Shown here: one piece after another, positions 1 to 64,000 of the stretch
Layout of the letters: each line of letters starts with the position of its first letter
Numbering within the stretch: position 1 is the stretch's first letter
Assembly (NCBI RefSeq): GCF_037042905.1
Contig: NC_087252.1
Span: 1,242,001-1,306,000, forward strand
Source of the DNA: Lytechinus pictus
Taxonomy: Eukaryota
DNA length: 64,000 nucleotides
Reading direction: 5' to 3'
Program-made: the position numbers and the translations under genes
The notes under the pieces: generated by a model
Seen by the model: the letters and a program-made list of their open reading frames with translations, nothing else
What the model was told of the DNA's origin: nothing
Databases searched by the model: none

Positions 1-555
1 ACAATGAGGGAAAATATATAGATATATATACATTATACATACCATGCATTCATTATCATCTTTAAGGGGGTAAACATCGTCCAATTTACCCAAATCCATC
101 TCATTATAGTTTATCTTAACAAAATAAGAATCAATCTTAATTGAAGTTTCATATTGGTTCTTTATATCAGGAGTTCCAACATGTTTATCTTGGAGAAATT
201 AATCAGACCATCGCTGATTAAAATTATCTAATCAATTTCTGCTACATTTCAAGGACAAAGTAAGTAACTCAATATTCAATAATATTATTTGAACAGACAA
301 ATATTAACAGACACATAAGTTTATATTTATATCATGTATATAGAGGTTATTTTTTTACTAATTCGTTTGCTACTTGTTTATGTATACATCTCGAAAGTTG
401 TTATATTTCTTTATCAAATCGTGGTCCATCCAACGTCGTAAAGCGTTTGTTTGGCTTCAATTTCTTATGATTATCATAATTATACCGTGAAATATATGCA
501 CTACTCAAAATTCAATGACCCACAGTCATTTCCAGCTAGATACCCTTGCCCATGG

Positions 556-736
556 ATAATAATAATAATAATAATAGTCAGTTCTTGTATAGCGCATAAC
601 ACATTATAAATAACGTCTCTATGCGCTTCCAAAGGACTTGGATATTATTACCCTGGCTTTAGCCCCGCAGCCTTTTACAGCGCTGGGGCATTTCAAGGAA
701 TAAATTCCTGCCAGGTACCCATTCACCTCACCTGGA
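556..736 (-). mobile_element. 3' half of tRNA-derived SINE with (TTA)n tail
   Basis: Reverse complement shares the CCAGGTGAGGTGAATGGGTACC...AATTCCTTG...GCTAAAGC core with the full SINE at 8107-8381; ends in GCGCTATA...(TTA)n. Confidence 0.75.
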
Positions 737-2000
737 TACGGTTGTTGTTGTTTTTATTCATTTTGTTCTTTTTTCTGTTGCCATGGTTTTTTTTTTCAAT
801 TAATAATCCATCTCCCTGGCCAATCTTATTCCACTTCCGCCATTATCATGATTATTTCATTTTGTTTCTGATTTACTTTGCAAGATGTAATGGAGTTAAA
901 CCATTATCGTATACTGACTTGCTTTTATAATTTACGTATTTTTGCTTGTACAGTTTTATTTTTCTATCTGAATCATTTACCTTGTAAAGGCACGCTATTA
1001 GCTCTTGAATTTTGAAAACGATTTTAATGAAGCACATGTACTGCAACAGATTGGGCCAGAAATAAGAAATCAATGAGTACATTCTATATACAATTAGAAT
1101 GTCTGAAATAAAAGTCGTTTCGAACAAAAATAACAGAAAATACGTTTTCCTTTTGAAATTTAATACAATTACGATCACTTTTTGTGTGTGGAAAGTGTGA
1201 TTGATTTATATATATATATATATATATATATACAAGACGATAATGAAAACATTCACTACACTGAGCAAAATCATAGGCTTCCTTAGGGATGTCTAATATA
1301 CTTACATTGAACTACATATTAACTAATATATACATGTAATTGCATTATAAAATACATGTAAATAATATTCACATACGGATAAATGTATTACAAGCAAAGT
1401 AAAACATGCGACATATAACAATATCAAAGTATACATGAAGGGGGTCAGCACATGCACCCACCCCTTCCCCCAGATCCAGGGATATCTGTCTGTTGCATTT
1501 GATTCCCTACCCCCCCCCCCCCACCCATCAACTTTTCATGCTTTGAAATGTCCACGCTGTCTATCACGCATCTTGTCTAGTATGAACAAGAGAAATAAGA
1601 ATGTAAATTTGTATCAAGTATAATTATCTTTAGAATGCCCACTGCCCTCTAGCGCACCTTCCTTCAAAAGACGCTGGTTTTAATTGATCTTGATGCTATC
1701 AGTCAATTGCACTTGTTAAAAGGTATAAAGCGAGGAAGGGAAAATATTGATTTGCCATTTTTAAAAATAATCCATCGACCCTTTTTGCCGTCCTTTTAAA
1801 TCTGGTTTGCTAATGGAGCCTATTAATCATAGCAAATTGAGTATTTGTGTTTATATCTTTAAGGGGGTTGACGTTCTCCATCACTAAGTTATTGAACGTT
1901 ATTTGAGTGAAATTTGTACGTGTTGTTGTTGTTTAAAATTCCCGTCGGAAACAGGACAGTATTTTGATATGATTAATGAAAAAAAAATGTGAGAGCGCAG

Positions 2001-2250
2001 TACACTGTAAAAAATATTGGGAAAAATTTTAACCAGCACGAGGGTAATGATGTGTCCAACCAATTTTGGGCAGTATTTTACCAAATGCGGGAAGTATATG
2101 GTCCAGTAAGGTTAAAAAATAAGCAGCAATTACTTTGGAATGGGCAAACTTTTCGTCACACTGGATAAATAAAAATGCCCAAAATAAATGCCCAATTTGG
2201 TTGGACACATAATTACCCTCATGGAGCAATTTTACCCAATATTTTTGTAA
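2001..2250. mobile_element. MITE with CACTGTAAAAAATATTGGG terminus
   Basis: TACACTGTAAAAAATATTGGG at left, CCCAATATTTTTG at right, internal inverted segments. Confidence 0.55.
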
Positions 2251-2806
2251 AGTACCCAGAACAAAAAAGGGGGAAGATGGATATTAAAAGGAAACGTCTT
2301 CACTATGAAAATGAAAGGGTAAATGGGTAAAGCACCCTTCTAAATGGGCTGAGGGGTATCAACCTTGTAAAGGTAGATATGGCTGTCACTCCTTGACCCT
2401 TTTCCACTCTTTTCCATCTTTTTCGCCTTTTGTGTTTTAACTAAATAAAGTCCCTAAAGAGATACTTCAGTTGAAAGAACATGACATCACATGTAAGTTG
2501 CCCCCCCCCCCCCCTTCATCATTCCCTATGAAAATATCCAGGTGCCACCGCCCCCGTCTGTCACTGATTGGCTAGTTTCTATTTTTACAATATATTCATC
2601 TTCTACTCGTTAGTGAAACGAGTCGCTATCGCCTTCATTCAATCATCGCAATCCTCACAAAGCAGTCGGCACAATTATTAAACAATCAGCAGTCCATTGG
2701 TTGACGTTGACAAAATGGGGCATTTATTCCACGCACTTAGAAGGGATTTATCCGAATCAATAAGGAATGGATAACTTCAAGAGCTTCCAATAAATGACCG
2801 CCTTAC

Positions 2807-2956
2807 ACGTCGAGCCGGAAAAGTAGACGGTGTTTTAACAACTCTTCAATCAGAAAACCGTCGTCTGCGTTCGGCTGCTTTTATCCCGGCGCCCAGAGGA
2901 GGCCCGACACACGCACTCTGAGCATGCTCATCGCTCGCTAAAGAGGTTTCAATTGG
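2807..2956 (-). promoter_or_regulatory. Putative promoter and non-coding first exon of a minus-strand gene
   Basis: On minus strand: CCAAT (2952-2956), palindrome TGAGCATGCTCA (2919-2930), GATAAAA (2879-2885), then donor-like GT|GTAAGG near 2806; locally CpG-rich. Confidence 0.3.
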
Positions 2957-3446
2957 CATGAAACCTAAATCAAATGTTTACCAATTTTAAACTCGTTTCT
3001 CTTGCTACATCTCCGAAGCGTTGTGTGATAGTTATTAAACTGAGTGGTTCTATCGACAAATTGTCTTCGGAAATGAAATGTGTCTACATAATCCAATTCC
3101 ATGGCCTAGTATCTGATGTTTCACAAGGAATGGATAGCTTCTAGTATTTTCAATAGATGACCGCCTTACACTTAATATTATGCTATACGTATATCGAGAG
3201 GGAAATGTGTTAGATATGGTGAGTTTCTGATCATTTAATGTTTTCTTTCAAAACCTAGGATGTGTCAGGTTTCGACACCTCCCAACCCCGCCCGAATAAA
3301 AGCTTCTTTTTTGCCTACTAAAAGCTTGTTCACTCCAGTTCATAACTAATTTATATGATATGTGTGTCCTCAAACTATCATGGTGCCGATGATATGACTT
3401 TTGCAAATTTACATCACAAAAAATCGACTCCTCGGTATAGTATCCC

Positions 3447-4401
3447 TGCTTGAAATAGCAGTGTCACAGTGTGTTCACATTGTGTTCATAGTGAGTTCAC
3501 ATTGTGTTCATAGTGTGTTCACATTGTGTTCATAGTGTGTTCACAGTGTATTCATAGTGTGTTCATAGTGAGTTCACATTGTGTTCATAGTGAGTTCACA
3601 TTGTGTTCATAGTGTGTTCACATTGTGTTCATAGTGTGTTCACAGTGTATTCATAGTGTGTTCATAGTGAGTTCACATTGTGTTCATAGTGAGTTCACAT
3701 TGTGTTCATAGTGTGTTCACAGTGTGTTCATAGTGTGTTCACAGTGTATTCATAGTGTGTTCATAGTGAGTTCACATTGTGTTCATAGTGAGTTCACATT
3801 GTGTTCATAGTGTGTTCACAGTGTGTTCATAGTGTGTTCACAGTGTATTCATAGTGTGTTCATAGTGAGTTCACATTGTGTTCATAGTGAGTTCACATTG
3901 TGTTCATAGTGTGTTCACAGTGTGTTCACGGTGTATTCATAGTGTGTTCATAGTGAGTTCACATTGTGTTCATAGTGAGTTCACATTGTGTTCTTAGTGA
4001 GTTCACATCGTGTTCACTGTGTGTTCATGGCGTGTCAATAGTGTGTTCACATAGTGAACGTTGTGAAGATGTGACTCACGCTGTTAAAATTGTCAAAATC
4101 TAAGAGTGACAATAATTTCACACTCGACAGTGTGAGTGTTTACATAGTGGACACACGATGAACACATTGTGAACACACTATGAACACACTATGAACACAC
4201 TTTGAGCACACTATGAACACACTATGAACACACTTTGAGCACACTATGAACACACTATGCACACACTGTGAACACACAATGAACACACTATGCACACACT
4301 ATGAACACTGTGAACACACCCTGAACACACTATAAACATACTCTGCACACACTGTGAACGCACTATGAACACACCATGGAACACTGTGTTATTTTCAGTA
4401 G
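3447..4401. repeat. Foldback-type element made of two opposed arrays of an 11-bp repeat
   Basis: TGTGTTCAYAK array at about 3465-4050; reverse-complement array at about 4150-4390; related inverted termini CTGCTTGAAATAGCAGTGT / ACACTGTGTTATTTTCAGTAG. Confidence 0.8.
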
Positions 4402-4675
4402 CAATGAAATAGCTTATATTAGGCGAGATATCTATAAAATGGTATCTCAATAACTAAAGCTCTTTCCTTTGATGTTCTTTATACATAATGTTTTGAAGAA
4501 GCCATACACGTAACAAATTTCTTTTTTTTATAATTATGCGGGGGTTAACTTTTTTTTATGATGTAGGCCTATATAGTCACGTTTACATTCACATGTTTTT
4601 AAGTTTTCCCTTTCTAAAAGAGTTGAGTTGAGTGTTTTCCATTGTACCTCCCTTTCTCAATATCACAGAAGACCC

Positions 4676-4727
<52 letters not shown>

Positions 4728-5576
4728 CATATAAATCGTAAACTTATCACGATCGCATAACACCTCTAAATAAGAACACATCATCATTTAAAGGTTACGG
4801 GGTATTGGATATCATATCTCTGGTTTTAATTTGTTTGCATTGAAAATGTGTGCTTTTCAATGATGAAGTGCCAATATTGCCCCACGGGGTTTTTGAAAAA
4901 AGTGCAAAGGCAGGATGCGAACCGTGTCCAGATTTGAATAAGGCCTACTGATTTCAGTCAGGATAACGGGACTATAGGAAAATGCATGAATACAATGTAT
5001 CATCGAGATAGTTTTCGATGCTACTGGCGCATCGTAGGGTCTGCGCATGCGCTATGGATTGGGTCCTCGTCCTTTTTACCATCCTTCACAGTATGTGTTC
5101 GTTCGGCCTATGCTACAGATACAGCAACGAAAACCGTTCTAAACCAACCAATGGTATGGTTTTCGAACTAATGCAATAGCTTTGATCGTATAAAGCTGGT
5201 TTCGTCGGTGTGAATATAGCATTACCTTACATCCAAACACTGGAGTTCAGTAGGGGCAGCTCCAGGGGCTCGTGCCCCCCCCCCCCTCAACAAAAAAAAA
5301 TGTTTTACAATCAAGGGGGAAATGAGAAAAGGAAAGAAAAAGATAGGAAAAAGTCAAATCTGATATCATGTACTAAATAGCAAGCCAAGGATCTTCGACA
5401 AAATTTCCAAAATTTGTGCTCGTTCCTTTCATTATCTCGCAGCTTTATGAAAATAAAATTCCCCAAAGGCCATGTCTGGCCCCTCAAAATATTCTGCTCT
5501 TTACGCCACTGCATCCAATGACTAATTGCGTTAAAAATGGTACTATAATTGAATCTTCACCACCCCCCCCCCAAAA

Positions 5577-5612
<36 letters not shown>

Positions 5613-6919
5613 GGGTGTGTGTGTGTATACCATGGTTACAATGCTGTATATCCAGCATTCAATATCAAGGGTTCCATGTATATACATGTAGTAAATGAAT
5701 AGATAATAAAACAGACGAGTGATTTGTTTGAAATCATTTGATGCCGAAAGTCCGTGCCTTATCATTCCATTTGTGTTTCGCAGTTTCACAAAACACAGTG
5801 ACGCAATAGGCATAATATGAATAGAATAATATGGTTTATTCTGCCTTCATTTAGGAACACTGTAGGGGCGGCCCCAGGAACTCAATTTTATTCATTTAGA
5901 TATTATTTTATTTCATGTTTGTTTGATGTTGTTTTGTTGTTTGCTTTTATTTCTGCGTTCAAAGAATACAATATCAAATGTGACATAATTATATGCAATA
6001 TACAAAATAATCCATAACATTAACAATATAATCATAATACATAATGAATACAAAATAATGATTATGAGCATAAACTTGACTTTTTGAAAAAAAATTATAA
6101 TAATAATATTTAATGAACGCAGGAGACCGCCATCATGATGGCGGCCTCATAAAAAAGGATCGTGACTGAGATTTATATATACTGATCAAGTGGGTGCAAT
6201 GTAGGTGCAGGTACGGGTGCTGTAGATAGCAGTCTAGAGTGATATAAGACTTTTTTTTTTGTCGTTAAAATAATTCCACTTTATTGATTGTTTTAAAATA
6301 TTTCATTATCTGTTAATGAAAACCAAAAAACAAACTAACAAACAAGCAAGAAAACAACAAAACAAAATTAACAGGCAATAACTCATTAAATTAGTAACTT
6401 GCTCATAGCCTTGGTTGTGCAAAAATGGTAAGAGTTTGAGAAAGACACATGGGGGGTTTGACAATGGACATAAGCCCCCGTCTGCTTATAAAGTTGTACA
6501 CAATGTGAAGGCAATGATGGAAAGCGCTCTCTTATGTGCTCATGTTTTGAAGCGAGTATGAAAATAGTCAAATTTTCAGGTGACGACATTTTAAATTAAC
6601 CTTTTCATCTGCTTATTTTTTGCTTGAAAGATTTTGGGCAGGGAATGATCAAATTCACTTTATGTAGCTTGGGTAAGGGGATTAAATTTTGATCCTTTTG
6701 GAAAAAAAGAACCCATTTCCCTATTTTTTGTTAGCATTGCCATAGGCCGATCAAATCTTCACGTTAAACATATCGCATCGCGAAAAAGTTTAATAATGCA
6801 AACATCGTAAAATCGAAATTAGTTTTTGTCTCACCTGCGAAGCAGAGTGGTGAAATAAGAAATTTTAATTGGCGAATGTGGGTATTTGTGTGGTTGTGTT
6901 AATTTGGAGTATGGGTTGA

Positions 6920-7125
6920 CTATGATTGAGTGATATTTCTTTTAAGAGAAGCTTTTAAGGAGTATAAGGTGGAACAAGATTTAATATTGTCTGCAAGATT
7001 ATTCCAAATGTTAGGACCATGATGTCGAAATGATTTAGAGGTAATGAAAAGTCTGGGATTTGTGAGATAAAAGTTTCCAGATGTACGAGTTGGGAAGGTA
7101 TGGACAGAACTATTGAAATTTAAAT
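6920..7125 (-). mobile_element. CR1/L2-group LINE 3' fragment (ORF2 C-terminus)
   Basis: Translation HTFPTR...SFRHHGPNIWNNLADNIKSCSTLYSLKASLK fits the HxYxTR...GxxxWNxLxxxIK...FKxxLK tail of CR1/L2 ORF2. Confidence 0.7.
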
Positions 7126-7525
7126 AAAACAAAACAAACAACTTGTTTAAATAAAAGAAAATGGATGGGTATAGATGAAAGACACAGGGTTATCCCATGG
7201 AGCTATTTATAGCTCCATGATTATCCATTGCTAAAATTTTCCTGCCATTAATCAGCATTAATTGGAAATAAATGCCTTTTTTTGGTTTGTTATTTTTTTT
7301 TTGTATAAATCACCCCCCCCCCCTTAGAAAATCCTGGATCCGACCCTGTGGATATCCTTTTCTATCATCATTATTAGTTTTACCGGTACATCTGTTCCCT
7401 TCCTTTTTCCCATGTCTCTTTTTATCTTGCATTCCTTGAAAAATCAAATGCGGAGGCTACCAAAGCCTGATCCCAACCCCTAGGATTCCCCCTAGGCTGT
7501 TGGTGTAAAATCAGCAACATCAGTC

Positions 7526-7803
7526 CAGGGCCCTCGGAAAGATTTTTTTTACAGGGGGTGCTGATGGAAATTTGACTAGCAAAAAAAAATGGTTTCACAA
7601 AAAAATGAAAGTTATTTTAGTCCCGAGAAATTTGACAAGCAAAAAAGGGGGGTCAGTACACAAAGTAGGTCATTTTGGTTATATGTCTCCATTTTTTCAC
7701 ACCTACAGAATTCCAGGGGGTGCTGCCTATGGAGAATAACACCCGCAGCACCCCCCAAGAAAAATCTTGGGGGCGCTTTAGCACCCCCGCTTCCCGGGGC
7801 CAT
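7526..7803. mobile_element. GC-ended MITE (CAGGGCCC-type terminus)
   Basis: CAGGGCCCTCGGAA...TTCCCGGGGCCATG ends; a homologous segment occurs inverted at 22020-22286. Confidence 0.55.
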
Positions 7804-8106
7804 GGAAATCACAATTAGCATGATTAGGTCTAATCACAGCGTGCAGCTCAATGCATTGGTTAGAATAAAAAATTGTTCAAGTACTTTATCAGTGGACCAC
7901 ATTGTTTTAAGATACAGATCTTACGGTATGACATTAAAAATGCAGTGACGTTAGTTATGATGCAGATTTTAAAAGGAACTTAGTAGAACAGAAACAAATG
8001 TTATACGCCACAGGACATCATTTTGACACCGTTTCTTTTTCTATAACCGATGACAGTCAGATCTTTTAGATGTATTTATGATTTTTCCCTCAATTTTTCA
8101 TCTTGT

Positions 8107-8381
8107 GGGCGCATCGTGGTCTAGTGGTCCTGACTCTCGCCTTTCAAACAGAGGGTCGTGAGTTCGAATCCTAGCCATGGCGTGTTTTCCTTCAGCAAGA
8201 AATTTATCCACACTGTGCTGCACTCGACACAGGTGAGGTGAATGGGTACCCGGCAGGTTTAATTCCTTGCATGCACTGAGCGCCGGTGATGGTAGCTCGA
8301 GCTAAAGCAGGGGTTATAATAGCAGCACTTTGTATCCTCTGGCAAAAAGCGCTTTATAAATCCAGCTATTATTATTATTAT
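8107..8381 (+). mobile_element. Full-length tRNA-derived SINE
   Basis: Pol III A box TGGTCTAGTGG (8117-8127), B box GTTCGAATCC (8162-8171), central domain shared with two other copies, AAGCGCTTTATAAAT and (TTA)n tail. Confidence 0.9.
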
Positions 8382-10239
8382 TTTTTTTTTTTTATTATCT
8401 TTCATTTTGTGCTTGTATTCTAGTCATTTTTACTATTTTCAACTCGGGTTTAGCCGGAACACAATCATTTCTTACTTTGGAATACTGGGCGGTGGAACGA
8501 ATTTGAAAGAGGTGGGGACTGGACATGCATAAAACCAAGTTTTAGTAATTTTACACGATATTTTCTTTTTAACATTGTTGCTGAAAATGGGGGCTGAACG
8601 CCCACACCCCCCCCCCCCCCTTCCACCAGATAATGCCCATTTTACCAACCTGAAGATGTTTCATGTTTATAAGGTCTTTTTTTAATAGTCTCTTTTATAA
8701 AGTGTTGCTCGTGAACGATAGTGTATCAGTATAGTATATACCCCATGTCTCCTGAATTTTACAAATTCGTTTTCATTTTACTTCATTATGGAATTATTTG
8801 ATTAATCTCCATGTACTGTTTTTTGTTTGATTTCAAAGATGTGAAAATGAATGAATTTGAATTCGAATTTTGCATTTCTCATACATGCTTTGTAATCAGG
8901 GATCACCCTACTAATGTAGCCAGTCGGGTTGACGACGTATACGGCATTGATCATGTTGATTTCAGAGATAAACTACTTTTCATCACGTTAGTTGAAATTG
9001 TCGAAGAAAGTCGAAAGTGAGAGAGCGAAGCGACCGAGATTGTCATCGGGGCAAGTTTCCATTTAATAAAAGAAGAATTAAAGTATTCAATGCACACTTT
9101 TGGTGACTTTTTGTTTTATTTTTCAATTTAAAAAAATGTAAGTTTTCACAATTTCGAGGGGTCAACTGCCCCCATCCTCCGCTGCGTACGGCCACGAATG
9201 AAATGGTGACCATCATGATGGAAATAAATACAGTAAAAGACGATACACCCACAGCATAGACATGATAAATAATGCCTCTCGCCTGGTACAGACTGACTTT
9301 AACCATGTGCATCAATCAACAGTTTTCCATTTGCAAATTGGTACGAATGGACAAAATGTAAAATATCTCAAACAAAAGGTCTGAATCAAGCAGCTTTCTT
9401 TTCAAAATGTGAATACCACTTTCATTTCGTGCCCTCCCCCCTTTTGAGAAGCAAAAAAAAAATTGAACCCCTTTTATTTTTTTGCTTGTCAATTTTTTTC
9501 GGGTACGAAATATCCTTAATTTGTGGTTGAAAACCCTTTTTTTTTTTTGCTTTTTGGTAAATCCTGGATCCGCCCCTGGAGAATACTACTCCAGGTTTTA
9601 TTTTCGTCAATAACGTCTTCGTGAAATGTTATTCTTGTTTTATTCATTCTTGTTCCCTTTTTCTCCTTTGTTTCTTTCTTCTTGTTTGTTATTACGTATA
9701 AACCTTCGTCGAGACAAAATCGTTCTTGTTTGTCGTTTATGGGTTGCGTGCGTCACATTACATAAATTAAGCTTTTGGGTGAATCTCCTTTTTCTCATAT
9801 ATTATTGTGTGTGTTGTCAATTATAGTATATAGATTAGAAGAATGTTATCTACGTCTATACGTTTTCTTTGTTTGTTTAATTATGTATCTATTCATTTCT
9901 TTTCTAGCAAAAGGAATACAAGAAAATTACAAATACAAGAAAATCGAAAGACCCATCGACCGGTGGCCATGAATAACCCAAAGGACACTAGTTCCCATCA
10001 AAGGTTATATCCCACGAACGGTTAATAGTTTTACAAATTATGCTACCGAATGTAAATTTTGTGTGCGTTCGTATTTTTCTGCTGGAAATGAATGCATATG
10101 AAATGATTTCGTACAGTACTTACAAATATCTGTGCAACCTTCTTACAATGATTGAACACCATCGTTATATTTCAAATAATACTATGTACAAATTTGCTTT
10201 ATACTTCAAACAAATCAGCAACGTTCAGCATGTGTTTAA

Positions 10240-10810
10240 AGGACAAGTTTACCCCAACAAAAGGTTGATTCAAATAAAAAGAGAAAAATCCAACAAGCAT
10301 AACGCTGAAAATCTCATCAAAATTGAATGTGAAATAAGAAAGGTATGACGTTTCTAAGTTTCAATTAATATCACAAAACAATTATATGCGTTATCCCGAT
10401 GACATCACTCACTCACTAGTTCTTTTGTATTTTATTATATGAAATATGAAATATTCTAATTTTGTCCTCATGGTAATGTGAACGAAGTTTTATTTTACCC
10501 TGAATATGTGGAATTACCATTGTTTTGACATTTTATGGTTCGGTCAAGTTGGTTCTTATTTGTCATTTTTTTATTATTAAATATTGTATAATTCAACAAT
10601 AAAAACCAAAAGAAAGAGTGACATGGACATCGTCAACTCTCTCATTTGCATGTCACTGTGTTGTGCATATAACTATTTTTGTGAAAAATAAGCGAAACTT
10701 TAAAATGTCATAACTTTCTTACTTTACATCCTATTTTGATTTTCAAAATTATGCTTGTTGGATTTCTTTCTTGATTCAAATCAACATTTTTCCTGGGGCG
10801 TGCTTGACCT
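10240..10810. mobile_element. Non-autonomous TIR element with TTAA target duplication (Kolobok-like)
   Basis: TTAA|AGGACAAGTTTACCCCA...TGGGGCGTGCTTGACCT|TTAA; interior related to 52460-53057. Confidence 0.7.
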
Positions 10811-11473
10811 TTAATATGGTACGGTTCACAAAAGGTCTCGTTACTTCTTCATTGCTACTATGATTTATAGACAGCTGGAGCTGCATGAGGAGAGGATTAA
10901 GTCACTTAAATCATGCTTACATCCCACGAAGTTCACGAAAGTTTTTCAGTCCTTTCAGTTATTCGAATCCCTCGATTTCCCATCGTTATCGTCAAAGGTC
11001 TTCCGGTAATAATCATATCTTGCGGCGATAGCAGGGATAATCTTAAGTCCATCAATGTTCTAAATATAATGATACTTAAGGAAAATCGCATGCATTTATC
11101 ATGACTTGATTCTGTGAATCTGTAGAAAGTATACACTTTGATACAAAAAAGGTCTTGAAACCTTTTTTTCGCATGTAAAGGGTAAGCATGGAATTTTCCT
11201 TTTTTTCAAAATTCAATTTCTTTATGACATGGAAAAAAAATTTTGAGTAAAAGTTAATTTCAGAAAATAGTTCCTTCTAGCATATTTATGGTTAGCAAAA
11301 ATGAATTTTCAGGTGTTGTTTTTCCCCCAACTTATCATGAGTAAATGCTTATTAGACAACCTTTTTTTTTAATTAGTTTTCACCATAGGACCTAATGCCT
11401 TTGTCTTAAGCGCGTCTTTTTTTCCCTAAACCCTACAGCAAGAAATACATAGGCCTTCTGAGATAGTTACAAG

Positions 11474-11731
11474 CAGTGGCGGATTCAGGAAGGGCACAGT
11501 CGGCCCGTGCCCCCCCCCCCCTTGTGAAGCAAAATTAAAATATGTAATGTAAAAATGCCATTAAAACATAAGTGTGCCCCCCCCCCCCTTGAAAGTGATG
11601 ACCTTTTTTTTTTTTTTGATTGTCAATTTTTTTCGGGGACGAAATATCATACCTTTTTTTTTCTTGTCATTTTTTTCCTAGGAAAAATGTGCCCCCTCCC
11701 CCTTTTTTGAAAAATCTTGGATCCGCCCCTG
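11474..11731. mobile_element. hAT-like MITE
   Basis: TIR CAGTGGCGGATTCAGGA / TCTTGGATCCGCCCCTG; 8-bp TSD GTTACAAG / GTTGCAAG. Confidence 0.8.
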
Positions 11732-14029
11732 GTTGCAAGAGCCTTCATCTCTCGCAAAGCATAATCCCCTCCCGCCCATCATACTGAAGCCATACCGACG
11801 AAATTCAACGTTTTACCATTTTCACTTTATATCTCAACCTCTTTTCACAGTGTTTGATAGCAGTAAGACGATGTCATGTCTTCGCTTTAGGATAATTGCT
11901 GCTGCATTGTGTGGAAGACGGCGCTAAACAGTGAAAACCTTCCGGCTAATCAGACATTCAAGCAGTGTAAGTACCTAGTAAATGTATTGGTGTGTTGCAA
12001 GGAAATATTTGCAATCAATTGCAAAGTTTTTTGCAATAACAATTGATATCAATATACACTGCTTGTTGAAAGAAGCAGATTGTTAGTCTAGTGCAAATTT
12101 CAAATTAATTGCAAGTCAATTAATCATTGATTAGAAACAATGCGTACCAAGCGCTTGATAAATGTTGTTTATTGTTTTCATTATTATTTTGATTAGGGGA
12201 CCCAAAATAGTCTTGTAATTGATCGCAATTTTCTTGCAGTGCAATGTTTTCAATTTCTGAATCAATGCCCCTCCCCCCTTGATATGAAAAGTGATACCTC
12301 CTTGATTTTACTTACCCTAACCAGGTAAACCATAACATTTCACTAAGGTATTTTTACATAGCCATGCAATAGCCATGGCAACGGAACGAACTCTCGAAGC
12401 TTGCTTTCATGCTTCGTTCCGCCGTGACGTGAGCTGTCATCAGGATCAATATTCGTCAAATCTTATAATAATCATCACCGACCAAAGAACACTCGACCAT
12501 GATCAGAACATGGACCTAGGTCCATGTTCAGAATAACGGGGTATCAATAAGCTGAATTATGGATATGGCGCCCTTTTATTTGTCATGTTTGTGGTTCGTC
12601 TGTTGTCGAGAAGGGGAAGTACAAGTGAGAGAATGAGAGAGTGAGGGGTGAGATACGGAAACAAAATACTAGTAATCGTTTATAAGACAGGAGAGCGTAA
12701 TCTAAGATTGTACTTTTTTCTTTGTTTTAAAGTACATAGACCTAGTCATTAATTTCATTGACGTCAAAGTTGATTTGATAAAAAGAAGGCCGGCTACTTC
12801 ATACATTGAAAGGCAGTGGCGTAATGATAAAAAATATATATGGGGGGGCTAGATATGGCATATCGCGTAAAATTTATTTTTAAAAGTTGCGAGCGAAGCG
12901 AGAGAGTAAAAATTTCGACATTTGTATTACAAATATCAAAGTTTGTGGTATTTATCTTTATTTATCATACATCACCCTTCTCTCTTTCCTATCCATTTCT
13001 TGCCCTCCTATCCATTTCTTGCCCTTCATTTTTTTTTTCTTGGTCCTGATTTCTGTATGCCATTCCATATCATTTGCAATTTGGGCTTACGCAATAGTAT
13101 ATTACAGCAAGTAGTTTCTAAGACCTTCCCTTTTCACTTGTTTGATGTTATGGTATTTTCCTGCAGAGAGAATTTCAGTATATCAATATATATATCACTC
13201 TATATTTACATGTGTTTGCCATTTGGAAAATATTACATTAAACATCATCAGACAAATATCAGAATGCGCTCTTGGAAGCGCAGGTCGATGAATGGCGCGA
13301 CTTCACATCATAATCATGATAATTTTCGACACATCATGAAGAGGTTTAGGGTCGCTGTCGAAATATATTGGCGCGAAATTTTAAAGCGTGAAGAACAAAC
13401 GGCCAATTATGAATACGTATGCAAACTGCGGACAACACCTGATTGGAAACATGATGATTATGAAAAGGGGAGGGGAGAGTGTTGTGTTGTATGAAATCTA
13501 GAGGAAAGGGCGTCCGTTTACCGAGCAAATATTTGCCCCCTTCTCGGTATGAATGGAAAAGTTTACCCCCACCATCGATTTTTCTCTTACGATGAATTGT
13601 AGTTTAATGAGATGTGTTTTCGAGGTGATGATGATGATGTTTACACGAGGGTCTTGTGAGGAGTCCAGTGAATGGAAAGCAAGGCGAAAGTTCGAGTGGG
13701 GATTTGATAGAGTTAGCTTCTTACGTGTAACAGTGATTGTAATCACTGGCGGTGATAGGTGGTGGTAGGGGGTCGACAGCCCCCATGATCTTTTGAGTAG
13801 TAAAAAGAAAAGATAGTAGAGAAATTGGGTGGGATGGAAAGGAAGAAAGACAAGTTATAGAAATAAAAGGTCGGGTCGTGGGACTTACCAATACACCCCT
13901 AATTCAATTTTATTGATAAAAACAAATGGCATCATCTTTTAGTTCTCTTACACAATTAAAAATATTTCGTAGCCGTCCCTGATTGTATGTTAACCAACGA
14001 CCCCTCTCAATATCTTGCCCCTCCCCCTT

Positions 14030-14600
14030 TCTATCCCCACCCCCCCCCCCCTCTCCGTAGCTCCCCCCCCTTTCCTCTCTCTCCCCTCCCTCACACACAC
14101 ACACATACACCCTCACACTCTCTCTCTCCCCCTCCCTCACACACACACCCACACACACTATCCCTTCCCTCACACACGCTCCCACACACACACTCTCTCT
14201 CTCCCCCTCCCTCACACACACTCTCTCTCCCCCTTCCCTCACACACGCTCCCACACACACACTCTCTCTCCCCTCCCTCACACACACGCTCCATCTCACA
14301 CACTCTCTCTCCCCCTTCCCTCACACACACTCTCTCTCTCCCTTCCCTCACGCACGCTCCCACACACACTCCCTCAAACACACTCTCTCTCCCCCTCCCT
14401 CACACACACACGCACCATCTCACACACTCTCTCTCCCCCTTCCCTCACACACACTCTCTCTCTCCCTTCCCTCACACACGCTCCCACACACACTCTCTCG
14501 ACCCCTCCTTCACACACACACACACTCTTTCTCCCCCTCTCTCTCCCCCCCCCCCCCCCCTCCCTCTCTCTCCCTCTCTCTCTCTCTTACTCTCTCTATA
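14030..14600. repeat. Compound (CT)/(CA)/poly-C minisatellite
   Basis: Repeated TCTCTCTCCCCYTCCCTCACACAC units; plus strand almost devoid of G. Confidence 0.9.
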
Positions 14601-15076
14601 AAAAAAAAGAACGGTATTGGAAGCAGGTGATTTGCGATTATTTCCAGGGCATGGTGTATCAATAATAACTACTTTATTGCTTTGGGCTGAGCGTTGTACA
14701 AGAGTCCTCGTATGAAGGGGGGGGTGCCTGTGAAGTAGAGGGAGAGAAGGGGGGGCTATCGACCTCTACCAGGGCCTACACACGTGAATCATCATTGCAA
14801 GTTTTGAATGTACATATTTTTAATTAATGCGATTATATCAACCATTATATTTCATATGTAGTCATTTCAATAGTAGGCCTACCCACCTGCCACCAACGAT
14901 TATTCTTAGAAATGGATGTAAGGACACATTTCAAGATAACAATATTTTCGTATAGCGCAAGAAAAAAAAACAGCGAGTTATTTTTAACCATCTTCGATCG
15001 TCTTTTATTTTGCATGCAAGTAAAACGATTGTTGAATACTGCCCTCATCGGTAGGGGCATTTCATAAAACCACCTG

Positions 15077-15233
15077 GGGAGCGTTTCATGAAAGGACTTG
15101 TCGGACGTTTTATCCGACAAGTCCCATTTTATCCGACAGTTGCTATAGTAACAGTGCTTCTCAACCAATCAGAATCCAGGAAAGTTGTCAGATCTGACAA
15201 CTTGTCGGACAAAAATATTGATGAAACGCCCCC
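15077..15233. mobile_element. PIF/Harbinger-like MITE
   Basis: TIR GGGAGCGTTTCAT / ATGAAACGCCCCC; 3-bp TSD CTG; inverted relative at about 54650-54804. Confidence 0.75.
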
Positions 15234-18200
15234 CTGCTCTCCAACAGAGAAAATTTGACTTAAAAAAAAAGAGAGAAAGAGAGACTCGATGTGAATTATT
15301 CGTTCTGATGATGTTCTTTTGTAAGACAGAGTGAAAATGTTGAATATTGGTAAAAAGTCGGGTTTAGTTTGTGAGGGGAAGGAAGAGTGAAGGGCGAATA
15401 ATTGGAGGGGGGGTTGGAGTGAGGGAAGGAGGGGCTATAGGCCGGGGCTATAGGGAGACAAATCATGTAGACGGACAGATGTATGTTTAAGGTCCTCATT
15501 GTATAACATTATGAGTAGGCCAACAATAATAAATCAAAATCATGAAATTTACATCAGCGATGTTATATCACATTAAAAGACAATGTGATGAAATAAATCT
15601 TTAATCTTTAATCTTATCCAAATTAAGATATCACGATTTATTGCATAAAATCACAATAAAAAATTATTCAACGCCCTAAAGCAGAAACAGTTATATCTCA
15701 ATAGCAATAAAAATGTTATCCAAAATAACAAATCATGGTTTAATGCATGATAAATAATCACAATGCAAAATCATTTAAAATTCTAACGCCAAGATAGTGA
15801 GAGGGTGGGATGGCGAGGAGGGGCACGGATGTCGATTGAGAGAACGGATGGCGAGAAAAGCAACATTTCAGAGCGTAGCATAATATTGATATAGTTGGTT
15901 TTCTATGAAGGGAAACCGGAAGTGACAGGTGAAGCAAACTTTTCCTTCTTAAATCGTTACTGTACGAGTCACTATTTTATATATTTTTTCAAACTATGGT
16001 GGACAGAAAAAGAAGAAAGAAGTATTTTCTCCCGCTTTGGCTTAAGGTGTTGATCTTTACTAGGAATTGGTGATTGGTAGGTCAAATATAATGATACGTA
16101 TTTTGACAAGGTCTTAATTAAACTATTAGGCAAATGCTGAATAAATCATGATTGTTACCCGTTTAAAAGGGTACCAACACTTTACTTTGTTGAACATAAT
16201 TTGTACAGAAGTGAACACCTTTTCATATCTAGTTTTTCATTCATCATGATTACTGTTTGATTTCTGTGCCTAAACAACGAAGGATGAAAGCAAAACTATC
16301 CAGCTGTCTATTAACAAACCATACCTTATAATTGCTAGTTTAATATGTAAAAGTGATTATCACATTTGACTCAAAATCAAAATCATATTTCCAGCTTTTC
16401 TTGTTATTATTATCTAGATTTGCTCCCAGCCAATCAAATGCACATATTTTTAGTGGCTTATAACATCTGTCTGTTACAATCACTGACCAAAACTTTTTGT
16501 GATATGGGTCCTCGGAGTCATGGGAGGTGAAATGGTGTCAGTGACTTGCCTCCTTTACCCCTGGCTAAAAATAAAGCTTTTTCAAGTGTTTACATAAAGG
16601 AACTTAATAAAACTCGCCTGCCCCGCCCATACCACTTCAACTGACATACATTATCGCTTGATATGACCGACTTTATACCAAAAGATAATCAATTTCAATT
16701 TTAGAAACCCCTTCCCCGTGTTCTATCGCTACCTTTACATGAACAATCAATCGCCTCCGTCCACTTGTTATCCCCCGAACCTTTCAAAAGAAGCAATAGT
16801 CAAAGATGTATGTTGTAGAACTCAGGTGTTATTATTTCATAGGATTAGCACCTATTGAATGAGCGTTGGACTGGATCAATTATTAGATGATGCATTGGTG
16901 TGAATCTTCATTAATTATGGATGAAGCGCCTTTGGAAGGTGTTGCCTAGCAACGAACGACGCTTTTTTTTTTCGGAAGCCGAAGGGTGGGGAATGATTGC
17001 ATGATAAAGTCAACTTTGAATATTAATATTCCGGAGGAGATAGCAATCATCATGGTCATGCTTCTATTCAATTAAATATATATGATGAGATGAGATTGCA
17101 GGCAGCGCCACGGCAATTTGTTTTATAGGGGTGGGGTTAGGATCGGCCTATTTAGCTTGATTTATCATGTTTATATTATTATTTAAAAGTAGGTCCTAGG
17201 GTATACATACTCAAGACTAACCCTTTCTTTCTTCTCTCTTCATTTATACTTAGAAATATATAGGGTTGTTCTCTCCTAGCCTGCCCCCCCCCCCCCCCCC
17301 GTTACACTAAAAATCATGCACTGCCGATTAAGCAAGTATTCCGAAGATCTAAACTTATTTCAAATGTCTTGACTTCATGGACTTGTTTTATATTTCTTCC
17401 TTTGAGTATAAGTGTGTGTGTGTGTGGGGGGGGGGTCGATACCATGATATGTAATTGTGTATATAATTGTACTTCTTTCATTTTTGAATTGTCAATAATC
17501 CAACTGCTGTGGTTGCAATGAGTTAATAAATAGATAGATATTTTTTTGGCAAGAGCTTTAGAAAGCGCTCACTGATTTGTTGTTCCACGATGGAAGTGAC
17601 GTAACGGTAAAAAAATAACGGTTTGAAGCAGTTTGAGGCGGATAAAAATCAGACATACTGTCCACACAACAATCGGTTTAAACCAATACTGTGGAGTTTT
17701 GACCCAACGCAAATACAAAAACTCAATAGTTCGTAAGATTTGAACAATATGTAAGTGGACAGTATGTTGCCCAGTGTTGGTTAAAGTTTTGCTCAAATTT
17801 TTAAGAGTTTTCCAACAATTCTAAATATCATTTGTAACTATACTTGTGTGATTTACAGACGTGTAGCAATCACAGACATTGTCCGTGGCATATTATGCCA
17901 CATATTATACAGGAGAGTGTTATACCTGGTTTAAGAGATACACGGATGCAATTAATTCTACTCTTAATGATTTTACATTGACTTGCATTTACACTTATTG
18001 TACAGTTTATTACATTTTTTACTATATGTAGATAGTTCCAACATACACTTTCAATCAAGGTGTTGGATATCAATAAACATTGTATTAAGGTGGATAGTAT
18101 TTAATCGATCAATGTAGGTCATTAAATTTTGTGCTTGAGTTGCAAAGCTCAACATTATAGGGTAAAATCAATAAGTACATCAATGGTTTTATTACCGATT

Positions 18201-18438
18201 CCACAAGTCCCATGCGCTGAGAAAATGCACTTTGAGTGACCCATTAGGCTTCAAGGTTGGAAACTGGAAAGTGCATATTTATGTTAAAATACGACCTGGT
18301 ATTTTGTTTTGACTGTTTATTATTTTGCTGATATAGTAGGAGATATTTAAACATTAATAGGATTATCTTCACTGGTGGCATCAATAGAATGAATAAGGGG
18401 CATATTATGGGCAAAGTTTCAAACCGGGAGGGGGACTA

Positions 18439-18611
18439 CACTCTTAAAAATGTTGGTCAGTATACTGTCCACACAACATTTGCCTAAAACTTTACCCAAT
18501 TCTGTGCTTTGGGTGAAAACTACACAGTAATGATTAAAAACTACCCAGATTTTGATAATTTTTTTAATCAATTGTTGTGTGGACAGTATGTTGCCAAACA
18601 TTTTAAGAGTG
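18439..18611. mobile_element. MITE with CACTC termini and TA flanks
   Basis: TA|CACTCTTAAAAATGTT...AACATTTTTAAGAGTG|TA; relative at about 17600-17808. Confidence 0.75.
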
Positions 18612-18884
18612 TATATTTCTTATTTTTGTGCAAGAGAGCTCAGCGACCAAGCGAAAGAAAGTGCAAAGTTGGTATTTAAAATACTACAATATTAATTTAC
18701 TGTGCTTGCTTCTTTTCAATATGGGCGACGATTCTGACTAGAGGGGACGAATGCCCCAACCCCAACTCTTTTTTTCTGCCACTGCCTATTCTATCTTGCC
18801 GAATGCAAAAAAAAATAGCAAGTGAGTATTATTTGTATTGGGATATCTCTATTAGTATTCTTCTTCCTTGAACCCCCCCCCCCC

Positions 18885-18918
<34 letters not shown>

Positions 18919-19764
18919 ATATCCTTAATAATTATCCTTTCTGCTGCAGGTGAAAATGAAACACAATTTTTTATTATTTCTAGGATCATGAAAATGATGT
19001 TTGTTTGTTTTTAATGTGATAGATTTCTGTTCATGTGTATACAATGTATTAATGAAACATTTGACCTAGTTTAAATCCTTAATCATTGTGTCACGTACTC
19101 GAAGGGGAATCCAATTGAAACGTCGTAAGTCAATAGTCCTCAATAGTCTACAAATCTACATTATAAATGGTTAATCTTCTTTGCGTCATATTTAATTGAT
19201 CAATGTTCGCTGTCCGAAGCGTATGTAAGAACCTGGACATATCGAAATAATGGGCCTTTGTCTTTTAATTGCAGGGTACTTAATGATGATAATACGATGT
19301 TGATACGGAGTGAACCCCAAGGTAAATTCTAGATAATCAAACAAACGGTGGCTATTGATCCAATAGTTAATTGGCCTAATCAATAGGTATAATCGATAGG
19401 CTTGTTTTGTTTAAAGTGGGGTAGTTTTCACTGTTTTGTTTTTTCGAAGGCCGTATGAAATGAAGCAAGACCCACTCACGCCTTTCCTTAGAATTCCCCA
19501 AACTTTCAATGACCCATTCTCACTGATCTGACATCGATAATTAGTTCTGCTGTCCACGAGCAAGACCGTCTCATACTGGCGCCTGAAAATGCCCCTCCCC
19601 CACAAAAAACGAAAACAAACACAAAACATAACCAAAATAAATAAACAAACAAATAAATAAATAAATGAATGAATGAATGAATAAATAAATAAATAAACAA
19701 ATAAATAAATAAATAAATAAATGATTATATAATATATAAATAAAACTTTGTCAGGATAATCAGA

Positions 19765-20055
19765 ATGATGGTGATGTGAAGGTGATGATTATTGATCAAT
19801 ATGATCATGGTTATGATTGTGATGATGGTGGTACTGGTGGTGGTGATAATGATGGTGGTGATGATGGTAATGATGTTGATGATGGTAATGATGTTGACGA
19901 TGATGATGATGATGATGGTAATGATGTTGACGATGATGATGATGATGATGATAATGATAATGATGATGTGATGATGATGATGACGATGATAATGATATGA
20001 TGATAAGGATGATGATGATGATAATGATGATGATGATGATGATGATAATGATGAC
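19765..20055. repeat. (GAT)n-rich microsatellite
   Basis: Direct inspection. Confidence 0.9.
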
Positions 20056-20283
20056 TAAAAAATGTATGTGGTAAACTGTACCAATAAATGGCTCATATTT
20101 GAAGTACATGACTTGTAATTTCATTTTCCCGCATTTCTAATGTATTTTTGGTGTAACCGACCATCTCTTAATTTCCACTCTTTTTTTCTTTCCCGCCCAT
20201 GATCTTTCTATTCATCACCCCCCCCCCCTCCCCCTCCTCTTACAACCTCACTACCTCAGGTCGATTTTTAAGACCATTCCTCA

Positions 20284-23200
20284 TAGTAGACTTGTTAACT
20301 GCAAAAAAAGGGGTGAACGCTGCATTTTTTAGTACAAATGTCCCACTTGGCACAAATGTTCCTTGAGTCAAAAGAAAAGGATTCATCCAAAGAGACACGC
20401 TGTATCTATGCAAATAAGCAAGTAATTTGCATAAATTTGCATATTATATCGATATAGTAAAAACAAGTATTTCAGAATATATTTTTAACCAGAACTGCCC
20501 TAAAATTGGAAATAAAGACTTAGGGTAAGAAAGGGAAGAAAATTGTCATAAAATAATTGGGATATCCTTGTTTATTATTACCTAATTTACATAAATTATG
20601 CAAATTATAATTTAAAACAAAGTATTTTTTCATGAATCCTGAACTGTTTTATAAATAACAGCAATTAATACACAATGTCAACATTCTACATGAAAGAGAA
20701 TATATTAGCGAAAACATCGATATGCTTCATGACAGTATTAGTGTCTTAATTTGCTTAGAAAGAGGGCAAATATGTCCAAATGTATGACGTGATATTGCGC
20801 TAAAACGAGACCAAAACAATCTTTATGTCACAGTCACACTCACGAATCGGACAATAAAGCGATCAATGGTATGTCATTCGAGATAACACAATCTCAACAC
20901 AATAGCTTCCATCGGCTTCTCGTATCGCTTTTGTTGGTGTGTCTGCCACACCGTAATCTATGATATATACGGACAAAATGCATTTCGGTATCGGTAAAAC
21001 ACTATTAATTTTGTTTTATTTGTTTCTAATTTACAGGAGACATTGCTTTGCAGGTTACTGCTTTAATGAAACTCTGGCACATGAATCATGACGAATGTAC
21101 CCCACCTCAATCCATTTTAACTTTGTTAAAATATATATCTTTTGGAGACCCCAAAGTGGCAAAACTGCATTCCCCGCGGCATTCCCGCTACTTTACAAAA
21201 CCAGTTTGACTTGTATTATCGACTTGGAAAAGACAGATGTATGAGACATCAGTTAACATGTTTCCAGAAGATAGTTTTTTTTATTTAAGCCTACGTCCAT
21301 GGGAGCCCTCCGAATTTACCCCATCCCCTCTCTGTATTTCGACACTAAATAAAAAAAATATATCGTGTTTTAAAGCCACCGGCAAGGCAAATTGCGTTTT
21401 TGGTATAATAAAGCAACTTTTATATCTATATTTCATATTTATCTATATTAATATTATTATTATCATTAATATTATTATTATTATTATTGTTATTATTATT
21501 ATTGTTGTTGTTGTTTTGCAGTTTGTAATAATGTTCTAGCACAGTAAAGGCTATAACCCAACAGGAGCATGCCTAGGATACCCTTTCCCCTTTTGGTTTT
21601 ATGTATTCAAAAATAGTTTATTGTCTTTAGAACTCATATCTTGGAATAGATTGAGGTGAAAATACTCTACAATTGACATGTAGAAGAGCTGTGGTACATT
21701 GAAGAAAAGCCACACGTAAGCTCTAAAATACCCCTTTATTGATTCCACTCTATGTTAAATTTAAATATTTTTAGAGTCCATTCGGAAGAAAGATACATTT
21801 ACAGTAAAGCCTCTTTACTTTCTCCTCTTGAAAAAAAAAAAACATAGAAGGCATTGTTTTATATCGCATAAAATAAGTTCGTGTACATGACGGTGGCCTG
21901 TCGAAGTTGCCCAACCCTTTATTTTGTTTTGACAATATATATTTAGAATATCGTCTAAATGAAGTCCTCATCTGGAAAAGGGCACTTATTAAAGGCAGCA
22001 TCTACATTATATAGAGGAGGCCCTGGTACTTGGAAGCGGGGGCTGAAGCACCCGCAAGACTTTTCTGAAGGGGGGGGGGCTGTGCTGCGTGTGTTATTCT
22101 CCATAGACAGCACCCCCTGGAATTCCGGCAGATGTGACAAAACGAAAAAAAGAAACGTTACCAAAAACAAACCCTTCATTTTGTAGTGCAATCCATTTTG
22201 TTTATTTGCTTGTTAAATTTCTTGATGTTAATTTGAAAAGCAAAAAAGTTTCAATGTAAAATTTTTTGTCCGAAGAAATTTAACAAGCTTCAGCCCCCTC
22301 TTCCAAGTACCAGGGCCTCCTCTATATAATGTAGATGCTGCCTTTAATAAGTGCCCTTTTCCAGATGAGGGCTTCATTTAGACGATATTCTAAATATATA
22401 TTGTCAAAACAAAATAAACGGTTGGGCAACTTCGACAGGCCACCGTCATGTACACGAACTTATTTTATGAGATATAAAACAATGCCTTCTATGTTTTTTT
22501 TTAAGAGGATAATGCAAAGAATATACAAATATAGATATAAAAGTTGCTTTATTATACCAAAAAACGCAATTTGCCTTGCCGATGATTTTAAAACACGATA
22601 TTTTTTTATTTAAAGTCGAAATACGGAGAGGGGATGGGGTAAATTCGGAGGGCTCCCGTGGGCGTAGGCTTAAATAAACAAAAAAAAAACTTTCTTCAGG
22701 AAACACGTTGACTGATGTCTCATACATCTGTCTTTTCCAAGTCGATTATACAAGTCAAACTGGTTTTGTGGCGGGAATGCAGGGGGATGCAGTTTTGCCA
22801 CCTCGGGGTCTCCAAAAAGATATATATTTTAATAAAGTTAAAATATGGATTGAGGTAGGATACATTCGTCATGATTCATGTGCCAGAGTTTCATTAAAGC
22901 AGTAACCTGCAAAGCAATGTCTCCTGTAAATTAGAAACAAATAAAACAAAATTAATAGTGTTTTACCGATACCGAAATGCATTTTGTCCGTATATATCAT
23001 AGATTACGGTGTGGCAGACACACCAACAAAAGCGATACGAGAAGCCGATGGAAGCTATTGTGTTGAGATTGTGTTATCTCGAATGACATACCATTGATCG
23101 CTTTATTGTCCGATTCGTGAGTGTGACTGGACATAAAGATTGTTTTGGTCTCGTTTTAGCGCAATATCACGTCATACATTTTGACATATTTGCCCTCTTT

Positions 23201-23664
23201 CTAAGCAAATTAAGACACTAATACTGTCATGAAGCATATCGATGTTTTCGCTAATATATTCTCTTTCATGTAGAATGTTGACATTGTGTATTAGTTGCTG
23301 TTTTTTAAAAGCAGTTCAGGATTCATGAAAAAATACTCTGTTTTAAATTATAATTTGCATAATTTATGTAAATTAGGTAATAATAAACAAGGATATCCCA
23401 ATTATTTTATGACAATTTTCTTCCCTTTCTTACCCTAAGTCTTTATTTCCAATTTTAGGGCAGTTCTGGTTAAATATATATTCTGAAATACTTGTTTTTA
23501 CTATATCGACATAATATGCAAATTTATGCAAATTACTTGCTTATTTGCATAGATACAGCGTGTCTCTTTGGATGAATCTCTTTCTTTTGACTCAAGGAAC
23601 ATTTGTGCCAAGTGGGACATTTGTACTCAAAAATGCAGCGTTCAACCTCTTAACAAGTCTACTA
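20284..23664. mobile_element. 3.4-kb palindromic non-autonomous DNA transposon, Academ-like
   Basis: Arms 20284-22049 and 22287-23664 are near-identical reverse complements; termini TAGTAGAC...GTCTACTA; 3-bp flanking duplication TCA; no transposase ORF. Confidence 0.8.
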
Positions 23665-25049
23665 TCACTGGTAAAATACGACGCATTCACGGTGGTGCAC
23701 GCAGCATGAACCAAGAGATAACAAATCGATATCACTCTTCCCTTCTTTGTCTAGCTATCGATCCCTATATCATGCCAAGTCGTCAGCTAATATGTTGGCT
23801 GCCCCTCAGTAAGCGATACCTCTCATTAGCATTGTCTTTCGGGTTCACTAGGGGTATTTGTGGTCAGAGGATCTTCACTCGTCAGATAGTTAAGACTCAA
23901 TAACTGCGAGCTCAACCGTGCAAATTCAGAAGAAACATCAGAAAAACATAGACCCTTGCAGGTGTCAGAGGCTTTGTGATTCCAGTAATTCAAATGATGC
24001 CTTTTCTTTCTTTGAACGCGGGACAAACGAAGCTGTGAATTTCATCCACGCTTCGATAGGATTTTCTACGATTTTAAATTTTGATTGAATCATTGGGATG
24101 TAACGTTGATCATGATTGACATATTTGGGACAAACAAAAAACGACGCTGGATATTTTGACCAGGGATCACTTCGAATTTCTACGATTTTCATTTTTCTTT
24201 ATTTATTTGAACGTCGCTTTGATTTGGACAGACGTTTAGAAGTGAACACGCAGATGTTTCTTATGATGTAAACACTTTCGAGTTGATCTCTCTGGAATAA
24301 AACTGGACGTTCTCAAATGGCCTACGGATAAATAGTGTTAACTAACAGTAATGGGTTAGGTGACTTCGGTTGGATACATTCAAATCAACTCTAGATCGTC
24401 CCATCTGATCAGGGGAGATTGAATTCTCTTATTTTTTGCGGCATACTGTTTCCATGGAAATTTTTATATACTCATCATGATCGTAGTTGTTTAGCTGTCC
24501 TGATCTAGTAGCACTCTGATCAAGGAACTTAACGAGTGAGTGTTGAATCTCTCAAGTATTTTCGTTCGTTGGCTAGGATGTTGTAGCAAATCTAGTAACC
24601 AAAATTGATCCTGTAATATAATAATAACAATTATTATTATAATCAGTATTATCATTATTATCATCATCATCATTACATATTACTAATACTTGTGTGGAAA
24701 TTTATACGGATGTTTAAAAGTGCGCTGGTGGGTAGACTGATAAAAAATAATCTATCACAGTCAAAAGAAAATAAAAGATAAACGTTTCTTTACCTTCTCA
24801 TTAATTTTTTTATTTGTTTGCTTTAACATGGAAATATAGAATCGTAAGCATGGACATCATATATTTACTTTTCATTAGAATTGATTTGGAATCATTGAGA
24901 CAAAAATATGCATTAATATTACCCCTTTCTCCATATTATTTATTCATGCATATATTGTTTCATTCGTCAATTTTCCTTTATTTCTTTATAAGTCGATTGA
25001 TTTATGTATTGATATTCTGAATACATTGGTCATGTTGGAAAATATTTCA

Positions 25050-25225
25050 TCATGATTGTCAATATTGTTTATCATGACTATCATGATGATTATCAACTTT
25101 GCCATCATAGTCATTATAATCATCGTCGTCATTACCTTCGTCATCATCATCATTATCATCGTCATCATCATCGTCATCATCATCATCACCATTATCATCA
25201 TCATCATCATCATCACCATCATCAT
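25050..25225. repeat. (ATC)n-rich microsatellite
   Basis: Direct inspection. Confidence 0.9.
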
Positions 25226-25747
25226 TACACTCCTCCTCCTCCATTAATAGTCAGCGCAAATGCATTCTTTTGTTATTTTTATCTTTTCTCCCAAGTAATA
25301 CCCATTATTCATGAAATATATTTCATGTACTAGTGCTTTCATACATGCCAGTTATAGCGCCAAAATGTGCTGCATTTATATCAATAAACCTGATAATAAA
25401 ATTAAGTGCAAAAAAAACACTGAGCTATTCTCTCCTTGGTTTTTTCAAGTCTAGCGATCGAAATTCCAGGGCAATGTTCATGGCGCATCTTTTGAGCGTT
25501 TTACCCTGATAAACTTGCTCTAAAAAAAATCAGATTCAAAGTTTTCAGTACTTTATAACAAATAGTGATGGAATTTACTAACTATTTTTTGACATTTTTA
25601 TTTGTAAAAAATGTTTACGAGAATGCATTGTACCATCGTGGTTAATTGTCACCATTTATATTGGTATAAAGATTGTTTGAAATATATAACACACTTTTAA
25701 ACCATCATGTTTTATATGGCTTGTATCATGTGTGTGAATGTATATAC

Positions 25748-25997
25748 CAGTAGCGTACACAGGGGGTGGTTACAGAAGTTCACCCCACTTAAATTTTTTA
25801 TACCCAACCCCCCGCCCCTAAAAAAATGTGAAGCGCTTTTTTTTTGTTCGTTTTTTTTTTGCTTGTTATTTTTTTTTTGGTGGGGTAGGAAACGACCTAA
25901 AATTTGTGGTGAAGACCTTTTTTTTGGTTGTCAACATTTCGTTCAGCTTAACCCCCCCCCCCCCCCCTCCCTTTCAAAAATCTTGCGTACGTTACTG
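25748..25997. mobile_element. hAT-like MITE
   Basis: TIR CAGTAGCGTAC / GTACGTTACTG; perfect 8-bp TSD GTATATAC. Confidence 0.85.
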
Positions 25998-26179
25998 GTA
26001 TATACTTTTTCCATCAATTATTTTTACACGAGAAGCGTATACCTATTCATAAAGACAATACATGTACGTCGGTTATTCAAGCAGATGATGCTTCAAGTCA
26101 ACATGTTTAAGTATGGCGGCACTTGAGGTCCAATAATTCATGACATTACAATTACTATATTCATGAGAGCAGACCTGTG

Positions 26180-26272
26180 TAATCCCTTAATTGTGCATGC
26201 GCGTCCGCAAATTAGCATAGCAATTCGAAGTTCGGCTAAAGTCCCGTTAATCCCTTAATCCTCCGTTAATCC
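26180..26272 (+). promoter_or_regulatory. Cluster of four TAATCC (K50 homeodomain-type) sites, candidate enhancer
   Basis: TAATCC at 26180, 26248, 26256 and 26267 in non-repeat sequence about 3.2 kb upstream of the GPR156-like ATG. Confidence 0.4.
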
Positions 26273-28280
26273 CCTTAGTAGATGACCCTAATCAATAAGT
26301 CAAGTTTTAATGGTCATTGTTAACCCCTCATCAATTACCGTTAGTCGGGTCAAACTATTGACCCCTTACCAAGTTTACCCCTTTGTTAGTGTAGTATTAG
26401 TAATTCAGAAGGGTGATTAACGTTGGGCCTAGATCAAATATAATTATACATCGTTGCCAGCTATTAATACAATTATACGTTATATGCCTGGGACTTACAT
26501 GATAAATCCCTGTTATTAACCCTCTCTGGAACAAGATGTTGCAAGTCAATTATCTTGCAATTATACGTATCAAATCAATGATGATTAATAAGGTATCAAT
26601 TAATATGGGGCTTGAATTCGGAAAGGCAAAGCTTACCGTGTTATCAAATTTGGTCGTGATTACATTTCTTTAGATAAAGCTAAAAAGCCAATTTTTTAGG
26701 TTCTTGAAAATGTTCTTAACGTGTATAATATATGATTTATGTTAACAAGGAATATATATATGGTAAGTATTAAGATCTTTATTAAAAAAGGAGGTACTGG
26801 GCACTACCACAAAAACCTTAACAACCTTGTTTAGGCCCCTCCGTTGGCATTATTTTGAGAGAAATAATAACATTAAGATTTTTTTTTTAAAGTTAGTATC
26901 CTTATTGCGATAGAATTATCATCTTTACTGTCTCTTGAATTTTATAAAAATAAAGTAAGCTAACCTTTTTTTCATTTTTCCTCAATTATTGCAAATCGAA
27001 TTGGAATTGCCAACCAACCCATTGCGGTACATAGGTTCATTCGTATTTTAAACAATGTAATGACTTGATTGAAAAACAAATCTGAGGGCGTCACGACATA
27101 GTATGTTAATTTCATTTATTTCTAGTATAGAAGACACCTGTTTTCAATATATCGTAAAACAAGAAAAGTCATATGATATCAATATCGCAAGTCTCCAGAG
27201 TACGAACCTGAATAACATATGGAGTATAAAGGCCTACAATTACATGCCAGTAACCTCTACAGCTCCAAGACAGGTTGTTCACAATAGAATATACATTATA
27301 CGCTTATCTCTCCAATTCACAAGATATAGCCCAATTAATCTTAAATTTCCTTGTAATCTTTACAAATCTTGTCATAAAGGGGGATTCTCCTTGACATGTT
27401 CTAATTCCTAAATTATGGTAGCCTCAAATATGCAAGGGCAAATGTAGAATTGATCTGTATTATGTTAGATAATGATCGCGTCGGCATAAGTCAAAGAGAT
27501 TCCGAGAGATGAGGGGGTAATTCGATGTGACGAAATGATGTCTAATTGTAAAATCAATGAAGATGGCTGCGTTGTATTGTAATGCCCCAGTTACACAAAC
27601 GGTACCGACTGCTAACTATCGGATGGTACGTCGATGATAAATAATGTAATAGCTTTGATCGGTCTGGAGCCGGTTTCGTTGGTGTAACTGAGCATAAATC
27701 GTTTAAAGAGAGTTTTCCACCAGCGATCGACTGGTATACGATGTATTGTGCTAAAGTACATGATTAGGTCGTGACCCGCCCCTTTCTTTCAAATGAGAAT
27801 ATGGCTATGACGTCACTTCTCGTATTGAATTCTTTGAAAATATAAGAAGTGTATTTAATGTATTTAGAGCATCCATCATAAACCAATATACTGTGTAAAG
27901 AATTACATGGTGGTGATTTGACGGCGGTATGTAAAGATTCATTTTATAACTGATTCTGCAGAAAGTTTTTTTTTATAAAAAAAGCCTCACATCGTTCAAG
28001 AAGTCTTAGTTGATTTGTCGAGTTGTCGGAAAAGGTAGGACATTAAGCTAGCAGAAGATTGTGGAGTGTAACTCGGTGAATGAGGAAGGTAATTGACAAG
28101 GATAACGTGGCTATATCCCTGTTGGTAATTAAATGCCCCACAGTGTGTGTACAGTGTGATCACATAGTGGGCTTATGTGTGTATGTGATTAACACTGTGG
28201 ACAGTGTGAGTGTTCACAGTAGGTTTTACATCATGGACAGTGTGTAAATGTGATTTACATTCTTAGAATGCACCATATGG

Positions 28281-28836
28281 CCCGGGGGGCCACTTACATT
28301 GACGAGTGGATACCATGCGCGACCAAAAAAACACGTAAAAAGGATGTCTTTTTCACGATAGGGCACGTTACGTACGTAACGTGATAAGGGTGTCAAAAAC
28401 ACAAAAATAATGAAAAAAGGGTATCTATTTTGCTAGGACAATTACGTGTTTAGGGTCGAATTTGCGGGGATGATAAAACAAAATTAAAATGTTTTATAAA
28501 GGATGTCCTTTTTGCCCCAACACTTCGTGTTTAGAGTCCAATTTGCGCGAGGTGTAGAAGGTGGGGTCGTTCTAAACCAAATAAGGTAAAGCCGACGACA
28601 GAAGGACCCGTAACAATAAAATATTCCTGTATTTGTTTAGGGGTTCATTTCAGGGAATATTTGCCAAGAGTATCGTTTTGTTTCCAATACTTGTTAAGGG
28701 TAGGGTTTCGCACGCCAATACTTGTTAAGGGGTGCATTTTCAGAATATGGAAATTACGTGTTTAGGGTGCTTTTCGAGACCCCATGGTCGCGCATGGTAT
28801 CCACTCGTGAATGGAAGTGCCCCCCCCCCCCCCGGG
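28281..28836. mobile_element. Non-autonomous TIR element with CCCGGG termini
   Basis: About 45-bp TIR CCCGGGGGGCCACTTACATTGACGAGTGGATACCATGCGCGACCA and its reverse complement; interrupts a CACAGTGTG-rich repeat. Confidence 0.8.
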
Positions 28837-29469
28837 CCGCATTTCACAGTGTGAAGACAACTTCATACTGCGGACACCTCGATAGTGTGGACACTTAATC
28901 TGACATGTGATTTTACACTTAAGATGCTCAAATTAAACAGTGCAAAGACATTTATTTTACACTGTATACACTGTATACATCAGTGTAAAAAAGATCACAG
29001 AGTGTTCACATAGAGGACTACGTGCAATTGTGATTAACACTTTTAAACCTTCTCAAACTGAACAGTGAGGAGATAATGTCACACTATGGACCACAGCAGT
29101 GTGTATGCTCACAGTATGTGCATACATTATGGACTGTCCGTGAATAACAATGTAAAAAAAAATTGAGATAATTTCACACTGCGGGACAATGTTCTTTCTT
29201 CATGTTGCAGGAGGGATATGTCTATGCCATATGTTCTTGTTGTATATTATCATCTGATTGAAAATTTATCCTTTTTATACCTCCTCTCAATAAAGGATTA
29301 TTTCAGGGCGAAAAAGAAAACATTTGTATTCCATTTTGAATTGGAATACAATCCCTCTAGCTTAAAACATTCTAAATTCGACTTATCGATCTCATTCTAA
29401 TCATATGTTCATGGAAAATTACAAGATTAATATATTCATTTGTACGCATCTTCATATCTCCAACAGGAA

Positions 29470-29717
29470 ATGAGCGCCAACATTTCGCATAGCAACGGGA
29501 CATCGAGATCCCCAACCCTTCACTTCATCACAACAACGCCAACCGTTGCCATGGGAACGGAGGAGGAGGGGATGATGGATGGGGTCCACGATGAGACGTC
29601 TTATCGATTTCGTACCATCTCACCGGTGCTCTTCGGATGTGCTTGTGTGTTGACATTGTTAGGTCTGGTGCTATCTACCGTATTTCTCGTCTTCAATATC
29701 AGATATCGAAATCATAG
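29470..29717 (+). CDS. GPR156: GPR156-like class C GPCR, coding exon 1 (short ectodomain and TM1)
   Basis: Acceptor CAG at 29464-29466, ATG 29470, MSANIS...RTISPVLFGCACVLTLLGLVLSTVFLVFNIRYRNH, donor AG|GTAAGG (phase 2). Confidence 0.85.
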
Positions 29718-29853
29718 GTAAGGTGGCCTCTAGTTTATTTCCATGATAATTAATTTGAAAAGAAAAAATCGAAATGATTATCATAATCTTAATTAAGGTA
29801 TGCGAAATCGTACCTCCATATATATATTGATTTAAGAATCATACTTGTGTTAA

Positions 29854-30428
29854 AGGGGAATGAAACACTTGGTAAAATTGGGCTTGTTTGGAAAGAGAAA
29901 AAATAAAGAATAAGATCGGAGAAAGTTCGAAAAAAATCAGACAGTTAATGAGAAAGTTATAAGCATTTGAATATTGCGTTCACTAATGCTACATGGAGAT
30001 CCTCCTATTGGAAATACGACAAATATGTGTGATATCACACGTGAACAACTTTCCCTTCGACTATAAATACCCTCCGATTTTCTCTTTTGCTCTCTCTTAT
30101 GGTGATAAAAACTCTTTTTCCATGATATACTCTTTGAAAATCTGCATTTACAAGCTCTCCCAATAGAATTCAAGATCTACTGAGGTTATAAAAAAAAGGC
30201 ATTTTAAGTGAAATATATAGAAAAGTAATGGGAAAGTTGTTCACTTGTGACATCACACACACATCTTTGTTGCATTGCCATGGGATGATCTACATTGCAA
30301 CAATGATCTAAACTTCAACTGCTAACTTTCTTATTATTCGTTCATTTTTCCCCAAACTTTCGTTAATCTGTTTCTTTGATTTTTCTGTTTTCATACAAGC
30401 TATCTTGTTTCAAAGGTTTCATCTTCCT
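29854..30428. mobile_element. Non-autonomous TIR element with TTAA duplication (Kolobok-like), intronic
   Basis: TTAA|AGGGGAATGAAAC...GTTTCATCTTCCT|TTAA with long imperfect internal inverted symmetry. Confidence 0.7.
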
Positions 30429-31149
30429 TTAAGTATCCAATATGGGTTATCGAAATCATAATCAACGGTGGCCTCAAGTCTATTTAAACGATAATTGATT
30501 TGAAAAAAATGTCGATTATTATTATCATGACTCTGAAAAAAGTGTAAAAATCGTATATGATGTGTTATTTATTGCACTATTATCGAATACAATAATGTTG
30601 CTATTTTTACTCTTTAATATCAGATATCGAAAGAATAGGCAAGGTAGCCTCAAGATTATTTCCACGATAATTAATTTGAAAAGAAAAAAAATCGAACGTG
30701 ATTATCATATTTTCAACATATGTATAAAAGTCGTATCTGATAGGGGCTTACTTATGGCACCATAATGCCGATGAGCGCGAGACTCACATTGCCATTGTTG
30801 TGCTGAACACAAGCAGATGCGAAGATAAGAAGTTAATTATTATTCTACAGTTACATGATATATTTATACGAATTCGACTCCAGACCGATGGAAGCTATGA
30901 CATTTCTTCAGGTGGCATCCAGATAATCTGTCAGATTTGAGCCTGTTTTGTTCGTCTGACTCTAGCTGGAGCATGATAAGAATAATCTTCAATAATTGTA
31001 CTGATGTTAAAGTTATTGTTCAAAATGACACACTGTGGAAGCTTGTACAGTAGGCCTGATAATGTTAAGAGTGTGTTAACAAGGTGTGACATTGTAATTA
31101 ACATTTCTTACATCTCACATTTGACGGTGTGAAGGTGATTCCATACTGA

Positions 31150-31607
31150 ACATCCTTTGAACATATTGTGAACATACTATAAACGCACAGTGAATTCAAT
31201 GAATACACACGTTGAACACAGTGTGAACACAACAGAACACACTCTGAACACACTGTGAACATACCCTGAACACACTGTGAGCACACTGTAAACACACTGT
31301 GAACACACTGTGAGCACACATTTAACACACCTAGAACACACTCTAAACACACTCGGAACATACTGTGAACACACTCTGAACACACTTTGAAGAGTGTGTT
31401 CACAGTGTGTTCAGACTCTGAACACACACAGAACACAATTTTAACACACTCGGAACACACTATGAACACGCTGTAAACACACACTAAACACACTCTGAAC
31501 ACACTGTAAATACACTCTGAACACACTGTGAGCACACTGTGAACACACTGTGAACACACTGTGAACACACCGTTAACTTACTGTGGAACACACTGTTATT
31601 TCCAGCA
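31150..31607. repeat. Diverged arm of the 11-bp-repeat foldback family
   Basis: GAACACACTGT-type units ending in ACACACTGTTATTTCCAGCA, matching the terminus of 3447-4401. Confidence 0.75.
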
Positions 31608-31682
31608 AATCTGTACGTCAGTGTAATGCAGAGAACCGTTTCGATTATTAATGGGATGCATTTCTTCTTTATTTTTCAATAG

Positions 31683-31815
31683 GTTAATAAAAATGTCAAG
31701 CCCTAATTTGAACATACTGATTGTGCTTGGCACCATTCTCATCTACGCATGCGTGATCCTCCTAGGAATCGACAGTAATACGTCATCACTAGAAACCTTA
31801 ACAGCACTCTGCAAG
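31683..31815 (+). CDS. GPR156: GPR156-like coding exon 2 (ICL1, TM2)
   Basis: (R)LIKMSSPNLNILIVLGTILIYACVILLGID...LCK; KMSSPNLN is the GABA-B/GPR156 signature; AG/GT boundaries in phase. Confidence 0.92.
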
Positions 31816-32154
31816 GTATATTATGTACTTTTCAAACTTTCTCCCAATAGGGATCTTAAACATAATTTTACTATATTTATATTCGCGTAATGGAATTATA
31901 TTAAGCCCTTAAAGCTCAGGCATACGACACGATTTTTAGGATTATAACATTAAACTAGTTTTGAATAAAACTTTTGATTACTTTCCTACTAAGAACTTGG
32001 TACTTCTGTAAGAAATGTCCTGTCCGTGTCTCCAAAGTTGCCACATTCACCCCAGACTGACCACGTTATTCCAACGGCATACGACCGATCTGTGTAAAGT
32101 TAGTTTGACTGAGCATTCTTTGCATTAATATATTATCTATGCATTAATTTTCAG

Positions 32155-32262
32155 ACACGTTTGTTCCTGCTCATGTGCGGTTTCACGTTAGTCTACGGGT
32201 CTCTCTTCACCAAGTCTTGGCGGGTATATAGAATATTTGGACACACTGGTGCAAAACGGATG
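32155..32262 (+). CDS. GPR156: GPR156-like coding exon 3 (TM3), absent from the ORF track
   Basis: TTTTCAG|ACA; TRLFLLMCGFTLVYGSLFTKSWRVYRIFGHTGAKRM; ATG|GTAAGA; KxWRVYxIF motif. Confidence 0.92.
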
Positions 32263-32976
32263 GTAAGATTGAAGGACACTCAATTCGAGAGACAGTGATT
32301 TTATCCAGTAGCGGAACTGGCTTTTTTTTTTTAATAAAAGGGCGATTTGACCAAATATTTTGAGTTTTGGTTTCTTCTCTTTAACGTAGGTGCTACGTAC
32401 TGCGTCTTAACACCCCCCCCCCCTCTTGTAGATCCACCACTGCAATGACACCAGTTTTAACACTGGCATAAATTGTTAGTGCGGTCCTCTTACACATCAC
32501 CGACTGCTGTTGTGTGAGCATCATAGCCCTGTTTTACAGTATATTTAACTCACTCAGTTAGAACACACTCTAAAAATGAAATGTTAAATCAACATTTGAA
32601 AGGTAGGAGGAGTGACAGTCTTTCATAAAAGTTGCATTTACCACTTTAAATGGTTCTACCAAAATTAAAATACAAGGTTGGGTATAACATTTGGAAAAGG
32701 TTGTTTCTCCTCCAACCTTTTAAATGTTGATTTAACATTTTATTTCATAGAGTGCTTGAGACGTTAAACTTCTCGAGCAGGTGTAAGCTTTGTATCTTGA
32801 ACAAATACGCACAGGCTATTTTCCATCTCTCTTTGAACTCTATAAGCCTCATATCTCTGAATCCTTGAGCATTTTTGCTTTCAACTTATTAAACTTCAAG
32901 TTATATAGATAAAGAATTGACCTTCTAATTTATAGAGCAAACCCCTTTTCTTGATTTTTCTTGAATACCCTTGCAG

Positions 32977-33105
32977 GTGATACGAGATAATAAACTAATC
33001 GGAATAATAGCTTGTTTACTTCTTGTCGATTCTCTTATCATGGCAATATGGCTGATCTTCGATCCCCCACAATGCCAGGTGAAAGTACTTCCGGTGACGT
33101 CGCAG
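32977..33105 (+). CDS. GPR156: GPR156-like coding exon 4 (TM4), absent from the ORF track
   Basis: TTGCAG|GTG; VIRDNKLIGIIACLLLVDSLIMAIWLIFDPPQCQVKVLPVTSQ; CAG|GTAGGC; WxxxDP motif. Confidence 0.9.
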
Positions 33106-33715
33106 GTAGGCATTCAGATAATGAATTGAGACCAACTCGAAGTATTGATGACTAAATAAATAAATTAAATAAATAAATGCAGATTGCAGACGTTTGCGGA
33201 GATCGATGCCCAAGGTCAATCCAGAAATGCGGATTTGTTTTTCATTTTGTTATCATACTTCATATCTACCATAGATAACAAACATGCAGATAGACTGTAT
33301 ATCTAATAATGCCCAGTTATAATTTACTATTTGTATGGAGATACACGACTTTGAGAAGGAGTTAAACTGATCTGGTGGCCTCCTTACTCTCATTAATTTC
33401 CAGATTTAGAAGTTATTAATTTCATTCAGAGATTGAATGATATTTCCATCTCGTGTGCGTTCAGTATTAGAAGCTAATTTTTGTATGTAGGTCGTGATTG
33501 ATCTGCCTTCAACAGTTAAGTCAGTGTTTAATACCAATTACGTGTAATTTAGTATTTTATCGAAATGCACTCCAACGTTGAGTAAAGAAATCATAGAAAT
33601 GGAGCATTTTTTAATCATTTCGGGTGCTCGCTTTGCACAATTAATACTTTATTACAATTTTTGAAATGATGATAAAAAAATTGTATGACATTCCTGCTGT
33701 TATCATCCTCTGTAG

Positions 33716-34081
33716 AAAGCAACAACTCAATCAACTGAAAATCCCTTGACAACGCCACAAACCACGCCCACATGGAGGGGTGCGGTCTACGTATGCCACT
33801 CCCATTATCATGAAATCTGGCTGCTTGTCATCTACGTTTATAAATGCATCATTCTCCTCTACGGCACTCATCTTTCATGGGCAACTAGAAATGTCGCCCT
33901 CAGCGCCATGAACGATGCAAGATGTATCATCATCTCTGTGTATACCTGTGTCGTTCTGGTTTCGATGGCAACGGCTCTATCGTCGACGATGTGGCGGTGG
34001 CCCAACGTGTGGTACTCTTGTCTGGCCTTGGTCTTGCTTCTCTGTACGACAGAAGTCCTGGTCTTGGTTCATCTTCCAAAG
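33716..34081 (+). CDS. GPR156: GPR156-like coding exon 5 (ECL2, TM5-TM7)
   Basis: CTGTAG|AAA; ...CHSHYHEIWLLVIYVYKCIILLYGTHLSWATRNVALSAMNDA...VHLPK; AAG|GTAGGC. Confidence 0.92.
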
Positions 34082-34411
34082 GTAGGCTACTTATCAAAGC
34101 AACATTGATTGAATTATATTATATGGGTGAGGATGTTTTTTTTTTCTTTTCCCAAAATATGCGCATTCGACCAGAAACCAGTGTTATCCAATAAAGGTGT
34201 GGATGATATTTTGATATTTTGTCTTTTTGGTCTTTCTGCTCCCCTTTTGGGGGGGCGGGGGTTATTTTTTTTCTTAATTTTTAAAAATAAAAGTTGACAG
34301 GTTCGGTTCAGTCAGGTTATGGTAAACAAACTTTCCCCTCTCTCTCTCTCTTCTCTCTTGGCCTACTATAGAGGTAACCCATCTCTTGAATTATACTCTC
34401 TTTGTATCCAG

Positions 34412-34573
34412 ATACTTGCATGGAAGGATAACCCAGATGCCACGATGCCGTTGTCAAGGACGCTTACATCGTCATACATAGCAACCAATCACGGTCAATC
34501 ATTCAATCAAGTAGAAGAGGAGTTATTTCTCTTATCTGCGGAGAATGCAGCTTTAAAACGGTCGCTTGGCGAG
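34412..34573 (+). CDS. GPR156: GPR156-like coding exon 6 (start of C-terminal coiled coil)
   Basis: ATCCAG|ATA; ILAWKDNPDA...EEELFLLSAENAALKRSLGE; GAG|GTGAGA. Confidence 0.88.
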
Positions 34574-34588
34574 GTGAGAGCCGTTCGT

Positions 34589-34724
34589 TAATAATAATGA
34601 TAGTAATAATAATGATAATAATAATGATGATAATAATAATAATAATGATAATAATAATAATAATAACAATAATAATAATAACAATAATAATAATAACAAT
34701 AATAACAATAATAATAATAATAAT
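34589..34724. repeat. (TAA)n microsatellite at the 5' junction of the retrotransposon
   Basis: TAA/TGA/CAA array directly abutting the RT ORF. Confidence 0.95.
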
Positions 34725-36846
34725 ATGTATAAGCTGCTGACATCAACGCTTGCCATGCACATCGAACGACACATCGATGATCATGACATAATGGAGGTCA
34801 CTCAGAAAGGTTGTCGGAAAGGAAAGAAGGGTTGTAAAGATCACCTAATGACAAACAAAGCAATAATCGGTAATGCTCGCCAAAGACAGACCAATCTATC
34901 CATGGCTTGGATAGACTACAGGAAGGCATTTGACAGCGTACCACCTAGTTGGATCATCAAAGTTCTAGAGATGTATCACATCAATCCACAAATAGTCAAG
35001 TGCATATCAGCAGGTATGAAACAATGGAGCACTACTCTTTCGCTTACAATAGGCACCCGTTCGATGACAGTGGAGGGGGTCCGAATCAAGAGAGGAATAT
35101 TTCAAGGAGATTCCTTATCTCCTCTTTTATTCTGCTTAGCTCTCAATCCAGTATGCTCTCTCTTACACGCTACGAGTTATGGCTACAGATACAAAGGGCA
35201 AGATGTATCTACGACAATAAACCATCTGATATATATGGATGATATCAAACTCTTTGCAAAAAATGACGATGAACTTCACAAGATGATAGCAGTAGTTAAA
35301 CATTTCAGCGATGACATCAAGATGTCGTTTGGTATAGACAAGTGTGCCAAAGTTACACTTGTACGAGGAAGGAGGGTAAATACAGGCGACATGTCTGTGC
35401 AAGATGAGGAAACATCAATCAAGGAACTGACTAATGATTCGACATATAAATATCTAGGCATAGCTGAGAACGATGTCATTAGCCATAACACAATGAAGGA
35501 GAAGGCAACATCAGAATACAAAAGAAGACTCAGGCTGATCCTCAAATCCGAACTGAATGCCAAAAATAAGATTGAAGCGATCAACACTCTAGCCATTCCT
35601 GTGCTTAGATACAGTTTTGGTATTGTTAACTGGAGACTAGCTGATATATGTGGCCTAGATGTTATGACCAGAAAGCAATTAACGATGCACAGATTACATC
35701 ACCCAAAGGCCGCAATCGAAAGGTTGTACCTTCCCCGTGATCTTGGAGGAAGAGGTCTACAACAAATTGAGATGGTCTGGAATATGGAAGCAACGAACCT
35801 CGCCAACTACCTATCCAATCCACCTGATATACTGACGAGTATATCCCTCGATTATGATAAATGTCAAGCAATATACTCCATTAACAAGCAAGCATCTATC
35901 TTATTGGCACAACATCGACTGACACTACCCTACGGTGAAAAAGAGAAGGCAAGACTTAAATGCTCCTTTCACAAGAAACTTCAAGAGCAACTTAAATCCA
36001 AGCGACTTCATGGCCACCATGAAAAACAGACGCATCGGGAGTTCGTAGACCAGAAAGACACACATCAATGGCTTAAGTCGGCGGGACTAAGAGGTGAAAC
36101 TGAAGGGTTCGTCTATGCTATTCAGGACCAGGTGGTGAGGACCCGTGCCTACGAAAAATCTATCCTCAGAAGAGACACAGACGACACTTGCAGGATGTGT
36201 GGAAAAGAGACCGAAACAATCATGCATTTGGTATCAGCATGTTCGACTCTTGCTGGAACTGAGTACATCACAAGACATGACAATATTGCCAAAGTTATCC
36301 ATTGGCAACTACTGAAGGATCGCGGTAAAATGACTTGTGATCACGCTTGGGAACATCAGCCACAAACGATCACCACGATCAATAACAGCACCATATATTG
36401 GAACTGTGGCATACTAACGGATAGAACCATCCACTGCAACAAGCCGGACATCATCGTCAGAGACAACAACGTAGTAAATATCATTGAGGTCTCTGTTCCC
36501 CATGATATCAACATTGCTGTAAAGGAAAGAGACAAACGGCTCAAGTATCAAGACCTAAGGATTGAGATCGAGAGGATGTGGAACGTGAAAGCAGAGGTCA
36601 CACCAGTCATCATTGGTCACTCAGGAATGGTGAAGAAGGGAATGGAAGCCTGCATAACCAAGATCTCTCCTCACCTTCGGATGTACGACATTCAGAAGGC
36701 AGCTATCTTGGGTACAACCAGATTGATAAGAAAGACTCTCGGACATTAGTAGTGTAAAGTTCCTAGTTGCACTTGAAATTACTTGGTGCTTTTTGTTAGA
36801 GCAAAGTTATTCAAGAAAAAAATACGGACTTGATCCTGTTTAGAGG
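34725..36846 (+). mobile_element. 5'-truncated R4/Dong-type non-LTR retrotransposon (RT, CCHC knuckle, restriction-like endonuclease); ORF 34725-36749
   Basis: 674 uninterrupted codons: WIDYRKAFDSV, GIFQGDSLSPLLF, YMDD, YKYLG, CRMC-x8-H-x4-C, RHD, KPDII...IEVSVP...KY; about 100-nt 3' UTR then TAA repeats. Confidence 0.9.
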
Positions 36847-37046
36847 AATAATAATAGTAATAATAATAATAAGCGATTATATAGCGCTATCTACATGAAT
36901 CTAGAAATTATCTATTCCGAGCCGCATTATGTATTATTATCATTATTACCCCAGCTTTAGCTCCAGCTGCGTCCAGGTGCTCAGCACATGAAGGAATTAA
37001 TCCTGCTGGGTACCCATTCACCTCACCTGGGTTGAGCGCAGCACAA
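36847..37046 (-). mobile_element. 3' half of tRNA-derived SINE whose (TTA)n tail hosts the Dong-type element
   Basis: GGTACCCATTCACCTCACCTGGGTTGAG is the reverse complement of the SINE core at about 8220-8250; tail points toward the TAA array. Confidence 0.75.
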
Positions 37047-37283
37047 TAATTACAATGATTTTACATAACCTGTATAGTGACACATAATAATCGAACGATT
37101 TCTGATCTATCTACATTGCGAGACTATCACTGTCGCAAAATGCACCGTGTCACACCTGCGCACATGTGAAGATGTGCTCCACACTGTTAAACTGCCACAG
37201 TTCGACACTGTTGACACCTATACGCTGAGTGTTCACAGTGTGTTCACATAGCGACCTATTTGAAGATGTGATTCAAACTATTA

Positions 37284-37596
37284 GGCCCGTATTCTGAAGT
37301 CAGGTATAACTTAGACCAACTTGGTCTAACTCTGTGCTAAAATTATGGGAAGCCAAAAGTGTCAATTTTTTATTAAGTCGTATGTTTCTTATGTTTACTG
37401 TGCTCTTTCTTGATTCATCGATGGTGAAGACAATCATCTATTTATACTTCCTAGACAATTATGAATGATTTGAGAGCCAAATGAGCTGAAATATTATATC
37501 TCTACTGCTAGTGACTTATGTAACAATTGGCTATACATACTTAAACCACAACTTTAAACCTGAGTTTAAGTTACACCCGATTTCAGAATACGGGCC
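37284..37596. mobile_element. PIF/Harbinger-like MITE
   Basis: TTA|GGCCCGTATTCTGAA...TTCAGAATACGGGCC|TTA. Confidence 0.85.
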
Positions 37597-37867
37597 TTAA
37601 AGTGCTAAAATTCAACACTATGGATACCATACAGTGTGATTGTTCATAGTGTGGTCACATTGTGGTCCATGTTAAAATTTGATACACACTGCTCCAATTG
37701 CAAAAAAGTCAACAGTATGATGATCATGTTACACTTGTTCCATTCTGTGGGACAATGTGTCCTTGTTAGTGGGAATTAAGTTAATTCACCCCTTTATAAA
37801 TTAAGTTCCATGATGAATATATCCTTGGCCTGACATTATCAAATTGTCGATTTTTTTCGCTTTACAG

Positions 37868-38857
37868 AAAGATGATACCATCAAGTTGCTTCAGAGTCAT
37901 GTTGGGGTTGCCAAGGAGAAACTCTGTCAGCTGATCGTCGAAGGTGACGGCCGCCATGACAGTGGATGTGATTTCGATGGTTCTTCATCGGCCACCAGCC
38001 AAGAAGATCCTGCATCGATTGGTACAGAGCCAAGTGTCAGCGAAAAGTCCGTCACAGAGAAGCCAGTAGATTACGCCCAGGAGTCCGGGGGCTCTCAACA
38101 GAACAGTCCCGTTAAGAAAAAGAAAAGGTCGCCGAAGAAGTGCAAAGGAACATCAACGAAAGGTCTTTCAATGGAGGAAGAAGCAGTGACGGTTGTCGAT
38201 TTGGAAGATAAAAATGTTTTAGATCGATCTTCATCTGCGTTAATACCTCCAACAACTGGTCGACGGGAGAGCTTAAGCGTGCAAAGCATACGCAGGAGAA
38301 GAGCAAACAGTCTTCGAAGTGTCGGCAGCGCGTCGTCCCAATTTGAAGAACTGCGCAACTGTATCGCAAAAGAACTGCACCAAGCTCAGCATATATCGTC
38401 AAACCTGCGCGATTCCATAGCGCAGGATTTGGGCTCGTGCCGGGAAAGACCTTTATATTACGATATCGCGCGCACGGAGGGAGAAATAATGTCATCCTTG
38501 AGCAAATCCTACAGACTAAGAGATGACGACACGCATTCTTTAGCAAGTAGTACATTCACATATGATAATCCTGTCTTTTCTCGTGATCAGTTTCCAAGGA
38601 GAAGTAACAGCAGTTATCGGACAAGCAGAACAAGCAGACAATCCAGCTTTCGATCCGTTGCCAGTATTGCCCTTGAAATAGCAGAGAGCTACTCGAGAAA
38701 AAACAAGAACGGGAACGCCAAAGACAGAGAATTGCAGTGGCCAAGTTATATTCCGCCCAAGGAATCTAAAGTGCGCAGTGGGGAGCCTTTACGAGTTGTG
38801 CGCAGCTCAGAAGCGCCAATTGTGTATACTAGGAGCATATACAATACATACGTTTGA
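37868..38857 (+). CDS. GPR156: GPR156-like coding exon 7 (coiled coil and long Ser/Arg-rich cytoplasmic tail, stop)
   Basis: TTTACAG|AAA in phase with exon 6, giving ENAALKRSLGE|KDDTIKLLQSHVGVAKEKL; 329 codons open to TGA. Confidence 0.88.
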   Translation, partial: KDDTIKLLQSHVGVAKEKLCQLIVEGDGRHDSGCDFDGSSSATSQEDPASIGTEPSVSEKSVTEKPVDYAQESGGSQQNSPVKKKKRSPKKCKGTSTKGLSMEEEAVTVVDLEDKNVLDRSSSALIPPTTGRRESLSVQSIRRRRANSLRSVGSASSQFEELRNCIAKELHQAQHISSNLRDSIAQDLGSCRERPLYYDIARTEGEIMSSLSKSYRLRDDDTHSLASSTFTYDNPVFSRDQFPRRSNSSYRTSRTSRQSSFRSVASIALEIAESYSRKNKNGNAKDRELQWPSYIPPKESKVRSGEPLRVVRSSEAPIVYTRSIYNTYV

Positions 38858-39887
38858 ACGAACATAAAGATCAATTATGCTTTAACTCAGACATGTCAGT
38901 TTGCTTTAATGTATATAAAAGTATCGATTTTGTGAAGATACAACTATATTTATTACTGAAATGAACTTTGTTTTAACTTATTTTCAAATATCGTAATATG
39001 GAGGTATAATGATGCTCTGCTGATGCAAGCCGTCAGTAATTTGCTATTGTGTTTTGTACTATTTACAAATAATTATCAGAACTTCATTACGGCTTAATAT
39101 TGTATGGCAGCGGTGTGAAATTCAGGTTCTAGGTGTCAATCTGGAACAGTTTTGCTCTGATAAAATATTAGATCTGTCAAAACTAAGATTTAACAATTAT
39201 AAATCATGGTTAGTTTATTTTAGATATAATGATGACCACCTTTTCATGAACATATGAAATATGAAATATATATACCTAATGAATATTCATGACGACTGTT
39301 TTCACAAAATTTTGCTAAACTTTAAAATTCAATAACTTTGTTATTTGTTATCCGATTTTGATGAAGTTTTCGGCATTTTGCTCAGTGAATTCTACTCTAT
39401 TTATTAAGCTATACATACTTTCAGCCCGGACCATCCCTTTAACTGAACATGCGACATGTCGTAATTCCGCCGGAAAGATAGTGTTTACATTCATGGCGGT
39501 GTGTTCACATTGTGAAATACAGTGTAGAGTCACCTTCACACTGTTAAATTTTAGTATTTTAACCATTTTACCAGTGTGAATCACATCTTCACAAAGTAGA
39601 CTATAAACACACACCATAAACACTCACGTTGGCCAACCGTATGAAATGTTAGGCCTATTTCACATTTTTAAATTTAGAGTATGAATTATATCTTCACATA
39701 GTTCACTATATGAACACACACCATGAACACTCATGTAGACCAATTGGTCAACCGAATGAAATGTTAGGCCTATTTCACACTTTTAAACTAGAGTATATGA
39801 ATTATACCTTCACAAAATCCACTATGTGAACACACTGTGTGGCACTGCACTGTGTGATACTATGTTATATCCAGCATTGATATTGGT

Positions 39888-42493
39888 ACCAACGAACGTA
39901 GAGGGTGTCAACACTGTGCAGGTATCACGATTCTAATTAGGCCTACAGCAGAAAGGCAAAAGATATTAATTCGACCTAACCCAATTTTTTTTATTCTGAT
40001 ACAGCTGATTAACAAAAGTGTATGCATATAATTATTCATCTGAAACTGATTCTATGGAGGGCAACTACTGAACTTTCTTTTCCAAATCAAGAGATAATGT
40101 TACTTAACTTATCTATTTGACCGGCGGAAGAATTAGGGTTATTTTACTGTATCGGGTGAAGAATTTGTTCCCCCAAGGAGATGTCTTCATAAATGCCGAT
40201 TTATTTTTAAAATGGGCCGGTTGAGGTACCCTTTTGTGGTCATATATGGACTGCCAGATATATATCCTATCCAGCCATAGTAAATATTCGACTTTCTATT
40301 TTTGTCCTTATTCTTAATGATTTTTTTTTTATATTGACATTTTTACACACGAGTCTTGGGGAAATGTTTAACGCGCGTGACACCTGGGCCCCGTCTTACG
40401 TGTGTTTATTCTTCCATTGCGAGGACAGAATCAGCGTTTTCAAACGTCGATTCAAAACGCCGATCGTAAACGTGGTTCTGGGAGTGCTGTTTATGCTTCA
40501 CTTTTCAGAGGCGAAATCACGAACTCCAGCTGGCTTCGCATCGTAATTTTCGTTGAGCAGGAAAGCGAGGTCAAATTGGGCGCGCCCTTTTTCGAAAGTT
40601 TTTTTCCTGAGAGTTGTTATAGGGAAGGTACGTTGACTGTTATTTAAACATCGAACAATTTCCAATATTTAGTCATTGCATGGAGCTACTTGACATAGCC
40701 ATATATTTTCCACCATGGTGAGGATAATAGTGAGAAAAAATAAAGAATATTAAAGTATACATAATAAAATAATAAAACATCTATTTGTTTATAGGCATCG
40801 GGCGATGTCTCCTCATTATAACTCATGTTCCAGGGTTTTTTTTTTGTAAATCCCTCAGCATTCATCGTGATGACAAATTGGAAGAGTAATACTAGTGATA
40901 GTACTTAAATCAATTATCACACATGCAAATGTAACAAGGGAGATGAGAGGTAATGAGAGGTAACACGCGACCATGGAGCAATGCGACTGTATTTGCCCGC
41001 GGATTTTCATCTCACCGGAAGCATGTACCAAATGACGTAATTTAAACACGTTTACGATCGTGGTTCTGTTTATACTTCCCCAGAAATCCTGATTCTGGTC
41101 AAACGACGTTTACAAACGCACCTTTTTGTGAGTTTACGATCGGCGTTTTGAAACAGCGTTTATGGACGTTCCACAGTTAAAGTGAAATCCATGTCATTTT
41201 CACCAAACTTTCCACATTGATACTTTAGAACCTTAATATTCGAAATATGCAAAAATTAACATAGGTCCATGTGCTTGATTTTTTGCTATAGAGCTTCAAA
41301 GTATACCCAAATTGATGTTCTTAAAAATTGCGCATTCAAAAGAATTTGGCATTTTTAGACCACCCAAGATTACTACAATGAGTTTAAACCTATATTACTC
41401 AGTCAAAATACATGAAAAAGTCATCAAATTTCGCAAGAGAGTTAATAATTGTATCGTTAGAATGGAGAATATATTTATAGTGCTATTTGTTTGCAATTTT
41501 AAGTTTAACAGCACTGCCATTTCTTAAAAATTGCGTAAAAGACAACAAAATCCCAATCTAAAAAATGTGAAATTTCAGTTACAAACTACAAACGTACAAT
41601 AAATGCTGCACTTTATTCAAAATCCATGTCATTTTCACCAAAATTTGCAGAGTTGTAGAGGAAGGTATACCTAAGCGGTACAAACATTAAAAAATAGGGG
41701 TTCATGTGCTTGTTTTTAAACTATCAGCATTTTTATTAGAGCAAATGTGCTTTTTAAAACACCTAAAATGCGCCAAATGCTTTGTATCTATGTGAAGAAA
41801 AAATCAAAACCACTCTACCATTCATTCAAACTCGGGGTAATATTCGTGATTCTTGGCAGCACTGCAGAGTAAAGTATTTTGAAATTGTAGAGAATGTTTT
41901 TTTGAATGGTCCATGGAATAATTCCACTTTATAGCTTCATGAAATAACACATCGGATCTGCAGTTAAAGTGCAGAAGATGAGAAAAATCAGCTCATACCC
42001 GCAGCTAATTAATCACCTGTTCATCCATTGTGACGTCAGCGCGCAGAGTGTAAACTATGCGCAGATCATAATGCGCACAAACATAACTGTGGAACGTCCT
42101 TAAATGAAAGTAAGCACGGACGCAACCGTGTTTTGGACTAATCACGTTTGGAAACGCTGATTCTGGCCTGAAATGTGGAAGCATAAACACGGCCAAAGAG
42201 TAACGATGGATCCTATCAATCGTAAGACTGTGGAAATCCATCAACGTCATAAATTTTTCTTCAGGAAATTTGAACAATGTCCTTTGTAAACAAGGAGAAG
42301 CATCTTGCATTTTCAAGAAAACAATAAATATATGATTATACACCTTAGTTAGAAAATATTTGAACAAACATGCATAATAGATGTTGACGTTGCGTGTTTT
42401 CCATAGTTGTTTTTATTGGACCAATCCTAACTCTTTGTAAGACGGTTTCAGCAGTGTTCATGTATATTGTTGACACCCTCTACGTTCGCTGGT
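39888..42493. mobile_element. 2.6-kb region bounded by 26-bp inverted repeats with nested repeats inside
   Basis: ACCAACGAACGTAGAGGGTGTCAACA (39888-39913) versus its reverse complement at 42468-42493, 25/26 match; no clear TSD. Confidence 0.5.
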
Positions 42494-43537
42494 TTAAACA
42501 TGATCACCTTTACCATGACATAGTTTCATGTACAAATCAAAAAAGGTAATCACGGTTTTACCATTGTCTTATCATATGATAAATACAATCAATAAAATAA
42601 TGAACTGTGACCTAAATGCTAAATTTTTACCATGGGCTTATGACATGCCTCATATCAATAACATAATATAAGAATCATGGTTTTAACGTGATTTTACCAT
42701 TTCAGAATCACTATGCAGCTAATTAAGATATCAATTCAGGATAACGATGAAAGCAGAGTGTAATTTTATACCACTTATTCCAAACAGTGACTTTACTTTT
42801 GTGTTTTACTTAACATTTATTTTTCATTACATTTAACATAATGTAAAAATGATAGAATTGCCTTCAGCAAAAAGAAAGTATGTTCAAACATGATTTTAGC
42901 ATGTTCAAATTACCAACAATAATTGCAGTTGTTACTTCTTTTTCTCTGACATTGAACTAGGGTACTTTAACTCCTTACGCTGAATATTGAGTGTTTTTAA
43001 GTAACGTTCTTAAATATATTTTAGTATGGTATCTGACAGTGGCTGAATACATGGTTAAAATGAAGGGGCCCTTTAGTTGAGCTGAGAAAATGAAAAAGCA
43101 TGTCAAATTGACGCAATATGATTGTGTCTTCTTTTTTTTTACCTGGATCAATATCTTTAAATTTAGATATAACTAAATCGATCTATTTTATTGTGGAAGA
43201 TCAGTCGAATAATTGATTTGAAATATAATGTTCATTAATCTATGGTGCTCATGGTGATGGTGATATTAGCGAGTTTTCGTAATTACATCGAGAACGGATT
43301 CTACAACATACTACACAAAATCTATTTAAACTGTCCGTCAATCACAATGAACAGCCGAGAGGTCTTTGTCGAAAATTGGTGCACCGGGACTGCAGAGGAT
43401 CGTCGTAAAATTCTGAGCTGACGAATAATTGCAAATAATTATGTCGTTTGTCCAGATTCACGGACGACACCAATGTTTTGATTCACCGATTTTCAACAAA
43501 GACTGCTTTGTCATGAAGGGCTTTCGACAATTCTGTA

Positions 43538-43766
43538 CACTGTAAAAATTGTGGTGTTAAAACTGACAACAGTTGGTGTTAATAGAGGACCACACCCTGA
43601 GGTGTTAAAATTTCACCCTAGAGATTGAACATAACACAAAAGAGTGTTAATGTAAATACCAAAGGTGTTGCATAGGTGTTGAACTAACACTGTCAAATTA
43701 ACACCGGTGTAAAATAACTGGTTCGGTCCTCTATGTACACCGGTTAACACCACAGTTTTTGCCGTG
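43538..43766. mobile_element. MITE with CAC termini and TA flanks
   Basis: TA|CACTGTAAAAATTGTGGTGTTAA...TTAACACCACAGTTTTTGCCGTG|TA. Confidence 0.75.
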
Positions 43767-45296
43767 TACGTTCTGCGTAGTGGTTGTGAAAACTCCTTAT
43801 TGTCTATGATAGTTAATGTGAAAGGTATTACACTTTAATTACAACTAGATTGTTGAAGTAAATGTTAATTCCAAGTCAAAATTGGCGTTCGACGATTGAA
43901 GTACTCCATCAATTATAACACATTAAATCTAATAAATTATTGAATCAATAATTTTAAAAGAATTCATTTACTCTTCGCTTATTACTTTTGCCTGTTTCAG
44001 AGCCTGTTTGGACTTTTGTTGATGTTGTTGTTGTTTAAGGGGTAATAATGCAGAGAAAAATCAATTTTCAAAGTTCGAATTAATTTTCCGATATAAAAAG
44101 AAAGGGTGAAGCGTGAAGTTTAGCAATAGATAGGAGGTAATAACTAAGTTCAAAGGGGAGACCGCATTTCGTAGCAGAAAATTCTGAGGTAATTCTTCGA
44201 TCTTCCTTCTTGTGTTGAGAACAAAAGTTCAAAATTTCCTTATTTTCAACCAACACAGGTGAAGATTCATGATCATTAAGTGCAAAAGGCTTTTTCTAGT
44301 AGTAAGTAAAAGAACATTAATTCTTACCCGATGTCGATCGTCAAACCGCAGTCACATCGACAAATCCGACTCCAGACCGAACAAAGTTATTACATTATAT
44401 CCAATTGCAAACTATCGATCGGTTTGGAATCTGATTCGCTGGATTGACAGCCGCACAGACCACAGGGTAACGGGAGTTCACGAGACAATCAAAGAAAACA
44501 AGACCACATCGACTGGGGTTCGAGAAAGGATATTGATTAGCATTCTTGGGAACAATGATGTAAAATTGGTTTAGGGTTCGTTGATTATTAGAATTGATCT
44601 TGGCGAACGATTGAGCCGTGGATGGATGTCTAATAGATTTCAGATAATTTTTGTACCGTTTCGCTTCACCTAGCAACTAGAATTTATAAAAGTAACTAAG
44701 TAAGTAAGAACAACGCTTAAGTCAGTCTAAATATGTCATTTCACAAGACACCCCCCCCCCCCGCCGAATAGAGGCAGCGCAATTGAATAAATTCCTATTC
44801 TGTCCCAATTAAAGGAAACATATAACCCTTGTGGGCATGTAAACTGAACTGAATGAAAAGCGTTGCATAACTTAGTTTAAAACAAAAGTTGTCCATATTT
44901 TTTTATTATTATAATTTTTTTAAACAAAAATCTTTATGGGAAATTTGAAACGCGATTCAGCAATATTGATTCAAACTGGTAGGCCGTTTTGACAGATCCC
45001 AGTGGCTTGTATTTCGAACTCGGGTTTAGTTTAATATTCACCAAGAACATAATAAGCTGGCGTTCAGCTGTGGAGGTCTTATGTACTGCCAATTGCAAAG
45101 AGAATTAAGTAAGTAAGTTAGACCATGGTCTAAATTAAACTGGACTTGAGCATAAAGGGCAGTTTGTTTTATAGACCAATTCCATCCAAATTCATGTATT
45201 TTTGCGGTACGCCATAAAAATGTAGTATGCTTGGCTAACCCCTCGCATACAGACGGAGGCATACATTATAACGATAGTAATAATATAATGATAAGA

Positions 45297-45598
<302 letters not shown>

Positions 45599-45905
45599 AA
45601 CAGTGATATTAATAAGAACAATAAAACAATACTAATAATAACAATGATGATGATAATAATAGTTATCAATCATAGAGATGAATAAATAAATAGATAAATA
45701 AAAAAAAAAATTGCAGAAATAAAACCTGTAAACCCACAAAACCTCAATGCATAACTAAGAATATGTTTAATTGCAAGGTGTTCTAAGAATGAAAGTCATC
45801 AATGCATTACCACTGAATGTTTGGGGTAACATAGGAAATAAATCTATAAACTATCTAGTAAGACAAAAGGAGACGTGCATTGTTTGCGTTCGTTATCTAT
45901 GACCG

Positions 45906-46182
45906 GGGCCCCGTCTTACAAAAAGTTACCATTGATCCGATCAACCGCAACTATGGATGATCAGCAACGCCAAAATTTAAGTGAATGTTTTGTCCAAAAT
46001 ATTTTCTAGATATGATGTAGTAGTATATTAATAAATGAATTAATCATTGTCTTAACAATTCAGTTAGCTCCTCTTTGTTTACCAATGACCTTGTGTAAAT
46101 TTCCTTTACGAAAAGTTATGAAAATGATGTATTTTCATAAAGAGATTGACTGATCAATCACAACTCTTTGTAAGACGGGGTC
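45906..46182. mobile_element. PIF/Harbinger-like MITE
   Basis: TIR GGCCCCGTCTTACAAAAAGTT / AACTCTTTGTAAGACGGGGTC. Confidence 0.7.
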
Positions 46183-46933
46183 CTGGTATCGATTTGTTTA
46201 AAGAAACTATACCTCCAAAGGCGTCAAATGTCAAAAACAAAACCACACTAATGACGCTGAGTTAGAATAGGTCCATTTTCAAGGTAAATCAATAGTCGAT
46301 GAAAAGAACTAAAAGTCATGTGCGACGCAATTACGGTATATATCATTCATGTTTGTTAAGGAATACTGGCATTTTCATACTAGGAATAAGAATGTACAGG
46401 TGAGATGGGGCATGCGCTCCCAGATAGAAAATTTCTTGTTAAACCTCAGACATTTGCAGTATCATAAGGAACCTTTGAAGATCATGGATTTATAATGAAG
46501 CCATATGCAGTGTTTCCAGTTTATTAAAGACAATTTTTTTCTGATGGTGTTGGTGCAACATAACCGAAGTTAAGGAGCAGACAAGCAGCCTACCAATTAA
46601 TCCTTAACAGAATACCAACATATTAATTACTCAAGATCAATCATTCACTGTATCCATAGCGCCATACTCGTGACATGAGTGAGTTGGATCTCAACACTTC
46701 AGGAACCTTTACTTGCTTGGAAATTGATATGTACAAAGGGAAAAGTTAATTGCGATTTTTATTGCTCAAGCAACGTCCACGAGTCAAGAAGATTTATGTG
46801 ACCAACAATATCATACTGGGAGCTTGGAGTCATCATGAGTCTTTGATTAAAACTGTCCTCAACTGCAGACTAACAGTGAAAATTTTTCTCTCTATGGTAT
46901 GAACTTTGTGCATTGTACAATCATTTTATCATC

Positions 46934-48106
46934 ATGCCGATGGACGCGCATCAGCTGAAGACTTTCCTCCCTGATATCCGGTCTCGGATGCTGCAAGCCC
47001 AAACGAGTCGTAACCTTCAAAAGCAACTCTCGATGCCTCCGGGCGACCCCGTCCAGACGTCCGTGCAATCCTTGACAAGTATAACCTTCCTGCCGAGGAT
47101 CCGTGAACCTGTGAATTCTCAGGCTGGTCAACCGTTTCCCATCAGACCAGAAGTGTCATCCAGGTTGTCGATGGTGAATCAAATGAACAACGCCATGCGA
47201 GAAGCGGACCGGAAGTCGCAAGAGACGGAATTTGGGTCGAGGATCCTGTCGTATCACTCGATACCAACCAAGGCGAGCTTGCTTCAACGAGGAATGCTAC
47301 AAGGACGTGCTTTCCGATTGCCTGCACTGGGTACAACAAATACAGGCGAAAGAACACCTACTCCGGACCCAAAGAGTTCTGTCTCGTCAACATTCCATGG
47401 TGTAGAATCAAGGCAGTCTACAGAGCCCGTTGACCAGGATGACTTTGATGGTTCTGTTGAAACTCGAAATACTTCATCTTTATCCATTGAACCTTACCCA
47501 TTCAGTGAAGAGGAAGTGGACCTGATGGATACACCAAGAGGTGACCCCACCTCTGGTCCTGGCGAACAAAAACTGAAAGCGCCTGTCAAGACCAAACGAA
47601 AAAAGCCGAAGAAGATCACCCCTAAGCCACAGGTTCCTGATCCTGAGCCTGTCAAGGTCAAGAAAAAGAAAGTTAAAAGACGTTCTTGGAAAGATATAAG
47701 ACCGGTTAAGGATCTAACCCCTCTGAAGTATGCAGCACCAACAGCATACGACAAGGAGCTCGATAAACTACTTCCGGATAGAAAATCATTCTTCTATTCC
47801 GGCGCTCTCGAAAGGGAACTCCAAAGGAACATTCCACCTCGCATTCCTGGAGGGAAGCTTAAACCGGTTTACAGGAGAAGTGCTGATGGTGAGATCTACC
47901 TTCCTGAGCACCCTCTGGACATCAAATGTCACCACCTCATTGACGGTTCGGCTCCGAAGGAAGGACAGGATGATAAGACATTGACACGAAGACCCGGTGA
48001 GGATCTTCCGAGCTTTAATGAAAGGAAACGAAGATTTGAGATGCAGGAAGAAATTGAGAAGAATCGCACAGTCGTGTCTTTTGGAGAACCTCCACGTGGC
48101 ACGTGA
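46934..48106 (+). CDS. Uncharacterised 390-aa protein, predicted disordered, Pro/Ser/Lys-rich with basic clusters
   Basis: Long uninterrupted non-repetitive ORF, clearly higher GC than flanks, first ATG at 46934, AATAAA near 49037; no recognisable domain. Confidence 0.7.
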   Translation: MPMDAHQLKTFLPDIRSRMLQAQTSRNLQKQLSMPPGDPVQTSVQSLTSITFLPRIREPVNSQAGQPFPIRPEVSSRLSMVNQMNNAMREADRKSQETEFGSRILSYHSIPTKASLLQRGMLQGRAFRLPALGTTNTGERTPTPDPKSSVSSTFHGVESRQSTEPVDQDDFDGSVETRNTSSLSIEPYPFSEEEVDLMDTPRGDPTSGPGEQKLKAPVKTKRKKPKKITPKPQVPDPEPVKVKKKKVKRRSWKDIRPVKDLTPLKYAAPTAYDKELDKLLPDRKSFFYSGALERELQRNIPPRIPGGKLKPVYRRSADGEIYLPEHPLDIKCHHLIDGSAPKEGQDDKTLTRRPGEDLPSFNERKRRFEMQEEIEKNRTVVSFGEPPRGT

Positions 48107-50384
48107 AGACAGAAACAAGATAACTGATTTGTTTTTATTTTAAGGAAAGTTTTAATGAAAAGACGTTAAGCAATTTAGGCCACCGTCGAAAGTCGTCTAA
48201 GGCATTTATGCCACCTGACACATCTTTCAAACCGACCCAATGGGCCAGTAACACAAAGCTTATAGCCATCATTGTGGAAGAATATAATTACGATTTATTT
48301 CATTGGCCACATTGCACAATCAATCGTAAAAGTCAAGATTACGATTGATCGCAAACCTTTGTGTTACGGGTCCCAGACCGACCAAATTTCAAATTATACA
48401 CCATCGTTCGGTTTGGAGTCTTTTTGTGTGTGTGACCAAGTCCCGTAACACAAAGGTTATGAATCAGCCTATTAGTATCATCGTTACATGCGCATTTTGA
48501 TCAGTAGGCTGACTAGGAACCAATCAGAATTGCTCTTTCAAATCAATTAATCGCTAACCTTTGTGTTACAGGGACAAGGTGACAGGGCACAGGCTTGGAC
48601 AACAGTGATTTGAAAAATATAGGGTACTTCTAAAGTTATATTTGACTTTGATGTGTTCATAATACTCGGGTTTAATACGGCTGGAGCAGTGTAAGATTAT
48701 TTTATATAGCACTTTATAAAATACACCGAATGGTATTGATGATTTGCAATTATTTGATTCCCGCACGTTTTCTGTTTTACTTGTACATGTATATTATTAT
48801 GAAAACAAAGGGAAATGAATCCGGCGAAGAATATTATTTCTCTTTTTATATGCAGTATCAGGAAATATCTCTATGTCACTCGTTTAACAGCAAATAGTAT
48901 TGATTCATCATTTACGAATGCTTATTTACACACTTTGACAAATGTGTTAGCTATATTTATTTTTTTGTTTAGGAAATGCTTTTAATGCACTAATATCAAT
49001 GTCACGCGTTTATCATGCATGCACTTTATGATTTAAAATAAACCAATAGTGGCTGTAAATATTGACCTGTCAAAACTGTGATTTCTTTTTAATCCTCGGG
49101 ATTTACTCTCAAATCTCGGTAGATTTAAACCTAAATCTTTTAGCTCTAAATTTGATTTCAAACCCACAAAGCTTAAATCTGAATTGAACGTTCAGCTGGT
49201 CATTATTCACAACCGTTTTGAAATTTGTTTTGAATTAATGAGGTTACCATTGTTTCAAGTTTATTATTCATTTAAACAAGATGCCAATACAAATAATTCC
49301 TACTACATACAAGGCCTTACACAATGTTTTTTTCCTGGGATGAAGGGGAGACAAGACGCATGATCTTCGAAGAAACTCGATAGCGAGAGCGAAGCGACTG
49401 AGCTTGCCATGAAGTGCAAATTTGAGTTTTCTATAGTAAAATTGAAATACTTCATGTACACTTTCGTGAATTTTGTGAAAATTTTCAGTAAAAAGAATAT
49501 AATTTCATGAACATTTCTGGGAGGACAAGTGCCCCCTGACCCCCCCCCCCCCCGTGTGCGTCATGTATACATACATTATTACAACTAGAAATCATACACA
49601 TGCAGTAAAAACGCTATTTAATGTTTTATTCAACTCTATTTACTATAATTATGAACCTTTCAGTAATGGTTCAAAACCTTAAACAACAAAGTTTGATTTG
49701 TAATGTTTAATTCTCAAAAAATCAAGCATGCTTGTTTAAACTGTTAAACAACTAGAACAGCGTTGCATAAACTTTTTTAAACAACATTTTACTGTGTAAT
49801 GTAAAGGTGAGTAGGGAGGAGTGTCCATCTATCTTTTTGCGTTAGTAAAGCTGGGGAAAGAAGGGATCAAATGAAAAGCAGACAAAACAGATTAAGTTGT
49901 TGGTACGTAAATGACATATCATCATAAAGTTTTATTTATGGTATTCTGAAAGAGAAATAACATAGCCCTTGGGTACAGATTTTAAGATTAAATTCGACGC
50001 ATTCCTTTTATCTTGAACTTTAATCAATGCTGATTTCTATTTCACCTACATGATTAGAGATCTACATATAAATCCTTCAAACAATAATTGATTGCGTGTA
50101 TCTGTACCTTGTTCAATAAAATAATAAATTAGATATTCGTTCATGCATTTTCTTTCATTCTTCGGTACGGTCGAGATTCTCTGAAAATTTGGTTTATTTT
50201 CGTATAGAAATTACAAAACTACAGTCAATGATGACGTCATGAATATTTCAAAATGAACGAGAGGTTACCATTCTTACACGTTCGAATAGTTATATAGATT
50301 TTTATGGAAGCAACAATAAAGTTGTTAACTATGTTATTTTGTCTATATACATTAATAATGATAATGGTGGTGGTGTCTCATTAA

Positions 50385-50546
50385 TACCTTGGTCACATTT
50401 GATCTACGGCGGCCGTACGGCGAGTCGAAAACAGCCGTTTTATTCATTTTTATTCAAACCACCTATATGTAGTTGGTACACAATATGTTAAAACGGCTGT
50501 TTTCGACTCGCCGTACGGCCGCCGTAGAACAAATGTGACCAAGGTA
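50385..50546. mobile_element. PIF/Harbinger-like hairpin MITE
   Basis: TAA|TACCTTGGTCACATTTG...CAAATGTGACCAAGGTA|TAA; near-perfect TIR of about 57 bp. Confidence 0.9.
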
Positions 50547-50949
50547 TAAGCGCACACACCATTCTGAGAGGGTCATTTCGATAGCCCAGCAACAGTTACT
50601 TTGGATATACTCTATATTCATAAATGACACAAAACTTGCATTAAATTGGCCTAATAGAAAAGTGGGAAGGGGCTGACCATGCAAATATCACAATTGGTAA
50701 TTTTCACGCATAGGCTAATTATCAGGGCCGGCACCGGAATATGTTGAATGGTGGCGAGATGAACCGGGTTGGCGTTTTATTTTGTCATAATTAAATTACA
50801 CGGGTAATAAATTATAAACATCCAGTTTCTTTCCTCTTCTTACTTCCATATTCTCGTATTTCTTCCCTGCCACATTTTATCCATTACTTGAATAAAAACA
50901 ATCGTGGGAGGTGACACCCTGTTCCCTTCCCCAGCCGCGTGGAGCCGCC

Positions 50950-51406
50950 ATTTGCATGTCGTCATGAATATTCATTAGATGGGCGGAATATGCCAGAGCC
51001 CCATTAGCATTTTCTTATGTTAGTTCATGAAATGATAATTATTTCATTTTTCCTTACATGTGTGAATGATATATTTCCCTTGTAATAAAATAAATTGCAG
51101 CAATGAATATCTAATGCATTAATCAGTTGTTATTCCATTAGTGTTGGTTATTGAAGGGAAAATTAAATAAACCTAATTTCATATGATAAAATACAACAGA
51201 ACAAGCGGGGATATGACATCAGTTTGTTCACTGAACATGCTGAATATTCATGAAGATATGCTTAGAACTGTTTCACCGGAATAATGCAAATCTTTTAAAT
51301 GCCTTTGTTATTCCTTGTCCGATTTTGATCAAATTTTCAGTGCTTTATTTGTCTGGGTTTTTTTTCTTAATCTTTTCAAATCATATCTTCAGCCTGGAGT
51401 ACCCCT
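50950..51406. mobile_element. Partial copy of the TTAA-flanked element at 52460-53057, inverted
   Basis: Ends TTCAGCCTGGAGTACCCCT|TTAA; interior is the reverse complement of about 52470-52900. Confidence 0.65.
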
Positions 51407-51724
51407 TTAAGCCACTAATGAGCAAGCGTGAAACATTCAACTGGGATTTTCCTTCATATTTAATTCATTTCTAACATGGTACTGATGGTAGCAATTTAAC
51501 TGGTTTACAAACATTTGGGGCTCTTGAGACAATATACATAAACGTAAAATTGATTGATACAGGTTAAAATAACCTAAACTACAGACAAATTAATGATTAA
51601 ATCTAATATATTTTCAGGTATACGTATAATTATGCAAAAACAAGTGAACAGTCAGAATGCAAAACCTAAGCCTCAATGAGAGCTTCAGCTGAGACAATTA
51701 TACCCTTTTTTGCATAATTATGTA

Positions 51725-52081
51725 ACCGGGCATGGTGGCTCAGTGGTAGGGCGTCTACCTCATGAACGGGAGGTCTCGGGTTCGATCCATGGCCGTGTCA
51801 TACCAAACAATTATAAAAATGGGACCTTCTGCCCATGGACCTATCCACGGAGGATTATTCTATTGTTACTGGGGGTGATGTGACAATGCTCATCACCCCA
51901 GTAACAATATAATAATCCTCCGTGGATAGGTCCATGCTTCTGCCTTCTTCTAGCTAGACACTCAGCATTTAGATTGGAGAAGGATAATAATAACATATTA
52001 TGTTATGTAGGGCCCACTGGTAGAGCAGCTTCTTGGAGATGCTACCCTGGGTAAATAAAACGTTATTATTTATTTATTATT
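51725..52081 (+). mobile_element. Second family of tRNA-derived SINE, interrupted by a MITE
   Basis: A box TGGCTCAGTGG (51736), B box GGTTCGATCC (51779), AATAAAA and TTA-rich tail. Confidence 0.8.
51834..51936. mobile_element. 103-bp hairpin MITE, P-superfamily-like
   Basis: CATGGACCTATCCACGGAGGATTATT... with near-perfect reverse complement; perfect 8-bp TSD CTTCTGCC. Confidence 0.85.
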
Positions 52082-52459
52082 CATGCCCACTATCAATTTT
52101 CATTTCTCCGTGAGAGTATTGTTCAAATTCAATTATTCCCCGATATAAGACTGGTGATGTTGCCGAACACTGAAACTGATGTTGAGATTCGCTTATCAAA
52201 TGAAAGTTTTATCACGGTGTAAAGGCAAATTTTGATTAGAAATTTTGAGGAAAATGACGTTAAGATAAATAATTAAGAGTATTAAAATAATGTAAGATTA
52301 TAGAAAAGGAGACAATTTGAATGGAAACGGAATCAATAATCAGATGGGGGCGATAGGGGAAACAGACCTGAAAAATAAGAGGAATGTTAGGCAGTAGCAT
52401 GATCAGGAAAAAAGGAAAATTGGGCGGGAAATAATCACTTAATATTATTCAAAACTTAA

Positions 52460-53057
52460 AGGGATGTTCCGGGCTGAAAATAATAAGATTAATACAGATG
52501 AAGAAAAATCAGACTAACAAAACACTGAAAATTTGATCAAAATCGGACAAGGAATAACAAAGTTATGGCATTCTAAAGATTTGCTTTATTCCGGTGAAAC
52601 CGTTCTAGGCATGTCTTGATAAATATTCGATGAGCAAACTGATGATGTCATATCCCCATTTGTTCTTTTGTATTTTATTACATGAAATTAGGTTTATTCA
52701 GTTTTTTTCTACCAAGAATTGAAAAAAATGGATTGACAACTGACTAAGTGCATTAGATATTCATTGCTGCAGTTTTCATTTCATTATCAAGGAGACACAT
52801 TATTCACACATGTATGAAAAGATGGAATAATTATGATTTCATGTAATAACATTAGAAAAAGGAAAGTGGGGATCAGCCCCACCTGATGTATATTCATGAT
52901 GACGGGCATATAACTATTTTTCACTAAATATTGCTCAACTTTAAAATTCAATAACTTCGTTATTTATTATCCGATTTTGATGAAATTTTCACTACTTTGC
53001 TTTGTGAATTTTACTCTATTTATTTAGATTTAAATATTTTCAGTCCGGAGTACCCCT
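52460..53057. mobile_element. Non-autonomous TIR element with TTAA duplication (Kolobok-like)
   Basis: TTAA|AGGGATGTTCCGGGCTGAAAA...TTTTCAGTCCGGAGTACCCCT|TTAA; partial relative at 39240-39442. Confidence 0.75.
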
Positions 53058-53560
53058 TTAAGGGAAATTACGTTGTGAAGGGAATTAACACTAATCGATT
53101 CCATCGGAAACGTGAATAATGATCTAGGCCTATTGATGTTGCCATGGGAAAGCATTTTTGCATTTGGAATATACATGTATATGTTCCTATATTCTTCATC
53201 GTCCACTTGCAGAAGTCTGCAAGCTCAGACTCACATTTGACACTTTTATCAATTATACCATGTCTAGAGAGGAGACTAGATGCCAACTGTATGTGCCAGA
53301 GCTATACATATACTGAGTTTAGTCTCACTATTTCAGACTCTGCATCATGCGGAAAGTCTATGCCCGCAGACACGTGCAGCGCCCCACCCCTCCTCTATCT
53401 CTCTCTCTCTCTCTCTCTTCCCGCTTGTCAACGAATATAGCATATTTGCTGCCAAGAGTGCAAAAATATTAATTTAACTCCGCACTATGATCACGTGGTA
53501 CTCTATACCGACCTCGCATATGGGGTACAGGGTGTTTCTAAAAAATACACTGTAGTTTAA

Positions 53561-53938
53561 AGGTATTGTTTAATTTTGTGAGCAGCTGATTTAAAAAATT
53601 CTCAAACCAAGATGAAACATGTGTACAAGTGCATGTATTAGAACTAATAAACCCTGAAAACAACCATTATTGAGAATGAAAAGCTAAAACTACAAGGCAA
53701 ACCCAGATTTTGTAAATAGGCGTCTTATAGACGCCTAAATAGTACACATAAGTGTATGGGATGAAATTAAGATGGTGTTTTCGGTCACTTTATATTTCAA
53801 TTTTTGAAGCACTAAATAATTATTTTCGAACGCAATTTTTTCTGGGCTTCATTTTTGTAACATATCACAGACACAGGTGACAAGTGTGACCTTCTAGCTC
53901 AGATTTTTTTAAAGTCAAACCAATGTTAACCAATCACT
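53561..53938. mobile_element. Non-autonomous element with TTAA duplication
   Basis: TTAA|AGGTATTGTTTAA...TTAACCAATCACT|TTAA. Confidence 0.55.
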
Positions 53939-54942
53939 TTAAGGGTCACCTTAATCAAGACTGAATGATGTATTATTGTGAGTTCGTCGCAATAAGAAAT
54001 TAACTTGAACATTGGCAGATCCATGGGCACAGCCGGCCCACTGCATGGTGCGATCGCCGGGGTAATAAAGCATCAATACTATCACTGACTACGGAAGAAT
54101 GCAAATGTTGAAGAAACTCATTATAAAACACATTACCCTTTGTATGTACAACATCGTCATCACACTCACAAGCCTATATCTATATTCCTTTTGGATAAAA
54201 TGGCCAGACGCAATTAGATCTTGGATCCAGTCGTGTTACTTTACTCTTAGAAAAAAGATAGCTGCGAACTGGAACCCTTTTGTATATGGAACCCTCGACA
54301 AAAGGTTCCCAAAAAGTTATCGTTTTCAAAAACTTAAAAAGAATTCAAAGTGGCTGTTTAACGTAATTAGAACCATTATGGAACCTTTAAAGGTACATTT
54401 ACGGGGCAAGAATGAAACTCTTTAAGAACCCTTAATTTTTATTAGAATGTTCAAATCAATTGATTTTGTCCAATCAGCAAATTAGTTTTGGAATTGACAA
54501 GATATTTGAAATCATATATTTCTTTTATTAAGATACATCAGTAAAATACATAAAAGTTTGAAATTATAATGTAAAGCAATGATGAATCAACATGATATCA
54601 ACAATTAAATTTTAATCACAAAGATGGCAAGATGTAAACATTACGAGATCCAAGAATTTTGTCAGACAAGTTGTCCGATTTGACGAACAACGTTCCTTGA
54701 TATCCATTGGCTAAGAAGAACTGTTGGTATCAATGTTAACTGTCGGATAAAATGGAACTTGCCGGACAAAACGTCTGACTAGTCCTCTCACGAAACGCTC
54801 CCCATCATCTTGACGAATTCGAGGTCTGGTCGTGTTATCATCTCTTCGATCTGTGGTATGGATGATTGCAATACCACCAAGATGTCCAAATGAGAAGATA
54901 TCGGATCTCGCCATGTCTACATTCTTAAGAAAAGATGATCAG

Positions 54943-55099
54943 GGACCCGTTTCATAAATGACTTACAACTGTTGTAACTTTGCCATAATGGCAACTACCA
55001 TGGTACCAGGGCTCAGCAGCCAATCAGAATCAAGGTTTCCATGGTAGTTGCCATAATGGCAAAGTTACAACAGTTGCAAGTCCTTTATGAAACAAGCCA
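54943..55099. mobile_element. Hairpin MITE with central CCAATCAG
   Basis: Long arms ACAACTGTTGTAACTTTGCCATAATGGCAACTACCATGG and their reverse complement; CAG flanks. Confidence 0.8.
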
Positions 55100-55629
55100 C
55101 AGATTAAAGAATCTCAGATCTCATCATCATCATCTTGTAATCTATTCATCTTTCCTAATGGATCTTGTCAACTGATCAAATTCTTTGATGTCGTAGTTTT
55201 TACATCTTGCCATTAATTGATCATCTCTTCTAATTGACATGACGAGATCTCAGATCTAGCCATGTCACTACTTCTCCAATGTCAATGCTACAGAAGCTTA
55301 AACGAGCTATTATTATGTCCAAATATCAAGATCTGGGATATCGTCGTGTCTTTATTCTGAAGAACAGAATGATGATCAGCTGACAAGATCTCCGAACTCG
55401 TTATGCCAACGTCATGTGAAAGAGATGATAAATTACAAGATCTCGAATCTCATCATCATTTTGTTATCTATTCTGTATTAAAATGAGATCCAAGAACACA
55501 CCGTGTCTTCCTTCTGAAGAACCCAAAGAAGATCAGCAGACAAGTTCCTGGATGTCGTAATGTCTACCATTAATTTTTATCATCTTTTCTAATGGATTTA
55601 TTCACATGAGATTGCGTCATGTGATTATA

Positions 55630-56440
55630 CAGTGAGTCCGAGAAAAAAAACGAAACCGAGATTAAGCGATGATTTATCACAACTTAATCACAAATAAAAT
55701 AGAAAAATTACCTACCAATGTAAAGCTTAGAATCTCTTGTTTCATCTGATATTACTTAGTTTATTCCTCATTCACGCATGAGTGAGAAAAACAATTTGAA
55801 GAAAGAAAACCAAATACTCATTTGCCGGGGGGTATCTGAATTTCAAAAAAAAAATCACATGCCTAAAAAGTTCAATATCTGTTCTTTTATTTGATACCTT
55901 AATCACAAAAATGGTCAAGAAGTAAAATTTTGTTGTTCCCTCGAAAAAATACTTGTATTTCCATATTTTCATTAAATAAACGTGTTTTCACCGGTTTCAC
56001 ACAGAAGCTATCGCATGGTTAACAAAAGACTTCATGCATGGCTGATCGTCAACAAAACGGAGTGTCGAGTGAGTTTGAACGCTAGCCTGTAAAACCTCTT
56101 CATTTTATGAAATTCAAGCCTTATTTCAAATAACCAGAACTTTGTTATTTCTCGACCATTTTCTGTAATTGAGGTATCAAATTAAAGAGCAGATATTGAA
56201 CCTTTTAAAAATGTGGTTTTATTTTTGAAACCCAGATACAGCCCGCCAAATGACTTTTTGATATCCCCTCCTCAAATTGTTTTTGCTCACTCATGCGTGA
56301 ATGAGAAATAATCTAAGTAATTTCAGAGGAAAGAGGAGATTCTAAGCTTTATAATGGTAGGTCATTTGTCTATTGTATTTATGATTAAGTTATGATAAAT
56401 CATTGATAAATCTCGGTTTCGTTTTTTGTGGGACGCACTG
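55630..56440. mobile_element. Tc1/mariner-like non-autonomous element with long TIRs
   Basis: TA|CAGTGAGTCC...GGACGCACTG|TA; arms remain complementary for about 300 bp. Confidence 0.85.
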
Positions 56441-56767
56441 TATATCCGTATGGAAGCTTAAAAGTTCCATCTAACGTTTACTACATCACGAAGAAGAGAT
56501 AGGCTTGGATCTCGTTATATCGATTGTTTTAGAAAATTTGGTTAGATGACAATAACTCTGATCTGTCCATGTTAACATCTTGAATAGTTGATCAGATTAC
56601 AATATCTTGGATCTTAGTGCCATCTTTGTTGATTTTCAATTAATGGTCCTTCTTTTAATGGCCATCATGCTGATGGGCCAGTTATTCCCGTATATTAGGA
56701 TAAAAGTTATTCTCCCATACTCTACCATTTGCCGCCCTGTCTACAAACCGTATTAAGATTTCTGAAT

Positions 56768-57754
56768 TTAAGCAAAGGTAGATTCTGTGGAACAAAGTTT
56801 TCTCCAAACAGTTTTGGTCTTGAAATGCTTCAGGGCATTTTCACGGAATGTACGATTGTGATAGCAGTATATAATTGGATTTACAGCCGATCCGCAGAAA
56901 AACATGAACATTGTGACGTCATCAAATGGACGAGAGTACAGATGACCCTCAGTATCGAAAACCACAATTATATGAAACACACTCATTGGGATACAAGCAA
57001 GAAAAAAGGCAAGAGTGATGAAGGTAACTTTCTGTGATGCCTTAACACGAGAAGCGGTAATATCGTCTTGTGCTCTGCCGAAAGCCTGCTCCATATCGGC
57101 TATTCGACGCGCATGTCGCATAGCCGTTCGCAGAATCAGCATGTTGAGGACAAGTAAGGTTGATACCGATACGATGATCGCTGTCGTCACAAGGAAAAAC
57201 CACATTCTACTGCCAAGATCATACTGGAAAGTAGTCCCAGAGCAGTAGATTGTAGCGGTAGTTGGACTTTCTTCTAATTTGCTGACTAGGTGAAGCATAA
57301 ACCCAACGATACTTATCAACCAACCGATGAGTATCCCGATTGCGATTCGCTTCGTGGTGACGAGTGTTTGGTATCGGAGAGGTCGGTGAACGGCGATATA
57401 TCGATCACATGTTACCATAACAATATGAAATAGATTATTGCAACCAAAAAGATAGCTGAATGCTGAAAAATACCTTGAGTACATTTCAAGACATGTTATG
57501 TCAGAAAATGCAACTCTCCGATAGACTTCCAACGGGATTGCGATCAAACCGTTTAAAAAGTCTGTAGCGGCTAAACTGGAGAGAATATAATATGTAGGTG
57601 TCCTAAGACGTTCAGTTTTGAGGAAGGTTGCGATTACCAAGAAGTTCCCTACGACCGAAACACACATGATGAGAACAGCAAATGTGACGCAAACCCCGGT
57701 GTATACTGGGTGGTTAGAATGAAAACTCATTGTTGTATTGACAGGAGTCATCAT
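56768..57754 (-). CDS. Intronless rhodopsin-family (class A) GPCR, adenosine/amine-receptor-like, 328 aa
   Basis: GNxLV (TM1), SLAATD (TM2), DRY (TM3), W (TM4), CIP (TM6), NPIIY (TM7), helix-8 FRE; N-terminal NTT sequon. Confidence 0.92.
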   Translation of the reverse strand: MMTPVNTTMSFHSNHPVYTGVCVTFAVLIMCVSVVGNFLVIATFLKTERLRTPTYYILSSLAATDFLNGLIAIPLEVYRRVAFSDITCLEMYSRYFSAFSYLFGCNNLFHIVMVTCDRYIAVHRPLRYQTLVTTKRIAIGILIGWLISIVGFMLHLVSKLEESPTTATIYCSGTTFQYDLGSRMWFFLVTTAIIVSVSTLLVLNMLILRTAMRHARRIADMEQAFGRAQDDITASRVKASQKVTFITLAFFLACIPMSVFHIIVVFDTEGHLYSRPFDDVTMFMFFCGSAVNPIIYCYHNRTFRENALKHFKTKTVWRKLCSTESTFA

Positions 57755-58583
57755 TTCAATGTTGAAAATGGATCAATCCATCCGCGGGATAATTTTTAGG
57801 CTTAAATGTCAAATTCAAAATCCCTCTTAATTCACTCCTAATGAAACCATAGACAGGCTATAAAACAACCTTTTTCCATGTTTTTTCCTTTTCGCACGTA
57901 GGCCCGTTTATATGTCGTTCCTCTTTCCTTTTTTTTTTTTGAACTGGGTATCTTGCCAGATAGATCCGTGTTTCCCGAAACATCACCAAATCAACCATTG
58001 GACCTGCAGCTTTTTACGGATCACCTGCTTGGAGATGTGTATTATTAATATTACACACTTTCATCCACGCAGAAAAAAAATATTTAGGTTCTCTGTTAAT
58101 TTACCCGTAGTCATAGGCATTTTGCGGTAATGGTAGCTGTGATGCGTGACAGCCAATTACATTATTGTGAAAGGTATAAAGACGGGAAATTAATTGAAAA
58201 GCAAGGTGTGCAATCATCCGTGATCAATTTCCACTGACTACCTGGTGTAAAAGAGGTTGCTTTTGCGATTATAGCAACCCCAAAATGGCATGATCAAAAG
58301 ATGAAAGTAAAAAAATAATGTGCTGATTCTTGCATCGATATAACGTGAAGTATAAAGGGTTCCATTCCCTCATTTTGTTTCTATGCTCCATATCGCATCT
58401 CTTGTTCGGTGGTAATAGAACCAAATACTTTGGCTCCATAAAGACTGTAATCATGCCCTATATAAAAATCCTATAATAATTATATAGGATTATTTTTATA
58501 CAACGAGGTCCCAGTGTTTCGCATCCGACCGCATTTTTGGCTGCATCAATGCTTGAGCCCCTAGGAACGAACATAGCACAGTT

Positions 58584-58830
58584 AATGATGATGATGATGA
58601 TGATGATAATGTTGATAAACAGCATTTTTATAGCGCCATTTTTCTGTAAAAGAAAAAAAACATTCAAAGGCGCAGGCACCCTATATATGTCACACATTAT
58701 TCACAAAGTTGCTCGAAGAGATGGGTCTTTAATAGTTCAGATCTAAAGGTTTAAATGTTGTTATAATCATGAAGTTGGATTGGTAGAGAATTCTAAATCC
58801 AAGGAGCAACAGACGAAAAAGCTCTATATC
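58584..58830 (-). mobile_element. Decayed L2-type LINE 3' end
   Basis: Minus strand reads RAFSSVAPWI*NSLP...LKTHL, followed by GCGCTATAAAAATGC and a (CAT)n tail. Confidence 0.65.
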
Positions 58831-59013
58831 CTCTAATGCCGGGGTGATTATCATTAGATCATGATAAAGTTAAAGCTGGGAGAACTAGTTTTCGGAACTA
58901 TGATGCGGCTATATTGGGAAACATGACTTTCTCATTCTTATCATTCCTAACTTTACATGGCTCGGCGGATATTCGCCACCACTTCCAAATTCACTCTTCG
59001 TTTGACCCCATGC

Positions 59014-59977
59014 TTAATCAAAAGTAGATTCAGAAGAACAAAGTTTTCTCCAAACAGTTATGTCTTTGAAGTATCTGACTGCATTTTCACGGAACAAACG
59101 ATCACGGTAGCAGTATATAACCGGGTTCACCGCAGAGCTAAGGTAAAATATAAACGCTGCCATGTTGTCAAAAGACCATTGTCGATAACAATGGCGACAT
59201 GAACTATACTCGTGGATATGCAACAAACAAAAAACGCAAGGGTGATCGTGGTGACTATATCTTTGAAGCCTTGATACGAGAGACGCTTTCTTCTTGACGT
59301 CCTCGACTGACGGCTTGTTCCATCTGAGCGATCCTCCGAGCATGGTGCAATGCTGTACGAAGAATCAACATGTTGAGGATGACCAATGTTAGTGAGGACA
59401 AGATGATGATTATCATCAGGATGATGATCCCAATCCTATACAGGTGATCCGTTTGAGTGATAGTCCCAGCGCAGTAGTTTCCGACGAGACTTGCATCTTC
59501 ATCTTTACCAACCAGACCGATGACAAACAAGATGCTCATCAACCAGCTGAGGAGTATCCCGAAAGCGATTCGCTTCGAGGCGACCAAGGCTTCGTACCGG
59601 AGAGGTTTATGAACAGCGATGTAACGATCCAAGGTTACCATGACGATGTGAAGCAGAGAATTCCCGCCAAATAGATAGGTGAACGACGAGAGGTACCTTG
59701 AGTAGATGTAAAGACATGTCACTTCAATGAAGACAGCTCTGTTGAATGTTTCTAGTGGTATGCTGATAGCACCGTTTAAAAGGTGGACAAAAGCTAAACT
59801 AGATAAAAGATAGTAGGTAGGTCTTCGGAGGCGATCGGTTTTTAGGAAGGTGGCAACTACCAGAAAGTTTCCGACAACAGTACTGCAGATGAGAAGAATA
59901 GCCAACGTAACAATGAAAGCTGTGTAGATTGGAGAATTAGGAATCCATGGAAGGGTACATGTATTCACTGAAGCCAT
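59014..59977 (-). pseudogene. Frameshifted tandem paralog of the class A GPCR
   Basis: ATG 59977; colinear with 56768-57754; extra TA near 59256-59259 gives KASKI*; TM6 (VTTITLAFFVCCIS) lies in a second frame; deletion near 59175 shifts again before FDNMAAF...NPVIY; TM2 Asp replaced (SLAFVH). Confidence 0.85.
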
Positions 59978-60770
59978 TGTGTACACGGTTTTATTTCAAA
60001 GATTTTAACAATAAAGAAACAAAATAAATCAAGATATAATGGTTAATAGGCTGTAAAGCTATTGCCTTCTAGCTCCTGGTGATGTCATAATGAATTTTAT
60101 GAGAAATATAGAATTAGGTAGTCAACAGGATTTTGTTCCTCAAAGCTGGCTTCCTTTAGCATGTTTAGTGTATGCCACGATTGGTCCTCATGAGTATTAT
60201 ATAACAAGAAGCGCCATCGTTTACGATGTGCTTGTATATATGATGCAGAGAAAAGCCAGCGATGTCAAAGAAAATAATATATCTTCAGGAATCATGGGAA
60301 TTGTAAGAAGAAGTAACAAAATCGGATGAGTATTCGAGCTAATAATGCTATCATAGTTAGCTTTGAATGATTGATACTAGGGCAAGGTCACAAGCTCTTA
60401 AAAGGAAATCCATGCCAGGGTATTAATTAAAAAAATATATAAATTTATTTTAGCCGACCAAAATTTACTTCAAGTGTTTTACGCATTGTTGATTTTAGAT
60501 GCACGGCAGCATTAAAATACAGTTCATGGCACAATACATTAAACTAATTAGGGTTTCGAGATGACAGCGGTTGCTGCATCCGTTTTCTCTTGTCGTACAC
60601 TTTTTTTGGACGTTACATACTACGGTCGATCCCCATGATATGAATATGAGTTCGCTTTTAATTCAATTTAAGTGTTTCAAGCACTATGTCAGATGCATTG
60701 TAGCATAAATTGGTTGTGCGACCATTCATGTCCCGATACATTATACCTAATTAATTAGGGCTTCTTTATA

Positions 60771-61900
60771 GAGTACAAGGGCGTACCAAGTTTTCCATTG
60801 GAGGCAGGGGTATGTTCCTCACACTGTCAGAGTAGGTGTTTCTCAGGTGGTCTTGTAACTCCTCTCTAGTGGCCTTCAGTTCACCAGATTTCACAGGGTT
60901 GAAAAGAGCTTTGGTGAAGGCAAAATGATCTTCATAGACTTTCTGTAGTTTCTTGGCACATCCTTTCCCTTTCCTTCTAAGCGTCTTGGACAGAGCTTTC
61001 AACCTCCTTCTCTGCTCATCTCTGATGTCATCTAGAGCTTTCATTTCAATATCATTGTTATTCTTTCTTGCCTCCTTCCAACGCCGCTGCAGGGCTCGTA
61101 CACTGTGTCGTATGTCATGGATTTCTTGCTGTCTTAGCCTCGATGTAACCGTCTGTGGCTTCGTACTGGCACAACCGAAGTTGTCGACCCCGTACTGGTA
61201 TTTTGCCTCCATCATAGAAGAGAGTCTCTCTTCGGTATTTCGCTTCATAGATTCGACCAGTACTTTGTCAAGCTGGTCATCCATGGCTTCCCACATGTCT
61301 TTACTAGTTGAATTAGGCCACTTTACCTTCGGACGTTTGCTCATACTACTTGGGTTGTGGGATGTAGCGTCGGAATCGGGGGCACCGTGGTTGTCATCCT
61401 TGCCACTATTTCCATGCGCCTGACGTGACTGATCACTGCGTTGCTTAGCCCACTGCTCACTCCTTGGCTGCTCAGATGTCGCTCTCCTAGTGCAACCTAC
61501 CTTCGCCTGGTGAATTCTTAGACCCTTGGTTGTGTTGAAATTTCTATCGCATGATACACAGGCTACCGTTGGGCGCAATCGTAGTCCTGGGGCGAAGCCT
61601 AGTCCTTATATCAGTATCATCCGGCCGTGTTAGTGATTCTTCCGCTCCCCTCTCGGATCACTCTGGGAGTATTCTTAATTGTCTATCAGAAATCGTAACA
61701 ACATAGAGGGTGCCACAAAGGGCTGAGTTAGGGGCAGTAAACCCCCTCCTCCCCCGCCTGGGTTGCCGGCAAAGTCATGCAAGTCTCTCCTTGCTGTCAC
61801 CAGCCTGTTCCTGGTTCGTCACCATGGTCTATTTCTATGTGGTCACTGGGAGTCCAGTACCGCGAGATGATAAAAACACACCTTGTGCAGAGAAATGTCC
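60771..61900 (-). mobile_element. HERO-like non-LTR retrotransposon, 5' UTR and N-terminal ORF fragment (zinc finger), broken before RT
   Basis: CVSC-x12-HQAKVGC finger, KVKWP, FAFTKALF and HLRNTYSD blocks typical of the N-terminus of RLE-type ORFs; no RT follows. Confidence 0.7.
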
Positions 61901-61904
61901 TCCA

Positions 61905-62017
61905 GAACAGCTGGATCCTCAGTCGAGGTCCTCCTGCCAGCCATTTCGGCCCATTATCCTTGATGTGGCAGGAGGTGGGCCAGCAGCGTCAAGACGAGAT
62001 GCAACCTCCAGCTGCTC
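61905..62017 (-). ncRNA. Candidate hammerhead-core ribozyme with permuted, pseudoknotted helices
   Basis: GAAA (61947-61944) and CUGAGGA (61922-61916), each flanked by strands with complementary partners (11, 6, 10 and 5/6 bp) plus an extra hairpin; C at the U16.1 position suggests this copy is decayed. Confidence 0.5.
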
Positions 62018-62758
62018 GTTTGGTAAGTTGTCTTTATATTTAATCCAAAACCAGGCTGAGGACCTTGTAGCAATCTCCATTAATTCCAAAGCCAGCTTCC
62101 TTCTGTTGGTTATTCCCATCCTTGAGAGGAAGAAATGGAGAGACTTGGTCGCATATCCTCTGCAGCCGATCTCCACTGGGTAGTAGTCTACCTTCCATCC
62201 CCTCTTCTTACATTCTAAGATAAGTCCGGCATATTTTGACGTCTTGTACTCATGGGCCGTCTCAATTTTCTCCTCCCATGGTACAGTCAGTTTACAGAGG
62301 ATGACCGACTTGGATTGCTTCGACCAGACTACCATATCTGGTCGCATGTTGGTAGTCACAATCTCACTGGGAAAGGTCATCTGCTCATCCAAGTCTGAGA
62401 CCAACTGCCAATCTCTTGCTAGACAAAGGAGCCTACTTGTGTGTAGTCTAGCTTTTCTGTTGGCTCCAGTACTTGTTCCAGCCTTCACAAATGAGATCAT
62501 CGCTGGAGCATTTAGTGGTTTTGTCTGGTTTGCTTTTTCAATAGTGATCTTTAGGGCATTGCTCAGTTCTTTCAAGATCACATTGTGCCTCCATATATAC
62601 AAGTCTTCTACCAGAGACACCTAACAATTTGATAGAATGTGTCTGAGTGAACCTTTCTTTCCACATCTATGGCAATTCTCGTTCTCGGTCTTGGTCCACT
62701 TCTTCAGGTTATACGGAGAAGGAGGAACGTCGTAGGTTGCTCGTAGCAAGAATTGGAC
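61919..62758 (-). mobile_element. HERO-like non-LTR retrotransposon, C-terminal fragment (CCHC knuckle and restriction-like endonuclease), decayed
   Basis: FLLRATYDV-PSP-NL, CHRC...HILSNC*, WRHN, RPDMVVWS, (K)LTVPWEE, KY, GW...PVEIGCRGY; in-frame TAG at 62621-62623; expected acidic catalytic residue reads K. Confidence 0.85.
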
Positions 62759-63243
62759 TTATATAAGTCTAATCATCTTATTAATGTGTATGTCAGTTTA
62801 GTCAATAGAACTGAAAATCGATTAATCAACGATTAAGACATTCTATATCAATCAATATATTGACCGGTTAATCGTTTTAATAAATAAAATAATTTCAGTA
62901 ATGTGTCGGTCAATAGTTTTGTTTGTTTTATAGCGTGTTTTTATTGTCTTCTCTCAAATCAAATATACAATTACAATATAACTCCCATAAGCAAATTATA
63001 CAATCATTGAAACAGGTTTTATCACAGAATTACACAATTGTACAGCGATCATTGAGAACGAAAAATATATAATGATAAGTACATGTAACTTGTCTCTAGT
63101 ATAGACCGAAATTCATTGGAATCAGCAATGAAAAGAGAGAAAAATAAAGATAAAAAAATATTTACATTAACAATCGATCAATCAATAATGCGATGACATT
63201 ATGTTTTTTTTTTTTTTAGATTTTTACTCCTCCACATACATAA

Positions 63244-63770
63244 CGCTGAATCCACGAAGTGGCACAACGTCCCAAAATCACGTGAAAAGTCCATTTTAAG
63301 TATCATTCTGTTTTAGAAGTCAATTCTTAGTATCTTTCAGATTTAGTATTCCTTGACTGTGGTTTATCATTTCACTGAAATTTAGAACCCAATTCTCTGT
63401 AATTAATGAGATAATTAAAGTGAAAAAAATGACACTAGTCTCTAAATCCTTTGTAAAATAATCCACGAAATGGCACGCACGTGCGCGCCGTTTCTACGTA
63501 CGCTGAAGTAATATTTTCCACAAAACGACACTTGTCATGCTTGTGTTTGAATCACTGCTATGTCAAGATTTGATGTTTATTCGATGAAATTTTAACATGG
63601 GAGGCAGGAGTAGATACCTGGCTCGTGGTATGTGCATTTGTCATTCTGTTAAATTTCACAATCATATAGCAACGGGCAATTGAAAATATAACAATCTTTA
63701 ACTGCGTTTATCTCGTTAAGTGAATTCGCCCATCAACGGTTGCGTGTGCCACTTCGTGGATTCGGGGACG
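63244..63770. mobile_element. Non-autonomous TIR element
   Basis: GAATCCACGAAGTGGCACA at left, TGTGCCACTTCGTGGATTC at right, third internal copy near 63460. Confidence 0.65.
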
Positions 63771-63861
63771 ATATATACACTATCGCACACACACACGTAC
63801 ACATCCATACATATAGGCCAGTATGAAATTACAGTATTGAATTTCATCTGGGACAAATTTC

Positions 63862-63895
<34 letters not shown>

Positions 63896-64000
63896 CGCTG
63901 ACTGTTAAAAGCTACTGAAATCCGCCAATCTGATTGGCTTAAAGTGAATTTTGGTAGTTTCTTCATATCACAACTCTTTATAAAACGGGACCCTACCTTG

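What the first reader, a model, noticed from the sequence alone, without database searches (positions are those of the whole stretch)
60771..62758. Circularly permuted HERO-like insertion: endonuclease end, then junction, then zinc-finger start, with no RT
Seen: on the minus strand the C-terminal CCHC and endonuclease coding part (62758-61919) comes before the 5' UTR and N-terminal zinc-finger part (about 61900-60771). There is no poly-A, microsatellite or obvious host DNA between them, and both outer ends break mid-ORF. TTATA occurs at both flanks (60766-60770 and 62759-62763), a weak possible TSD. Established: target-primed reverse transcription normally leaves an intact 3' end and a truncated 5' end. 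Inference: the template was a head-to-tail multimer or circular RNA, which fits the ribozyme-like structure at the junction. The alternative is a tandem dimer later trimmed by deletion.
Basis: partly seen in the sequence, partly recalled or inferred. Interest (0 to 1): 0.7.

Follow-up and report, generated by a model that had tools for sequence, protein, structure and literature searches.

The report
Tail-to-head retrotransposon with permuted hammerhead fold
This is a dead piece of a sea-urchin jumping gene in which the element's end is joined straight to its own beginning across a ribozyme-shaped RNA fold; the same joint recurs in related genomes and in a distant relative, which suggests that this family copies itself from end-to-start joined RNA, as Penelope-like elements do.

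Summary
Observation confirmed. Both halves match one 1,143-aa reverse-transcriptase/restriction-like-endonuclease protein (HERO-like): aa 879-1143 come before aa 7-310, and the 568 aa between them, including the RT, are absent. The junction is not unique. It occurs in contigs from 4 of 4 related runs laid, where it carries essentially all 5' UTR coverage, and in a metagenome relative at 43% identity. At the junction lies a non-circularly permuted (type-SGC-like) hammerhead fold. Its stem II strand comes from upstream, and it has two extra helices. Against an active ribozyme here: the cleavage triplet is ACA, that C is kept across the lineage, and other copies run past the cut site. TTATA is modest evidence for one insertion event (4-5% chance); the empty site was not read. 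Best reading: a HERO-type family forms Penelope-like partial tandems, and this copy came from tail-to-head RNA with reverse transcription starting internally (0.5). A trimmed tandem remains plausible (0.3); a ribozyme-made circle is less likely (0.12). The scan noted an SGC-like fold in a LINE tail of another genome before (e1-7941993).

The parts
62759..62763 (+). TTATA, candidate target-site duplication copy at the element's 5' (truncated) end
   Evidence: chance 0.2% at fixed ends, 4-5% with boundary slack
62752..62773 (.). 22-nt near-perfect palindrome across the 5' junction; the letters 62758-62755 look like a snap-back copy of the flank (inferred)
   Evidence: 9 such non-(TA)n palindromes in 64 kb, this one included; colinear contigs leave at 62754 (X8 records 27-29)
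61964..62758 (-). C-terminal coding part (aa 879-1143 of P0170): CCHC knuckle and PD-(D/E)xK restriction-like endonuclease, with a stop at 62623-62621 and E-to-K at 62293-62291
62624..62674 (-). CCHC zinc knuckle (C-x2-C-x7-H-x4-C)
   Evidence: translation; zf-RVT weak on P0170 aa 866-926
61905..62017 (-). Hammerhead-like fold of SGC order with split C block: helix IV 62017-62007/61915-61905, hairpin V 62006-61982, stem II 61981-76/61953-48, linking helix 61975-70/61935-30, stem III 61969-66/61943-40, stem I 61963-58/61928-23, GAAA 61947-44, CUGAGGA 61922-16
61964..61966 (-). Would-be cleavage triplet ACA (C instead of the canonical U16.1); in intact relatives the stop codon follows immediately
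61869..61915 (-). Tail beyond the fold; one other copy leaves the window's sequence at 61869, so the tail/head boundary is near here; no poly(A)
   Evidence: (X1 record 5)
61690..61868 (-). 5' UTR of the downstream unit, with three GTGAC-N-GAAAGAC-like repeats at 61846-61783 (five in L001)
60778..61690 (-). N-terminal coding part (aa 1-310 of P0170, start codon decayed, frameshift near 61555), with a zinc finger at 61560-61492
60771..60777 (-). 7 letters between the end of clear homology and the flank (3 extra letters, then 4 that fit the next codons)
60766..60770 (+). TTATA, candidate target-site duplication copy at the element's 3' break; a flank contig of organism A aligns up to 60770 and then leaves
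   Evidence: X6 record 17

Best explanation
This is a decayed insertion of a HERO-type restriction-like-endonuclease non-LTR retrotransposon. The family habitually exists as Penelope-like partial tandems: a 5'-truncated piece of its own tail, with the hammerhead-shaped fold, sits directly before the 5' UTR of the next unit. Proposed cycle: (1) an RNA spanning tail and head is made, either by read-through of such a tandem or, during copying, by the RT jumping from the RNA 5' end to an element 3' end (inferred). (2) The endonuclease nicks an AT-rich site, and reverse transcription usually starts about 45-50 nt past the fold (one contig plus depth). In this copy it started about 1.1 kb further on, inside the N-terminal coding part (inferred). 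(3) The RT ran back through the 5' UTR and across the junction, and stopped at aa 879. (4) The 5' end was joined by snap-back synthesis on the flank, leaving TTATA on both sides (sequence shown, mechanism inferred). In this lineage the fold most likely serves as RT docking or end marker rather than as an efficient ribozyme; in distant relatives it keeps a canonical core.
For: One family on both sides. Junction-spanning contigs in 4 of 4 runs laid: X1 record 4, X5 record 12 and X6 record 20 share one 140-nt deletion, and X8 record 23 has none listed. Depth over the 5' UTR bin 61672-61838 is 0.97 of the junction contig's depth in each run, so no 5' UTR without an upstream tail was laid. These contigs are 89-91% identical to the window against 91-94% for the flanks, and an X6 flank contig leaves at 60770, so they are probably other loci. 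L001 (43% aa to P0170) has the same order, the same six helices, and similar spacing to the same 5' UTR repeat, 57 versus 69 nt. TTATA at both ends. A junction palindrome of the snap-back kind described for R2 insertions (PMC11371274). R2 proteins template-jump, and head-to-tail repeats were seen. A Penelope-like element initiates internally, and its hammerhead is dispensable in vitro (PMC11167929).
Against: The empty site was not read: the 76 further letters of X6 record 17 are not shown, and no 60770-to-62764 joint is among the 15 joints shown (47 hidden). Internal initiation 1.1 kb inside the unit is seen only here. One other fragment ends at 60848 (X1 record 3, X6 record 19), which shows that broken fragments are ordinary. 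The junction loci are few: one in organism A, one in organism B, plus L001, and L001 may be a collapsed assembly. The identity gap between junction contigs and flanks is small, so orthology is not excluded. L005 has the fold but ends in an (AGT)n tract, with no head after it. No RNA data.
Confidence: 0.5

Rival explanations
1. The family forms partial tandems as above, but this locus was an ordinary insertion (truncated tail plus full-length unit) that later lost aa 311 to the 3' end by deletion. TTATA is then chance.
For: The copy is old enough to carry a stop, a frameshift and two 6-nt deletions. Other broken fragments exist, including a 140-nt deletion with filler letters at the junction. 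A repeat of 5 bp or more arises in 4-5% of random flank pairs once boundary slack is allowed.
Against: TTATA sits flush at both ends, and the left flank boundary is independently fixed at 60770. A deletion has no reason to end on a copy of the far flank.
Confidence: 0.3
2. One reading: the hammerhead cuts multimeric RNA into monomers that are ligated into circles, and the RT copies the circle from any start point.
For: [quoted passage not shown] No hit in 2000 shuffles. The junction is seamless. In this lineage a circle would restore the stop codon that cleavage removes.
Against: The triplet is ACA in the window. Codons force C at 16.1 in 20 related proteins down to about 60% identity, many of them redundant, whereas A15.1-U16.1 is described as the most conserved pair (PMC3088659). 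The C block is split, which Eckert et al. assumed cannot happen. Stems I and II have pairing probability near 0 in nested folding, as expected for pseudoknots but giving no support. No RNA evidence.
Confidence: 0.12
3. Double insertion: a 5'-truncated copy inserted exactly at the 5' end of an older full-length copy, and the older copy was later trimmed.
For: Double insertion is the common source of non-LTR tandems in Drosophila (PMC5932611).
Against: That route leaves target DNA in the junction and usually gives tail-to-internal joints. Here there is no recognisable host DNA or tail, spacing is similar in two distant lineages, and every 5' UTR seen (window, organism A, organism B, L001) has a tail in front.
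Confidence: 0.08

Closest known systems
HERO clade of R2-group non-LTR retrotransposons (HERO-1_SP, HEROTn; listed in PMC7650587, PMC9004415 and PMC3636483, passages seen)
   Same: Single ORF with N-terminal zinc finger, RT, CCHC and restriction-like endonuclease; no fixed target seen; relatives in sea urchin and fish, matching the reported range.
   Different: The passages seen report no tail-to-head partial tandems and no hammerhead fold. Clade membership by RT tree was not testable, and the HERO label rests on domain layout, host range and recalled motifs.
Penelope-like elements, e.g. PAc of Anolis (PMC11167929, parts 1-2 of 4 read; PMC8557442, passages)
   Same: Partial tandems in which a truncated copy precedes a full-length one; a hammerhead at the junction; copies ending in a short tail beyond it; internal start of reverse transcription; AT-rich targets.
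   Different: R2-group RT and restriction-like endonuclease, not a telomerase-like RT with GIY-YIG; SGC-order fold instead of the usual hammerheads; no inverted copies seen.
Type-SGC hammerhead ribozymes (Eckert et al. 2023, PMC10085705; parts 1, 3, 4, 5 of 8 and passages read)
   Same: Block order S-G-C, a 2-5-nt linker between stems I and II, and a helix linking the far sides of stems I and II. L005 fits fully.
   Different: The paper found none in genomes of known organisms. In the window and L001 the stem II 5' strand lies upstream and two extra helices sit between A9 and G10.1. The window's triplet is ACA.
R2 template jumping and tandem insertions (PMC11371274, passages); HeT-A/TART read-through and template jump (PMC1636488, passages)
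   Same: Head-to-tail joints without host DNA; an upstream tail that serves the downstream unit; snap-back 5' junctions.
   Different: Those leave an intact 3' end; here the downstream unit breaks at aa 310, and the arrangement is dispersed rather than in rDNA or at telomeres.

Membership tests
HERO clade (R2 group) | Single ORF: N-terminal zinc finger, RT, CCHC, PD-(D/E)xK endonuclease | tested here: met
   Full-length family member P0170: RVT_1 E 3.6e-21, zf-RVT weak. Knuckle and endonuclease motifs read from the translation. Best solved matches are R2 proteins, E 4e-26.
HERO clade (R2 group) | RT phylogeny groups with named HERO elements | not testable with these tools
   No named HERO sequence could be fetched; the supplement search of PMC4640811 found none.
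HERO clade (R2 group) | No fixed multicopy target | tested here: inconclusive
   No Rfam match above E 0.97 in 60600-62900; at least 8 separate L. pictus gene loci carry the family; their flanks were not seen.
Type-SGC hammerhead ribozyme | Core letters CUGAnGA and GAAA in S-G-C order with stems I and III | tested here: met
   Window, L001 and L005. One hit in both strands of the 64 kb window; 0 of 2000 shuffles. 1 of 23 chance core matches had both stems, and it had G at position 17.
Type-SGC hammerhead ribozyme | Stem II 5' strand directly after CUGAnGA (block C intact) | tested here: not met
   In the window and L001 the partner is upstream (6/6 and 5/5 pairs), and helix IV starts flush after CUGAnGA; met only in L005.
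Type-SGC hammerhead ribozyme | Helix joining the far sides of stems I and II | tested here: met
   6/6, 5/5 and 5/5 pairs in window, L001 and L005.
Type-SGC hammerhead ribozyme | NUH cleavage triplet with A15.1-U16.1 | tested here: not met
   ACA in the window, with C kept across the lineage; met in L001 (GUA) and L005 (GUU).
Type-SGC hammerhead ribozyme | Self-cleavage at the predicted site | not testable with these tools
   Needs an in vitro assay; no RNA run listed.
Penelope-like elements | GIY-YIG endonuclease and telomerase-like RT | tested here: not met
   Pfam and solved-structure matches are RVT_1, R2 and L1 type.
Penelope-like elements | Partial tandem: truncated own tail before the full-length unit | tested here: met
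   4 of 4 runs and L001; few loci.
Single target-primed insertion | Target-site duplication confirmed on the empty allele | tested here: inconclusive
   TTATA at both ends, chance 4-5%; left boundary fixed at 60770, continuation not shown.
Double-insertion tandem | Target sequence preserved inside the junction | tested here: inconclusive
   No TTATA-like or A/T run in the junction and similar spacing in L001, but the exact 5' terminus is unknown.

The most novel reading that the evidence does not exclude
HERO-type LINEs have converged on the Penelope/retrozyme way of life. They carry a working, non-circularly permuted hammerhead at the tail, in some lineages an undescribed form whose core is interrupted by a two-helix four-way junction. 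It cuts, and possibly circularises, tail-to-head RNA; the RT starts internally and regenerates the upstream ribozyme at each insertion. In the sea-urchin lineage the cut would fall just before the stop codon, coupling cleavage or ligation to translation.
Probability: 0.25. Interest if true: 0.85.

Novelty: new variant of a known kind. Interest (0 to 1): 0.62.

Why it matters
R2-group elements are the model for target-primed reverse transcription from a fixed RNA 3' end and are being engineered for gene insertion. A clade that instead forms Penelope-like partial tandems and can start copying internally would show that this architecture is not tied to the Penelope enzymes. SGC-order hammerheads were reported only outside genomes of known organisms (PMC10085705); a home for them in animal retrotransposon tails, including a split-core variant and a lineage that lost the canonical triplet, gives ready-made constructs for asking whether retroelement hammerheads cut or only dock the enzyme. 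The single copy in the window is dead and has no function of its own.

Tried and rejected
No whole genome is held, so the copy census could not be run. No RNA holder was listed. Rfam found nothing credible. Viral contigs held no relatives in three protein scans; plasmids and phages none. Two DNA-pattern scans of viral contigs gave 2 and 23 matches, none passing the helix and triplet tests; they served as controls. The contaminant contigs in three bacterial assemblies gave one tail, L005, and no further one. No order reversal was found in 157 proteins checked against P0001. Folding of narrower windows was unremarkable (z -1.61, -0.08, +0.38, -0.86); only windows chosen after seeing helix IV gave z -3.67 and -2.34. 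Helix IV alone is weak: 5 of 23 G+C-rich controls reach 10 of 11 pairs. One search had two window helices and one L001 helix off by one base; one search has the corrected values. An HDV-like ribozyme and a type II hammerhead were considered by eye and dropped because the stems do not fit. An alternative AUC register was dropped because stem I then fails at its first two pairs. Unrelated halves were rejected. Sequence look-ups in earlier scan notes found no look-alike.

Full report
Observation. On the minus strand, 62758-61964 encodes the C-terminal knuckle and endonuclease part and 61674-60778 the N-terminal zinc-finger part of one protein family. Of the 7 longer relatives first found, 5 hit both halves; the other 2 lack an N-terminus. 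The nearest full-length relative is P0170, a 1,143-aa Lytechinus pictus RefSeq model. It matches at aa 879-1143 (243/265) and aa 7-310 (248/309, frameshift near 61555), in that order along the strand. The 568 aa between, with the RT, are absent. There is no A or T run of 6 or more between the fold and the start region. The copy is dead: a stop, an E-to-K change in the endonuclease motif, a frameshift and two 6-nt deletions. That the host is a sea urchin comes from earlier scan notes and fits these matches.

Is the junction unique? No genome is held, so I laid contigs of 4 of the 8 listed runs on 59000-64000 at 80% likeness. The table shows only the best-supported rows: 47 joints and 3,560 pieces are hidden. 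Contigs crossing from the tail into the 5' UTR occur in all four runs. X1 record 4, X5 record 12 and X6 record 20 come from three samples of organism A and share one 140-nt deletion (61929-62068) with 11 filler letters. X8 record 23 (organism B) runs from 62025 to 61136. In each run the depth over the 5' UTR bin 61672-61838 is 0.97 of that contig's depth, so no 5' UTR without an upstream tail was laid. These contigs are 89-91% identical to the window against 91-94% for flank contigs, and an X6 flank contig aligns up to 60770 and then leaves. Both points favour separate loci, though not conclusively. In the three organism A runs, summed depth over the tail is about ten times the flank level and over the head one to three times, as expected from frequent 5' truncation. 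One copy leaves the window's sequence at 61869, 47 nt past the fold, and depth stays high through the fold, so typical copies keep both sides of the would-be cut. Three X8 contigs leave at 62754, which fixes the outer break. The one metagenome locus found, L001, at 43% aa identity, also runs from the ORF end through the fold and a 5' UTR into a new N-terminus, matched by P0010 aa 5-137 at E 3e-18. It shares a short GTGAC-type 5' UTR repeat that starts 57 nt after the fold, against 69 nt in the window. L005, a more distant contig (33%), has the fold and then an (AGT)n tract with no head.

The fold. Rfam has no match. The letters GAAA (61947-44) and CUGAGGA (61922-16), with stems I and III, are in the S-G-C order of the non-circularly permuted hammerheads of Eckert et al. 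(PMC10085705). That paper states that, apart from one GCS candidate, none of its RNAs was found in genomes of known organisms. A descriptor that I wrote after seeing the motif finds one hit in both strands of the window, at the junction; one in L001; one in L005 (L008 is the same contig); none in the other 19 loci then held, most of which lack a tail; and none in 2000 shuffles. Of 23 chance matches to the core letters in viral contigs, 1 had both stems, and it had a disallowed G at position 17. L005 is a canonical SGC form with triplet GUU. In the window and L001 the stem II partner lies upstream, and two more helices sit flush between A9 and G10.1: IV (11/11 and 11/12 pairs) and V (7/9 and 8/8). 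With the helices set in register by hand, of 39 pair positions 20 differ on both sides, 2 on one side, 13 are the same and 4 are broken; with two sequences this is suggestive, not a covariation statistic. Chance for helix IV is 0.001 and 0.008 within the elements, but 5 of 23 G+C-rich controls reach 10 of 11. That a four-way junction at A9/G10.1 could keep the core stacked is my inference.

Against catalysis here. The window's triplet is ACA. Eighteen related proteins end in AAGPPxxT-stop and two more read on through the same T, which forces C at 16.1 in subfamilies down to about 60% identity; many of these are redundant copies. A15.1-U16.1 is described as the most conserved pair (PMC3088659). 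The reading frame in this lineage runs through the fold and stops right after the would-be cut, so cleavage would strip the stop codon. L001, whose ORF ends about 110 nt upstream, keeps GUA. The simplest reading is a hammerhead-derived fold that may still cut in some lineages and acts mainly as an end or docking structure in this one.

Outer ends. TTATA flanks both ends. A repeat of 5 bp or more arises in 0.2% of random flank pairs at fixed ends and in 4-5% with the observed slack. The 5' junction lies in a 22-nt palindrome, one of 9 non-(TA)n cases in 64 kb, resembling the snap-back junctions reported for R2 insertions (PMC11371274). The empty allele was not read.

Mechanism. Most likely the family forms Penelope-like partial tandems, and this copy is a single insertion from tail-to-head RNA with an internal start (0.5). 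PAc starts reverse transcription internally, and its hammerhead is not needed in vitro (PMC11167929). R2 proteins jump templates, and head-to-tail repeats were seen. HeT-A and TART offer read-through and jump precedents (PMC1636488). Rivals: later deletion of a partial tandem (0.3), ribozyme-made circles (0.12), double insertion (0.08; PMC5932611). Shown: the anatomy, recurrence of the junction, the helices and the C at 16.1. Inferred: every RNA step.

Novelty. Searches (0 papers) listed no paper that, by title, abstract start or term counts, links HERO elements to hammerheads or to tail-to-head tandems; one search timed out. Seen as passages only: PMC4640811 (supplements searched without a hit), PMC7650587, bioRxiv 10.64898/2026.07.22.740005 (supplements closed), PMC3088659, PMC3636483, PMC9004415, PMC8557442, PMC11371274, PMC5932611, PMC4209133, PMC13580325, PMC1636488. 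Not seen: Repbase entries, Kojima and Fujiwara 2004, Fell et al. 2025 (not held) and the supplements of Eckert et al.; any of these could already note the tandems or the fold. The HERO label is not tested by phylogeny. Verdict: a new variant of a known kind, interest 0.62.

Noticed in passing
window 34731-35573 (+): RT fragment of another non-LTR family, 21-25% identical to the HERO-like proteins.
   Followed up: no
window 59255-59995 and onward to about 59014 (-): Rhodopsin-family GPCR gene (Pfam 7tm_1, E 2.4e-25) whose reading frame breaks near 59255; its start lies about 0.8 kb beyond the element's 3' break.
   Followed up: no
window 63244-63770: High-copy repeat with inverted ends, MITE-like. 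Contigs of organism A show joints that go back from 63770 to 63243, that is head-to-tail copies.
   Followed up: no
window 61783-61846 (-); L001 2122-2238: Short GTGAC-N-GAAAGAC-like tandem repeat kept in the 5' UTRs of two distant HERO-like lineages (3 and 5 units); possibly an internal promoter or protein-binding motif.
   Followed up: partly
L002-L005 and L006-L020: Eukaryotic retrotransposon fragments present as short contaminant contigs in three bacterial assemblies.
   Followed up: partly
proteins P0028, P0029, P0031, P0051, P0057, P0058, P0066, P0092, P0147: HERO-like ORFs that continue after the endonuclease into a G-x-x-N-x-G-x-T-C-[YF] motif, which I recall as the Cys box of ubiquitin-specific proteases; not tested.
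   Followed up: no
joint 61928-62069: In organism A the junction copy has lost the S and G blocks and keeps exactly the C block onward; in X6 the filler forms a small inverted repeat with the retained stem I strand.
   Followed up: no
window, 8 sites (6125, 7197, 12507, 15182, 25308, 28363, 45115, 58036): Further 22-nt near-perfect palindromes outside (TA)n tracts; possibly transposon footprints or repair scars.
   Followed up: no

Follow-up and report, generated by a model that had tools for sequence, protein, structure and literature searches.

A putative split-core hammerhead in the tails of HERO-type retrotransposons of Lytechinus pictus

In a 64,000-nucleotide stretch of Lytechinus pictus DNA (the window), minus-strand positions 62757 to 61864 belong to a non-LTR retrotransposon that encodes a PD..D/ExK endonuclease, and make up its 3' part. 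Sequence comparison indicates that HERO-type elements of this kind carry in their tails a real, conserved and new variant of the hammerhead fold. The copy in the window is, judging by its sequence, an inactive remnant; intact copies elsewhere appear to be hammerheads with the block order S-G-C (in the block terms of PMC10085705) in which the CUGANGA block is separated from stem II. We favor a reading in which this split-core hammerhead would cut the element RNA, the freed RNA would be ligated into a circle and primed internally, and a tail-head junction would be rebuilt by reverse transcription. To this reading as a whole we assign a probability of about 0.52.

Architecture of the motif

The features of the window copy are given below. 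Percentages after a strand are the paired cells of the corresponding helix in the alignment described later.

61864..62757, minus: family A HERO-type RLE non-LTR retrotransposon, 3' part, 5'-truncated, 93% identical to the full-length copy L006; 61864 is the usual 3' end of family A, and the 3' element part stops there
61919..62620, minus: C-terminal part of the ORF, with PD..D/ExK restriction-like endonuclease
62007..62017, minus: strand a, which forms the 5' side of the additional closing helix (partner 61915-61905)
61982..62006, minus: extra hairpin, the second arm of a four-way junction (75% paired)
61977..61981, minus: 5' strand of stem II, which gives G10.1 from upstream (84% paired)
61967..61975, minus: strand c of the helix that connects stem I with stem II (75.5% paired), analogous to the interaction helix of type SGC
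61964..61966, minus: scar of an 8-nt deletion, register ambiguous; the 3' strand of stem III and U16.1 are lost
61958..61963, minus: stem I strand 3' of the cut site, with one mismatch in this copy (95.6% paired)
61939..61952, minus: block G (stem II 3' strand 61952-61948; GAAA 61947-61944; stem III 5' strand 61943-61939)
61930..61938, minus: strand c' of the linking helix
61916..61928, minus: split block C (stem I partner 61928-61923; CUGAGGA 61922-61916)
61905..61915, minus: strand a', immediately 3' of A9, whose partner is a and not stem II
61700..61863, minus: family A head (5' UTR), joined seamlessly to the tail; L020 and a contig of run X18 show the same joint
61846, 61822 and 61800 (starts), minus: three GUGAC-led repeats in the head
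60779..61605, minus: N-terminal part of the family A ORF, with a zinc-finger-like motif, broken off at 60779

The genome itself (812 Mb) holds 35 matches to the element region of the window, 20 of which were fetched for comparison. Eight nucleotides just 5' of the predicted cut, missing in the window copy, are present in 20/20 of the other aligned copies; they comprise a strand that forms 5 bp with the bases following GAAA, and then U16.1 (found in 20/20 copies) and A17. The initial annotation, which took c/c' for stem III and saw a point change to C at U16.1, needs amendment on both counts. Stem III was mislabelled because of the 8-nt deletion in the window copy; the separate 5-bp stem III strand in all 20 copies rules out c/c' for that role and makes it a fourth helix, and the supposed C belongs to a deletion scar. 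The remaining anatomy was read correctly. Each strand lies on the minus strand where it had been placed; the 11-bp helix a/a', the hairpin, stem II, stem I with five of its six pairs, GAAA and CUGAGGA are as described; and the scissile bond 61964/61963 was correctly positioned as a prediction, the predicted cut in intact copies falling between the positions equivalent to these two. Note that both U16.1 and the non-G at position 17 are absent from the window copy, that its A.C mismatch in stem I is common to three of the 20 other copies, and that its extra hairpin, of 9 bp in intact copies, is imperfect. A strict six-helix descriptor found all six helices in 10 of the 20 own-genome copies and part of them in two more, with no match in the window copy itself. 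Since intact natural copies exist, no restored consensus of the sort that had been proposed is needed.

Read 5' to 3', the first half of the intact motif consists of strand a, the hairpin, the 5' strand of stem II (with G10.1), strand c, the 3' strand of stem III and the UH of the cut site. The second half consists of the stem I strand, a linker, the 3' strand of stem II, GAAA, the 5' strand of stem III, strand c', the stem I partner, CUGANGA and strand a'. As had been recognized at the outset, this crossed order matches none of hammerhead types I to III, and their nested three-way junction is absent. The stem II strand has moved to the 5' side together with c, helix a and the hairpin bridge the gap between A9 and G10.1, and in family A linkers of 0-4 nt connect helix c with the far end of stem III. 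Because A9 is not joined directly to the stem II strand and block C is split, we class the motif as a variant and not as a plain member of type SGC.

More conventional folds were looked for and discarded. When stem II was built from the bases after A9, as in plain type SGC, 45.7% of cells were paired, which equals chance, and 6 of 28 sequences could pair at 10.1-11.1; a canonical stem II closing on a downstream GAAA occurred at 1 of 59 metagenome loci. A search of window positions 58000-64000 against Rfam at E<=10 gave neither a hammerhead nor any other ribozyme, and one of 12 loci at E<=1 was equally empty.

Host elements and distribution

The full-length copy L006 has a single 1183-aa frame with a reverse transcriptase (RT) domain (RVT_1, E 1.5e-21), a zf-RVT zinc knuckle that falls below the cut-off, and a PD..D/ExK nuclease motif recognized by eye. 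Counted by hand rather than computed, its RT agrees with HERO-1_BF, as given in the supplement of PMC7650587, at about 64 of about 118 residues, and the R4 row printed beside it there is visibly more distant from L006. This match makes it very likely that the element belongs to the HERO clade, and the HERO-type host named in the initial annotation is supported by an ORF with RT and PD..D/ExK nuclease. The HERO clade as described shares a single ORF, an RT followed by PD..D/ExK, and dispersed insertion (PMC4640811, PMC3636483, PMC7650587); here, too, insertion is dispersed, with copies on many contigs and 12 3' flanks that differ and all begin with A or T. The best solved relatives of L006 are R2 proteins (E 2e-25), and the RT tree below held no named HERO. 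A Penelope-like element or retrozyme was considered and rejected, there being no GIY-YIG domain and an ORF with an R2-group RT and a restriction-like endonuclease being present.

Forty further loci were picked from 150 protein matches in the same genome. Two further families, with 36-41% identity in the nuclease region, have the same strand order with different letters in every helix, so that the genome contains at least three families with the motif. At 18 other RLE loci (L043-L060, nearly all more distant) the descriptor matched none, nor did a covariance model in the ten on which it was run.

Among metagenome contigs, 183 relatives were confirmed and 80 kept, and in 59 of the latter the sequence continues for at least 200 nt past the ORF anchor. 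GAAA followed by CUGANGA occurs after the ORF in 40 of the 59, with none upstream, none in antisense and a mean of 0.95 (maximum 4) in 200 shuffles. The full six-helix descriptor matched 20/59 loci (antisense 0, upstream 0, 100 shuffles 0), and the covariance model, which was trained on 25 of these same loci, placed the motif after the ORF in 50 of them. All 63 model matches lie on the sense strand of the element. The nine loci without a motif after the ORF are L090, L092, L094, L097, L099, L100, L107, L123 and L139; of these, L092 is inside the clade and has an intact tail-head region. In viral contigs there were 12 pattern matches, and no relative was among them. In an RT tree of 66 rows (quick search, midpoint root, long branches meeting, rows with fewer than 200 aligned RT residues left out), all 33 motif-labelled rows fall in one group of 51 with an SH-aLRT of 100, and none is among the 15 rows outside it. 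The group also holds proteins named from teleost fish. (L100 is labelled as having the motif in this tree though its match is 1.6 kb past the ORF.)

Several tails in this group have other contents. The match in L100 (4995-5096) lies beyond a tail without the motif and may be part of a non-autonomous element or of a different one. Between ORF and head, L090 (2660-2760), L094, L116 (1540-1680) and L092 (1330-1420) have other stretches that are rich in GC and apparently folded; in L116 the hammerhead motif is present as well, about 170 nt beyond its other folded stretch. Rfam returned nothing for the GC-rich stretches of those group members that have no hammerhead at the usual place. By eye, the folded stretch of L090 and L116 is what we take to be loosely twister-like.

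Covariation, core positions and known hammerheads

From 38 anchored loci we retained 25 non-redundant sequences, added one for each family of the own genome, and aligned the resulting 28 by sequence alone; relatedness was partly controlled, and the structure columns were taken from one row (L075) and a scan. Over the 42 pairs of the model, 80.7% of cells were paired in these 28 non-redundant sequences, compared with 57.6% after shuffling and 36-43% when the strands were slid, and 39 of the 42 pairs showed double changes. By helix, pairing was 72% for a, 75% for the hairpin, 84.3% for stem II, 75.5% for c, 87.7% for stem III and 95.6% for stem I, with double changes in 10/10 pairs of helix a and 6/7 pairs of helix c. 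Moreover, the top 10 of 9,082 APC-corrected column pairs are all pairs of the model, in stems I, II, III and c; helix a has a best rank of 15, and the hairpin is weak by this measure, with a best rank of 55. In 37 held-out rows, 13 of which are more than 85% like a training row, stem I was paired in 141 of 152 cells (93%) and stem II in 149 of 170 (88%), compared with 65 of 148 for the rival stem II; the covariance model used does not contain stems I and II. All six helices covary across copies and families, as the proposal of a hammerhead core had required.

The core letters C3 U4 G5 A6 N7 G8 A9 and G12 A13 A14 A15.1 are present, though the counts in the 63 model matches are partly circular, and the invariance of GAAA and CUGANGA in the 28 sequences is circular because both served as anchors for picking them. 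At positions outside that selection, U16.1 is found in 24 of the 28, a non-G at position 17 in 26 and C11.1 in 24, and position 7 varies freely. The conservation of U16.1 had been singled out as a test of the proposal, and it withstands that test. At A9/G10.1, where the initial annotation saw two extra helices, there is a four-way junction: it has no unpaired base in 20/28 sequences and at most two in 24/28, and ten shuffled controls gave 0-2 perfect junctions. In L062 and L067, G10.1 directly follows A9 and the junction lies one pair higher, so that the 10.1-11.1 pair is kept either way.

These results bear on the idea that the motif is a chance match or an artefact of alignment. It is true that the strict descriptor fails on the window copy and that Rfam is empty, but the motif occurs in three families of one genome and in 50/59 metagenome loci, on the sense strand only and with controls near zero. 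Covariation and controls together refute this idea, which we regard as barely credible.

A second alternative is that the tail is a folded structure that does not cleave, a relic or mimic of a hammerhead that serves as a recognition signal for the RT-endonuclease of the element. RLE elements bind their own 3' UTR (PMC6765202), the whole motif is kept in all normal insertions, a different conserved helix takes up the strand after A9, and nested energy folds give a, the hairpin, c and stem III alone, by a method in which pseudoknots are impossible. Against this, an upstream strand completes stem II, which covaries (ranks 8, 9, 14 and 41 of 9,082), whereas the rival pairing is at chance, and the combination of U16.1, a non-G at 17 and a free position 7 is the pattern of catalysis, with no evident reason in a binding site. 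We consider a non-cleaving tail quite unlikely.

The closest known system is type SGC (HRIMA-1 and a variant), which was described in PMC10085705 as having S-G-C order, cleaves in vitro at rates in the range of about 0.01 per minute or more, needs a linking helix, and was found only in metatranscriptomes. It shares with the HERO motif that order, a short linker between stems I and II, the full set of core letters, two core pseudoknots and a Watson-Crick helix that joins stems I and II on their other sides. Unlike type SGC, the HERO motif has its block C split from its stem II strand, which sits 5' with strand c, and has a closing helix and a hairpin that form the four-way junction at A9/G10.1. 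The hosts differ as well: the HERO motif resides in a chromosomal autonomous retrotransposon, whereas the open text of PMC10085705 reports no type SGC in genomes of known organisms. Cleavage has been demonstrated for type SGC (PMC10085705) and is predicted for the HERO motif. The statement in the initial annotation that no description was known thus stands for the split block C and the retrotransposon host, which are what is new, and falls for the crossed S-G-C order, which type SGC already has. In the open literature, including reviews of retrotransposon ribozymes and of HERO, we found no HERO ribozyme and no hammerhead with a split block C. The searchable text of the PMC10085705 supplement makes no mention of HERO, and the accessible text on the HERO clade (PMC4640811, PMC3636483, PMC7650587) mentions no ribozyme, terminal repeat or circular intermediate.

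Two points in the accessible text of PMC10085705 weigh against catalysis: block C is assumed there to be uninterruptible beyond 1-2 nt, and for some SGC RNAs a helix c-like link to the far end of stem III by short linkers is called a geometry 'not obviously compatible'. An insertion at A9/G10.1 does exist in an active natural hammerhead, that of the CChMVd (+) viroid RNA, which tolerates one extra nucleotide (A10) there (PMC3705267, PMC1636495), although in CChMVd it is a single nucleotide in a type III fold and in the HERO motif two helices in a doubly pseudoknotted one. AUA and GUA cut sites are found in natural hammerheads (PMC1636495). Structurally, the core, helix a, the hairpin and stem II would form a perfect four-way junction at A9/G10.1, in which the core would stack on stem II through the unbroken C11.1-G12 strand and helix a on the hairpin, so that the active site would be left untouched; helix c would hold stems I and II together. 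We think it probable that intact copies self-cleave, as monomers or perhaps as dimers.

Copy anatomy and a candidate RNA cycle

Measured from the usual 3' end, the predicted cut lies 100 nt inside the element in family A; for families B and C the distance is about 95 nt. In family A (L006 4025-4075, minus) the reading frame extends across strand a, the hairpin, stem II's upstream strand and c, and ends in the linker just ahead of the cut-site strand. The strand deleted in the window copy is where intact copies have their stop codon, so that the ORF overlaps the 5' half of the motif, and translation could therefore block folding. Normal insertions keep the whole motif, and poly(A) is absent at 12/12 of the 3' ends shown. 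The template must therefore cross the cut site intact, whether ligated or uncut.

In the window, as the initial annotation had seen, the tail is followed without a gap by a head: the family A head and the first third of the ORF occupy 61863-60779 (minus). A tail precedes all eight element heads found, 3/3 in family A and 5/5 in family B (of 11 matches); a fourth head match of family A has no head start and is outside the count of three. The joint is identical within each family, apart from a small deletion there in L006. By a rough pattern, a head-like motif follows the ribozyme motif on the 3' side at 10 of 48 metagenome loci. Three copies are longer than one unit: L006 begins 21 nt downstream of the cut, L159 61 nt downstream, and L038, whose 3' end is normal, 240 nt upstream. 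Six copies run past the usual 3' end into a head (the window copy, L020, L027, L034, L158 and L160); these are older, at 74-95% identity, and L020 is almost one full circle in permuted order. As judged from their sequences, the over-unit and run-on copies are what a circular or multimeric template would give. Uncut tandem transcripts fit them too, and the run-on copies are old enough that they may be trimmed arrays.

Two family A stubs, L141 (4092-4002) and L142 (4045-3955), contain nothing from before the predicted cut; their first bases lie 7 and 10 nt downstream of it. For partial copies of family B the starts are at -12, +24 and +42 nt relative to the cut, so that no clear 5'-end signal emerges there. 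In three raw RNA runs, of which about 6% each was sampled, there were almost no element reads and no peaks of starts or ends, which is uninformative on cleavage and expression.

We infer cleavage, ligation, circles and internal priming from the structure, conservation, place and copy anatomy of the motif. A locus with the arrangement tail-head-ORF-tail would be transcribed, and two cuts, each some 95-100 nt 5' of the usual 3' end of the element, would free a unit RNA whose ends would stay paired through four helices and could be ligated into a circle by the ribozyme or by an RtcB-type ligase. The RT-endonuclease of the element would then prime internally, about 100 nt past the cut, and could run for more than one lap, which would rebuild the tail-head junction. 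That the motif acts on tandem or circular transcripts, as first suggested, is probable; that the circle cycle itself is correct we regard as an even bet. The broader claim, that HERO elements are autonomous LINE-type elements that replicate via a covalently closed circle of RNA produced by a new hammerhead architecture, non-circularly permuted and with a four-way junction in its core, and owe LTR-like terminal repeats to internal priming and reverse transcription over more than one lap, is more tentative, and we put it slightly below even. Against the circle cycle stand the nine of 59 loci without the motif after the ORF and the fact that known copies, if normal, all cross the cut site intact, which uncut RNA would explain equally.

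Alternatively, an active hammerhead could work on linear RNA: the copy in an upstream tail would cut the element's 5' end free of tandem or read-through transcripts, or cutting would limit the RNA. The 3' copy would stay uncut in those RNAs that are copied, blocked by a ribosome or an element protein, and tail-head joints would come from tandem read-through or template jumps. The structural evidence (covariation, core positions, junction) is identical for this alternative; the passage of the family A ORF through the 5' half of the motif suits it, as do the starts of L006 and L159 and of the two stubs shortly downstream of the cut, and R2 and L1Tc, with their HDV-like ribozymes, offer a precedent (PMC6765202, section 11). 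Yet L038 begins far upstream of the cut and has a normal 3' end, several joints have a long upstream ORF, template jumping from a cut 5' end onto the 3' end of a second RNA is expected to leave the 100-nt tail twice at a joint, which none of those shown has, and two stubs among about 30 copies are explicable as chance truncation. We consider cutting of linear RNA alone somewhat unlikely.

Partial precedents for the circle cycle come from Penelope-like elements and retrozymes, which share with the HERO elements a terminal hammerhead and tandem or partial-tandem copies (PMC6765202, PMC7229834, PMC11167929). Internal priming is described for a Penelope element (PMC11167929) and circular RNAs for retrozymes (PMC7229834), and the cycle proposed here would share the former with Penelope-like elements and circles from two cuts with retrozymes. 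Those elements have type I or minimal hammerheads and either a telomerase-like RT with a GIY-YIG nuclease or no ORF, whereas the HERO-type element has an R2-group RT and a C-terminal restriction-like endonuclease. R2 and L1Tc (HDV-like ribozymes) and Schistosoma twister variants are likewise autonomous non-LTR elements with self-cleaving RNA (PMC6765202, PMC8501958); their ribozymes are of another class, and in R2 and L1Tc the ribozyme is at the 5' end, whereas the HERO motif follows the ORF, about 100 nt inside the 3' end.

If the reading is true, animal chromosomes would have in this motif their first non-circularly permuted hammerhead. It would also overturn the assumption that the CUGANGA block is inseparable from stem II, an assumption whose failure would amount to a blind spot in descriptor and Rfam searches. 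The little-studied HERO clade would gain a testable RNA-processing step, and the motif may connect the R2-group LINEs with the cycle of circular RNAs that has been proposed for retrozymes. Ribozyme engineering, too, would gain a useful site if there is a conserved opening at A9/G10.1 with room for two helices.

Other observations concern the contigs, the head and the rest of the window. The contigs L063, L071 and L092 are of unit length (3.7-3.9 kb) with exact terminal overlaps of 111, 36 and 25 nt, and several homologous proteins also come from 3.8-kb contigs; we set these cyclic assemblies aside as evidence for circles, tandem DNA fitting them equally. The element head contains several short GUGAC-led stem-loops with purine-rich loops, conserved across families (the three repeats of the window head; L061, L063, L069, L075, L076, L078, L088, L108 and L128), which are possibly a protein-binding or promoter signal. 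An abundant satellite-like repeat (L027 900-1146 and L154-L157; 1179 candidates at a spacing of about 390 nt) adjoins the family B head in L027; it was considered as a carrier of the motif and proved to be a separate repeat without it. Elsewhere in the window, 56768-57772 (minus) holds an intronless rhodopsin-family GPCR frame (7tm_1, E 7e-37), with a neighboring paralogue at 59014-59995 (minus) broken into several frames. A separate reverse-transcriptase frame of 723 aa (RVT_1) with no family A DNA match lies at 34578-36749 (plus), and long near-perfect inverted repeats (97-99%) at 20311-23647 form a palindrome of about 3.3 kb.
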